From positions 1-46,559 of the forward strand of contig JAFRQN010000154.1 in the NCBI GenBank assembly GCA_017428585.1: a stretch of 46,559 nucleotides of DNA, read 5' to 3'. The stretch comes from Bacteroidota bacterium. GTDB lineage: Bacteria; Bacteroidota; Ignavibacteria; Kapaibacteriales; UBA2268. A model generated the notes under the pieces. It saw nothing but the letters and a program-made list of their open reading frames with translations, was not told the origin of the DNA and made no database searches. Shown one piece after another: positions 1-46,559 of the stretch. Position 1 is the stretch's first letter. Every line of letters begins with the position of its first letter. The position numbers and the translations under genes were made by a program.

Positions 1-9
1 AAAATTTAT

Positions 10-17
10 TATTTTTG
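10..17 (+). promoter_or_regulatory. Bacteroidota-type -7 promoter box (TAnnTTTG)
   Basis: TATTTTTG inside the ATTATTTTTGTAATA consensus, 22 nt upstream of the ATG at 40. Confidence 0.6.
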
Positions 18-39
18 TAATATGAAATTTTACTAAAAT

Positions 40-489
40 ATGAAAAATAATACAACAAAAATTTTTAATAGTTACGAAGAGTTTGTAAAATATGGATTAG
101 AGAACAATGATACAGATATAAACGGAGTAACACGTGAATATTTAGAAGAGTATGGGTTAAGTTTAGAGGAGTATTCGGAGCAGAATAAGAGTAATAAGCT
201 GTGTTTTAATGTTTATAAATGTGAGAATTGTTTTCAGTGTAATGATTGTTATTCCTGTTATTCGTGTACAAATTGCAAGTTTAGTCATAGCTGTGATAAC
301 TGCAAAGACGTAAAGCATTGTTTTAATTGTAGGTTATGCAATTTATGCATGCGTTGCACAGATTGTACTTGTTGTGTTAATTGTTATGAGTGTGAGGATT
401 GCAGCGACTGCCATAGCTGTTATCGTTTGCTCAAGCAAACCTGCAGAGTTGATGAGCAGGACACACAAGAAGAAGAATTTGAGGAATGA
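40..489 (+). CDS. Cysteine-ladder (C-x2-C)n repeat protein, paralog 1
   Basis: 149 aa. N-terminal motif INGVTREYL...LEEY shared with 4 other ORFs, then 24 Cys mostly at every third residue. Has its own promoter and terminator. Confidence 0.8.
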   Translation: MKNNTTKIFNSYEEFVKYGLENNDTDINGVTREYLEEYGLSLEEYSEQNKSNKLCFNVYKCENCFQCNDCYSCYSCTNCKFSHSCDNCKDVKHCFNCRLCNLCMRCTDCTCCVNCYECEDCSDCHSCYRLLKQTCRVDEQDTQEEEFEE

Positions 490-592
490 ATAGCAGGATT
501 TGAATTATTAATGAACAAAAAACCTAAATAAATTTCAAATTATTCACTTTTCATGCAATAAGTAATTTTAATTCCTAAATTTAAATTATGAT

Positions 593-620
593 AGCTTCCT
601 ATTCTGGAAGCTATTTTTTT
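593..620 (+). terminator. Rho-independent terminator
   Basis: AGCTTCC-tattct-GGAAGCT hairpin followed by ATTTTTTT. Confidence 0.7.
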
Positions 621-635
621 ATATGTTGATAACTT

Positions 636-644
636 TGTGGATAA
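636..644. promoter_or_regulatory. Consensus DnaA box (TGTGGATAA = TTATCCACA on the other strand)
   Basis: Perfect 9-mer at the edge of a nearly pure A+T tract of about 350 bp. Confidence 0.4.
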
Positions 645-766
645 ATTGTTTATAAATAAATTTGGAATTTTCGAATTTATGTGTATATTATAATATATAT
701 ATAATAATATTAATATATAAATATTATAAATAAATATATATATATAATATTATAATTTAAATATTA

Positions 767-934
767 TACTATTAACATTTCATTAATAAATAATTTAAAT
801 ATTACATTAATACATAAAATAATAATTAATACTATTAACATATAATTAACAGATAAATATTAGCATCTAATTATAATATTTGTACTATTAACATATAAGA
901 TAATATTACATTAATAAATAATATTACATTAATA
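767..934. repeat. Iteron-like short direct repeats in an AT-only tract (candidate replication origin)
   Basis: TACTATTAACAT at 767, 830 and 883. ATATTACATTAATA at 799, 903 and 921. No ORF. Confidence 0.45.
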
Positions 935-999
935 GTAATTTAAAAATATATATATAATATTTATTTTAAATATATATAATCGATATTAGGATAAATAAA

Positions 1000-1034
1000 G
1001 CGCGTGCGTGCGCGCGCGAGTGTGTATGCGTGTG
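1000..1034. other. Alternating purine-pyrimidine (Z-DNA-prone) GC/GT tract
   Basis: GCGCGTGCGTGCGCGCGCG (1000-1018) and GTGTGTATGCGTGTG (1020-1034), directly abutting the AT-only tract. Confidence 0.6.
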
Positions 1035-1351
1035 ATTTACTATTTATATGTTCCTTTAATTCAGAATATGCAGAATTACGCACAGAAATGACCAGTATTT
1101 AATTTTTATACTTCCACCCTTATATTTTATCAAATTAAAAATAAAATTAAAATATGAGCAAATAAACGATGTTTTTTGATATAATGAGAAAAGAATATAA
1201 ATTTTTAATTCGATGAGATAATTTTACGCTGATGATTTGATATTTTTTATTTTTCATTCTCTTTTATTTTAGAATATGTGTTTTTGCCGTCATTTGTCCT
1301 CTCTGTTGAGATTTTACAGCTTCACCCTTACAATTTATCATTTGAAAAGAA

Positions 1352-1381
1352 AAACGCCGTAAATCAAAAATAACGGCGTTT
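1352..1381. terminator. Hairpin flanked by A and T runs (possibly a bidirectional terminator)
   Basis: AAACGCCGT-12 nt-ACGGCGTTT, a 9-bp stem. Confidence 0.45.
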
Positions 1382-1426
1382 CTTAATTTTATGAGGTTTT
1401 ATTTGTTTTATATATATAAATTTTAT

Positions 1427-1434
1427 TATTTTTG
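1427..1434 (+). promoter_or_regulatory. -7 promoter box with no ORF downstream
   Basis: TATTTTTG in TTTTATTATTTTTGTAT, about 60 nt upstream of the terminator at 1491-1520. Confidence 0.4.
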
Positions 1435-1490
1435 TATGGTGCTTTTTGCATTATGGTATAATTTTTTTGTTTTTGTTTATAAATCTAAAA

Positions 1491-1520
1491 AGCGGACCTG
1501 TATAGATCCGCTTTCTTTTT
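1491..1520. terminator. Bidirectional terminator (ends the minus-strand recombination operon)
   Basis: AGCGGA-10 nt-TCCGCT flanked by an A-run and TTCTTTTT. Abuts the SSB-like stop codon. Confidence 0.6.
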
Positions 1521-1875
1521 AGTTAATTGCTCCTAAGGAATTAAATGTTTCTATAACTTGCTCTTTCGTATATGACGGCTTGTCTTGCTTTTGTGGATAA
1601 GATAAGATTTCTAATTTATCACATTGGACTTCCGTTTCGTCATCATGATATGTTAAATGTCCCTCAAAATATATTAAACTTCCCACTGCATAATCATTAA
1701 TTAATAAATCCGCTATTCCATTCCACGTTCTAATTTTTACTATGTTAGACTCTCCAGGTTTTCGCTGCAGGTCAAGCCAAGCATACGCCCATCGATGGTT
1801 TGAAGTTTTAGAATTAACAAGTTTGCTTACCTTTATAACTCTGCCTATTAACTCCACTTTATTCAAAGTATCCAC
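1519..1875 (-). CDS. Single-stranded DNA-binding protein-like (OB fold)
   Basis: NKVELIGRV start and the W...FEGHL pattern typical of SSB OB folds. Sits in an operon with ERF and VRR-NUC. Confidence 0.55.
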   Translation of the reverse strand: MDTLNKVELIGRVIKVSKLVNSKTSNHRWAYAWLDLQRKPGESNIVKIRTWNGIADLLINDYAVGSLIYFEGHLTYHDDETEVQCDKLEILSYPQKQDKPSYTKEQVIETFNSLGAIN

Positions 1876-1890
1876 TTTAATAACCTAAAT

Positions 1891-2244
1891 TTATTTGTTT
1901 GATAAATAACTTTTAACTACAATTTGAAATTCCTCTACTGATTTGATTACAATATATTTATAACCTTGTTCTTTTACTTTTTCTTCAAAGAGCTTTTGGC
2001 TTTCTGACTGCTTGTTGTAATCGACCTTAAACTCAATATAAAGACCGTGATATTCATTGTTTGGAACGCTTAGAAACATATCCGCTACGCCTGCCACTAC
2101 TCCTTCTTTTTTTAGATAAGCTGCAGTTTTAATGTTCCTTAATCCGCCATTGGGAATTGCAAATAAAAGACCTCTATATTTTCTATAAATTATATTAAAA
2201 TAATAATAACAATATGTTTGTAAATTATGCTCTTTAGTTTTCAT
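1891..2244 (-). CDS. VRR-NUC domain nuclease
   Basis: FAIPNGG...AGVADMFL...GLYIEFK matches the VRR-NUC D...ExK core. Confidence 0.7.
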   Translation of the reverse strand: MKTKEHNLQTYCYYYFNIIYRKYRGLLFAIPNGGLRNIKTAAYLKKEGVVAGVADMFLSVPNNEYHGLYIEFKVDYNKQSESQKLFEEKVKEQGYKYIVIKSVEEFQIVVKSYLSNK

Positions 2245-2245
2245 A

Positions 2246-3073
2246 TTAAAATTCTATTTCTGCTTTGTCTTCTAATACTGCTTCGTAAGACTCTGTATCT
2301 TTTTTGTATTTGTAATTAAATGCTTTAGTTGCTCTCTCGTGCAGTTCTTTAATTAAACTTGTTTTAATTTCATCTGCTATTTCTAAATTCTTTGCTCTTT
2401 GTTTAATTTCATGCAAAAGAGCAGTAAAATCTTGAGATAAAAAAGTATTATTTATTTTTTCTTTAATCTCTTTTATAAACGTGTCTTTTTGTTCTTTTGT
2501 TATTTCTTTAGGTTTTATTTCCTGTATTTTCATAACAGGTTTTTGCGCCTGTCTTGCTGGCTGTTGAGCTGGCTGTCTTGCTGGTGGTGCTGGCTGTGCT
2601 GGTCTGCTGTTTCTCTGCACTCTGTCCACTTCAACATTGTATTTGCTTTTAGTATTTGCCCATATATCAGGCGCCATAGCGTCCACGTCAATCTCATCAC
2701 AAATTATTATATTCAAAATACTTGATAATAAATAACGTTTTGCGTATGTTATCAATCCACCGAATTTTTGCGGATTGTCTTCTATTTTTTGTCCAATAAT
2801 TAATTCTGTAATTCTCATTTCTTGAGAAGCAGAATGGGTTAATGTACAAGTCAATTTAATTTTTTCATTTTCTAAAGTCTTTAATGAAAAATAGCATTCT
2901 AAACCTACCTCGCTTAAAATAGGAAATATAGCTTGCTGTATAGTTGCCAAATCTGCATAGCTGAATTGAGTTTTGCCGTTGTATTTCACGGTGTTTAATT
3001 TTTCAATAGGTTTAAGCTGTCTTTGAAATTCCAGCATTGCTTCGCTTAATGTTTTGTAAGATTCTTTACTCAT
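2246..3073 (-). CDS. ERF-family single-strand annealing recombinase
   Basis: FSYADLATIQQAIFPIL and GGLITYAKRYLLSSILNI are characteristic of the ERF superfamily. Has a P/Q/A-rich linker. Confidence 0.7.
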   Translation of the reverse strand: MSKESYKTLSEAMLEFQRQLKPIEKLNTVKYNGKTQFSYADLATIQQAIFPILSEVGLECYFSLKTLENEKIKLTCTLTHSASQEMRITELIIGQKIEDNPQKFGGLITYAKRYLLSSILNIIICDEIDVDAMAPDIWANTKSKYNVEVDRVQRNSRPAQPAPPARQPAQQPARQAQKPVMKIQEIKPKEITKEQKDTFIKEIKEKINNTFLSQDFTALLHEIKQRAKNLEIADEIKTSLIKELHERATKAFNYKYKKDTESYEAVLEDKAEIEF

Positions 3074-3371
3074 TGCGTTCTCCTCTGCTGTTCATAATTA
3101 AAGGATTTAAGATTAATAAACTTATATGCTTAAATAAATAAATCAATATATATTTAGCAGTGTTTTTCATTCTGAAAAACAAAGAGTATAAAGAATAATC
3201 ATTATATTCTTTTTTGTAGTATTTAATAATACTTTTTCTATTATCTATTTCTTTAGATAATTGTTTGTAAACTTTTAGATATCTATTATATTTTTCTAAT
3301 TCTAAAAGTTTGATTTGTTTAGTTTCTTTTTCTAATCTTGATAAAATACCGTTATACTTATTGATATTCAT
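3066..3371 (-). CDS. Hypothetical protein (first gene of the recombination operon)
   Basis: 101-aa ORF directly downstream of the minus-strand promoter at 3409-3416. Confidence 0.5.
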   Translation of the reverse strand: MNINKYNGILSRLEKETKQIKLLELEKYNRYLKVYKQLSKEIDNRKSIIKYYKKEYNDYSLYSLFFRMKNTAKYILIYLFKHISLLILNPLIMNSRGERNE

Positions 3372-3408
3372 TGATTACCTCAAATTTATATTAATAATTT
3401 TTGTAATA

Positions 3409-3416
3409 CAAAAATA
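3409..3416 (-). promoter_or_regulatory. -7 promoter box (minus strand)
   Basis: Reverse complement reads TTATTATTTTTGTATTAC. Part of a near-palindrome, TTTTTGTAATACAAAAA. Confidence 0.6.
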
Positions 3417-3451
3417 ATAATTTATTTTGAAAAAAACAAATATATTTTTAA

Positions 3452-3619
3452 TTATTTTAACAAATATTTTTCTTTGTCAAATTTATAATTGCATTTATAA
3501 TTATCTTTTACTTGAATATCAATAATATGGTGTCTATCGAAAGACAAAGAATAGCATTTACTGAAATTATAGCAATAATTACATTTATCGTATAATTTGT
3601 TTTCGTTTATGTACTTCAT
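3452..3619 (-). CDS. Small Cys/His protein (55 aa, below the ORF-track cutoff)
   Basis: ATG preceded by AAGGGAGAATATA. Peptide MKYINENKLYDKCNYCYNFSKC...RHH...KC. Confidence 0.35.
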   Translation of the reverse strand: MKYINENKLYDKCNYCYNFSKCYSLSFDRHHIIDIQVKDNYKCNYKFDKEKYLLK

Positions 3620-3640
3620 TATATTCTCCCTTAAAGATAT

Positions 3641-3958
3641 TTATTTTTTTAATTTAGGAACGTCGAAATATCTCCATAATTTATAATATGTTATATCATA
3701 TTTTTTAGATATTTTAAGTCTTGGAATACCAAGTTCTAAATCTCTTTTAATTTTTTTTACAATATCAGAATTATTAAGAATAGTATATCGTTCTGGAGAA
3801 GGTGTATTTTTATCAATATAACGTCTCTTAAAGAAAACGAATGATTGATAAGTAACTCCCATTTTTTCTGCTATTATTCTTTTTGGCACGCCTTGATCCA
3901 ATAATTTTTTTATTTCTTTTTTATTAGCGTGCAGATTTTTAAGATTCTCATTACTCAT
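3641..3958 (-). CDS. DNA-binding protein with two resolvase-type HTH repeats
   Basis: GVPKRIIAEKMGVTYQSF and GIPRLKISKKYDITYYKL are internal duplicates of an HTH motif. Confidence 0.55.
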   Translation of the reverse strand: MSNENLKNLHANKKEIKKLLDQGVPKRIIAEKMGVTYQSFVFFKRRYIDKNTPSPERYTILNNSDIVKKIKRDLELGIPRLKISKKYDITYYKLWRYFDVPKLKK

Positions 3959-3960
3959 AA

Positions 3961-4188
3961 TTAATACTTGTTTTTAATAGTTGTTTCTAAAACCAACATA
4001 GTTTCAATAAAATTGCTTTTTTTAATATCTTCTACTCTTGTAATATCATAATCTGCAAGGAGCAGATTGTACCAGTTATTTTTTATTGCCCAGTCGAGCC
4101 TTTTTTCGATTTCTTCTTTTTCGAAGAGATGCTTTGAAATAAATTGTTTTCTGACAAGGTCTTTACGGAGTTTGTCATTTTCTCCCAT
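3961..4188 (-). CDS. Hypothetical protein
   Basis: 75-aa helical-looking ORF. Overlaps the 3' end of 4083..4667 by 106 nt in another frame. Confidence 0.45.
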   Translation of the reverse strand: MGENDKLRKDLVRKQFISKHLFEKEEIEKRLDWAIKNNWYNLLLADYDITRVEDIKKSNFIETMLVLETTIKNKY

Positions 4189-4667
4189 GCTTCCGCCAGT
4201 GCCAATAACTCTTCTGTTGGCGTTAGCTTTTTCGGATTTGCTCTGTAAGAGAATGTCAATAGATCCTTTAATCTTCCCCGTTTTAGAAAAAAACTTTCAA
4301 TAATCTTTTGCATTTTTACCTGCATATCGCGAGCGCCGTTTTCTTGGTCTGCTGGTTGTTCCAGAAGACCGTTTCTAACATCAAGACAAGCATCAAGATT
4401 AAATTTTTGTATTTTATTATCTATTTCTTCCAAAAGCAGATAAGAAATTAAAGTCTCTTTCCAATAAGCAAAATCACATTGCAGTAATACATCAAAATCT
4501 TTAGGCACTTGCTTAGAAGACTGCAGGCACCATGTCATGTATTCTGTTGCAATAGACACTTGAGCATTGCAAAGTTTATTATATTGATAAATATATGTTT
4601 TATCGTTAATAATAAACGTTTCTTTTTCATTAGTAAATTGTTCTACAATATCGTTAACCGTTTCCAT
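4083..4667 (-). CDS. Hypothetical protein
   Basis: 194-aa ORF behind the promoter at 4701-4708. The last ~30 aa are low-complexity K/S-rich, so the true 3' end is uncertain. Confidence 0.5.
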   Translation of the reverse strand: METVNDIVEQFTNEKETFIINDKTYIYQYNKLCNAQVSIATEYMTWCLQSSKQVPKDFDVLLQCDFAYWKETLISYLLLEEIDNKIQKFNLDACLDVRNGLLEQPADQENGARDMQVKMQKIIESFFLKRGRLKDLLTFSYRANPKKLTPTEELLALAEAWEKMTNSVKTLSENNLFQSISSKKKKSKKGSTGQ

Positions 4668-4700
4668 AAAATTATATATATATTATTCTTTAACTTATTA

Positions 4701-4708
4701 CAAAAATA
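4701..4708 (-). promoter_or_regulatory. -7 promoter box (minus strand)
   Basis: Reverse complement reads ATTATTATTTTTGTAAT. Confidence 0.6.
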
Positions 4709-4739
4709 ATAATAATTTTTGAATAAATCAAAATTATTT

Positions 4740-5228
4740 TTAATAATTATCTAAATCGTGCAGCATTAAATTTAATTGTTCAAAAAATCTATTTACATTT
4801 ATATTGTCGCATATATCATTATGCCTTGCGCTTTCTGCATAGTCAAAATCCACGCAGTACCAGCATGACTTGCAAACCGTGCATTCTTCACATTCAAAAC
4901 AATTCTTGCAGCTACTGCATTTATAACATTTCGTGCATCCATCACACGCAAGACAACCTATGCAGTCTCTGCAAGTGCTTAAGCATCTTCCTGTGTTGCA
5001 ATTATGGCAATATTCGCATTTATAGCATTCATCGCAATCTGAGCATTTGTAACAATTAAAACAATTTACATTATTAAATTTATTTAAGTAATCTTTATAC
5101 TCTTCAAAATCTAATAGCCAATAATCTAAAAATTCTTGAGTACAACCATTTACTTTTTTTGTTTTTATATCTTCTAACCATTCTTCTTTATCTTTATATA
5201 AAACAAGAGGGATTTCTGGATTATTCAT
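4740..5228 (-). CDS. Cysteine-ladder (C-x2-C)n repeat protein, paralog 2
   Basis: The track ORF starts at a TTG. The ATG at 5228 (MNNPEIP) is preceded by GGAGTAAAA. Motif VNGCTQEFL...FEEY, then 25 Cys. Confidence 0.75.
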   Translation of the reverse strand: MNNPEIPLVLYKDKEEWLEDIKTKKVNGCTQEFLDYWLLDFEEYKDYLNKFNNVNCFNCYKCSDCDECYKCEYCHNCNTGRCLSTCRDCIGCLACDGCTKCYKCSSCKNCFECEECTVCKSCWYCVDFDYAESARHNDICDNINVNRFFEQLNLMLHDLDNY

Positions 5229-5559
5229 TTTTACTCCTTTTTCTTGGTACAATATTTTTTTGATAGTTTAATTTAATGCTTTTGTTTCTCTGTCTCCATT
5301 CATCAAAACATTCTTTCACAGCTTCAAGGAGTGCGTCTCCATTTAATAAATCGTAACACTTCATTCTGTTTATTTTGTCTTGAATAATAGAAGCAAATTT
5401 TTCATGTTCTCTAACATAAGCAACAGCAAATAATTTTTCTGGCATTTCTATTTCATTGTCCAGAATCATTTGGCACAAAGGACTTTCTTTTTGAGCGTTT
5501 ACTTTAGCTTGTCCAATTTGATATGTAATAAAAACATATCCTTCATTTTCATAACACAT
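5221..5559 (-). CDS. Hypothetical protein
   Basis: 112-aa ORF behind the promoter at 5597-5604. Confidence 0.5.
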   Translation of the reverse strand: MCYENEGYVFITYQIGQAKVNAQKESPLCQMILDNEIEMPEKLFAVAYVREHEKFASIIQDKINRMKCYDLLNGDALLEAVKECFDEWRQRNKSIKLNYQKNIVPRKRSKNE

Positions 5560-5596
5560 TGCATTACCTTTTTAAGTTATTACTAATTTTGTATTA

Positions 5597-5604
5597 CAAA
5601 AATA
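5597..5604 (-). promoter_or_regulatory. -7 promoter box (minus strand) within a palindromic TTTTGTATTACAAAA
   Basis: Reverse complement reads ATTATTATTTTTGTAATAC. A plus-strand TAATTTTG box lies at 5584-5591. Confidence 0.55.
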
Positions 5605-5634
5605 ATAATAATTTTTGAAAAAAGCAAATAAAAA

Positions 5635-5658
5635 AACAGCAATCGTAAAATTGCTGTT
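5635..5658 (-). terminator. Terminator of the tape measure gene
   Basis: AACAGCAAT-cgtaaa-ATTGCTGTT, followed on the minus strand by a T-run. Confidence 0.65.
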
Positions 5659-5723
5659 AAGTAATGAAAGTTAAAAAGAACAGTTATTAATTATGAAAAA
5701 TGTAATAAGAAACATTTTCAAAT

Positions 5724-8700
5724 TTAATAATTTCTCAAGCTATTTTCAAATTCTGTACGTTTTACTGATAAAATAATATCACTTCCTTTAATAGTAGAAG
5801 TAAGGTTTATATTGCTTATAGAATTTTGCAAAGACTTGAAGCTGTTTGAAATTTTATTATTTTGATTATCTACTACTTCCTCGACAAGAGAGCGGAGCTG
5901 GTCGTCTCTAAATACCCATTCTTTGTTGTCTCCTCCTAACCTGTTGCCGTCTCCTATTAAAGCTAATGTTGGCGAATCTATACGACCGCCAGATGAGAAA
6001 CTTAACAAACTGCTTGTTATGCTTGTAATCAAAGGACTAATAATTGCTTTTAACGATGCTTTGGCAATAGCCAATAAAGCTGGCACAAAAGCAATAATGC
6101 CGCCTGATTTTAAAGCTATATCTTCCCATAATGAGCTGCTAAATAAATAAGTTTCCAGTGCCGCTTCTGCTTCTTTAATTAAAAACTCGCTAAATGTTTT
6201 TAATATCAATCTAAGACCGTCTTTTATAGAAGTTATTTGTTCGCCAGACGCAATCATGCTGTCAAAAATAGAAACGAAAGTCTTTGCTATTTCTTCACCA
6301 GATAAAGCTATGTTTTGAGACATTGTTCCCATTGTTCCTTCTATTTCCTGTATTTTTAATTTCATTTGTTCCGCATTTTGAGTAACAGAAGCGATTTGAG
6401 CATCATACATTGCTTTAATACTATCATCTTGTGTTTTGTTTCTTTGTTCCTGCAAAGTATTAATTAAATTTAATTGCAGTTCTAAGCTCTTTTTATAATA
6501 TTCTTCTTCTTTCTTTAATTGTTCCGTTCTTTGTTGTTCTTCTAATTCAGCCATACGTCTTTGGTTTTGCAAATTAAGCGATTGCTCTCTGTATGCTGCT
6601 TGGATTTGCAGTTTTTCTTTTTCTTCTTGATATTTCTTTTCAATTTCTAAACGTTTTTTATTATATAATTCTTCTTTGTAAGTAAGTTTTTCTTTTTTGC
6701 CGAATTGCTGGTCTAATTGGTCTAATTCGTTTTGCAGTTCATCGTTTATATTTTCAGTATCAATTTCTAATTTAGTATGGATTGTAGCAATTAAAGATTG
6801 ATTTAAGAAATTAACGAAATTAGTTGCCTGCTCTTTTTGTTTATCCAAAGAGTTTTTATTTAATTCGTTTTCAGTTTCGTATTTTTGTTTTATTAATTCT
6901 ATTTCTTTTTCGTTAGCGTCTTTAGTTGCTTTCAATCTGTTATTAATTATATCATTTACTTTAGATTTAGCTTCATTTAATTCTTTAGTAAGATTAATAA
7001 TATATTCTTGATTAGTTCCTGCTTTCACAGCTTCCTCTAATTTAGCTTTAATTTCTTCTGCTCGTTTAGTCAATATAGAAAGCATATCATCTGTAATACT
7101 ATTAACGTTTTCAGTTGCTATTCTTATGCTGTCGTCATCTATACCGAATTTTAGGTTAATAGTTTTCATTTCGTCTTTTAATCTTTCCTCTAATAAATCC
7201 AATTCAGTTAAATCTACTTTAGCTTCGTAAGTCTGTATATTTTTCAAAGTATTATTATATTCTTTAATAAAATCTACTACTAATTTTTGAGCTTTTTCCA
7301 ATTCGTCTTTTTCTAATTTTATTCCAATAGATAAATCATTTAAATTATCTGTTGTCATAAAATCATCTTTTAATTTCAAATACTCAATTAAATCATTTTT
7401 TTCTTTTTCCAGTGTTTTTAATTGTTCTTGATTGCATTTATAGTCATCGTAATCTGTTCTCTCTCTCTTTTCAGATAAAATTAAATTATCTGTATTTATT
7501 CTAAATATTTCTTGTTCCAATTCATATTTATTTTTCAAAGAGTTTAATATCTTTTCATTTTTTTCAAATTCAGTTTCTTTAGCTTTAGCAGAAGCAGTTG
7601 TAGTTTTCACTGATTTATCAAAAGTTTTATTGAAAGCATCTACATCTTGGTTTGTTTTATCAATCCAATCTGCGTTTTGTTTAGCTTGTTTTAATGCTTC
7701 TTTAGCGGCTGTAACATCTGCTAATAATTGTTTAGCGTGTGGGTCTGATTTAGCGGCTTTAGCAGAATTATTTTGTACCCATTGATTATAGCGTGCCGTC
7801 ATGTCCCATAATCTCTGCTGTGCTTTAGTTACTTCCTCTGTATCTTTTGCTTTGTTGTAAGAAACAGCTTTGTTTACTTCTTCCTGTAATTGTAATTGCT
7901 GCTCTAATAATTGTTTTCTTTGTACTTCTGCTTGAATAACTTTCTTTAATTCTTCTGGTTGTTGTTTAATAGATTTAGCTATGCTGTTATATATTTTATC
8001 TGTTGCCGTTCCCTCTTTTTCCATTTGTTCTAATTGGCTAAGCATTACGTCTTTTTGATTACTCATAGATGTTGCCAATTTATCATATTCAGCTCTTAGC
8101 TGGGAAACGTCTTCACCTCTCATTGATTTAGTTGTAATTTGTTTTTGCAAGTCTTTAAGTTTCTTTTCATTATAAGCAAAGGTTTCACCTTGTTTTTCAA
8201 AAGTCTTTAATAAATTATTTTGGTTGTCAATTAATTCTTTGCTTACAGATTCTTCTAAAGCTTTGCTCATTTCTTCAACGGCTTCGCTTGACACTTCATA
8301 GCTATTGACTAATTTACCGTTTTCATCTACAATAGTATCTACAACCTTAACTGCGGCTGGCGCCCATTCCTGTATTTTTTCTGCAATACGTGCTTTCTCT
8401 GCTGCATCTTTAGCATTTTTAAAATCATCTTCTAATTGTTTAAGAGCTTGTACATCTTTTAATTTTTCAGTTGATTTAACAATATTTTCAATTTGTTCTC
8501 CAATGTTAGCTTTTACAGCCTCGTTTTTAATCTCGTTGTACATCTCTTTTACTTGTTCTACGGTTGTTTCTGTTTGCTCTGCAATTTTCCGCGCTGCCTC
8601 GTCTGTAATCATACCGCCTGCAGTTTCTTTTATATTTTTATCGTATGCTTCTTTTACTGCATTGCTTAATACTTCAACCTTAGCTTTTTCTACTGCTTGA

Positions 8701-11453
8701 ATTTCTTTTACTTTAGCTTCAGTTAAAGCGTCAAAGGATTTCATCAAGCTGTTTTTTTCTTCTGCTGTTGCTTCTTTTTGCCACCATTCGCTTTCAAATA
8801 GTTCCTGCATTTGTTCCTTAGCTTTAGAAAGTTCAGCTTCGCTTGTTGCTTCTTTAATAGAATTGCTTATGTTCATTGCAATCTTTTTAGGATTAGGAGT
8901 AAATACGTCATCTAACAAGCCGAAAGTCTGCCAACCTGCAATAAAGTTCAGAACGTCATTTTTCGTTTGTACAATCCATCCGCCCTCTGTTGCTTCACTT
9001 AGTTTGTCTTTTAATTTATCGATTTCTATATCAACATCGTTGGTTGCAAGTTCTATATCTAAATCAATTTTAGTTTGTTGTAATTCTTTAGCTTCAGTTT
9101 TAAGTTTGCTTAATCCTTCCACGTTTTCAGCTGATTTCTTTTTCAGAATCTCTAAAGATTCAGAATAAGAAAGAATACCGATTTGAGCTTCTGGGATTTC
9201 TTTATTTAATTGAGCTTGTACGTCTGCAAGTTCTTTTTCTTCGTTTTTAGTAAGACTTGTCTTTTTGCCTAACTCATCATATTTTTTAATTAAAGCATCT
9301 ATATTGTTTATAGTATTTTGTCTTTGCTTATTACCTTCGATTAATTCGTCATTGTTTTTCTTTAATTCAAGATTTATTTTCTTTTGTTCCTCTGCAGTTT
9401 TTTTTAATTGAGAAACAATAGCAGCTATTCCTGCACTTGCCATAGCTATTGCAGAAAATACAGCAATCATAGGATTAGCTTTAACAACATTCATTGCTAT
9501 ATTGAGAGCTTTTTGTACAGCGGTTGCGCTTTGTGCGGCTGTGTTGTATTTCATTAAAGATGGGATAAGCTGACCAGTAACAGCAGTAGCAATACCTGTT
9601 AATTGTTGTTTTGTATTACCAAAAAGAGTATTGATGCCGTTAAGAGTGTTTATATAAGGCAGCATTTCGCTAAGAATTTGAATAGAAGCAACACCAGTTT
9701 CACCTATCGGACCTGTAACATTTATAACACTTGTAAGGACGCTTTCCAAAGTAGTTTTTAATTGGTTTGCTCTGTTCTCTATTGTGTTGCTCATATCATT
9801 AAACGCATTTTCAGTTGTACCAGCTGCATTATTGAATTGATTGAGTGTTTCTGCCAATCCGTTAATATCTCCTGTAAGAGTATTAAAAGCAGAAGATGCT
9901 TCGGCGCTTCCGAATGCCTGCGTTGCAGATACACCTGCTTTATCAAAAGCATCTTGTAACATTTGCAATGCACCTATAAAATCTCCTCCTCTTATTCTGT
10001 CTCCTAACTCTTCAATAGTAACACCTGCACCTTCTAAAGCGTTTTTTAATTCAGCAGAAGGTTTTTGCATTTGGATTAACATTTGATTTAATCTTGTTGT
10101 AGCTTGAGCAGTCGGCACACCTTTAGCAGTCATTATAGCAAGGGAAGCTCCTATATCTTTAAGCGATGCACCGTATGCTGCGGCTGTTGGGATTACTTGA
10201 GACAAAGAACGTGATAATTCTGGAATTGTAGTTTTACCTAAATTTACGGTTTGGAATAGAATATCAGAATATTCGGTTGCTTTTTCAGCAGTTTCTCCAT
10301 ACGCATTTAATAGGGAAGATAATACATCGACCGTGTTATTAATAGATTCAGAACCTCCGACCGCCAATTTAGCCGATGCGTCCATAAACGCTTCCATTTT
10401 TTCAGTTGTAGCTTCTATTCCTGCAGATAAAGCATTATAAGATGCGGCTTGTATATCTGCTGCATTGATAGGGATTTTTTTAGACATTGCCAAAGCCATA
10501 CGTTCAAAGTTCTCGGCGTTTTCTTTAGCTGCACCGCCTAATGTTTTAATTTGAGCAGTTGCAGTATCTAAATTTACGAAAGGATCTGTAATAGATTTAA
10601 TAGAAGAAGTAAAAGTATTTAGACCTTGTGCAACAAATCCAAATTCGCTTAAAGCAGAAGAAAAATCTTTTGCTGGTTTTTCAAGATTTATATTTTTGTT
10701 TGCTTCCTCTAATTCTGTTAATTGGTTTTCAGTTTGTTTAATAGCATTAGATAAATCAATATATGCTTGCGTTCCAGTTTTACCAGAAGCCTGCATTTCG
10801 TTTAATGCTTTTCTTTGAGTATCTAATAATTTGCTTATATTTTTGAATGCTTTATCGTATTCTTCCGCTGCAGTCTTAGCGTCATTTCCTATTTTTACTC
10901 CATCTAAACTGTTGCTAAGATTTTGTAAATCTGTATTAAGGTTTTTAATTTCATTTTCTGGCAAGTAAGCCGCGAATTGTTTAAGACTTTCAATATCTAT
11001 ATTGCCAATATCTTTAAGGTTTTGAATAACAGATTTTAATTGTTGTTCAAATTGTTTAGTATCTATACCTAAATCAAGATTTTTAAGAGTATCTTCCAAT
11101 TTAGAAAAAGCACCAGTATCAACATTCAAAGACATTTTAATTTTGTTTATATTTTGTATCATTTCTAAAGTGCTTTGAAGTTGTGCTTCTAATTGTTTGT
11201 ATTCATCAGTACCTTCTTTCCCTGCGGTTTTCATTTCTTTAAGCTGGCTGATTTGAGCGTTAGCTAAATCATCGACTTGTTTTTTGAATTGACCGAATTC
11301 GTTTGACGCTTTTTTCAGACTGACGTTTGCTTCAATAGTAGGGTTCTGTTTATCTATTTCATTTTGAATTTGTTTAGATACATTATCAAGTGATTTTTTA
11401 TCTACAACAGGTTTTATATTTGCCTGTAATTGTACAGAAAATTTTTCGCTCAT
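5724..11453 (-). CDS. Tail tape measure protein
   Basis: 1909 aa. Long coiled-coil E/K/Q-rich stretches plus a hydrophobic core (AAAYGASLKDIGASLAIMTAKGV) typical of tape measure proteins. Confidence 0.85.
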   Translation of the reverse strand: MSEKFSVQLQANIKPVVDKKSLDNVSKQIQNEIDKQNPTIEANVSLKKASNEFGQFKKQVDDLANAQISQLKEMKTAGKEGTDEYKQLEAQLQSTLEMIQNINKIKMSLNVDTGAFSKLEDTLKNLDLGIDTKQFEQQLKSVIQNLKDIGNIDIESLKQFAAYLPENEIKNLNTDLQNLSNSLDGVKIGNDAKTAAEEYDKAFKNISKLLDTQRKALNEMQASGKTGTQAYIDLSNAIKQTENQLTELEEANKNINLEKPAKDFSSALSEFGFVAQGLNTFTSSIKSITDPFVNLDTATAQIKTLGGAAKENAENFERMALAMSKKIPINAADIQAASYNALSAGIEATTEKMEAFMDASAKLAVGGSESINNTVDVLSSLLNAYGETAEKATEYSDILFQTVNLGKTTIPELSRSLSQVIPTAAAYGASLKDIGASLAIMTAKGVPTAQATTRLNQMLIQMQKPSAELKNALEGAGVTIEELGDRIRGGDFIGALQMLQDAFDKAGVSATQAFGSAEASSAFNTLTGDINGLAETLNQFNNAAGTTENAFNDMSNTIENRANQLKTTLESVLTSVINVTGPIGETGVASIQILSEMLPYINTLNGINTLFGNTKQQLTGIATAVTGQLIPSLMKYNTAAQSATAVQKALNIAMNVVKANPMIAVFSAIAMASAGIAAIVSQLKKTAEEQKKINLELKKNNDELIEGNKQRQNTINNIDALIKKYDELGKKTSLTKNEEKELADVQAQLNKEIPEAQIGILSYSESLEILKKKSAENVEGLSKLKTEAKELQQTKIDLDIELATNDVDIEIDKLKDKLSEATEGGWIVQTKNDVLNFIAGWQTFGLLDDVFTPNPKKIAMNISNSIKEATSEAELSKAKEQMQELFESEWWQKEATAEEKNSLMKSFDALTEAKVKEIQAVEKAKVEVLSNAVKEAYDKNIKETAGGMITDEAARKIAEQTETTVEQVKEMYNEIKNEAVKANIGEQIENIVKSTEKLKDVQALKQLEDDFKNAKDAAEKARIAEKIQEWAPAAVKVVDTIVDENGKLVNSYEVSSEAVEEMSKALEESVSKELIDNQNNLLKTFEKQGETFAYNEKKLKDLQKQITTKSMRGEDVSQLRAEYDKLATSMSNQKDVMLSQLEQMEKEGTATDKIYNSIAKSIKQQPEELKKVIQAEVQRKQLLEQQLQLQEEVNKAVSYNKAKDTEEVTKAQQRLWDMTARYNQWVQNNSAKAAKSDPHAKQLLADVTAAKEALKQAKQNADWIDKTNQDVDAFNKTFDKSVKTTTASAKAKETEFEKNEKILNSLKNKYELEQEIFRINTDNLILSEKRERTDYDDYKCNQEQLKTLEKEKNDLIEYLKLKDDFMTTDNLNDLSIGIKLEKDELEKAQKLVVDFIKEYNNTLKNIQTYEAKVDLTELDLLEERLKDEMKTINLKFGIDDDSIRIATENVNSITDDMLSILTKRAEEIKAKLEEAVKAGTNQEYIINLTKELNEAKSKVNDIINNRLKATKDANEKEIELIKQKYETENELNKNSLDKQKEQATNFVNFLNQSLIATIHTKLEIDTENINDELQNELDQLDQQFGKKEKLTYKEELYNKKRLEIEKKYQEEKEKLQIQAAYREQSLNLQNQRRMAELEEQQRTEQLKKEEEYYKKSLELQLNLINTLQEQRNKTQDDSIKAMYDAQIASVTQNAEQMKLKIQEIEGTMGTMSQNIALSGEEIAKTFVSIFDSMIASGEQITSIKDGLRLILKTFSEFLIKEAEAALETYLFSSSLWEDIALKSGGIIAFVPALLAIAKASLKAIISPLITSITSSLLSFSSGGRIDSPTLALIGDGNRLGGDNKEWVFRDDQLRSLVEEVVDNQNNKISNSFKSLQNSISNINLTSTIKGSDIILSVKRTEFENSLRNY

Positions 11454-11485
11454 AAAATTTATATATTTTATTAAATAATTATAAT

Positions 11486-11493
11486 TATATTTG
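11486..11493 (+). promoter_or_regulatory. -7 promoter box
   Basis: TATATTTG, 40 nt upstream of the ATG at 11533. Confidence 0.45.
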
Positions 11494-11532
11494 TAAAAAT
11501 AACAATTAAAAACAATATAAATTTACTATAAA

Positions 11533-12039
11533 ATGGAAACATCTGACGTAAGTAAAGAATTTAAATCCTTTATAGATGGATTTAGCAAATATCTTGCTGG
11601 ATATTCAGGAGACTTGCCAAAACAATATGAGAACGCTATAATTGCCATAATTAAAACAGAGATTGCACAAAATATGGCTAATCACGGTCGCTATGATGGT
11701 TCTGGAACAAGTCTATTCAGCAGCGGCGATATTCAATGGAAAGAATTAAAAGAAAGCACAAAACGTTCATATAAAAGCAAGTGGGGTGATGAATACGACC
11801 CACAACCTACATTAGATAGGACTGGTGCATTGCGTCAAAGTATAGAAGTAGTATATAAAGATAATTTAACATTTGAATTGAGCGCCAATACACCTTATGC
11901 ACGTGTACATCAATATGGCAGTGAAGATGGCAAAATTCCTGCACGTCCTTATTTTGTATTATCTAAGAGTGCATTAAACAAAATCATAGATAATGTAATA
12001 GAAGGATTAGAGGAATATACTAAATCTGCATTAGTATAA
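11533..12039 (+). CDS. Virion morphogenesis protein (Mu gpG-like)
   Basis: The C-terminal HQYGSEDGKIPARPYF motif is typical of the Mu G family. Confidence 0.6.
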   Translation: METSDVSKEFKSFIDGFSKYLAGYSGDLPKQYENAIIAIIKTEIAQNMANHGRYDGSGTSLFSSGDIQWKELKESTKRSYKSKWGDEYDPQPTLDRTGALRQSIEVVYKDNLTFELSANTPYARVHQYGSEDGKIPARPYFVLSKSALNKIIDNVIEGLEEYTKSALV

Positions 12040-13368
12040 TTATTTATGCAGTCTGATAAGATAAGTGTTCCCAGTCTTTATATTGTCAAATACCTTAAAT
12101 TTGTTATTGTTTTTAATAATAATGTCGTTTTTGTTATTAGGAATATAATTTGTTCCCTCTTTGATATAAAATTCATAAAAGAAATTTATTCTCTTTTTGT
12201 CTTCTTTAGTTTTATAAGGATTAAATAAATTCTTGCTGTAGCTGTTGTGTCTTGACAAGCTAAGATTAGAAAAAATATCAAAAGTTATATATTCTCTTCC
12301 GTCAATAATATCTTTACATCTTTGAGGGAGTTCGTCCTCGTAATAACATTCGCCGTAATAATAAACGTTCTTATAGTTTGTTATATATATATTCTTTTCG
12401 AAAGCATCGTTTAGATTATCAACACTTTCTATATCTGTATTTCCGTAAGTAATTAGGGTGTTAATATCTTCAATATTATCTGCTAATTTTTTATTTGTGT
12501 TGTTTAGTTTATTATAGTTTCTTTTAATAGAAACATTTTCAATTTCATCTTTATCTTTAACGTTTTCAGTATAATCATATTTATCAAATTCGTTGTCTCT
12601 CTCTTTCAATTTCATTTTAATTTCTTGAGCGAGTTTCATATCATAAATAGAATAATCTGGAACGTATTTAGAAGTAATTTGTATAGGGTTTTCTTCATCA
12701 TTCACAGGTTTATAATTGCTTCCGCTGTCTACTTTAAGACCGTTTTGTTTAACAAGTTCTTCATCAAGTTCCACCACGTGGCACGCACAATTAAAAGCAG
12801 AAGGCGGATAAATGCTGTTCCATATAGGGTCGTCATATCTAAATACTTTATTGTGCCATTTTTCGTGGTCGTGTCTTTTAGTCTTTCTTTGAAATTGTTT
12901 ATACTGCCAATAAATATTTTTAGTTAATTCTGCAGTTGCCGATTGCTGTTCCCATCTACCTTGAGCATAAGCAACACCCATATTTGTATTGTATATAGTT
13001 GTAAGTCTATGCAAAGGGAGTGTTTCTTGTTTAGTTTTAGGGTCGTAAAGCCACCCTTTCTCTTCTAAATTGCTTCTGACATTATTTTTAAATTCTTTCA
13101 TAGGCAATCCTTCTTTTTTAGCTTTGATAAGGTTGTCAATCACGCATTGCAGTACGTTTGCATTAGTAACGTTGGCAATAGTAAAGCATCTTTTATGTTC
13201 AGCAGAAGTTAAATCACGCCATGAGCTTGTAATTACAATATGTTTTTGTCTTTGATTAAGATATTTAAGAGCTTCGTCCGGCGTTCTTCTCCACATATTG
13301 TTGTATATAGTATTTTTATTATTTTGCTTTTTTGTTTTAGCGAAAGAATTAAATAAATCTTTGTTCAT
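12040..13368 (-). CDS. MuF / SPP1 gp7-family head morphogenesis protein with a ~200-aa C-terminal extension
   Basis: N-terminal half carries a PPSAFNCACHV motif (MuF P..H.nCRC-like) and sits after the portal. C-terminal half is N/K/Y/D-rich with no recognisable match. Confidence 0.65.
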   Translation of the reverse strand: MNKDLFNSFAKTKKQNNKNTIYNNMWRRTPDEALKYLNQRQKHIVITSSWRDLTSAEHKRCFTIANVTNANVLQCVIDNLIKAKKEGLPMKEFKNNVRSNLEEKGWLYDPKTKQETLPLHRLTTIYNTNMGVAYAQGRWEQQSATAELTKNIYWQYKQFQRKTKRHDHEKWHNKVFRYDDPIWNSIYPPSAFNCACHVVELDEELVKQNGLKVDSGSNYKPVNDEENPIQITSKYVPDYSIYDMKLAQEIKMKLKERDNEFDKYDYTENVKDKDEIENVSIKRNYNKLNNTNKKLADNIEDINTLITYGNTDIESVDNLNDAFEKNIYITNYKNVYYYGECYYEDELPQRCKDIIDGREYITFDIFSNLSLSRHNSYSKNLFNPYKTKEDKKRINFFYEFYIKEGTNYIPNNKNDIIIKNNNKFKVFDNIKTGNTYLIRLHK

Positions 13369-13369
13369 A

Positions 13370-14866
13370 TTATAATCCTGCTTCTCCGATTAGTTGCTGG
13401 TAAATAATAACTTTTTCCATAAACTTAGTAAGGTTTTCAGTTGGCATATTTGGGAAGCTCTGGATTAATAAATCCTGTAATTCATCATAATCTGACCCTT
13501 CGTAGTTATCAATCACTTCTTTAATAGTTTTATAAGCACCGTTATTAACATAAGTTTCTAATTCTTTTACTTGTTCTGTAATATCGTTTCCGTTATCGTC
13601 TTTTATTTTAAGTTCTTTATTTTCTTCTTCTTCTTTTAATTCAATAACATCATTGTTATTTTCATTTTTATTAAACATACCGTAGTCTTGTTGGTCTTGG
13701 ATTTCAAAAACGGTTTCGCTTATATTGTAAGTAGAAGCAATATATTTTTTATCAAATCTAATACCTAATTGATAAAGTTTAAGGTCTCTTTCAATTAAAT
13801 CGTTATCGATTTTATAAGGAGCGTATAATTCGAAATAAGGTCTTCTTGATAATTCTTCTGGGTAGTTGTACAAAGTAATATAATAAATCAATCTGTCAAA
13901 CATAGGCATAATCATTTTGCAGTCGCTTTGGATTACGTCTTCACGAATTGCGAAATGTGTTTTGCTCATTGCGTATGAACCTACATTTGAAGTGTTTTCA
14001 GTTGTACCAGTTTGAGACAATACAGCTTTAGAAATTTCGTTATTATGGAAATTAATAAAGGAAGTAAATAGTTCTGGATTAGCAGATATATTATTTAACG
14101 TATTTATTTGTGTATCTGGTCCAACAGCAACAGCTATATTTTTATTATAGTATTGATCAAGAGTATAATTTACTAATGCGTCAGTTTCTGCTTGGTTGGC
14201 AGTTTCGTTTACGTGTATATAAATAAAGTTATCGGAGTTTTTATCTGTTGCTTTAGACCATAATTTAATAGTTTGTTTTTTGAAAAATACAGACCAGTAG
14301 CAAAGAGAAAGAATAGCCAAGCCGTATGGGTTGTCAGGAGTTGGGTCGTGTTGTACAACAAGGAATTTATCCTCTTTTACAGGAATAGGGTCAGTTGTAT
14401 TTTTAATCCAAAGACATTGACCAGCTTGATTGAATTGAAAATACTCGTTAGGTCTTTGAATAATTTTAGTTGGAATAATTTTGCCATTCTCGATTTTCCA
14501 TATTATTTCAAAAACAGAGTAACCATAAAGCACAGCGTCCATCATTTGTTTTATAAGAGTATCTATATTTAATTTTTCAAATACAGCGTCCATAAAAGCA
14601 ATATACTCTTGAGAATTTTCAATAGTAAATTGATTATAGTTCAATTTCCATAACATAGAAGAGACGCCTGATATTCTACTCTGCACGCATGAGAATACGT
14701 GCGGGTCTGTTAATAATTCTTTATATATAACAGGATTAGCTCCTAATTTTCGTAAAATTAAATCTGGGTTAGGTAAAGTAACGTAAAAATCATTAAATTG
14801 TGTTAAATTAGTTTTATATAAGTTAGCTGCAATACCTAACAATCTTTTTCTTTCTGATGCATCCAT
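13370..14866 (-). CDS. Portal protein (DUF935 / Mu gp29-like)
   Basis: 498 aa, positioned between the large terminase and MuF as in Mu-like head modules. Confidence 0.65.
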   Translation of the reverse strand: MDASERKRLLGIAANLYKTNLTQFNDFYVTLPNPDLILRKLGANPVIYKELLTDPHVFSCVQSRISGVSSMLWKLNYNQFTIENSQEYIAFMDAVFEKLNIDTLIKQMMDAVLYGYSVFEIIWKIENGKIIPTKIIQRPNEYFQFNQAGQCLWIKNTTDPIPVKEDKFLVVQHDPTPDNPYGLAILSLCYWSVFFKKQTIKLWSKATDKNSDNFIYIHVNETANQAETDALVNYTLDQYYNKNIAVAVGPDTQINTLNNISANPELFTSFINFHNNEISKAVLSQTGTTENTSNVGSYAMSKTHFAIREDVIQSDCKMIMPMFDRLIYYITLYNYPEELSRRPYFELYAPYKIDNDLIERDLKLYQLGIRFDKKYIASTYNISETVFEIQDQQDYGMFNKNENNNDVIELKEEEENKELKIKDDNGNDITEQVKELETYVNNGAYKTIKEVIDNYEGSDYDELQDLLIQSFPNMPTENLTKFMEKVIIYQQLIGEAGL

Positions 14867-14868
14867 AA

Positions 14869-16290
14869 TTAAAATTTGTTTAGTAAGTAATATCTATTAT
14901 CAATAGCTTTAATATCTACTTGATATTTATTATTAGAAAAATAGTAAAATTTTTTTTGCAAATAATCTAATCCAAGAGTAAGAGCATCGACTTGGTCATC
15001 GTGTTCGCCGTTTGGGAAGTCTGCCAATTCTCCTGTAAATTCCATTAAATAATTTGCATTTTGATTAAGATATACATTTCCACCCTCAATAAGGGACATA
15101 ACTTTTTGTGCGCGTGTTACTTTATCCATAGGTCTTAGTTCTTCAATTCTCATACCGAATTCACCTTTTAATTCTTGTATAAGGGATTTACCACTTGCTG
15201 CACCCTCGATACAAATTTTATCAGGCTTCCATTTGTTTATAAGTTCACGTCCTTTGTTTCTTAACTGCACGAAATCAATTTGTCCACGATACACATCTAA
15301 AATATATATATCTTCATCTTTCTTTCCAAAAGTTACGCAGGCAGAATAATCGCTTGTTTTTTTAGTTTCAAAAGCAGTGTCCCACGTTTGGAGTACGTAA
15401 TCAAATTCTGCTCTGCTCATATAGCTTGGGTCATACCATTGCCAATAATCTGATTTGAATATTGACGCTTGGTCGTTAATAGGTTCTTGTTGATATAAAG
15501 CAGAAAACCAATAATTTCCTTCAAGTTTTCTAATAGAATGTATTTGATTTTCGCTTATAAGGTCTGGACATAAAACTTCGCCTTCTTGTCTTCCTAATTT
15601 ATCGTTTCTGCCTGCGATTGCTGGAATATTAATCATTTTCACGCCATTAAATGCGTCTTTATTGTCTATTATTCTGCCTGTAAGGTCGTTTTTATGCCAT
15701 CGTGTCGCCATGACAATCAATTTAGCTTTTCCCTGCAATCTTGAGTAAAGAGTAGTAGTAAACCATTCCCATATACCGTCTCTTGTACGTCTGCTCATTG
15801 CTTCCTTATTGTTTTTTACAGGGTCATCAATAATAATAAGGTCTCCGCCTTTACCAGTCAATGCGCCGTTAATACCAGTACCAATTACTCCGCCGTTATA
15901 ATAAGTATAAAATTCTTTTTGTGTATTTTTTCTTAAAGACACTCCTAATTTATTGAGGGTGTCTCTTACTCTTGACGTAAACGTTTCTGTTAATTGTACG
16001 CCGTAGCTTGTAAGAATTACTTTAAGATATGGATTATTATATATAAGCCAAACTAAAAGCCAATAACTTACATATTCGCTTTTTCCGTGTCGTGGTGGAA
16101 TAGATAATAATAAAACTTGTAAATCACTATTAAATAAGAAGTTAAGCACTTCTTTTTCGATATATCTAAGATGTTTAAAAGGAAGATAAGAATGACCGCT
16201 TATAATAAAGCCTAAACCTAAAGGAGTATTTAATACTAATTTTTCTTTTTTCTTACTTACTTCTAAAATATCATTAGTTAAATTTTTCAT
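14869..16290 (-). CDS. terL: Terminase large subunit
   Basis: Walker A-like PPRHGKSE, Walker B LIIIDDP, and C-terminal nuclease motif FPNGEHDDQVDAL. Confidence 0.85.
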   Translation of the reverse strand: MKNLTNDILEVSKKKEKLVLNTPLGLGFIISGHSYLPFKHLRYIEKEVLNFLFNSDLQVLLLSIPPRHGKSEYVSYWLLVWLIYNNPYLKVILTSYGVQLTETFTSRVRDTLNKLGVSLRKNTQKEFYTYYNGGVIGTGINGALTGKGGDLIIIDDPVKNNKEAMSRRTRDGIWEWFTTTLYSRLQGKAKLIVMATRWHKNDLTGRIIDNKDAFNGVKMINIPAIAGRNDKLGRQEGEVLCPDLISENQIHSIRKLEGNYWFSALYQQEPINDQASIFKSDYWQWYDPSYMSRAEFDYVLQTWDTAFETKKTSDYSACVTFGKKDEDIYILDVYRGQIDFVQLRNKGRELINKWKPDKICIEGAASGKSLIQELKGEFGMRIEELRPMDKVTRAQKVMSLIEGGNVYLNQNANYLMEFTGELADFPNGEHDDQVDALTLGLDYLQKKFYYFSNNKYQVDIKAIDNRYYLLNKF

Positions 16291-16906
16291 TCTCGTCTTG
16301 AATAAGATTGAATTGTATCTTATCTTTATTTAATAGTTCTATATTATTACCATTCTCTTTATTTTCTTTAGCTTTTTCGTAGCTATATTCAAGGAAATCG
16401 TGAGTTCCTTTCAAGTCAATAGTTATATTATTAATTATATTGTCTTTATTTTCTGTTTCTGTATTGTCTTCTATATCCAAACCGTTTAATTGTCTTAGCT
16501 GTTTTACGCAGTCCATAAGCAATTGGTTATTGTTAGTTTCCATACTTTCAGTAATTTTATTAGTAAGAATATTATAAATTTCAGCTCTAAGCATAGTTTT
16601 ATCTTTTTTTACAAGATTAGATAAAATAAAAGTTTTAGCTGCTTTATAAAGTCTTTCAAATTCACGTTCGACCGTATCGCCTTTTTTATATTGGAATAAA
16701 GTAAGTTTTTGTTTTTCTTTATCTTTTAAGCTGTTCAGGAAGAACGGATAAATTACACCAGTTTTATAACATTTTTTCATAATTTCTGGTTTCGTATAGT
16801 AAGCAAGGTGCAGAGCCGCTATAATTTCAATTTTTTTAGCGTCATCGCATACGAAATCAACGGAATTAGTTTTTCTTTTAGTTTCTTTTCTTTTTAACAC
16901 ACTCAT
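16274..16906 (-). CDS. Putative terminase small subunit
   Basis: 210-aa ORF overlapping the terL start by 17 nt. Called from position only. Confidence 0.4.
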   Translation of the reverse strand: MSVLKRKETKRKTNSVDFVCDDAKKIEIIAALHLAYYTKPEIMKKCYKTGVIYPFFLNSLKDKEKQKLTLFQYKKGDTVEREFERLYKAAKTFILSNLVKKDKTMLRAEIYNILTNKITESMETNNNQLLMDCVKQLRQLNGLDIEDNTETENKDNIINNITIDLKGTHDFLEYSYEKAKENKENGNNIELLNKDKIQFNLIQDENEKFN

Positions 16907-17079
16907 TTTTAGAAATTTTATAAAAATTATTACAAAATTTTACAAATTTTTTATAAAAATAAACTTTTTTTGTAAAAAAAACAAAATATTTTGTAAAAAA
17001 TTTTGATTGTATTGTTAAATATTTATATTTTTACAAAAAAGATACAAAAAATTTATTAACTAATAATAAATAAAGCAAA
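16907..17079. promoter_or_regulatory. Divergent intergenic control region between the packaging and head operons
   Basis: Pure A/T region with repeated TTTGTAAAA / TTTTACAAA elements in both orientations. Confidence 0.4.
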
Positions 17080-18324
17080 ATGAGAAGTTTACAAGGAGTA
17101 GAAATTTTTAAAGCAGGCACATTTACAGATGCCAATGGTCAAGAGGTATCTATAGACGCTGCAGGTTTAGAAAAAATAGCAAAAGAGTACAACGAAAAGA
17201 TAAAAGAGGACGGCAACCTTGATGTTCCAGTAATAAAGGGACATGATACAAGTTCAGATAATCCTGCTGAGGGTTGGGTTAAGAAGTTGTATGTAGAAGA
17301 TGACAAGTTGTACGCTGATTTTGATATAAATGACGACATGGCGGAGCAGATAAAAGAAGAGAAATACAAGAAAGTAAGTATTTGTATTGAGCAAAGTGAT
17401 GACGGTTTCATATTAAAGCATATTGGATTGCTTGGAGCCGCTGCGCCTGCTGTTGCTGGAATGCAGTCAATATCATTAAATGAGCAACAGAACAAACAAC
17501 AATTTATATTTACAAGTTCAATAAGTCAAGAGACATTAGATTTATTAAATTCTTTGCAAGAGATAGAAAAAGAAACAAGAGTTTCAGAAGAAGAATTTGA
17601 AAAGATATGTAATAAAGACTCAGTAAATTACAGTATTAAAAATCTTATAAATTTTTTAACAAAGGAGTTCACTATGGACAATGAAAACGTAAAATCTTTC
17701 TTTGATGGATTAATTGAAGCGTTAAATACATTAGAAATAGGATTAACAGAAGAACAAAAGAGTTCTATTCAAGGCATAGTTAATACATATTTCAATGACC
17801 ATGCTTCAGAATTAATAGTTGAAGTAGAAGTAAAAGAAGACAAGGAAAAAGAAGCAGAAGCTTCAGAACTACAACAACAAAACAATTCATTTGCAAAACA
17901 ATTACAAGAGCAGGTTGAATTATACAAAGCAAAAGTTGCTGATGTAGAAAAGAAATTAAGATTTAGCGAATATCAAAAGCAAGCAGAACAATTAGTTCAG
18001 AGTGGCAAGATAAGACCTAATTCAGAGAAACAATTTATTAATATGCAGGAATTAGCATATCAAAACAACATTACAAAAGAATTCAATGAGTTCTTAAACA
18101 ATTCAACATTTACAAGAGATTTGTTAGTTGACAATTCACAAGAATTTACACAAGAACAACAATCACAAGCAACAAAACAAAGACAAGAATTAGATTTTTC
18201 TGCTTGGGCAGAATTAAATCCACAAAGTTATTTAGTATATAACGAAGTAGAAGATTATGCAAAGAAGCATAATATATCATTTATTCAAGCATACGATGAA
18301 AAACAAAAGAAAGGAGAAATATAG
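17080..18324 (+). CDS. Prohead protease / scaffold protein (Mu gpI-like)
   Basis: N-terminus VEIFKAGTFTDANGQEV resembles the Mu I-type protease. C-terminal half is coiled-coil Q/E-rich, like a scaffold. Lies immediately upstream of the capsid gene. Confidence 0.5.
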   Translation: MRSLQGVEIFKAGTFTDANGQEVSIDAAGLEKIAKEYNEKIKEDGNLDVPVIKGHDTSSDNPAEGWVKKLYVEDDKLYADFDINDDMAEQIKEEKYKKVSICIEQSDDGFILKHIGLLGAAAPAVAGMQSISLNEQQNKQQFIFTSSISQETLDLLNSLQEIEKETRVSEEEFEKICNKDSVNYSIKNLINFLTKEFTMDNENVKSFFDGLIEALNTLEIGLTEEQKSSIQGIVNTYFNDHASELIVEVEVKEDKEKEAEASELQQQNNSFAKQLQEQVELYKAKVADVEKKLRFSEYQKQAEQLVQSGKIRPNSEKQFINMQELAYQNNITKEFNEFLNNSTFTRDLLVDNSQEFTQEQQSQATKQRQELDFSAWAELNPQSYLVYNEVEDYAKKHNISFIQAYDEKQKKGEI

Positions 18325-18326
18325 AT

Positions 18327-19271
18327 ATGAATACAAAAGATTTAGTTGTAAATCCAATGCTTACTAACTTTGCATTAGGTTATAAAAATGCAGCTTATGT
18401 TAGTGAAAAGATATTTCCAGTTACAAAAGTTTCTTCCCCTTATGGAAAAGTAAGAAAATGGGGAATTGAAGATTTTAGAAATTATACAACAATAAGAAAT
18501 GCACGCGGCAATGACAATGTTATTGACAACAACAATTTAACTAACATTGAATATTTATGTCAAGAACACACATTGACAACACGTTTAGACGTTCCTCTTG
18601 AAATAAACATTGCTAAATCTGCATCTGACGGTTTGGATTTAGAACGTGCTGCAGTAAATCAAGTAAGAAACAATTTATTATTATCACGTGAATATGACGA
18701 ATTGACATACGCACAAAATGGTTCTAATTATGGAGCAAATAATAAAGTTACTTACGCTGATGATTATTTAAACGAACCTGATGTAAATCCTATTACTGAA
18801 ATTTTGAAGTATATGGATCAATTACAAACTTCAATGCTTGGCAAACGTCCAAACAAAATCGTTATGAACTCAAAAATTTATAACGTAATTAGAAATCATC
18901 CAAAAGTAAGAGCATACGCAGTCAATAACACACCAGGCGATGCTGTTCCAACAAAATCATTCTTAGAAGATTTACTTGGAGTAAATGAGATTATTTTAGC
19001 TGATGCTACATATACAGCAGATGGTACTACATTCTCAAATGTTTGGGTTAATAATATATTATTATTAAACACTGCATTAGAATTTAATAATGGTATTTTA
19101 GACCCTACATTTGGTTTAACAATAGTAAGCAAAGAACCTGTTGTAGATGAATACTATGATTTTGGCGGCAAGATTAAGAACATACGTATAACAGAAGAAT
19201 ACGATTTCAAGATAACAATGCCAGATGCTGCATTCTTAATGATAACACCTATTGACCCTCTTGAGTATTAA
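18327..19271 (+). CDS. Major capsid protein
   Basis: 314 aa with GGAG upstream, located between the scaffold and decoration genes. N-terminus resembles the lambda E / Mu T class. Confidence 0.7.
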   Translation: MNTKDLVVNPMLTNFALGYKNAAYVSEKIFPVTKVSSPYGKVRKWGIEDFRNYTTIRNARGNDNVIDNNNLTNIEYLCQEHTLTTRLDVPLEINIAKSASDGLDLERAAVNQVRNNLLLSREYDELTYAQNGSNYGANNKVTYADDYLNEPDVNPITEILKYMDQLQTSMLGKRPNKIVMNSKIYNVIRNHPKVRAYAVNNTPGDAVPTKSFLEDLLGVNEIILADATYTADGTTFSNVWVNNILLLNTALEFNNGILDPTFGLTIVSKEPVVDEYYDFGGKIKNIRITEEYDFKITMPDAAFLMITPIDPLEY

Positions 19272-19283
19272 TAGGAGGCTGTC

Positions 19284-19550
19284 ATGGCTTTTCAGAAAAA
19301 GAAACCTGTTAAGAAAGCAGAAGAGAATATAGAAAAAGAAGAGATTAAACAAGAAGTGGAGCAAGTTGTAGAAGAAGCAAATAAAATAAAATATCGTGCT
19401 TTAACTACATTCAGCTTTAAGAAAAGAATATACAAAGAAAACGAATTATATGAATTAGAAGATGAAGCAACAATTAACAGATTGCTTGATTTAAAATTAA
19501 TAGAAGGCGTTTTAATAAAAGAAAATAATGAAAATATAGGAGAAAAATAA
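19284..19550 (+). CDS. Hypothetical E/K-rich head-module protein
   Basis: 88-aa ORF with AGGAGG 5 nt upstream. Confidence 0.5.
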   Translation: MAFQKKKPVKKAEENIEKEEIKQEVEQVVEEANKIKYRALTTFSFKKRIYKENELYELEDEATINRLLDLKLIEGVLIKENNENIGEK

Positions 19551-19551
19551 A

Positions 19552-19914
19552 ATGGCTTTAAATAAAAAGACACAAAAAATAGGTATGGCTGTTGGCGATG
19601 TAAAAGCTGGCGGTACAATTCACAAATACAGATTAGTAAAATTATCTGCATATAATACAATAGTAGAAACAACAAGTGCAGCAGTAGCAGTTGGCGTTGT
19701 ATTAGAAGATTATGCAGAAGGCGATACAGCAACATATTATTCACATTCAATAGTTCCTGTTGAATGCAGTGCTGCAATCGCAATCGGCGCAAAAGTTTCA
19801 GCAGATTCTAATGGTAAAGCAGTAACTACATCCAGTACTAATTTTGTTGTTGGTATTTGTGTAGAAGCAACAGCTGCAGCAGGCGACCTTGCTATGGTTC
19901 AATTATTAGTATAA
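19552..19914 (+). CDS. DUF2190-type head decoration / cement protein
   Basis: A/G/V-rich 120 aa (VKAGGTI...VGVVLEDYAEGD...IGAKV), typical of DUF2190 proteins found next to capsid genes. Confidence 0.6.
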   Translation: MALNKKTQKIGMAVGDVKAGGTIHKYRLVKLSAYNTIVETTSAAVAVGVVLEDYAEGDTATYYSHSIVPVECSAAIAIGAKVSADSNGKAVTTSSTNFVVGICVEATAAAGDLAMVQLLV

Positions 19915-20029
19915 GGTGCGTTTTGGATAAATACTTAATAAAATAATACCTATAAAATATAAAATTATATATTATAATTTGATTTAATTAAATAAAGGGG
20001 CGGGCGACCGCTCCTACAATATAAAGCTT

Positions 20030-20464
20030 ATGACAAATACACAATATACGACGGTAGCAGATATAAAAGCATATTTTGATGATAACTATTTGAATCAATT
20101 TACAATAGATACAGGAGCGACAAGCACTACTGATGATGTTGTAATCGGAGCGGCTGTTGATGCTTCTAATAATCTGATTGATGGGTTTGTATCAAAACGA
20201 TATTCTGTACCAATAACAGATTCAACAAAGATACCAGATATACTAAAACAGGTTGCTCGATACTTTACATATTACGATTTATATATACGTCGTGATGGGT
20301 TTCCAGATGAAAAGATGTTAAAGCAAAGAGAGGAGTATATGGATTTGTTGAAACGAATAGCAAAAGGTGATATATTACTTGATGGACTTGAAATAGTTAA
20401 TGGCAATGTTATTTTTGGCGGTCGTCGTTTAGTTTTTACAGATGATATACTAAATATGTATTAA
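20030..20464 (+). CDS. DUF1320 (Mu gp36-like) head-tail connector protein
   Basis: The YTTVADIKAYFDD start and size are typical of DUF1320. Confidence 0.55.
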   Translation: MTNTQYTTVADIKAYFDDNYLNQFTIDTGATSTTDDVVIGAAVDASNNLIDGFVSKRYSVPITDSTKIPDILKQVARYFTYYDLYIRRDGFPDEKMLKQREEYMDLLKRIAKGDILLDGLEIVNGNVIFGGRRLVFTDDILNMY

Positions 20465-20465
20465 T

Positions 20466-20921
20466 ATGGTAAGCGAAAAGAAAGTAATTGATGAAGTTAA
20501 GAAGTTATTAAAAGCAGAATTTAGTCAAGCAAATAAAGATAAATTTGCTGTTGAAAGTTATCCTGTTTCCTTATCAAATTACACATTGAAGCATGCCAAT
20601 GGAGTAATAATGGTAAAGGAGTTAGGAATGAGCGTTAATTTAACACAATCTGAAGCTGGACATTATTATTACAATAAATTTGCATGGAATATGTTAAGCG
20701 TTGGGTTGGCTGTATTGTTTCGCCGTACATATATCAGACAGGATAGGGTTACTGAAATATGTGAAGTGTGTGATAGAATAAGAGCATGTTTACAAGATCA
20801 CGCAATTTTTAATAGGAATTTATATGTTACTGATATGAGTGAGAGCATATATGATTCTAATAAAGATTGGTATTATAGAACAATAGATTTAACTTTCCCT
20901 TACATAGTTGAGGTAAGATAA
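20466..20921 (+). CDS. Hypothetical head-completion protein
   Basis: 151-aa ORF tightly coupled to its neighbours. Confidence 0.45.
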   Translation: MVSEKKVIDEVKKLLKAEFSQANKDKFAVESYPVSLSNYTLKHANGVIMVKELGMSVNLTQSEAGHYYYNKFAWNMLSVGLAVLFRRTYIRQDRVTEICEVCDRIRACLQDHAIFNRNLYVTDMSESIYDSNKDWYYRTIDLTFPYIVEVR

Positions 20922-21244
20922 TGAGTGCAGAATTTGTAGCAAGTGTAATCTTAGCAGTATGTTCATTAGCTGGATTAATCATTAAATTAATAATGGACTT
21001 TAGAAGATTACGAAAAGAAATTTTTGAAAAAGACAAAAACATAGAAAATATACAAGACAAGTTTGTAGAAAGCATAGAACGTATAATGCTTCCTATAACA
21101 CAAAGAATGGATAGAATTGAAGACGATTTCAATAAATTAGAATTAAAGATAAAAGACAATAATTCTAAAATCCAAGACTTAAAACAGAATGAAATTAATA
21201 TAAACAATAGAATAGATAAAATATTAACAACAAAGAAAGATTAA
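20921..21244 (+). CDS. Membrane-anchored coiled-coil protein (lysis cassette)
   Basis: N-terminal TM segment (FVASVILAVCSLAGLIIKLI) followed by a charged coiled coil. Confidence 0.5.
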   Translation: MSAEFVASVILAVCSLAGLIIKLIMDFRRLRKEIFEKDKNIENIQDKFVESIERIMLPITQRMDRIEDDFNKLELKIKDNNSKIQDLKQNEININNRIDKILTTKKD

Positions 21245-21245
21245 T

Positions 21246-21632
21246 ATGAAATTAGAATTTAATATAAATGAAATTAGGAAAAATAAATTATTAAGTTTAG
21301 CAATAAGCATATTATTAATTATAATAACTATTGTAGGTATATATTGGATAGACTCACCATTTTTATATACTATTGCAAATATATTTACATTAATATTAAC
21401 ATATATAATAAGTATTAGTTTAGTAACGTATGCTTCTACAAAATTAAACTTTTTCAAAATTGGTTTTGATATAGAAGAGTATAGAAAAATTGAAAATCTT
21501 AAAGAAAAAGACGCATATATAGAAATAGAAAAAATTAAGTTATTAGGAAAAGATATTATATATGCTTTTTTGCTTTTAGGAATTGCTGTTATAATTGGTT
21601 ATGGATATAGTTTGATACAATTTAGAATGTAG
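21246..21632 (+). CDS. Holin-like multi-pass membrane protein
   Basis: Three hydrophobic segments, located immediately upstream of the endolysin. Confidence 0.5.
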   Translation: MKLEFNINEIRKNKLLSLAISILLIIITIVGIYWIDSPFLYTIANIFTLILTYIISISLVTYASTKLNFFKIGFDIEEYRKIENLKEKDAYIEIEKIKLLGKDIIYAFLLLGIAVIIGYGYSLIQFRM

Positions 21633-21635
21633 GCA

Positions 21636-22268
21636 ATGAAAAAGGTTTTATTATTATTCTTGATTATTTCATATAGTTTATTTTGCAAAGAAAGTTATAC
21701 AATAATAGACAATAACAATGTTTCTTTGTTAGCTTTGGAAATTGCAAAAACACAAATTGGAGTAAAAGAAACAGCAGGTAAAAATAGAAGCTCACAAATA
21801 GATTTATACAATAAGACAGCAGGTGTGAGTTTAGGTTCACCTTATTGTGCAGCAGGCATTTATTGGAGCTTTAAGACAGCCGCAGATTCATTAAAAGTAA
21901 AGAATATAATAAAACAGACAGCGTCAGCCAATGGACAATATGATTATTGCAAAAGCAAAGGTACAAAAGACAGCATTTACAAAGCTAATAAATCAAGTTT
22001 AATAGTATGGAAATATTCTAATTCTTACAATGGACACATTGAAATAATAAACAAAGTATTAAACAATGGAAACGTGGAAACAATAGGTTTTAACACTTCT
22101 TCAGGCGCCAGTGGTTCTCAAAGGGACGGCGAGGGAGTATATAAAAGACAAAGAAACATAAAATATAAATTAGGAAAGATGTTAGTTAGAGGAGTAATAA
22201 ATTTTGAAAAAGAAAAGAATAATAACAATAATACTAATTATTATAAATGTACTTTGTATAAGTTGTAA
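21636..22268 (+). CDS. Endolysin, CHAP / NlpC-P60-like peptidase with N-terminal signal sequence
   Basis: GSPYCAAGIYWSF (catalytic Cys), NGHIEII (His) and GFNTSSG. Hydrophobic N-terminus MKKVLLLFLIISYSLFC. Confidence 0.65.
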   Translation: MKKVLLLFLIISYSLFCKESYTIIDNNNVSLLALEIAKTQIGVKETAGKNRSSQIDLYNKTAGVSLGSPYCAAGIYWSFKTAADSLKVKNIIKQTASANGQYDYCKSKGTKDSIYKANKSSLIVWKYSNSYNGHIEIINKVLNNGNVETIGFNTSSGASGSQRDGEGVYKRQRNIKYKLGKMLVRGVINFEKEKNNNNNTNYYKCTLYKL

Positions 22269-22629
22269 ATCTAATCAAGATATAATAAAAGATACTACAA
22301 TAAATATAAAAGATGTAGAAACTGATTACAAATTTCAAAATGTACCCAGTTTAGTTTATGACAACAACCTTAATTTGATTTATTTTGAGAATGATACAAT
22401 AATATATGTAGATAATACTAAACTACATATAAAACAAAAATACGATGTAAAAAAGAATTTACTAAATACTGATATACAAATAAAAAGACAAGATACTACT
22501 ACCATAATAAAAGAAACAAAGGAAATAAAAAAAGAAATAGAAAAAAAAGATTACTTTTTTTTAATTACAGCAGGTTTTTTATTAGGTATTTTAGGAACAA
22601 TATTTTTAATATATAAAATAAAGAAATAA
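22204..22629 (+). CDS. Unimolecular spanin candidate
   Basis: Lipoprotein-like signal (IIINVLCISC) plus a C-terminal TM helix (FFLITAGFLLGILGTIFLIY). Overlaps the endolysin 3' end. Confidence 0.5.
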   Translation: MKKKRIITIILIIINVLCISCKSNQDIIKDTTINIKDVETDYKFQNVPSLVYDNNLNLIYFENDTIIYVDNTKLHIKQKYDVKKNLLNTDIQIKRQDTTTIIKETKEIKKEIEKKDYFFLITAGFLLGILGTIFLIYKIKK

Positions 22630-22634
22630 AAAAT

Positions 22635-23351
22635 ATGTATTTGCAAAAGATAGGCAACAATAATCTAAAAACATACGAAGCATTTGGAAAATTAGAATTT
22701 GATGATTTAGGAACAGGTTTTATAAATGTAATGAATAGTTACAATGTATTAAATCTTGATACTAATTCGCAATATGCAGGGGACAACGTTTTACAATGGA
22801 TGGACGCATTAGCAAATACAAAGGTGCCGCAGGGCTCAGCTTCGCATCATCAATATGTTGCAGGTGATTACATAGTACAATGTGTAATAAATGTAAAAGA
22901 TAATACAAATAATACAATAATACATTATAACATAGACAAAGACCGTCTGCCAACAGGAAGAGATAGGTTAGAAATTGTATTTGATGATATAATACAAAGT
23001 GATGTTTCAGGTTTTACTAATAAGAATTTAGATTATGATAGCTACGTAACTATTTATAATCCAAGCAATATGAATATAAGAACATATTTTGGATATAGGA
23101 ATATATATTCTGCTTCTTTGGATGCTGATTACGCGCGGGATAAAAATCCAGCTTTTTATTTTCAAAGGGAGCATATATCATTATATCAAGGTACGGCTTT
23201 TGTTGGTATAAATGAAATGATGGTTTTACATATTAAATATAATGTATATAGTGGTTTGATGGTATTTATAGAAAATTATAAATATTCTGATTTTAGCTAT
23301 GATAATACTCAGGATACAAAAAACAATGCAAATATATTTAAATTCATTTAG
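22635..23351 (+). CDS. Hypothetical virion protein
   Basis: 238-aa ORF between the lysis and fibre genes. Confidence 0.45.
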   Translation: MYLQKIGNNNLKTYEAFGKLEFDDLGTGFINVMNSYNVLNLDTNSQYAGDNVLQWMDALANTKVPQGSASHHQYVAGDYIVQCVINVKDNTNNTIIHYNIDKDRLPTGRDRLEIVFDDIIQSDVSGFTNKNLDYDSYVTIYNPSNMNIRTYFGYRNIYSASLDADYARDKNPAFYFQREHISLYQGTAFVGINEMMVLHIKYNVYSGLMVFIENYKYSDFSYDNTQDTKNNANIFKFI

Positions 23352-23390
23352 GAAATAATTTTTTTAATCAATAAATAAAAGTAAACAATT

Positions 23391-24986
23391 ATGGCAGAAC
23401 GTTTAGATATAGTTTCACAAAGTAACTTTCCAACAAATAAAAGCAATACAGTTGAAATAGTTACTACAACAAAGAAAAAAGTAACAACGGCGTCAGCTTC
23501 CGATATTGCAACGTTAGTAACGCCAGCAATTAGCAATTTGGATATAGCAACACAAACAAACTTTCCAATCCAATCAAGCGACGCTCAGTCTGATTTTATA
23601 ATAACAACAGACGGCGGCGTAAACAATGTAACAGCGGAGGCGGCTGCAGGTTTGATTAGTTCATACATACCAACAGGCGGCGGCGACCCACATGAGCCAG
23701 AATTTACAGAAGATTACAGCACAAATTATAGTGATTTTTCAAATTTTACAGGGAGCGGAACAGAAGCAGACCCTTATCAAATTTGGAACGAAAAAATGTT
23801 TTTGAATGCACGTTTTAAGGTAAATAATGGTGGATTGTCTGATGCAACATATTTTAAACAGATGAGAGATATAGATTGGCATTTTGATGGTATAGGTTTT
23901 TGTATGACAGCAGGTACTTTTTATATTTATGATACAAACAACACAGATCTTCTTGATACTGCTTTTTATGGTTCGAGTACTGCGTTTCAATATTTTAATT
24001 ATGAAGGCGGTTTACATACATTAAATTTACATTTAGATGATTTTACATTTAATACTGATTTTGTAGCAAATTTAATTAATTTTACTGCGCCTCATGGAAA
24101 AATAACTACTTCTACTACATCTAATAGTTGTGCTATTCTCTTTTCTTTTATAGCTGCTAATATAATTAAAGATTTAACATTTTCTTTAAAAGGGAAATTT
24201 TATTCTTCTTTATCATATATATATTGGAAATTGTTAGAATTTAAGACAAAATTAGAAAATGTTACAATAAAAGACTCTCAAGTTATTGTTACTTCAAATA
24301 ATTCTAAATTTGAGCAGCTGATATTGAGTAATTATGCAACAGCCGAATTTAATAATATAAAGATTATAGATTGTAATGTAGTTGGTGGTAGTTCTACACC
24401 TTTAATTAATATTTCATGTGATACTAATAATTTATTAATTGAAAATTGTGATTTTTCAAATACTAGTAATCCTATATATAATTCTTATTATTCCAAAGAT
24501 ATTAATTATTTTCATATTAATAATTGTATAATTAAAGGTACGCCGAGTAATAGTACAGGATTGATTACTGGTGGTAAAATATATAATTGTTTAATAGAAA
24601 ATACTAAATTTTATAGTGGTTTGCCAAATTATGCTTTTATTTTAGTAAAAGCAGATTATATATATAATTCATGTTTAAAGAATTTATATATAGAAGGAAA
24701 ATCTTTTTATGGTTTCAGTGTAAATTATAAATTATATGGATGTTCATTTTTAGGTTCTATATGGTGCAAGCAATTAGACAACAGCGGCGAATTTTATCTT
24801 TGTAGATTTATTGGTTCGAGTGCTTTGCCAACGGGAGAACATGCAGTAAATTATTGTAAAAATTCGTGTGCTTTCTTTGTAGATAGTAATTCATATACAT
24901 ACGATTCATCTGTCCACGCTTACTTGGATCCAAATACTACTGGGAATAAAGCGGATGCTTCAGGCTTACAAATAGGAAATATGTAA
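23391..24986 (+). CDS. Tail fibre / receptor-binding protein with beta-helix-like repeats
   Basis: 531 aa. The C-terminal two-thirds has recurring N-C-x-[IF] / N-x-[ST] rungs (IDCNVVGG, ENCDFSNT, NNCIIKGT, YNCLIENT). Confidence 0.5.
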   Translation: MAERLDIVSQSNFPTNKSNTVEIVTTTKKKVTTASASDIATLVTPAISNLDIATQTNFPIQSSDAQSDFIITTDGGVNNVTAEAAAGLISSYIPTGGGDPHEPEFTEDYSTNYSDFSNFTGSGTEADPYQIWNEKMFLNARFKVNNGGLSDATYFKQMRDIDWHFDGIGFCMTAGTFYIYDTNNTDLLDTAFYGSSTAFQYFNYEGGLHTLNLHLDDFTFNTDFVANLINFTAPHGKITTSTTSNSCAILFSFIAANIIKDLTFSLKGKFYSSLSYIYWKLLEFKTKLENVTIKDSQVIVTSNNSKFEQLILSNYATAEFNNIKIIDCNVVGGSSTPLINISCDTNNLLIENCDFSNTSNPIYNSYYSKDINYFHINNCIIKGTPSNSTGLITGGKIYNCLIENTKFYSGLPNYAFILVKADYIYNSCLKNLYIEGKSFYGFSVNYKLYGCSFLGSIWCKQLDNSGEFYLCRFIGSSALPTGEHAVNYCKNSCAFFVDSNSYTYDSSVHAYLDPNTTGNKADASGLQIGNM

Positions 24987-25144
24987 TGATTAAAACTAAT
25001 TTACAAAAAGAATACAATAAATATCTTCAATCAAGATTAAATAAATGTATAGAAGATTACAATGAAAAGGTAGAAGCTAAGAAGTTATTATTAAAAGCAA
25101 TAGAAACATTAAACAATAATAAAAAAGTCAATGGAAAAAGATAA
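24986..25144 (+). CDS. Small hypothetical protein (52 aa)
   Basis: TAATG overlap with the fibre gene stop. Peptide MIKTNLQKEYNKYLQSRLNKC... Confidence 0.35.
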   Translation: MIKTNLQKEYNKYLQSRLNKCIEDYNEKVEAKKLLLKAIETLNNNKKVNGKR

Positions 25145-25325
25145 GTTTAATTTTGATACAAAGAAAAAAGAAGACGAAAAAGAAAAAGAAATAATTAAAA
25201 CTTTTAACATAAACATAAAAGATTTTATAAAATTCTTAAAAGAGAACAATATAAAATTTATTTATAAAAACGAAATGAAGGTGGAAGATTTACAAAGAAT
25301 ATTCAATGATTATCTAAAAGATTAA
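25131..25325 (+). CDS. Small K/E-rich hypothetical protein
   Basis: 64-aa ORF. Confidence 0.4.
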   Translation: MEKDKFNFDTKKKEDEKEKEIIKTFNINIKDFIKFLKENNIKFIYKNEMKVEDLQRIFNDYLKD

Positions 25326-25479
25326 AAATTTCGTTTATATTTTGTTTCTAAGACGTTTTTATTATTGACTTGATAAATTATACTAAAAAGAAATAAAAAT
25401 TTAATACTCACAAAATAAACATTAAAAAAAAATATATTTTTTTAACATTATATTAAAAATAAATAGGAGAAATTAAAAA

Positions 25480-26253
25480 ATGGCTAAGACAGTTAGTGCA
25501 ACATTAGGAAATGAAAGCGATACCACGTTATTGTGCGCCTATCCAGCGGTGGCAATGTGGAAAGTATCCAGCGGTTCTTTAGTTCCTTTATATAGTTTTT
25601 ATGATACAGGCGATACGACAACAACATGGGCGGCTGATCCATCCAGTACATCTGGTTCAGAAGCTACAAACTATGAAATAACAGCAGGAGACGGCACGGT
25701 GGTTCAGTTCCCAAAAAATACAAGACGCATCGATGGTACAGACGGCACTTTAGTTACTACAAGTTCAACAAGCGATGGTAACTTCTCAAACGTAGGTACA
25801 ATGCAATTTACAGCACAATTTGCGCCAAAAGCATACGGCGGATCAAGTTTCGCAAAACAGACATGGTCAAGTTTCATAAATCAATTAACACAAGGCACTA
25901 CGCCAGTTAGAGATATGGAATTATTGGTTGCAATGCCGACAGGTCAAACATACACTGATATAAACACAAATAATACTGGTACTGGTCAAGTTGATGGTTG
26001 GATTTTTATGTTTGGAAAAATTAATTCTGATATTACAGTTGCTGCAGGCAGTGCAAATCCAACAAATTTACAAATAACACTTGCTTCATACCGTCCGCAT
26101 GGTATAGATGCAGAAGATATAGGCGGGATGACTGCTATTGCTTTGTTAGTTCCAGATGGTACACAAACAGGCATCACCGTAACAACACCTTCTTTATCAA
26201 GTGATGATGCGGCAGTTCTTTTGGCAGGTAAAATTTTACTAAAAGCTAATTAA
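25480..26253 (+). CDS. Abundant virion structural protein, probably the major tail protein
   Basis: 257 aa, T/S/G/A-rich, AGGAG 10 nt upstream, with noticeably GC-richer codons than neighbouring genes. Confidence 0.45.
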   Translation: MAKTVSATLGNESDTTLLCAYPAVAMWKVSSGSLVPLYSFYDTGDTTTTWAADPSSTSGSEATNYEITAGDGTVVQFPKNTRRIDGTDGTLVTTSSTSDGNFSNVGTMQFTAQFAPKAYGGSSFAKQTWSSFINQLTQGTTPVRDMELLVAMPTGQTYTDINTNNTGTGQVDGWIFMFGKINSDITVAAGSANPTNLQITLASYRPHGIDAEDIGGMTAIALLVPDGTQTGITVTTPSLSSDDAAVLLAGKILLKAN

Positions 26254-26364
26254 TATATTGAATATCTTATAAAGTTGGTTTATTTAATTATTTAATATTA
26301 TTATTTGAGGGAATTATGAATAATTTGTAATTCCCTTTTTTTATAAAACTATTTATTTTTAATT

Positions 26365-29259
26365 ATGGATTTTATATTTCAAACATACAAAAGACAGGAG
26401 ACTAATTTTGGCAATAAGTATATTTGTTTTATTGTATCCAAAGATTTAAAACATTTATATGCGGGTGGCAATAACTACATACAAACAAATATATTTCAAT
26501 TATCATCTATAAAAAAAGATTTGGAAAACAGCAAAGGTGGTTTTGTTAGTGATTCTGTTTCTTTTTCGTGCATAGATTACGAAGATATGTACACATTAAG
26601 CAGCGGCAATTTAATTGCAAACAACGATGCTAAATGTATTCATTTTATACTACAAAATATAGAAAAGTGTTTTTGCAGTATATTCATGAGCAATGAAAAT
26701 TTTATAATTAATAATGGTATAAACTACAATGAGCTTATAGAAGATAATTTATTATATTTAGGCAAGTTAGACGCAAAAACAACAAGTACGGATTTGAAAT
26801 GGTTGTATAATGAATATTCAAGCGACCGCCGACCATCCAAAGAATATAAATTTAATAGTAAAAGTTTAGATGCCTCACTATTGGAGGATTGTTTATTCAA
26901 TGGCAGTATTCAAGATATACGCGGGTATGATATAAAAAACGTATATGAAAGATTTGTAGAAAGTGAAGACTCGGCAGGTAATGCGTATTCTATGTTTACT
27001 AATTATTGCAAATATAGATTGTTTCATTTGCAAAAAGGAAACGACCGAGTATTATATCCATCTTTTACGTATGGAATGATTAATTTATATGAATGTTTAA
27101 GAATATATTTAGAAACTTGTCAAGATTTAATAAATGAAAAGTATAATTTAACTGATGATGATTGTATAAGCATAGTTTTAGATAATACTACATATAATGA
27201 CACAAAATTAAAAGGTATAACGTGCAATTATAACGTAAAACATAAAGCAGGCACAAAAAACTATTTAAGGTGCGTGGACGCAATAGAAGCTACAAACAAA
27301 CAATATGAATTATATATTACAGATGATGCAACAATAGATATATTAAATGCGGGTCATACTATATCAAGTAGAAATTCTGCTGCAGCTTTGTATATCCATA
27401 GAGGTATGATTTCAGGCGAGTTGATGAATGAAATTTGGCTTGGCTACACTTCTACAGATGGAACATATAGAAAAACATTAAAAGAAATAAAATTATTATT
27501 AGAAACTAATTCAGAAACTTTAACTGATGATGATAAAAAAGCAATAGAAGATTATCAAAAGAAATTAAATTATTCTAATTATTCAGACAGCTTATCATTT
27601 GAAAAGTTATATAAAAATATGTTAGAATTATTGAATGCAGTTACACAAAGTTTAGGATTAAAACTAATAATAAAATTTACTGATCCTAATACAATTACAG
27701 TTTATCTAAAAAATAGAAGCCAGTTGTCAAGCAAGGCAATAAGTTTCAAGAGTTCTACAAGTTCAAATACAAATTATTCTTATAATTTAGGAAGTACTGA
27801 TTATAAACATTACACACAAACGACCGTTAATACTTTTGGTGGTTTTAACAATTTGCGCATTCAGCCAGACGCAGGCTACATTCCACAGGAAAAACTATAT
27901 ACGAATGAAACTGAGTATTTATTTTTTACAAACAAAGTTTTTGCAGACAGCAAAGTGATGTATGAAAAGTCGGACAGACTTCAAACAGACGAATTGATTA
28001 GGCAAATAGACAAAGACAAACGAAAAATAGAAGCAATTTATAATTGTTTCAGCGTTACGCATCCGCCTATGCTTACATACGATGAGAACTATTTTTCATT
28101 TAGGCGAAGCGTATTAAATGATAAGTCAGTATTTATTAATGTAACAGATAGTATTTCAAATAGTTTAACTGAGTATGCAGAAGATTATTATTATAATTTT
28201 CATTGGGGATTTTATCAATCAATAGATTTTGAAGGTTATATATTAGAGGGTTTGACTTGTGAATATTTGCTTACTAATCTATTTATAAGAGCGAAAGCGT
28301 CTTATTTTACTGATACTTACACTGATAATTACGGCGAGCTTATAGATGTAGAAAGCACCGACAAGGCAGGTTTGTATTTTACGCGCCCTTTGGTTGGAAT
28401 AAATGCAAATATCAATAATAATACTAAATGTTATACTACATTACATGATTATTTAAATGATATATACGCATTAGATGCTTCAACATATACAACCGAAATT
28501 GATTTAGATATTCCTTACTGGTCAGCTTTTAGACAGGTTCTAAGCAACACAAATATAGATGTTTTAGATATATCAATGTGTGATTTAATAACATTAAAAA
28601 ATTATACAATAGATGCTAATAATGTATTAGTATCAACAGATGCTACATATTGTATAACTTCTATTGAAATTGATTTAACAAGACCATACGTAAAAATGAA
28701 ATTACAGAACAATAGTAAATTAGGTATGTATGATGTTAGTTTAGAATATGAGCCTGTTATAATTGAAGATAATAACAATTTTGATGTATCAAATAAGAAT
28801 ATACAAGTATATGAGGCGGGTTCGCCAATCACGAAAGGTTATGCCGTGAGGTCATACATAGATAATAGGGACGTTTCAGTTGTAGAAATTGCAGAGTCTA
28901 TATTTGATGATTACAAAGTAAACAACATAATAGGAATTGCTTTAAACGATGCTTTAACTGGTGAGTTAGTAAACATTGCAACAGGCGGTGTGGTTAATGT
29001 TGATTTTGGAAATTCGCCATGCGAAATTGGAAAAGAATTATTTGTTAGATATGGTGCAGGCGGTGTTCTTCCTGCCGACCATACAGGCAATATTGGTTAT
29101 GCAAATAGTAAATTAAATATATCATATCAAGATATTATTACAGCAAAAGACAATAACAATTTGATACAAGACGAAAATTTATATGCTAAAATTGGTTTTG
29201 TAAAAAACAAAAATTCAATAGAAATTAATATATTAGAATACAAATACGAAGGAGAATAA
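26365..29259 (+). CDS. Large tail / baseplate-associated protein with a C-terminal DUF2190-like domain
   Basis: 964 aa. The last ~130 aa (YEAGSPITKGYAV...IGIALNDALTGELV...) align by eye with the 19552 decoration protein. Confidence 0.5.
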   Translation: MDFIFQTYKRQETNFGNKYICFIVSKDLKHLYAGGNNYIQTNIFQLSSIKKDLENSKGGFVSDSVSFSCIDYEDMYTLSSGNLIANNDAKCIHFILQNIEKCFCSIFMSNENFIINNGINYNELIEDNLLYLGKLDAKTTSTDLKWLYNEYSSDRRPSKEYKFNSKSLDASLLEDCLFNGSIQDIRGYDIKNVYERFVESEDSAGNAYSMFTNYCKYRLFHLQKGNDRVLYPSFTYGMINLYECLRIYLETCQDLINEKYNLTDDDCISIVLDNTTYNDTKLKGITCNYNVKHKAGTKNYLRCVDAIEATNKQYELYITDDATIDILNAGHTISSRNSAAALYIHRGMISGELMNEIWLGYTSTDGTYRKTLKEIKLLLETNSETLTDDDKKAIEDYQKKLNYSNYSDSLSFEKLYKNMLELLNAVTQSLGLKLIIKFTDPNTITVYLKNRSQLSSKAISFKSSTSSNTNYSYNLGSTDYKHYTQTTVNTFGGFNNLRIQPDAGYIPQEKLYTNETEYLFFTNKVFADSKVMYEKSDRLQTDELIRQIDKDKRKIEAIYNCFSVTHPPMLTYDENYFSFRRSVLNDKSVFINVTDSISNSLTEYAEDYYYNFHWGFYQSIDFEGYILEGLTCEYLLTNLFIRAKASYFTDTYTDNYGELIDVESTDKAGLYFTRPLVGINANINNNTKCYTTLHDYLNDIYALDASTYTTEIDLDIPYWSAFRQVLSNTNIDVLDISMCDLITLKNYTIDANNVLVSTDATYCITSIEIDLTRPYVKMKLQNNSKLGMYDVSLEYEPVIIEDNNNFDVSNKNIQVYEAGSPITKGYAVRSYIDNRDVSVVEIAESIFDDYKVNNIIGIALNDALTGELVNIATGGVVNVDFGNSPCEIGKELFVRYGAGGVLPADHTGNIGYANSKLNISYQDIITAKDNNNLIQDENLYAKIGFVKNKNSIEINILEYKYEGE

Positions 29260-29261
29260 AT

Positions 29262-29636
29262 ATGAATATCTATTTATCTACAAATGCAAACAATAGTTCG
29301 CCAGAATTATTTAAATGTTTAAGAAAATATACAAATGAAATAGAGTCTGCTTCAGATACGAGCACCTGCTTAGATGGTACAATAGTAAAACATATAAAGT
29401 ATTATCATAGAAAACACAATATAACTATTGGTGCAGATGTATTAAGCAATAATAGTAAACTTAATTACTTAAATAGTTTTTTGGTTTCGCCGATAAAAAA
29501 ATTATCTTTTGATGGTACAAATTATGTAAATGTGATTATGAATTCTGAAACATTAAATTTATCATACGTTGATAATTTAGATTTTTTAAGAGAAGCTACA
29601 ATTACATTTATAGAAACAAATGCGGGAGGAAATTAG
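29262..29636 (+). CDS. Hypothetical tail-module protein
   Basis: 124-aa ORF with GGAG upstream. Confidence 0.5.
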   Translation: MNIYLSTNANNSSPELFKCLRKYTNEIESASDTSTCLDGTIVKHIKYYHRKHNITIGADVLSNNSKLNYLNSFLVSPIKKLSFDGTNYVNVIMNSETLNLSYVDNLDFLREATITFIETNAGGN

Positions 29637-29637
29637 A

Positions 29638-30258
29638 ATGAGTTTAGTATTAGATAAAATAAAAGGCAGTATGCTTTTATTGCCTATAACGTCAGTTCGT
29701 TTTTATTCTGATCCAGTAATTTCAAATAACACAATAACAGGCTACACAAATGATTTAACTATTTTGTATCCAGAACAGGAGAGCAGTTATTTATTTACGA
29801 AATTAGGCAATAAAAACAGCAAAGGAACATACGTAAATTATGGTTGGAATTTTGAATTGATTGTTTACGTTCCTAATAACAATTTTTATAAAGATACAAC
29901 AGAAGCTCAATTAAATGGTTTAGGTTATGATATGTTATTAGAATTAAAAAAACTAATGAATTATGGTAGTTGTTTATTAGATTTAAGACTTGGCAATGTT
30001 CCTGATGGTTCTCAATCATTAGTTGATGAGACTTTGCCTATGGGCGACCAAGAAGCGCCAACAAATATAAACTTTTCATTGCTTAGAAAAATTATAATTA
30101 AAAATGGTTCTATTGGTTATGATGTAGAACATACTGAAATACGTCCGCGCACAAAAATAACATATAATGCTTTTATTACAGATTTAACTAATAGTAATGA
30201 AATAGAATACACAGGCACGAAATATGTAGACAATGAAGAGCCAGAAGAAACTACATAA
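29638..30258 (+). CDS. Hypothetical tail-module protein
   Basis: The track start is 29620. The ATG at 29638 (MSLVLDK) follows GGGAGG and lies 2 nt after the upstream stop. Confidence 0.5.
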   Translation: MSLVLDKIKGSMLLLPITSVRFYSDPVISNNTITGYTNDLTILYPEQESSYLFTKLGNKNSKGTYVNYGWNFELIVYVPNNNFYKDTTEAQLNGLGYDMLLELKKLMNYGSCLLDLRLGNVPDGSQSLVDETLPMGDQEAPTNINFSLLRKIIIKNGSIGYDVEHTEIRPRTKITYNAFITDLTNSNEIEYTGTKYVDNEEPEETT

Positions 30259-30494
30259 AAATACGTTTTATTTTTGATTTAAGAGCATTTTGTTATTTAT
30301 CTAATAAAATATATCAAAAAAGAATAAAAATTGAATGTATGCAAAATAAACAATAAATTTTTACGTTTTAGAATAATTGCAACAATAATAACAAAAATTT
30401 TTAATAAAATTAAAAAATAATTTTATTTTTAATTAAAAAATTGTTATTTTTGTATATAACTAATTAACAATTTTTATTAACTATACTAAAAAAT

Positions 30495-30517
30495 CCTGCC
30501 GCGTTTGGAGGGGTAGG
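30495..30517 (+). ncRNA. Conserved-loop hairpin HP1
   Basis: CCTGCC-GCGTTTGGAGG-GGTAGG. Confidence 0.6.
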
Positions 30518-30762
30518 CTGAATAAACATTTAATTTTAATAATCTGTTTTTTTTGATTTATATTTCATCAACATTGAATGCTTAGAATAAAATAGCTTAA
30601 ATTCTTTTTAGGTTATGAAAGTATTTTGAAGTAATATGAAAGATATTAGAAAAGACTAAGAGATGTTTATAAGGAAGATTTTTAATAACAATAGTAAATT
30701 AGTTGTGTGTGTGAAAATAGTCAGGCGCAGTGAGTATCTGCGCCTATTATTCCACAAAATAT

Positions 30763-30837
30763 CGCGGGGTGGTGTAATTGGTAAACACGCGAGGCTGTGT
30801 ACCTTGTTAGCTGGGAGTTCGAGTCTCCCCCCTGCTA
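30763..30837 (+). tRNA. tRNA-like gene 1, anticodon position GTG (His-like), atypical
   Basis: Hand-folded cloverleaf: D arm GTGT/ACAC with a GG loop, anticodon stem CGAGG/CCTTG with loop CTGTGTA, T arm GGAG-TTCGAGT-CTCCC. C1xT72 mismatch, T at position 37, no encoded CCA. Confidence 0.55.
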
Positions 30838-30873
30838 CGAATTTAATTAATGATTGTTTAATAAATATAAAAT

Positions 30874-30896
30874 CCTGCCGTGTGCGGAGGGGCAGG
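30874..30896 (+). ncRNA. Conserved-loop hairpin HP2
   Basis: CCTGCC-GTGTGCGGAGG-GGCAGG. Confidence 0.6.
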
Positions 30897-31038
30897 TGTA
30901 TTGAGTTATAATAACATTAATTATTTTTTTTAGACATAAATAATCAAATAATTCTTCAATTTAATATCATACTAATTTTAGTATGATATTTTTTTTATTC
31001 TGCAATAAGAATTATTTTGTAATTAATTAAAAAAGTAT

Positions 31039-31261
31039 TATTTTTGTATTGTCTTTAGACATTAGGTTTGATAGGTTTAATGTAACGACAACACAACATG
31101 ATAAGGAGAATGCTTAGGAGGGTCGGCGTTCTCCTTTATTTATTTATAACATAGCGGGGTGATGTAATTGGTAAACATAGCAGGGTGGTTGCTTGCTTAT
31201 TGTAGGTTCGAATCCTTCCTCCGCAACAAAAAATTTACTTTGTATTTTAATAAAAAAGAAT
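31039..31261 (+). ncRNA. Noncoding unit b carrying tRNA-like 2
   Basis: -7 box at 31039-31046, stem AAGGAGAA/TTCTCCTT at 31103-31136, then the tRNA-like gene. No hairpin terminator before the next promoter. Confidence 0.4.
31153..31226 (+). tRNA. tRNA-like gene 2, anticodon position GGT (Thr-like), atypical
   Basis: Same 5' half as gene 1 (GCGGGGTGnTGTAATTGGTAAACA). Anticodon stem GCAGG/CTTGC with loop GTGGTTG, T loop TTCGAAT. A1xA72 mismatch, one T-stem mismatch, T at position 37. Confidence 0.5.
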
Positions 31262-31425
31262 TAATTTTGTAGTATAATTAAATTATGTTTAACTAATTAA
31301 AATCGCGCCGTGTTTGGAGGGGCGCGTGGTTTGGTTTGACATACTATCTACCTATAAAAATTTATTATAAAATTAACTTTTTGTTTTAATTAAATATCAT
31401 ACTATTCCAGTATGATATTTTTTTA
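31262..31425 (+). ncRNA. Noncoding unit c with hairpin HP3
   Basis: -7 box at 31262-31269, GTTTAACTAATTAA box, HP3, and terminator at 31394-31425. Confidence 0.55.
31304..31326 (+). ncRNA. Conserved-loop hairpin HP3
   Basis: CGCGCC-GTGTTTGGAGG-GGCGCG. Confidence 0.6.
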
Positions 31426-31466
31426 TTATAGAATAAGAATTATTTTGTAATTAATTAAAAATGTAT

Positions 31467-31643
31467 TATTTTTGTATTACAATTAATTTAATATGTTTAA
31501 CTAACTAAATTCGTACCGTGTTTGGAGGGGTACGTGTGTTGGTGTTTGGATAAACATAACTACCTGTTAATATTATTTAGTTTTATTAAATTAGAATTTT
31601 CTTGAATTTCCTTAAGATGGATAAATAATTTATCCATCTTTTT
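31467..31643 (+). ncRNA. Noncoding unit d with hairpin HP4
   Basis: -7 box at 31467-31474, GTTTAACTAACTAA box, HP4, and terminator at 31615-31643. Confidence 0.55.
31512..31534 (+). ncRNA. Conserved-loop hairpin HP4
   Basis: CGTACC-GTGTTTGGAGG-GGTACG. Confidence 0.6.
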
Positions 31644-31797
31644 ATATTAGAATTCCCAAAACAAAAGGTGCAGGTGGTTGCTCTTCTGCATCTATAAAAT
31701 ATAATTTTTCATATTTATAATAAAATTAAATTATTAAAAATAGTATTAGACTTATTTTTATTCTTTAGCAATAGATTAAAATTCTATTGCTTTTTTT
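31644..31797 (+). ncRNA. Noncoding segment e with an anticodon-arm-like hairpin
   Basis: TGCAG-GTGGTTGCTCTT-CTGCA at ~31670-31691, and terminator AGCAATAGA/TCTATTGCT+T6 at 31767-31797. No canonical promoter seen. Confidence 0.3.
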
Positions 31798-31822
31798 ATT
31801 TTGTTATTGATTAAAAATATAT

Positions 31823-32023
31823 TATTTTTGTATATAAATTTTTTCGTAATTAACAATTTTTTTAACTATTAATTTCCTTGTAATAGGGACTTCTTACAGA
31901 AGAGTTATACGTAGAAAAAGAATATAACTAATGGTAGAATTAAAGTGTTAAAGAAAAATTTTGTAATGTAGTAAAAAAAAGAAAAAAGGGATGTTAGAGA
32001 GGTTTTATGCCTCTCTTTTTTTT
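31823..32023 (+). ncRNA. Noncoding unit f
   Basis: -7 box at 31823-31830 and terminator AGAGAGG/CCTCTCT+T7 at 31996-32023. Only ORFs of 6 codons or fewer. Confidence 0.45.
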
Positions 32024-32066
32024 CTAAAAATTTACAAAAAAATTTTATTTTTAATTAAAAAATTAT

Positions 32067-32478
32067 TATTTTTGTAATATATTTGATTTTCAAATTGACT
32101 GATTCATAAGAGGTGGTTGTTACAGCTCGCCGCCTCTTATACTGGCAATAATTATTATTTATTGTATAGATTATAACTTAAAAATTGCGTTCCTTTTTTA
32201 TTTAAGTTATCATTGTTTACAGCTCACTTTATGAAATTTTTTGGCTGGTTCATGTGTGAGTTAATGAAAAAGAAAAAGAGACAAGTTTTTTTTGTGTTTC
32301 CTCTTATTTAGCTTGTCTCTTATCTTTTAACTAAGACAGCAATATTTTTTTAATTCTTATATAATCTTTAAATAATTTTTTCATATACTTTTAACATTAT
32401 TTGTTTATAAAAATTTATTTTTTGATATACTTTTGATTTTTTCATGGATAACAGAACCTATTTAGGTTCTGTTTTTTT
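32067..32478 (+). ncRNA. Noncoding unit g (or micropeptide unit)
   Basis: -7 box at 32067-32074, 11-bp stem at 32106-32140, 10-bp stem at 32276-32321, terminator at 32451-32478. Contains a 26-codon ORF at 32231-32311. Confidence 0.4.
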
Positions 32479-32523
32479 ATGCAATAAGAATAAAAATTAT
32501 TTTGTTTTTAATTAAAATTTTTG

Positions 32524-32776
32524 TATTTTTGTATTACAATTAATTAACATTTTTTTTTACAAATAATTTTTTATATTTCTATTAAATCTATACATAAATA
32601 TATTTTAATATGTTATTTGATATCCTGCTTTATCTATTACTCAGTGCCAATTAAATAAGTTTATCATAATAGAAAAGCAAAAAATGTTATTAAATGTAGT
32701 TAATATATATAAAATCATCCAGAATAATAATGAGCAACAGAATTATTAAAAAAATTTAATAATTCTGTTTTTTTAT
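32524..32776 (+). ncRNA. Noncoding unit h
   Basis: -7 box at 32524-32531 and a 12-bp-stem terminator at 32736-32776. Only ORFs of 14-21 codons. Confidence 0.4.
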
Positions 32777-32791
32777 TTGCTCCAGAATTTA

Positions 32792-32901
32792 TATTTTTGT
32801 ACAATAATTAACTATTTATTCAAAATTTCAATAAAATGGTTTAATTTTTGATTCAGTATTATTTATATATCTTCAAGCAGGATGCCTCTCCTGCTTTTTT
32901 T
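32792..32901 (+). ncRNA. Noncoding unit i (~95 nt)
   Basis: -7 box at 32792-32799 and terminator AGCAGGA/TCCTGCT+T6 at 32876-32901. The only ATG opens a 2-codon ORF. Confidence 0.5.
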
Positions 32902-32935
32902 ATATAAAAAGTTTTGTTATTTGAAATAAAATTAT

Positions 32936-33094
32936 TATTTTTGTATATAATTATTTTTGTTTAACTAATTAAATAATAATTGCTTATCAATTTTATTTAT
33001 TTAACTCTCAAATTATATAAAGACTTAAACATAAATAATTGCAAGTGTTCGGCTAATTGGAAATTTAGGGAAGCAAAAACTTCCCTTTTTTTTT
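32936..33094 (+). ncRNA. Noncoding unit j (~140 nt)
   Basis: Tandem -7 boxes at 32936-32943 and 32952-32959, GTTTAACTAATTAA box, terminator GGGAAG/CTTCCC+T9 at 33068-33094. No ATG in the unit. Confidence 0.5.
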
Positions 33095-33114
33095 GATATT
33101 TATTAAAAATTTAT

Positions 33115-33193
33115 TATTTTTGTTTACAAGATATAGATTCATTGAAGTAAAAAGGAAAATTTGAAGCAATAATTTTATATTATTGCTTTTTTT
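33115..33193 (+). ncRNA. Noncoding unit k (~65 nt)
   Basis: -7 box at 33115-33122 and terminator AGCAATAAT/ATTATTGCT+T6 at 33165-33193. No ATG. Confidence 0.5.
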
Positions 33194-33218
33194 ATTTGTA
33201 AATAATCCAGGAAATATA

Positions 33219-33301
33219 TATTTTTGTACTGCCTTTATAAAAATATAAATTTTAATAGCTCTGATAAGATGGGACGGTATGCCTAACCGTCCCAATTTTT
33301 T
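33219..33301 (+). ncRNA. Noncoding unit l (~70 nt)
   Basis: -7 box at 33219-33226 and hairpin GGGACGG/CCGTCCC followed by AATTTTTT at 33271-33301. Confidence 0.45.
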
Positions 33302-33316
33302 AAAATTTTCGGCTTC

Positions 33317-33625
33317 CCAAGACCGAGACTGGTTCGCGGCACTCGTGGAAACCATCAGTCGTATGCATCCGATACGAGACTACTTAAAAGCGCCGGGTCT
33401 ATACCTTCTGCATTACACGTCTATACTCGATACTACTAAAAAACATCGAATTTTTTGGGTCTCCAAGACCGAGACCGGTTCGCGGCGAGCGCGGTTTCAT
33501 CCCCCTTCTCATCCGAGACTCGGTGTTACCCGAGACTTCTTAAAAGCGCGGTTCTTGACTTCCTGCAATACTAAGATTTACTGGATACTACTAAAAAGCA
33601 TCGAAAAAATGCCAAAAAATCCGAA
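33317..33625. repeat. GC-rich island A: two tandem ~150-bp repeat units plus a partial third
   Basis: CCAAGACCGAGACyGGTTCGCGGC at 33317 and 33463. GAGACTwCTTAAAAGC at 33376, 33532 and 33703. GATACTACTAAAAArCATCGAA at 33429 and 33584. Confidence 0.7.
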
Positions 33626-33640
33626 AAAATGGGTCAAAAA
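33604..33640. other. Four helically phased A-tracts (predicted intrinsic DNA bend)
   Basis: A6 at 33604, 33614 and 33624, and A5 at 33636, giving a 10-12 bp period. Confidence 0.6.
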
Positions 33641-33650
33641 TTGTGGTTGT

Positions 33651-33670
33651 CCCCCCCCCGCACCCCCCCC
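33651..33670. repeat. Paired homopolymers C9-GCA-C8
   Basis: CCCCCCCCCGCACCCCCCCC. Slippage-prone, with G-quadruplex / i-motif potential. Confidence 0.7.
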
Positions 33671-33785
33671 AAGTTTTTTCAAAAAAAGTCCCGCTGTTGC
33701 CCGAGACTTCTTAAAAGCAGTATTTCTATACTCTCTGCGAAACTATACTTAAAAATAAGACTTTGCTATACTTAAAGAATATACC

Positions 33786-33814
33786 AAAAAAAAAGCACGC
33801 TCAATGCGTGCTTT
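33786..33814 (-). terminator. Terminator of cysteine-ladder gene 3
   Basis: AAAGCACGC-tcaat-GCGTGCTTT with a T-run on the minus strand. Confidence 0.7.
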
Positions 33815-33830
33815 GACCAAAGAAAAAATA

Positions 33831-34376
33831 CTACAAATATTTGTAAACTAATCTGCGTTTAATTAATTTAGAATCATACAGGTTGATTTTTCTTGCTCTG
33901 TTATAATTTAGCAGGCTGTCAATATAAGCGTTGCTGCACATTTCGGCGTTATTGCAGAAATTGCAGTTATTACAGCAGTAACAATTAGTGCAGGCTTCGC
34001 ATTTATAGGACATTTCGCAATTAAGGCAATGTTCGCATTTGATGCAGTTATAAATATTTACGCAGTCGTAATTGCCGTAAGATTTAGAGGCGTTGTTGCA
34101 TTTTATGCAATCTATGCAATTAATACAGGACATACAGGACGCACAGCATTCACAATAGGAGCATTTGACGCAGTCTGTGCAGTTTTTACAATTATAACAA
34201 TTAAAGCAATGAAAATTATTTTGATTTAGGTTTTCGTATTCTTCAAGGGTTAAATTTGCCCAATTTAGGAAATCTTGCGTTACGCCGTTTATTATATATT
34301 TCCAGTTCCATTTTTTATATTCTTTAAATTCGTTATAATCTTTAAATAATAGAGTTTTGATTTTATATTTTAACAT
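33831..34376 (-). CDS. Cysteine-ladder (C-x2-C)n repeat protein, paralog 3
   Basis: 181 aa. Motif INGVTQDFL...LEEY, then 27 Cys. Leader is ATAGGAATTAAAAATT-ATG. Confidence 0.8.
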   Translation of the reverse strand: MLKYKIKTLLFKDYNEFKEYKKWNWKYIINGVTQDFLNWANLTLEEYENLNQNNFHCFNCYNCKNCTDCVKCSYCECCASCMSCINCIDCIKCNNASKSYGNYDCVNIYNCIKCEHCLNCEMSYKCEACTNCYCCNNCNFCNNAEMCSNAYIDSLLNYNRARKINLYDSKLIKRRLVYKYL

Positions 34377-34399
34377 AATTTTTAATTCCTATAAAATTT

Positions 34400-34435
34400 T
34401 AATAAAAGATACAGGAGAGGCTAATCCTCTCCTGT
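34400..34435 (-). terminator. Hairpin overlapping the stop of cysteine-ladder gene 4
   Basis: ACAGGAGAGG-ctaat-CCTCTCCTGT, followed on the minus strand by a T-rich stretch. Confidence 0.5.
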
Positions 34436-34918
34436 TAATATATAATGGTATAAATCGACCATTTTATTTTTTAATTTAATATTAGAAATTTCGTTTCCAT
34501 ATTTTACATTTGTGCAATTTTTGCTTTTGCGGAGCGTTTCGCATTTTTCGCATTTTGTGCAGTCGTCGCAGTCTTCACAATCGGTGCAAAAACTCGCTCT
34601 TTTACAATAGAAGCATCTAATATCAAAGAAGCAGTAATGACAACCTATGCAGTCATCGCAATCTTGGCAATTAAAGCAATTATGGCAAGATTGGCAATTT
34701 ATGCAATCTTCGCAACCCATGCAGTTCCAGCAATAGTAGTTTGTTTCGTTGAACTTTTGGTAAAGTTCGAAAGAGAGGAGATAATTTTTTAAGAAAAGCT
34801 CGGAGCATCCGTTTATTTTTTCGTTCGGATGATATTCAAGGTAATTTTGAAAATCCTCATAGCTTTCAAAAATTTTAGTTAAAAATTTTTGTTCAGAATT
34901 GTTTTGTTTTTTCAGCAT
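34421..34918 (-). CDS. Cysteine-ladder (C-x2-C)n repeat protein, paralog 4
   Basis: The track ORF begins at a TTG inside the promoter. The ATG at 34918 (MLKKQNN) follows ATAGGAATTAAAATT. Motif INGCSELFL, then 22 Cys. Confidence 0.75.
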   Translation of the reverse strand: MLKKQNNSEQKFLTKIFESYEDFQNYLEYHPNEKINGCSELFLKNYLLSFELYQKFNETNYYCWNCMGCEDCINCQSCHNCFNCQDCDDCIGCHYCFFDIRCFYCKRASFCTDCEDCDDCTKCEKCETLRKSKNCTNVKYGNEISNIKLKNKMVDLYHYILTGED

Positions 34919-34959
34919 AATTTTAATTCCTATAAAATTTGATTTTCGAAAAAGAGTTG

Positions 34960-34980
34960 TATTTTTGTAATACAAAAATA
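34960..34980. promoter_or_regulatory. Palindromic bidirectional promoter (TATTTTTGTAATACAAAAATA)
   Basis: Plus-strand box at 34960-34967 and minus-strand box at 34973-34980. Confidence 0.55.
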
Positions 34981-35100
34981 CAAAAATTTTTCGAAAACTC
35001 CAAAAAATTTTTAATTTTTTGGATGGAAATATTCGAAAATTTTTTTGAAAAATTTTTTTATTTTTTTCAAAAAAAATTTGGTTTTTTCGAAAAAAAGTGT

Positions 35101-35108
35101 TATATTTG
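35101..35108 (+). promoter_or_regulatory. -7 promoter box preceded by a T6-CG-A7 palindrome
   Basis: TATATTTG. TTTTTTCGAAAAAAA at 35082-35096, the same arrangement as at 40130-40157. Confidence 0.5.
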
Positions 35109-35142
35109 TATTATAAAAAATGAAAAAAAAAAGGAACGCACA

Positions 35143-35400
35143 ATGAAACGCAAGAACAGATATTCAAAAGTTACAAACGCAATGATTCTCGAAGAGCTAA
35201 GGAAAATCCGCCAATGCCGCAACGCGGAGGAATACATCGCATTAAAAAAAGCGGAGCGAAGAGCAAGGCGGATTAAAATTGCGAAAAAGATATTTTTCGG
35301 AATTTTAAAAGCTCCGTTTGTCCTCGCCGAGCTCTATTTAGTTTTATTTGATTTTTCAGATTTGCGCAGCAGAGGCGGACGCCCAGAGAGGCGGTACTAA
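35143..35400 (+). CDS. Small basic protein with a C-terminal hydrophobic helix
   Basis: Internal ATG of track ORF 34939..35400. Peptide MKRKNRYSKV...IFFGILKAPFVLAELYLVLF. The 3' end runs into GC island C. Confidence 0.4.
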   Translation: MKRKNRYSKVTNAMILEELRKIRQCRNAEEYIALKKAERRARRIKIAKKIFFGILKAPFVLAELYLVLFDFSDLRSRGGRPERRY

Positions 35401-35590
35401 ACAGGAGCAGGAAGCAAGGGAGCAGGGACGGCGGGAGCCGCCAAGAGGAGCGGACGCCCAAAGGGGCGCCACCCAGCCACCCTTCTTACAAACCTAAAAA
35501 AAAGAGCAGGAAGAAAAAGGAGACAAGGCGTTCCGCCCAAAGAGACTAAAAAAAATAAAAAAAAATCTTGCATAATTCAAAAAAAAGTAT

Positions 35591-35598
35591 TATTTTTG
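35591..35598 (+). promoter_or_regulatory. -7 promoter box
   Basis: AAAAAAGTATTATTTTTGTAATACAAAAAT. Confidence 0.6.
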
Positions 35599-35652
35599 TA
35601 ATACAAAAATTAACAATAAATAAAAACAAAAACAAAAATAGGAATTAAAACA

Positions 35653-36000
35653 ATGCAAAGTACAGAAAAGAGATTTATTTGTTTAAGACGTGGGATTTTT
35701 ACACGCAAGCCTTATATAGTAACAGAAAAAGCCACTCTAAGATTAAACAACACATTAAAAGGAGATTTCCCTATGGTTTTTAATTTAGCATTATTAAAGA
35801 CAAAAGATGCTTTTTATTTTGAGCAATATATAAAAAGCAAATTAAAGGGAATAAACGAATACGATTACCCAGTAAATTACATAATACGATTATTTATGGA
35901 ATGTTGGGATATGTCAAGTGATGGCGAATTAAAGATAGGAGATAAAAAAGCAGTTAACAAACCAAGATATACAGTAGAGGAGGGTTTAGTATGTTTATAA
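35653..36000 (+). CDS. Hypothetical protein
   Basis: 115-aa ORF with leader ATAGGAATTAAAACA-ATG. Confidence 0.55.
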   Translation: MQSTEKRFICLRRGIFTRKPYIVTEKATLRLNNTLKGDFPMVFNLALLKTKDAFYFEQYIKSKLKGINEYDYPVNYIIRLFMECWDMSSDGELKIGDKKAVNKPRYTVEEGLVCL

Positions 36001-36107
36001 TAAAATTATTATCTATATTTTGGTTTACGGTATTAGGACCCGTAATAGTAGGCGGGATAATAGGAGCGTATATAAAACGCAACGAAGAAGAGCCTATACA
36101 AAAATAA
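35991..36107 (+). CDS. 38-aa single-pass membrane micropeptide
   Basis: GGAGGG upstream. Peptide MFIIKLLSIFWFTVLGPVIVGGIIGAYIKRNEEEPIQK. Overlaps the previous stop. Confidence 0.4.
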   Translation: MFIIKLLSIFWFTVLGPVIVGGIIGAYIKRNEEEPIQK

Positions 36108-36131
36108 TTTGTATAATAGAAAATTTATTAT

Positions 36132-36139
36132 TATTTTTG
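36132..36139 (+). promoter_or_regulatory. -7 promoter box
   Basis: TTATTATTATTTTTGTAATAC. Confidence 0.6.
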
Positions 36140-36199
36140 TAATACAATAAGTACTTCAATTTTATATTAAAAATATATTCTTCCTCAAAGAGAATAAAA

Positions 36200-36260
36200 A
36201 GCAGGTTCAGTCTTCCCCATTTGTATCTTAATAAAATAATTGAGCCTGCTTATTTTTATT
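36200..36260 (+). promoter_or_regulatory. Terminator-like hairpin inside a 5' leader (possible attenuator)
   Basis: AGCAGGTTCA-31 nt-TGAGCCTGCT followed by TATTTTTATT, located between the promoter at 36132 and the ATG at 36271. Confidence 0.4.
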
Positions 36261-36270
36261 ATTAATAAAA

Positions 36271-36969
36271 ATGATAACAGACATTTACTCATTTACACAA
36301 TCTATTGTTGAAGTAGTAAAGGCGTATTACAAGAATAATCCGACATTAGACAATTACAATGCGTCATCGCCATTATTTCCAAAATATATAGCAGAGTACA
36401 TATTACGCACCAGATATGGGATATTGCGTAATACAGGGTTTAAGGTTTTAGATTTGATATTAACAAACAATGAGAGCAATCATATTTATAAAAAGATTGA
36501 AGCTGGGAATTTTGGATTAAAGCGTGATGTTATATTAATAAACAAAGAAATAGACAAGATAAAAGAGAATAATATATTAACATCAGAGCAGAATATATTA
36601 TTTGGCTTTATATATCATACATTATTAGATTATTACAAAGACCGTGAATTTTTGGAGCGTTACAATTTAAGGACGTTAACCAAACAGAAGACATTTTTAG
36701 CACAGTATTTAGTTTATTTTTCAGTAAGCACATATTGTGGTACCTTTGACAGGTTAAAGCGGACTGAGAACGTATTTGATTCAGATTTTACGACCACCCG
36801 CATTAGTTTTTTATATACTAAGATGGTGAGCAGATTCAAAAAGCAGGATAAAACGGCGATTGACATATACAATGAGTTATTAAATTTTTTCAATGCTTCA
36901 AAATTCAAAGAATATTTTAATCATATTAAACAGATAGAATATGGACACAGCAACAGAGAAGAAAATTAA
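36271..36969 (+). CDS. Hypothetical protein
   Basis: 232-aa ORF. Confidence 0.55.
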   Translation: MITDIYSFTQSIVEVVKAYYKNNPTLDNYNASSPLFPKYIAEYILRTRYGILRNTGFKVLDLILTNNESNHIYKKIEAGNFGLKRDVILINKEIDKIKENNILTSEQNILFGFIYHTLLDYYKDREFLERYNLRTLTKQKTFLAQYLVYFSVSTYCGTFDRLKRTENVFDSDFTTTRISFLYTKMVSRFKKQDKTAIDIYNELLNFFNASKFKEYFNHIKQIEYGHSNREEN

Positions 36970-36973
36970 TTTA

Positions 36974-37264
36974 ATGGACAGCCTATTACAAAAGATTTTT
37001 GAGGTTATTCCAGAATATAATTTTGAAGATTGGTCTGTATTTCAGTATAACATAGAGCCGTTATATATGGACACTATTTTATACGTATTAGACACTTTAG
37101 AAATTCCACGTTTTATACTTGCAGAACGTTTTAATTATGACATTGACGAATTGACAAATATTTTACACAAGACTTATTGTTCTATAAATTTAGACAAAGA
37201 ATACATAGAATTTTACAAAAAAGTTAAAACTAAATTAAAAGAGTATAATATTTTTATCATATAG
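36974..37264 (+). CDS. Small HTH-like hypothetical protein
   Basis: The ATG at 36974 (MDSLLQK) lies just after the upstream stop (track start is 36941). Has an ILAERFNYDIDELTNIL HTH-like segment. Confidence 0.5.
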   Translation: MDSLLQKIFEVIPEYNFEDWSVFQYNIEPLYMDTILYVLDTLEIPRFILAERFNYDIDELTNILHKTYCSINLDKEYIEFYKKVKTKLKEYNIFII

Positions 37265-37265
37265 A

Positions 37266-37613
37266 ATGTATAAAAAATTTGAAAATGTAGTTACTCCATA
37301 CTATACATTTAATTTTAAATATATAAATGAGATTATTAATATATTCTTAAAATTTTACAATGTATCATATTTTGAGCTTACAAATTTGGAAAAGAGTTAT
37401 AATAAGATTTTCAGATTATTTATTTATTATATTTTCAAAAATTGCAAATTAAGTATGGATGAAATTTCTTTTATTTTTAATGTTCCAATAGATGCAGTAA
37501 TTGCTATAAGTGGAGAATTTAATAAAGAATTTAACAAAAAAGAAAAGACGGATTTTTTTCAAAGTTTATACTCTGACTATTTAACGCTTCAAGAATTGAT
37601 TAATGATTTATAA
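37266..37613 (+). CDS. Small HTH-like hypothetical protein
   Basis: 115 aa with an MDEISFIFNVPIDAVIAI segment. Similar in size and layout to the previous ORF. Confidence 0.5.
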   Translation: MYKKFENVVTPYYTFNFKYINEIINIFLKFYNVSYFELTNLEKSYNKIFRLFIYYIFKNCKLSMDEISFIFNVPIDAVIAISGEFNKEFNKKEKTDFFQSLYSDYLTLQELINDL

Positions 37614-37631
37614 ACAAAACGGATTTTATCA

Positions 37632-39107
37632 ATGTTAAATTTTAATATTTCGACTTTTAAATTTATTGAGCTGGTAAAAAGTAGTTATTCTATTTGTACA
37701 GATTTAAGGTCAAGAGGAAGAAAAAATGACAACGCTTTAATGTATATTTATCAAAAAGATTTAGAAGTTTCTTTTTGTTCTTCTTTTCACAATATATCTA
37801 CAAAGAAAAATTTTTTTACTGATAAACCGAATGAAGGGTTTGCATTAGTAAAATTGTCTTCTTTATATTATGTATTAAATCAATTCAATCATTATCAAGA
37901 TAGAGTACTTGACACTCTCAATCCTATATTTAACGTTTTCTATGATGAAATTACTTCTCAATTAGTTATTTCTTTTGAAAATACTTCTTTCAAAATTAAT
38001 ACGTTTAATAATGACGAAGTAAAATGCAGTGAGTTTTTTTCTTTATTCAAAAACTTCAAGAATAACTTTGAAAATTTAACGTCTTTCTATTTGCCAAAAT
38101 ATTCTCATTTCTTTATTGACACTATTAAAGGTACAGAACAGAGCTCTTTTTATGACGGCTTCCCGTCTTGTACTTTCAAAATAGATTTTAATAATGGGAT
38201 TTTTAATTTTATAGACAATAGACTTGACGGTCTTTTATTTTATTCTTCTACAGAAATGAATTTTGTAAATAAATTTGATTATGGAGTTTATTATTATAAT
38301 ATTCCTTATAAATTTTTTACTTGGTTCTCCAATTTCAGATATAAAGAAAAAAATATAATGTTTTATATTTCTGGAAATGATATTTATATCGTCCGTGATT
38401 TAGTCAATTCTATTTCTGATTATTACGCGACTTTCTCACTTAAAAGATTAAACGAAAATAAACTTAAAGCATCTCAACAATCACTCTTTGAGAATGCGTC
38501 TGAAACTTTAAGAAAATACAGAAAACTTAAACTCCACGATAATCAAGATTTTAACAATGTGCTTAACTTTAAAGATATTATTAAAATTTCTAATGTAAAA
38601 GTTTCTTCCTTTGAAAATATTTATAATGATGTAGATAATTATAATGTAAACTTTGGTACTATTCAAGTTAATTTTAATAATCTTTATAATTCTTTGGCTC
38701 TCTTTAATATCGGAGCTGTTGCAGAAAATAAATATTCTTCCTGCTCTTTTAGAGCTTCTGGAAATAATTTAACTTTTTCTGTTACTTCTCCTCATTCTAA
38801 AATTAATGTTATACAGACTATCCCTATTGTTAATCCTGATAATGCTAAATTTAGCGTATCCTCCCAATTAAACCCTATTAAATTATTCTTAAACTCTTTT
38901 AGAGCTAAATTCTTTGAAGAATATTCTAATACTAAAGATTATGATTTATATCTTTCTTTATTTGGCAACGATAAAAACAATAATGCACGTATTACTTTTA
39001 GAAAAAAATCTTTTGTTGATAATCATTCAATTAATAATTTCAAATATCAATTAAATGTTTCTCTTTCTAAAGATTATAAATTTTATAAAAAATCATTGGG
39101 TATATAA
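37632..39107 (+). CDS. Hypothetical protein (N/F/S-rich, 491 aa)
   Basis: Long uninterrupted ORF with no motif I can name. Confidence 0.55.
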   Translation: MLNFNISTFKFIELVKSSYSICTDLRSRGRKNDNALMYIYQKDLEVSFCSSFHNISTKKNFFTDKPNEGFALVKLSSLYYVLNQFNHYQDRVLDTLNPIFNVFYDEITSQLVISFENTSFKINTFNNDEVKCSEFFSLFKNFKNNFENLTSFYLPKYSHFFIDTIKGTEQSSFYDGFPSCTFKIDFNNGIFNFIDNRLDGLLFYSSTEMNFVNKFDYGVYYYNIPYKFFTWFSNFRYKEKNIMFYISGNDIYIVRDLVNSISDYYATFSLKRLNENKLKASQQSLFENASETLRKYRKLKLHDNQDFNNVLNFKDIIKISNVKVSSFENIYNDVDNYNVNFGTIQVNFNNLYNSLALFNIGAVAENKYSSCSFRASGNNLTFSVTSPHSKINVIQTIPIVNPDNAKFSVSSQLNPIKLFLNSFRAKFFEEYSNTKDYDLYLSLFGNDKNNNARITFRKKSFVDNHSINNFKYQLNVSLSKDYKFYKKSLGI

Positions 39108-39108
39108 T

Positions 39109-39606
39109 ATGAAAAATATTTTTCTCTTTTTGCTTCTTTCTCTATTCTTTAGCAATTCTTTAATTGCTCAATCTGATACTATACACAAAAATGATAAAGA
39201 AGCATATCATTTATTTTTTGTTCACAAAAAAACTTTGGACACTCTCGTTTCTAAATCTAAACATTTACAATTAACAGAAGAAAATTTTTTACTCCTCTGT
39301 GATTTGTTCAAAATACAACATCCTCGCTTTGTTTTAAAACAAGCTATTCTTGAAAGCGGAAATTTTAAGTCTAATGTCTTTAACAATACAAATAATTTAT
39401 TTGGTATGAAAAGACCTGGAGCAAGAAGAACGTATGCTCTCAAAAAAAAATATAAATTAAATTACGCTTGCTATGAAAGCTGGATACATTCACTCGCTGA
39501 TTATAAACTCTGGCAAGGCAACAAAACTATTACTGGAAATTATGCAGATTATCTCGAAAAACGAAGTTTTGCAGAAGCCAAAGATTACAAAGAGAAATTA
39601 AAATAA
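39109..39606 (+). CDS. Secreted glucosaminidase-domain peptidoglycan hydrolase
   Basis: Signal peptide MKNIFLFLLLSLFFSNSLIAQ. AILESGNFKSNVFNNTNNLFGMK matches the FlgJ-type glucosaminidase motif. Confidence 0.65.
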   Translation: MKNIFLFLLLSLFFSNSLIAQSDTIHKNDKEAYHLFFVHKKTLDTLVSKSKHLQLTEENFLLLCDLFKIQHPRFVLKQAILESGNFKSNVFNNTNNLFGMKRPGARRTYALKKKYKLNYACYESWIHSLADYKLWQGNKTITGNYADYLEKRSFAEAKDYKEKLK

Positions 39607-39610
39607 AAAA

Positions 39611-39636
39611 AGCACCTTTTATGGTGCTTTTCTTTT
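39611..39636. terminator. Bidirectional terminator
   Basis: AGCACC-ttttat-GGTGCT flanked by A7 and TTTCTTTT. Confidence 0.65.
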
Positions 39637-39691
39637 AACTTGTAGGGATTATTTTATCGGAAATAAATTAATGAAAGCTCTTACGCATTTA

Positions 39692-39699
39692 CAAAAATA
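39692..39699 (-). promoter_or_regulatory. -7 box on the minus strand facing the 39611 terminator
   Basis: Reverse complement reads CTTTATTTTTGTAAATG. Would give an ORF-less transcript of ~70 nt. Confidence 0.35.
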
Positions 39700-40028
39700 A
39701 AGACTTCCTGTAACTTTTCAAAATTTTAACTACAAAAGTTCGAAAGTATACATAAATCCCCTCATTCCATGCACTTTTTTTACGATGCGAGCCAATACGC
39801 CGCAAAGCGAACCCCTTTAACCTTCTTGTTTTGTTAGAGTTACGTTTTCGCTTTTTTTGACCGCTTTTTTCATTGAGGCGGGAGCGGGCGGGAGCGGACT
39901 GCTTTGGACAAGGAGCAGGACGCCCGCACGACTGCCGCCGATATGAGGGCGGGAACAAATTTAGTGCAGTTCACGAGAGCGGATGGGAAAGAAGCAAGTT
40001 GAAGGTAGTATCTGCACGCCGCCAGGAA

Positions 40029-40062
40029 GCAGGGTCATTGGGAAACCCAGCGACTAGCGGCG
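40029..40062 (+). repeat. 34-nt direct repeat, copy 1 (extended hairpin)
   Basis: GCAGGGTCATTGGGAAACCCAGCGACTAGCGGCG. Inner TGGG-aaa-CCCA and GGTC/GACC pairings, with outer CGCCGC/GCGGCG. Confidence 0.7.
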
Positions 40063-40149
40063 ATGCAGAGCTTGATGACAAAGGGTGGGGAACCAAAAAC
40101 ACAATACAAATAAAATAAAAAGATGTTTGTTTTTTTCGAAAAAAAGTAT

Positions 40150-40157
40150 TATTTTTG
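40150..40157 (+). promoter_or_regulatory. -7 promoter box preceded by a T7-CG-A7 palindrome
   Basis: TTTTTTTCGAAAAAAAGTATTATTTTTGTAATAT. Fires into GC-rich island B2. Confidence 0.6.
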
Positions 40158-40164
40158 TAATATA

Positions 40165-40849
40165 AAAATAAGCGACTGGGAGCGCGGCGCGGCGGCAGGC
40201 TTTTCCTCCAAGCCGAACGACACGACGACGCTCCCAGAAGCCAAAAAGCACGAGATTTTGTCCAATCCTTCCCTTCGATACTTTACACTCTCACAGGGTT
40301 GGAATACTTCGATACTAAGTCTCGGGCAACAGCGGGAAGCGGGGTGGGACAAGGTAAACTAAAGCGAGGCGGTCCCTGCACCGCCGAGCGGACTCCCTGT
40401 TCGTTTGGAAGTAAAATGTTTGGGAAATAGAGTAGGCGGGCTGCCGCACGCCTGCAAGAGTACGCATTCAGGGCAACGTGTTTATAAACGCATCGGTCTG
40501 ATGCGTTGCGTGTAGGCGGGCGAAGGGCACGCCTGCGAACAAAGGGGCGTCCTCTTGGGGGTGGGACTGAGAAACTTCAAGGCTTCGCCCCAGACGATGG
40601 CAATCGTCAAAGGACTTGCTTCAATCCGATACTTTTACAAAGCACTTGGATTTTGCACGATTCACACACTTAAGCGCAAGCAGGCGAGAAATTGAGTTAA
40701 TTCGATAGTTGATAGATAATTTGCCGTCCGCCGGGAGCAGGGTCATTGGGAAACCCAGCGACCAGCGGCGGCGGCTAAGCGAACGAGCGAAACGAATGTG
40801 GAGCGAGTGAGCGACAGCAATCATTTTTATTTTTTTACAGGATTTAATT
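40165..40849 (+). ncRNA. GC-rich structured RNA / ~680-nt leader upstream of the hsdMS operon
   Basis: No credible ORF. Stems: 40176-84/40229-37, 40368-85, 40432-55, 40488-506, 40512-36, 40544-49/40586-91, 40593-608, 40728-70. Confidence 0.45.
40737..40770 (+). repeat. 34-nt direct repeat, copy 2
   Basis: Identical to copy 1 except for one base (T to C). Outer stem here is CCGCCG/CGGCGG. Confidence 0.7.
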
Positions 40850-40999
40850 ATGAATAAGAAACAAAGTCATCTTAAAAAAAAGAAAAAGAAAAAAGAATTT
40901 GACAATAACAAAAGAGTTTTTATTGATGGAGCTTGGAAATTGTTAAATGATGAAATTAGGAATTACTTTGACAATGTAAACAAAAAGTGGAGGGATTAA
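40850..40999 (+). CDS. 49-aa lysine-rich small protein abutting hsdM
   Basis: Peptide MNKKQSHLKKKKKKKEFDNNKRVFIDGAWKLLNDEIRNYFDNVNKKWRD. Its stop is immediately followed by the hsdM ATG. Confidence 0.4.
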   Translation: MNKKQSHLKKKKKKKEFDNNKRVFIDGAWKLLNDEIRNYFDNVNKKWRD

Positions 41000-42475
41000 A
41001 TGGAAAGTCAAGATAATTTATTTGGAATTGAAGCGAATGAAGCACCTGTTCAAGTTAATACAGAGTTAGATTTAGAGCAGTCAATTACTAATCTTGCTAA
41101 AGAGTTTCAAGGAGTAGTTGATGATAATGATTTTAAGAATTGTTTTATAATAGTTTTATTTTATCGTTTTATTTCAGAGAATTACGATGATATAATAGAA
41201 AAAGAATGTTTATTTAATTATGTAAAAGAACAATTAAAACAAGATATCAATTTGAATGATTACTTAAAGTCTGTATTTAGTAAAGTAGAAAAAGCAAAAT
41301 ACAGCACAGAATGGTCTTCACAATTTGAAGGATTGTTTGATGATTTCAAAGGATTAGACAACAGACATATAAAATTATTGTTTGATTGTATAGCAAGGTT
41401 GGATATAAGCAACAAAGATCATACTGATTATTTTGGTTTTATCTTTGAATACTTTTTAATGTTTTATTCCAGTAACAGCAGGAAGTACAGCGGAGCTTTT
41501 TTTACTCCTGTTTGTGTTAGTAAATTATTGGCAAGGTTAGTACGCAGGGATTATTACGGTACAGAATTAGAAGACCCATATTTTAGAATATACGACCCTA
41601 CGTGTGGAAGTGGTACATTGTTATTATCAACATATAAAGAATTAAAAAGAGATGGATTTAATCTAAAAGTAAAAGGACAAGAGATTAATAAAACTTCATC
41701 ACGATTAGCAAGAATGAATATGATAATAAACAACATACAGATATATAATATAGGATGTGGTGATACTTTATTAAATCCATTGTATAAGAATGAGAGGTTT
41801 GATGCTATTGTAAGTAATCCGCCATATAGTATAAAGTGGGCTGGTTCAGATAATCCTGATTTAATAAAAGATGAACGTTATTCACCTGCTGGCGTATTAG
41901 CTCCAAAAGGCAAAGCAGATTATGCTTTTATTATGCATTCATTATATCATTTGAAAGAAAGCGGGAGTTATTATGGTGTTGTATTTCCTGGTGTATTGTA
42001 TAGAGATGGAGCAGAAGCAAAGATAAGAAAGTATTTGATTGATAATAATTTTGTAAAAGCAATAATACAATTACCATCAAATTTATTTTATGGCACACAG
42101 ATTTCAGTTTGTATAATGATATTATCAAAGAAGAAAGAAAGAGAAGGAGTAGTATTTATAGATGCAAGCAATGAATGTATAAAAGATGGCAAATTTAATA
42201 CATTGACAGATGAGAATATAAATAATATATGTTCTTGGGTTAATGTTATAGAAAGTTATAGAAGCCAATTTGTAACGAATGAAGAAATAGCAAAGAATAG
42301 ATATGCATTGACTGTAACTCAATATGTAGAACAGGAAGACAAGAAAGAAAAGATTGATATTGTTGCATTGAATAGAGAAATTAGAGAATTGCACGCAAGG
42401 AACGAAGCTAATTTTCAGAAGATGGAAGCGTGGGTAAGAGAAATGAATGAATTGTTAGGAATAGTAGATGAATAA
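41000..42475 (+). CDS. hsdM: Type I restriction-modification N6-adenine DNA methyltransferase subunit
   Basis: GAFFTP, DPTCGSGTLL (AdoMet motif I) and SNPPYS (motif IV). Confidence 0.85.
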   Translation: MESQDNLFGIEANEAPVQVNTELDLEQSITNLAKEFQGVVDDNDFKNCFIIVLFYRFISENYDDIIEKECLFNYVKEQLKQDINLNDYLKSVFSKVEKAKYSTEWSSQFEGLFDDFKGLDNRHIKLLFDCIARLDISNKDHTDYFGFIFEYFLMFYSSNSRKYSGAFFTPVCVSKLLARLVRRDYYGTELEDPYFRIYDPTCGSGTLLLSTYKELKRDGFNLKVKGQEINKTSSRLARMNMIINNIQIYNIGCGDTLLNPLYKNERFDAIVSNPPYSIKWAGSDNPDLIKDERYSPAGVLAPKGKADYAFIMHSLYHLKESGSYYGVVFPGVLYRDGAEAKIRKYLIDNNFVKAIIQLPSNLFYGTQISVCIMILSKKKEREGVVFIDASNECIKDGKFNTLTDENINNICSWVNVIESYRSQFVTNEEIAKNRYALTVTQYVEQEDKKEKIDIVALNREIRELHARNEANFQKMEAWVREMNELLGIVDE

Positions 42476-43049
42476 TAGATTAAAAGAGTTTATAGAATTA
42501 AAGAAACAAGGTTTTAATTATGGGTTATTGTGTGAATGCTGTAATATCTTAGACAACAAAAGAGAAAGAATAAGAAAAGCAGACCGTGAAGCTGGGATAT
42601 ATCCATATTATGGACCGAATGGAGTACAGGCTTACGTAAACAAATATACATTTGATGGAGAGTTTGTATTAGTTGCAGAGAAAGGCGTTGTAACAACAGA
42701 AGAAGGGCGTCCCATAGTAAACTGGGCAACAGGCAAGATTGGTTGTGGTGATAGTGTGCATATCATAAGCGAAAGGCAAGGCACATTATTAAGATTTTTA
42801 TATTATTATTTGCAATGTGTAGATATAAGAATGATAGTAACTACAGGAATGATACCATCATTAACAATTACAGCTTTTAGAAATATAAGAGTTCCAATTA
42901 TTCCCATAGAATATCAACAAGAAATAGTAAACGTTTTAGATATGGTTTATTATAGTTATAAAGATTTAGAAAAGGAATACAAATTGATAGACAAGTTATT
43001 AAAGCAGAATCTTACTTCAAAATTATTAAATTTTAAGGATTTGAAATAA
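42468..43049 (+). CDS. hsdS: Half-size type I specificity subunit (single target-recognition domain)
   Basis: 193 aa. IYPYYGPNGVQAYVNKYTFDGEFVLVAEKG is the typical HsdS TRD core. Overlaps hsdM by 8 nt. Confidence 0.75.
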   Translation: MNNRLKEFIELKKQGFNYGLLCECCNILDNKRERIRKADREAGIYPYYGPNGVQAYVNKYTFDGEFVLVAEKGVVTTEEGRPIVNWATGKIGCGDSVHIISERQGTLLRFLYYYLQCVDIRMIVTTGMIPSLTITAFRNIRVPIIPIEYQQEIVNVLDMVYYSYKDLEKEYKLIDKLLKQNLTSKLLNFKDLK

Positions 43050-43282
43050 TGTGGGATTTAAGCACAGCAGATTGCAAAGAGTGTAGTTTAGACAATATGA
43101 AAATGAGACATAAACTATGTAATAATTGTATATTAAAATATTATATAGAATATAGTGATTATTTAAGTTCAGATAGTTTTAATTATTATAAACATAAGAA
43201 AGGAAGATGTTATTTAATTAAAGCGGAGCGTGAACGAATAGAAAAAGAGTTAAAGAAATTAAAAAGGAAGAATAAAAATTAA
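43049..43282 (+). CDS. Small zinc-ribbon protein, paralog Z1
   Basis: CKEC...CNNCILKYY followed by a basic tail. Confidence 0.5.
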   Translation: MWDLSTADCKECSLDNMKMRHKLCNNCILKYYIEYSDYLSSDSFNYYKHKKGRCYLIKAERERIEKELKKLKRKNKN

Positions 43283-43324
43283 AGTTTTTTATAAAAAATG
43301 TTTGTTTATTTCAAAAGAAATTAT

Positions 43325-43332
43325 TATTTTTG
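43325..43332 (+). promoter_or_regulatory. -7 promoter box only 12 nt from an ATG (near-leaderless)
   Basis: ATGTTTGTTTATTTCAAAAGAAATTATTATTTTTGTAATACAGAATT-ATG. Confidence 0.55.
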
Positions 43333-43344
43333 TAATACAGAATT

Positions 43345-43524
43345 ATGCAAAACATAGAAGAATTAATAAGAATAATAAAAGATGTTAGGAAGCTGGATGA
43401 TCATTTAGGCAATCGGCTTTCGATGTATATATTAAATGAATTATATAATGAGATAAGTGAGTATAGTTCAAAGAAACGTGAAGTAATGGATAATATAATC
43501 TATTTTAGAAATCATAATAAATAA
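43345..43524 (+). CDS. 59-aa hypothetical protein
   Basis: Peptide MQNIEELIRIIKDVRKLDDHLGNRL... Just below the ORF-track cutoff. Confidence 0.45.
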   Translation: MQNIEELIRIIKDVRKLDDHLGNRLSMYILNELYNEISEYSSKKREVMDNIIYFRNHNK

Positions 43525-43539
43525 ATTAAGGGTTTAACA

Positions 43540-43770
43540 ATGATAACAATTAATGAAAGCAAAAAAGAATGTAGGTTTTGTGATTTAGAAGCTATGCTTA
43601 ACAAATCACCAGTAAGCTATAATGGCGATTACAGCAAATTAACGGAATGTGATAAATGTATATTACATTTTTCATTGGTAATGTTGAGAAGGCAGGCGGA
43701 GTTTTTGCCGTTTGAGTATGAGGAAGCGTTTAATTTTTACAAATATGCGAATAGGAAGGTTGAGCAATGA
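43540..43770 (+). CDS. Small zinc-ribbon protein, paralog Z2
   Basis: CRFC-x21-CDKCILHFSL. Confidence 0.55.
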   Translation: MITINESKKECRFCDLEAMLNKSPVSYNGDYSKLTECDKCILHFSLVMLRRQAEFLPFEYEEAFNFYKYANRKVEQ

Positions 43771-44147
43771 AATTGACATGCAAGCACTGCTCTAATGAGT
43801 TTGAAATAGAAGATAATCGAATAGACACGTACTATGACTTTGAATTAGATATAAACACAGATAATCCGAATTGGCGCTATAATGCAGAAATGAGTTCTGC
43901 CATAATGAACACATACAGAGGGTTATTTGAGCGTATAGGATTTAAGGTAAACAGCGTAAAGAATTTAGAGATTAGCAAAGGTTTATATTGTCCGAATTGT
44001 GAATACTTTTATACAAATAATGAATTAGTAAAGATATTAAGCGAACGTTGTATATTTTTGTTAGATGAGTTTATTTCTAAGTTAGATTTACATCAAAGAA
44101 TAAGAAAAGCTGCAATAGATTATTTTAAGGAGAAGCAGAATGTATGA
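43767..44147 (+). CDS. Zinc-ribbon protein
   Basis: CKHC...CPNC pairs, 126 aa. Confidence 0.55.
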   Translation: MKLTCKHCSNEFEIEDNRIDTYYDFELDINTDNPNWRYNAEMSSAIMNTYRGLFERIGFKVNSVKNLEISKGLYCPNCEYFYTNNELVKILSERCIFLLDEFISKLDLHQRIRKAAIDYFKEKQNV

Positions 44148-44295
44148 TTATGTAATAATATTTTTAATAACATTTTTATGTTGCTGTTGTTTTAGCTGTA
44201 TGAGCAGACTAAACGACATAAGAGAAGATATAGCACAAATAAAATATAATTTAATGTACCAAGACTATAAGGAGAATAAAGATGGGAAATCTTAA
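44140..44295 (+). CDS. 51-aa membrane micropeptide with a CCCC motif
   Basis: AAGGAG upstream. Peptide MYDYVIIFLITFLCCCCFSCMSRL... Confidence 0.4.
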   Translation: MYDYVIIFLITFLCCCCFSCMSRLNDIREDIAQIKYNLMYQDYKENKDGKS

Positions 44296-44545
44296 AATGA
44301 AAGTTGAAGCTTTATGTTTGTATGTCTTAAAGGATGAATTTTCAAAAAGATATATAAAACATATTTATGCAGGATATACATTAACAACAGATAGTGTATT
44401 TGAAGCTAAATTATATAGCACATGGGATGAAGCTGAGGATTATCTAAGCAAGCCATATACTATAAAAAAAGTATATTTTGATTTATTAGGCAATATGGTT
44501 GGTCATGATGTAAACGTATTAGAAAGTGATTTGAAAGAGGATTAA
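44282..44545 (+). CDS. Hypothetical protein
   Basis: 87-aa ORF with AAGGAG 8 nt upstream. Confidence 0.5.
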   Translation: MGNLKMKVEALCLYVLKDEFSKRYIKHIYAGYTLTTDSVFEAKLYSTWDEAEDYLSKPYTIKKVYFDLLGNMVGHDVNVLESDLKED

Positions 44546-44546
44546 T

Positions 44547-44768
44547 ATGGTTGAAGATTGTAAACATTGTAATATTTATAGAGTCCGAGATTATATTGAA
44601 AATCATCGTAAGGAATTTGATTTAAATTCAGAATGTGGGCAGTGTATAGCATCATTTAGTTTACGTCTTTTATTAGATAAGTGTGAATATTATGATCCAC
44701 GAAGTAAAAAATATTTTGACCAAATAGAAAAAGATTTTGAAGCATATAAGAATAAAGATGATGAATAA
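44547..44768 (+). CDS. Small zinc-ribbon protein, paralog Z3
   Basis: CKHC-x21-CGQCIASFSL. Confidence 0.55.
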   Translation: MVEDCKHCNIYRVRDYIENHRKEFDLNSECGQCIASFSLRLLLDKCEYYDPRSKKYFDQIEKDFEAYKNKDDE

Positions 44769-44976
44769 ATGTCAAGAATGTAAAGTTACATTTGAAGATT
44801 ATAATGAGTTAAAAAAAAACTTTTCATTAACAGACTGCTATATGTGTAAATTAGCATTTTTTACGTGTTATCCTTTTAATTTAGCAGTTTCACGTTATAA
44901 AGAAGAATATAAATTAGAAGTATTAAATAAAATTTTTACAGTATATAAGAAAGTTAAAGGGAGAATTAAAGAATGA
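44758..44976 (+). CDS. Small zinc-ribbon protein, paralog Z4
   Basis: Likely start is MMNKCQEC (track start 44737). CQEC-x19-CYMCKLAFF. Confidence 0.5.
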   Translation: MMNKCQECKVTFEDYNELKKNFSLTDCYMCKLAFFTCYPFNLAVSRYKEEYKLEVLNKIFTVYKKVKGRIKE

Positions 44977-45467
44977 GAACAAAAGTTTTCAATAATTTAG
45001 AGGATTATAAGACATACGTCAAATTAAATCCAGGTACTCTTATAAATGGAGTAACACAAGAATTTTTAGATGATTTTTATGAGTCATCATTAGAGGATTG
45101 CAATTCTGACAATGCAACAAATGAATTATGTTTTAATTGTTATAATTGCAAAGAATGCCATAGATGTATGGAGATGTGGTGTTCTAAATGTTGCAATAAT
45201 TGTTCAGAGTGTACAAATTGTAAAAATTGCAATGACTGCTATGATTGCAGTGAATGCATAGGCTGTTCGTATTGCTGTGAATGTGTAAAGTGTGAGAATT
45301 GCAGCAAATCATTTGAATGTGAGAGTTGTTATTTATGTAAAGGAATTTCAAACTCAAGCAATAGAGCATTTATTAAACATATAGTATTAGATAAAGATGT
45401 AATAGTATTTAATAGTTTATTTAATTTTGTAGAAAATTATAAATGCTATTTATCTGATGTTTTATGA
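44973..45467 (+). CDS. Cysteine-ladder (C-x2-C)n repeat protein, paralog 5
   Basis: 164 aa. Motif INGVTQEFL, then 26 Cys. GGGAG upstream. ATGA overlaps with both neighbouring genes. Confidence 0.8.
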   Translation: MRTKVFNNLEDYKTYVKLNPGTLINGVTQEFLDDFYESSLEDCNSDNATNELCFNCYNCKECHRCMEMWCSKCCNNCSECTNCKNCNDCYDCSECIGCSYCCECVKCENCSKSFECESCYLCKGISNSSNRAFIKHIVLDKDVIVFNSLFNFVENYKCYLSDVL

Positions 45468-46492
45468 TAGAATTAAATAAAGAATATAAAGACAAGCTAA
45501 AAGGAATTAAATTTATAGATTTATTTTGTGGGTTGGGAGGTTTTAGATTAGCTTTAGAATCATTTGGTGCAGAATGTGTATTTAGTTCAGACATAGACAA
45601 GAACGTAAGCAAAACATACTTTGATAATTTTAATGATAATTGTTTGAATGATATAACAAAGACGGAGGCGGTAGAAATACCGTCTCATAATATTTTGTGT
45701 GGTGGGTTCCCTTGTCAAGCATTTAGTATAGGTGGATACAAGAAAGGTTTTGATGATGAGCGTGGAGTTCTATTTTTGGATATAATAAGAATAGCAAAAT
45801 ACCATCTGCCAGAATTATTGTTTTTAGAAAATGTAAAAGGATTAGTTGAGCATGACGAAGGAAAGACATTTAAAATAATTGTTGATTGTTTAGAAGATTT
45901 AGGATATAATGTTTATACAAAGGTTCTAAACAGCAAGTATTTTGACGTTCCGCAGTCAAGAGAACGTATTTATTTTATATGTATAAGACAAGATATAGAC
46001 AATAAGACTTTTGAATTTCCAAAAGAAACAAAGATTAATAAAACAATAAAAGACATATTGCTTTCTTCTGATGAGATAAAAGAGAATTTGTTTATAGATA
46101 GAGAACGGTGTCATTTGAATCATAAATATACAAATAACAATTTATTTGATACAGAAGAAAAAAGGCTGTTGGTTGCTGGATACAATGGGATTAAAGACCA
46201 TAACAACAACAGGATATATTACGCTGACGGTTTATTTTGTACCTATACAAAAAGCACAGGTTCAACAAATAACGGTGGTGGGATTGTATTAAACAACAAA
46301 GTAAGACGTTTGCAAAAGAGGGAAGTGATGCGTTTGTTTGGCTTTCCTGATAGTTACAAGATTGATTATTCACATTATAAGATATGCCAACAAGCTGGGA
46401 ACAGCGTTGTAGTAAATGTAATACAAAGTATAATAAAGAATTTGATTGATACAAAGGCAATAAAAAGCTATCATAAATTTAATATAAAATGA
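45464..46492 (+). CDS. dcm: DNA (cytosine-5) methyltransferase
   Basis: FCGLGGF (motif I), GGFPCQAFS (IV), ENVKGL (VI), QSRERIYF (VIII), GNSVVVNV (X). Confidence 0.9.
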   Translation: MIELNKEYKDKLKGIKFIDLFCGLGGFRLALESFGAECVFSSDIDKNVSKTYFDNFNDNCLNDITKTEAVEIPSHNILCGGFPCQAFSIGGYKKGFDDERGVLFLDIIRIAKYHLPELLFLENVKGLVEHDEGKTFKIIVDCLEDLGYNVYTKVLNSKYFDVPQSRERIYFICIRQDIDNKTFEFPKETKINKTIKDILLSSDEIKENLFIDRERCHLNHKYTNNNLFDTEEKRLLVAGYNGIKDHNNNRIYYADGLFCTYTKSTGSTNNGGGIVLNNKVRRLQKREVMRLFGFPDSYKIDYSHYKICQQAGNSVVVNVIQSIIKNLIDTKAIKSYHKFNIK

Positions 46493-46559
46493 TTTTTTCT
46501 CATCATTTTTGTTTATCAAATAATCTCCTTAATTAATTATTAGTGATACATATTTAACG

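Follow-up and report, generated by a model that had tools for sequence, protein, structure and literature searches.

What is the purpose of 688 nt of GC-rich DNA without an open reading frame, lying directly in front of an orphan methylase operon, in a phage genome that is otherwise only 29% GC? The genome is that of a siphophage, a gut-bacterial virus, and was analysed as one stretch of 46,559 nt (the window). Gut ecosystems are rich in Bacteroidota phages, and how these phages regulate their genes has hardly been explored. An initial annotation, made from the letters themselves, had offered two readings of this locus: a large autonomous structured RNA, or a regulatory leader that gates expression of the methyltransferase. 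The observation behind both readings holds. Every sequence quoted for it is found at its coordinates, and the order of promoter, GC-rich ORF-less stretch and ORF49-hsdM is confirmed; what had been missed is unit A upstream of the promoter, the presence of module X in two copies, and a distant complement of block Y at 33689-33709. As for the two readings, a regulatory leader is the better supported, given a sole promoter and no terminator, while an autonomous, ornate RNA finds no support. We put at roughly 0.5 the probability that positions 40162-40849 form the untranslated 5' leader of ORF49-hsdM-hsdS, assembled from modules rather than folded as one large structure.

Promoter, GC-rich stretch and methylase operon

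The main promoter (40126-40157, plus strand) had been described as a strong consensus promoter, and it does carry the full Bacteroidota -33/-7 consensus, being an exact match of the form TTTG-N20-TATTTTTG (TTTG-N20-TAnnTTTG) with a predicted start near 40162; the consensus, including the -7 box with its G at -5, is taken from PMC6847099. It belongs to promoter repeat families D2, D3, and D6 of this genome, its 17-mer GTATTATTTTTGTAATA has 22 near-matches in the window where 2.9 are expected by chance, and its core is conserved in the L019 lineage. A T7-CG-A7 palindrome that had been counted as part of the promoter is present at its quoted position, but it is a spacer common to one promoter subfamily (family D6) and is not retained in relatives. 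(Apparent promoter mutations in L005 and L008 lie in low-complexity sequence and look like assembly errors.) No other full-consensus promoter lies upstream of ORF49-hsdM-hsdS, the next one being at 43301, and a scan of 40165-41200 detects no terminator-like site between the promoter and hsdM. The stretch thus occupies the position of a cis-leader, with promoter and ORF49 on one strand and no terminator or promoter between them. Ten other gene-proximal promoters of the genome lie 5-127 nt from their ORFs, with 7-29% GC in between, and the mean leader of Flavobacterium johnsoniae is 33 nt (PMC6847099); a leader of the present size, if real, would be ~20x the usual length for the phylum.

The operon downstream (40850-43049, plus strand) consists of ORF49 (40850-40999), hsdM (41000-42475), and hsdS (42468-43049), with Pfam matches to N6_Mtase and Methylase_S. 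ORF49 is lysine-rich, its stop abuts the hsdM ATG at 41000 as had been reported, and it is under purifying selection (diversity of 0, 0.03, and 0.12 at codon positions 1, 2, and 3). Among the window ORFs searched with Pfam, hsdR is absent and none matches a restriction subunit; of the two ORFs longer than 900 aa, one is the tape measure protein and the other, of 964 aa, has no significant Pfam match. The operon encodes an orphan type I methyltransferase, which presumably protects phage DNA from restriction.

The GC-rich character of the stretch is borne out by its composition, which is 50-63% GC across 40165-40830 compared with 29% genome-wide, and 52% over 40162-40849. However, the block does not begin at the promoter, as had been supposed; its true start is at ~39780, some 350 nt further upstream. 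The left boundary of the non-coding region is a bidirectional intrinsic terminator (39605-39634; a hairpin and T-run on both strands) that closes the glucosaminidase gene (assigned via Pfam PF01832). Facing this terminator is a full-consensus minus-strand promoter (39692-39722; TTTG-N19-TATTTTTG), which points left and would give a candidate small transcript of ~85 nt. On the plus strand, the consensus promoter scan assigns no full-consensus promoter to unit A; a candidate weak one (39830-39859; TTTG-N18-TTTTTTTG, with CATTTTTG in L019 and L025) can be read off the sequence and alignment, and might serve unit A, since the conserved block starts at 39872, directly past its predicted start.

The absence of ORFs also stands. 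There is no open frame, even with TAG or TGA as sense codons, each frame contains 11-21 stop codons over 39640-40849, and a Pfam search of six-frame translations of the region gives nothing significant. Various lineages carry indels of 1 or 2 nt, and the substitutions have no third-position bias. The stops, the lack of a Pfam match, the indels, and the unbiased substitutions leave unsupported the idea, considered in the initial annotation, of a decaying protein-coding gene. An 81-aa ORF in unit A was likewise rejected as a gene, because L023 has a 1-nt insertion within it and substitutions again show no bias toward the third position. The T-rich end ascribed to the region is present, but it is not a terminator-like site: it is the U-rich run that follows a purine-rich tail with GAGCGA repeats (40781-40849, plus strand; diversity 0.03) just before the start of ORF49.

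Hairpins, module X and conservation

The many local stems that had been drawn in this stretch prove to be more stable, as local hairpins, than dinucleotide shuffles, with z = -3.6 for 40170-40245, -4.9 for 40425-40545, -2.9 for 40540-40612, and -3.1 for 40716-40780; taken together, the 681 nt score z = -2.8 on the plus strand and -1.5 on the minus strand. Individual stems have fared less evenly. The outer CTGGGAGCG/CGCTCCCAG stem is remodelled in relatives rather than retained, GGGGCG/CGCCCC is broken in relatives, and GACGAT/ATCGTC has two pairs that are compensated but two that are broken. The long hairpin H1 at the 5' end of the leader (40172-40241, plus strand; z = -3.6) is kept but remodelled in six lineages, with an A-U to G-C change and a longer apical stem in L019 and L025. 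Its diversity of 0.10 equals the neutral rate.

A strongly conserved part of the leader is a core of three hairpins (40428-40546, plus strand), in which two GUAGGCG-N10/11-CGCCUGC hairpins lie around ACGCAUC/GAUGCGU. (At the DNA level, the two copies of GTAGGCG-N10/11-CGCCTGC are 80 bp apart.) Here z is -4.9 on the plus strand and -3.6 on the minus strand, and only two differences from L019 are seen, both within loops. Across six lineages, diversity is 0.021 in the core, 0.085 in 40547-40715, and 0.057 in the leader overall, compared with 0.10-0.12 for the flanking genes at their third codon positions. Unit A (39868-40100, plus strand), a GC-rich non-coding block that holds hairpin A1 (39877-39940) and copy A of module X, is the most strongly conserved segment of all: 39872-40097 differs from L019 at 7 of 226 nt, whereas third codon positions differ by 10-17%. 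Unit A and the core are under purifying selection, their rate of change being 2-5 times lower than that of third codon positions. A1 has z = -6.5 on the plus strand and -3.8 on the minus strand, and its U.G pairs have become U-A in two lineages; for both A1 and the core, G.U pairs and z-scores favour the plus strand. It should be noted that unit A lies upstream of the promoter at 40126-40157, between two divergent promoters, so that a pure leader model does not explain the most conserved part of the region.

Module X, a hairpin of ~65 nt, occurs on the plus strand as copy A (40008-40075; 92.5 bits with a covariance model) and copy B (40716-40780; 80.6 bits), which share 68 nt of homology. Its apical stem, GC-A-GGGU/ACCC-A-GC, closes a 9-nt loop and has undergone three compensatory double substitutions as independent events: in copy A, U40035-A40045 has become C-G in L035 and L036, and in copy B of L037, G40742-C40754 has become A-U and U40743-A40753 has become C-G. 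Among 12 related sequences, the stem is 100% paired (96/96 cells are standard pairs), with double changes at two pairs in 4 cells. The covariation score in these 12 sequences is 0.144 compared with 0.072 in shuffles, is reached by 0/500 shuffles, and collapses in slid controls. The two copies differ in the sequence of the basal stem, and both still pair, while the loop-proximal sequence is conserved. When the model is run over the whole window and unrelated loci, it finds exactly two copies in each genome of the clade and zero elsewhere. These results argue that module X is probably a structured RNA element whose base pairs are maintained by compensatory substitutions.

The same cannot be said of the stretch as a single structure. 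A consensus fold of the whole stretch in three lineages (200 pairs) has 4 compensated and ~20 broken pairs with a covariation term of +2.68, i.e., this global fold is without net covariation support, and in random-mutant controls the observed substitutions preserve the minimum free energy weakly (z = -1.5). No Rfam family, ROOL, GOLLD, HEARO, and raiA included, matches the region at gathering thresholds or at E <= 10; the E <= 10 scan of 39600-40900 returned terminator-driven and chance matches only, and Rfam and ARAGORN found no group I/II introns, ribozymes, tmRNA, or tRNA-like elements in this interval. The leader does resemble ROOL, GOLLD, HEARO (omega RNA), raiA, and OLE RNAs in being several hundred nt long, GC-rich relative to its genome, ORF-less, and located in a tRNA-bearing phage (a whole-window cmscan at Rfam gathering thresholds detects two tRNA genes and nothing else). 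It differs from them in having no covariance-model match or supported multi-helix architecture, in having modules that can be deleted, and in being present in one narrow clade; in the case of HEARO/omega RNA, there is also no IscB or TnpB-like partner among ORFs of at least 90 aa or in the family scans run. A large ornate RNA of the ROOL or GOLLD kind is thus disfavoured by the lack of an Rfam match and of net covariation, the z of -1.5, the deletions in L038, and the narrow clade.

L038 has lost H1 by a precise deletion and also lacks the 3' 206 nt, including module X copy B, but it retains ORF49-hsdM; because of this, H1 and the 3' third are dispensable, at least in L038. In each of the nine recovered lineages or strain groups, the leader precedes ORF49-hsdM. 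Only one species-level phage clade has the element, with only seven close lineages carrying it, and HsdM homologues beyond the clade (31-45% identity) have neither such a leader nor an upstream GC island in IMG/VR synteny. Synteny of glucosaminidase homologues at 48-69% identity, including a relative at 69%, reveals no island either. Therefore, the leader is not an ancient partner of the methylase, and their linkage is recent. Megablast and blastn against GenBank phages give no match to the element. Exact and degenerate patterns, drawn from block Y, the repeated hairpin, and the core of module X and run against IMG/VR, JGI metagenomes, and GTDB, recover one true relative, L025; the remaining matches, in 185,579 species genomes and IMG/VR, are to unrelated high-GC records and look like chance.

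Block Y and its complement in a second island

Block Y (40317-40337, plus strand) is a 21-nt segment of the leader that is perfectly complementary to 33689-33709, a site within a second island of GC-rich, non-coding DNA (33246-33790) that follows a promoter at 33195-33226. This pair is the longest non-AT inverted exact match of the genome, with a runner-up of 14 nt, and its local alignment score is 42 compared with a shuffle maximum of 28. Block Y and its partner each lie downstream of a plus-strand consensus promoter, but the one at 33195 has a terminator-like hairpin after it. The complementarity has partly survived divergence: in L035, a 20-nt complement of block Y is kept though the 33-kb island is rearranged, and in L019, G40334A is matched by C33692T. 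However, the latter is a single co-varying position, with three others uncompensated, and gene conversion between the inverted DNA copies would account for this one event equally well. RNAduplex on the full-length RNAs was uninformative. A transposon or invertible segment was rejected as the source of the inverted pair, since there is no target duplication and all contigs have one orientation; the two neighbouring ORFs of 181 and 184 aa have no recombinase domain on record. The part of the genome next to this island, 30.4-33.2 kb, has a clear habit of small non-coding units driven by promoters.

How the non-coding DNA may act

If 40162-40849 is a leader, host sigma-A RNA polymerase would transcribe it together with the operon from the canonical Bacteroidota promoter, and its modules would act in cis on the methylase mRNA. 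The transcript would start with H1 as a 5'-terminal clamp that protects the 5' end, followed by block Y as a single-stranded recognition segment, the three-hairpin core, and module X at the 3' side. A phage or host factor might bind to the core and module X and so control read-through, stability, or translation, and block Y could pair with RNA from the second island (33.2-33.8 kb). Such a leader would be a tractable case of post-transcriptional control of a counter-defence gene, and module X and the block Y duplex offer concrete, mutable targets, though so narrow a distribution limits how widely the findings could be applied in practice.

Known phage and bacterial systems provide partial parallels for several of these parts. 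The ompA 5' UTR and the T4 gene 32 leader have 5'-terminal hairpins that stabilise the mRNA. H1, a putative stabiliser, is like these in lying ~10 nt from the predicted 5' end, in being long and stable, and in retaining shape rather than sequence; unlike these, it is unusually long (~70 nt) and deleted in one lineage. Cis-acting antitermination or regulatory hairpins are present in phage early leaders as lambda nutL/nutR boxB and HK022 putL/putR. By analogy, module X is a hairpin whose two copies in a genome share one orientation and whose stems are kept by compensatory change; one copy at least belongs to an untranslated leader, past an early-type promoter and before the genes that it putatively controls. 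There is, however, no sequence or Rfam similarity to nut or put, the host system is of the Bacteroidota type, copy A precedes the strong promoter instead of lying within a second operon leader, and neither a downstream terminator to override nor an N-like protein has been found here. Leader-embedded antisense RNA control is exemplified by the P4 CI RNA (seqA/seqC) and the P1/P7 c4 RNA (Rfam C4). These too involve a long untranslated leader with internally repeated and complementary segments, and a short segment complementary to a distant phage site, as here, would suggest RNA-RNA control of an operon by segments that can co-evolve. The present case departs from them in having no C4 match, a block Y partner that belongs to a separate transcription unit at a distance of 6.6 kb, one co-varying position only, and an operon that encodes a methyltransferase rather than immunity or replication genes. 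To our knowledge, the Bacteroidota hosts have no Hfq or ProQ-type chaperones.

A more ambitious version of the leader reading would join these parts into an RNA control circuit of GC-rich modules, in which module X represents a new class of cis-acting hairpin (antitermination-like or protein-binding) and block Y pairs through a co-evolving duplex of 14-21 nt, so as to time or limit the anti-restriction methyltransferase. We regard this as speculative and rather improbable; if true, a Bacteroidota phage would possess a regulatory network that works through RNA-RNA interactions.

A different reading, which we consider unlikely, is that units A and B give rise to autonomous, stable non-coding RNAs, processed or separately terminated, whose position before hsdM is incidental. 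They would then act in trans, for example by sequestering a defence factor or RNA-binding protein of host or phage as a decoy or sponge would, or by pairing in antisense fashion with the 33.2-33.8 kb island. This would accommodate unit A, the most conserved part and outside the leader, as well as the two copies of module X with their conserved loop-proximal sequence, the habitual promoter-driven units at 30.4-33.2 kb, the complementarity of block Y to another non-coding island, and a composition that is extreme for an mRNA leader. However, neither unit A nor unit B has a terminator-like 3' end, unit A is without a full-consensus promoter, no RNA family matches, global covariation is absent, and big natural deletions are tolerated.

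It is still less probable that the block is mostly non-functional, i.e., recently captured or expanding GC-rich DNA (a foreign fragment, mobile-element remnant, or decayed gene) that is tolerated between genes, with conserved patches that reflect youth and internal duplication. Its restriction to one species-level clade, its foreign composition, its internally duplicated modules, and the neutral rate of some parts (H1 at 0.10 and 40547-40715 at 0.085) fit this picture, as do the large deletions and copy-number changes seen among lineages in both the leader region and the sister island at 33 kb. Against it are the slow evolution of unit A and the core (2-5 times below third codon positions) and the compensatory changes in module X. 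In addition, the six-frame Pfam scan detected no protein or transposon remnant, pattern scans of 185,579 species genomes and IMG/VR turned up no source sequence for the block, and the 21-nt inverted pair, as read from the sequence, has no flanking target-site duplication. Even as junk, the block would show how DNA of foreign composition can settle, and go on to diversify, in the gap between a promoter and the genes behind it.

Finally, the block might act as DNA, in the form of a cluster of protein sites with the repeats as binding sites, serving as operators for the divergent promoters (39722 on the minus strand, 40126 on the plus strand) or in packaging (pac), partition, or the initiation of replication; this we find very doubtful. 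The inverted repeats do fold about equally on both strands, and the minus-strand fold of module X is even the more stable one, at z = -6.4 and -4.05 compared with z = -4.05 and -3.1 for copies A and B on the plus strand. Similarly, block Y with its inverted copy and the two GTAGGCG-N10/11-CGCCTGC copies resemble repeated palindromic sites, unit A is flanked by two divergent promoters, and the parallel change in the block Y copies would suit gene conversion or co-evolution with a binding protein. Yet the changes in module X, which occur in different copies and lineages, keep pairing rather than sequence (U-A to C-G, G-C to A-U), which is unusual for a protein-binding DNA motif, and several of the supported stems hold G.U pairs, A.C mismatches on the opposite strand, that are replaced by U-A or G-C. 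A candidate for the binding protein was not found, and the GC-skew extremes of the genome lie elsewhere than at the block. The full-length contigs of the clade break at differing places, so that there are no fixed ends at the GC-rich block, and a cos site was rejected on this ground.

Several repeat-based candidates were also set aside. Origin of a 38-nt repeat as the template/variable repeat of a DGR was rejected because its two differences do not fall on A residues of a single strand, and the proteins scanned gave no reverse-transcriptase match. Three YCGATACT repeats in the leader are not significant once all possible 7-mers are allowed for. The enrichment of Chi-like AGCGG and the G-quadruplex motifs, which are not conserved in L019, are due to the purine-rich composition.

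A proposed leader of the orphan methylase operon

The window is in essence one whole phage genome (about 46.6 kb, 29% GC); the same gene content is found in independent assemblies of 46,608-46,924 nt, whose break points differ. Because genes for a large terminase, portal, head protease, major head protein and 1909-aa tape measure protein are present, the phage is tailed and siphovirus-like. Its ENA/Logan metagenome samples are labelled XIEF21-1 and WILK20-1, and from these labels alone are presumed to be ruminant gut surveys. The phage promoters are of the Bacteroidota type (consensus, and the G at -5 of the -7 box, from PMC6847099): the exact form TTTG-N17-21-TAnnTTTG is found 27 times, and the 17-mer GTATTATTTTTGTAATA has 22 near-matches where 2.9 are expected.

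All sequences quoted in the initial annotation are present where it had placed them, and the promoter that it called strong, P40126 (40126-40157), has the full consensus, with a start predicted near 40162. The sequence that follows is GC-rich as described (50-63% GC, to about 40830), but the GC-rich block in fact starts at ~39780, upstream of the promoter, which had been missed. Neither strand has an open frame, even with TAG or TGA read as sense. The predicted leader (unit B, 40162-40849) is 688 nt long with 52% GC, compared with 5-127 nt and 7-29% GC for ten other promoter-to-ORF distances in this genome, for which its length and GC are exceptional; in Flavobacterium johnsoniae, leaders average 33 nt (PMC6847099).

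At a probability of roughly one half, we favor the view that the orphan methylase operon has a long 5' leader, structured and modular, and that one of the leader's hairpins recurs in a conserved unit upstream. No terminator-like site was found in 40165-41200 and no consensus promoter in 40157-43301; therefore RNA from P40126 should enter ORF49-hsdM-hsdS. That the region instead yields autonomous processed RNAs is unlikely, though of the competing explanations it survives best.

The TAA of ORF49 (40850-40999) does abut the hsdM ATG, suggesting translational coupling; Pfam confirms hsdM and hsdS, and they remain an orphan pair, with no match to a restriction subunit among the listed ORFs or in the family scans run. 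ORF49, with its run of AAA/AAG lysine codons, is under purifying selection, and longer versions of 66 and 83 aa are called in two lineages (L022 5917-6117 and L037 1899-2150). One contig of the WILK20 lineage has a truncated hsdM (285 aa; L020 13879-14736), and in this lineage only a 53-aa ORF is called in place of hsdS (L019 14851-15012); the methylase cassette is apparently itself decaying in some strains.

Two otherwise 100% identical contigs differ in the promoter (window equivalent 40133-40170): in L005 many of its bases are changed to T or A, and in L008 it has a 19-nt deletion and an N-run. The most likely cause is faulty assembly or scaffolding of low-complexity sequence. The ends of several short contigs also fall in or close to the region (window equivalents about 40143, 40170, 40269 and 40361).

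Selection on the proposed leader and unit A

The hairpins drawn in the initial annotation are stabler than dinucleotide shuffles (z between -2.9 and -4.9 in sub-regions, and -2.8 over the whole stretch). In relatives, the GGGGCG/CGCCCC stem is broken and the GACGAT/ATCGTC hairpin is only partly kept. A consensus structure for the whole leader has 4 compensated pairs versus about 20 broken ones, with a positive covariation term, and the minimum free energy is only marginally better kept under the observed substitutions than under random ones (z = -1.5, both directions). In lineage L038, two clean deletions (window equivalents 40177-40233 and 40606-40811) have removed H1, the 5'-terminal hairpin, and 206 nt at the 3' side including module X, while ORF49-hsdM is retained. 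The broken pairs, weak energy preservation and L038 losses count against a single ornate fold. (Short direct repeats, G-R-CAATC, flank the 3' deletion in L038 and point to slippage or microhomology-mediated loss.)

Largely non-functional, captured GC-rich DNA is a doubtful explanation. Across six lineages, diversity is 0.057 in the whole leader (40166-40830), against 0.10-0.12 at third codon positions of the flanking genes; it is 0.021 in the three-hairpin core (40426-40546), 0.056 in module X copy B, 0.085 in 40547-40715 and 0.10 in H1 (40166-40250), which keeps its shape by changing an A-U pair to G-C and lengthening its apical stem. Nor does the leader look like a decaying gene, the finding that the initial annotation had said would refute it: six-frame Pfam scans of the region gave nothing significant, and indels of 1-2 nt are scattered through it.

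The best-conserved part of the whole region is unit A (39868-40100), with 7 of 226 sites (39872-40097) differing from L019. Its hairpin A1 (39877-39940) folds much better on the plus strand (z = -6.5 vs -3.8), and U.G pairs become U-A among the lineages. An 81-aa ORF over unit A was rejected as a gene, given substitutions without third-position bias and a 1-nt insertion in L023. No full-consensus promoter was found for unit A; TTTG-N18-TTTTTTTG (39830-39859), just before the conserved part begins, may be a weak candidate. A minus-strand full-consensus promoter (39722-39692) fires away from unit A towards a bidirectional terminator (39634-39605), predicting an ~85-nt intergenic transcript; this region is kept in relatives (3 differences from L019). 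A third purine- and GC-rich non-coding patch (35400-35560), between a small gene and a promoter at ~35549-35610, has motifs GGAGCAGG and GGAGCGGACGCCC that resemble unit A; it is 0.88 identical to L019 and evolves at a roughly neutral rate.

Module X and block Y

A 38-nt direct repeat (40025-40062 and 40733-40770), missed earlier, is the core of module X, a hairpin of ~65 nt with one copy in unit A (copy A) and one in unit B (copy B); homology between them spans 68 nt. In L035 and L036, copy A has C-G in place of U40035-A40045; in copy B of L037, A-U replaces G40742-C40754 and C-G replaces U40743-A40753. In the tested stem 96/96 cells are paired, with a covariation score that no shuffle reached, and the basal stems of the copies differ in sequence while both keep their pairing. 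Searched in the whole window and in unrelated loci, a covariance model of module X hit exactly two copies in each genome of the clade and no others. Module X is the solid case for structure in the region, a well-supported new hairpin motif.

The sequence of block Y (40317-40337), also overlooked, recurs at 33689-33709 as an exact reverse complement. AT-rich promoter sequence aside, the genome has no longer inverted exact match, and the one after it has 14 nt. The partner of block Y belongs to a second GC-rich island, likewise non-coding and located downstream of another consensus promoter. In L019, G40334A in block Y is matched by C33692T in the partner, and a TCT to GGA change at 40320-22 is unmatched, leaving 14 paired bases; in L035, rearrangement of the partner island has removed the A-rich and poly-C parts, yet a 20-nt complement is still there. 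This pattern would fit RNA-RNA pairing, and would fit equally well two inverted copies of a single DNA motif made uniform by gene conversion. DNA-level binding sites are, for the region as a whole, the least probable explanation.

In the favored modular leader, H1 would protect the 5' end, the core and module X would bind a factor, and block Y might pair as an antisense. As predicted from sequence, the region would work most like the nut/put hairpins of phage leaders and the P4/P1 leader antisense systems.

The second island (33195-33830) begins with its promoter (33195-33226), followed almost directly by a terminator-like hairpin, GGGACGG-N9-CCGTCCC-AATTTTTT (33270-33302), then ~150-nt tandem repeats, A-rich short repeats, poly-C (33651-33670), the block Y partner and a bidirectional terminator (33787-33815). 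This architecture varies among lineages: L019 carries a deletion of 288 nt, and L035 has lost the A-rich and poly-C part. The 157-aa ORF annotated there by gene callers (33279-33752) is probably spurious. Upstream (30400-33230), at least 8 full-consensus promoters are densely arrayed, with only 100-450 nt after each and often a terminator next, an arrangement that resembles a group of small RNA genes or mini-transcripts. The genes for tRNA-His (30763) and tRNA-Thr (31153) are in this array, and Rfam recognised nothing else in it; a GC-rich motif, AAAATCCTGCCGYGTTTGGAGGGGYAGG, occurs four times (30487, 30866, 31296, 31504) at varying spacing to the nearest promoter.

Distribution and neighboring genes

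An Rfam scan gave no match to the region, which is not ROOL, GOLLD, HEARO or raiA, the classes that the initial annotation had proposed to scan for; nothing similar was found in GenBank phages, and the region belongs to no described family. Among the relatives obtained by exact-protein look-ups and one pattern scan, seven lineages of one phage species group can be told apart (window type, L019-22, L023/24 (partial), L025, L035, L036, L037, L038); they share 90-96% identity over the region. The island is absent beside a 69%-identical glucosaminidase and from IMG/VR HsdM homologues of 31-42% identity; because these more distant relatives lack it, the element is young and narrow in distribution. 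It is a real and unusual feature, with a new hairpin motif and an intriguing long-range complementarity, of very narrow phylogenetic range.

Outside the phage clade, the next relatives of HsdM (41000-42475) are only 45% identical, and those with a named source are Firmicutes proteins (Megasphaera, Massilimicrobiota); a Firmicutes-like HsdM despite Bacteroidota-type promoters suggests horizontal acquisition of the methylase. A run of small ORFs rich in CxxC pairs (43049-45467; e.g. 43540-43770, 43767-44147, 44547-44768 and 44973-45467) separates hsdS from a Dcm-type C5 methylase (45464-46492).
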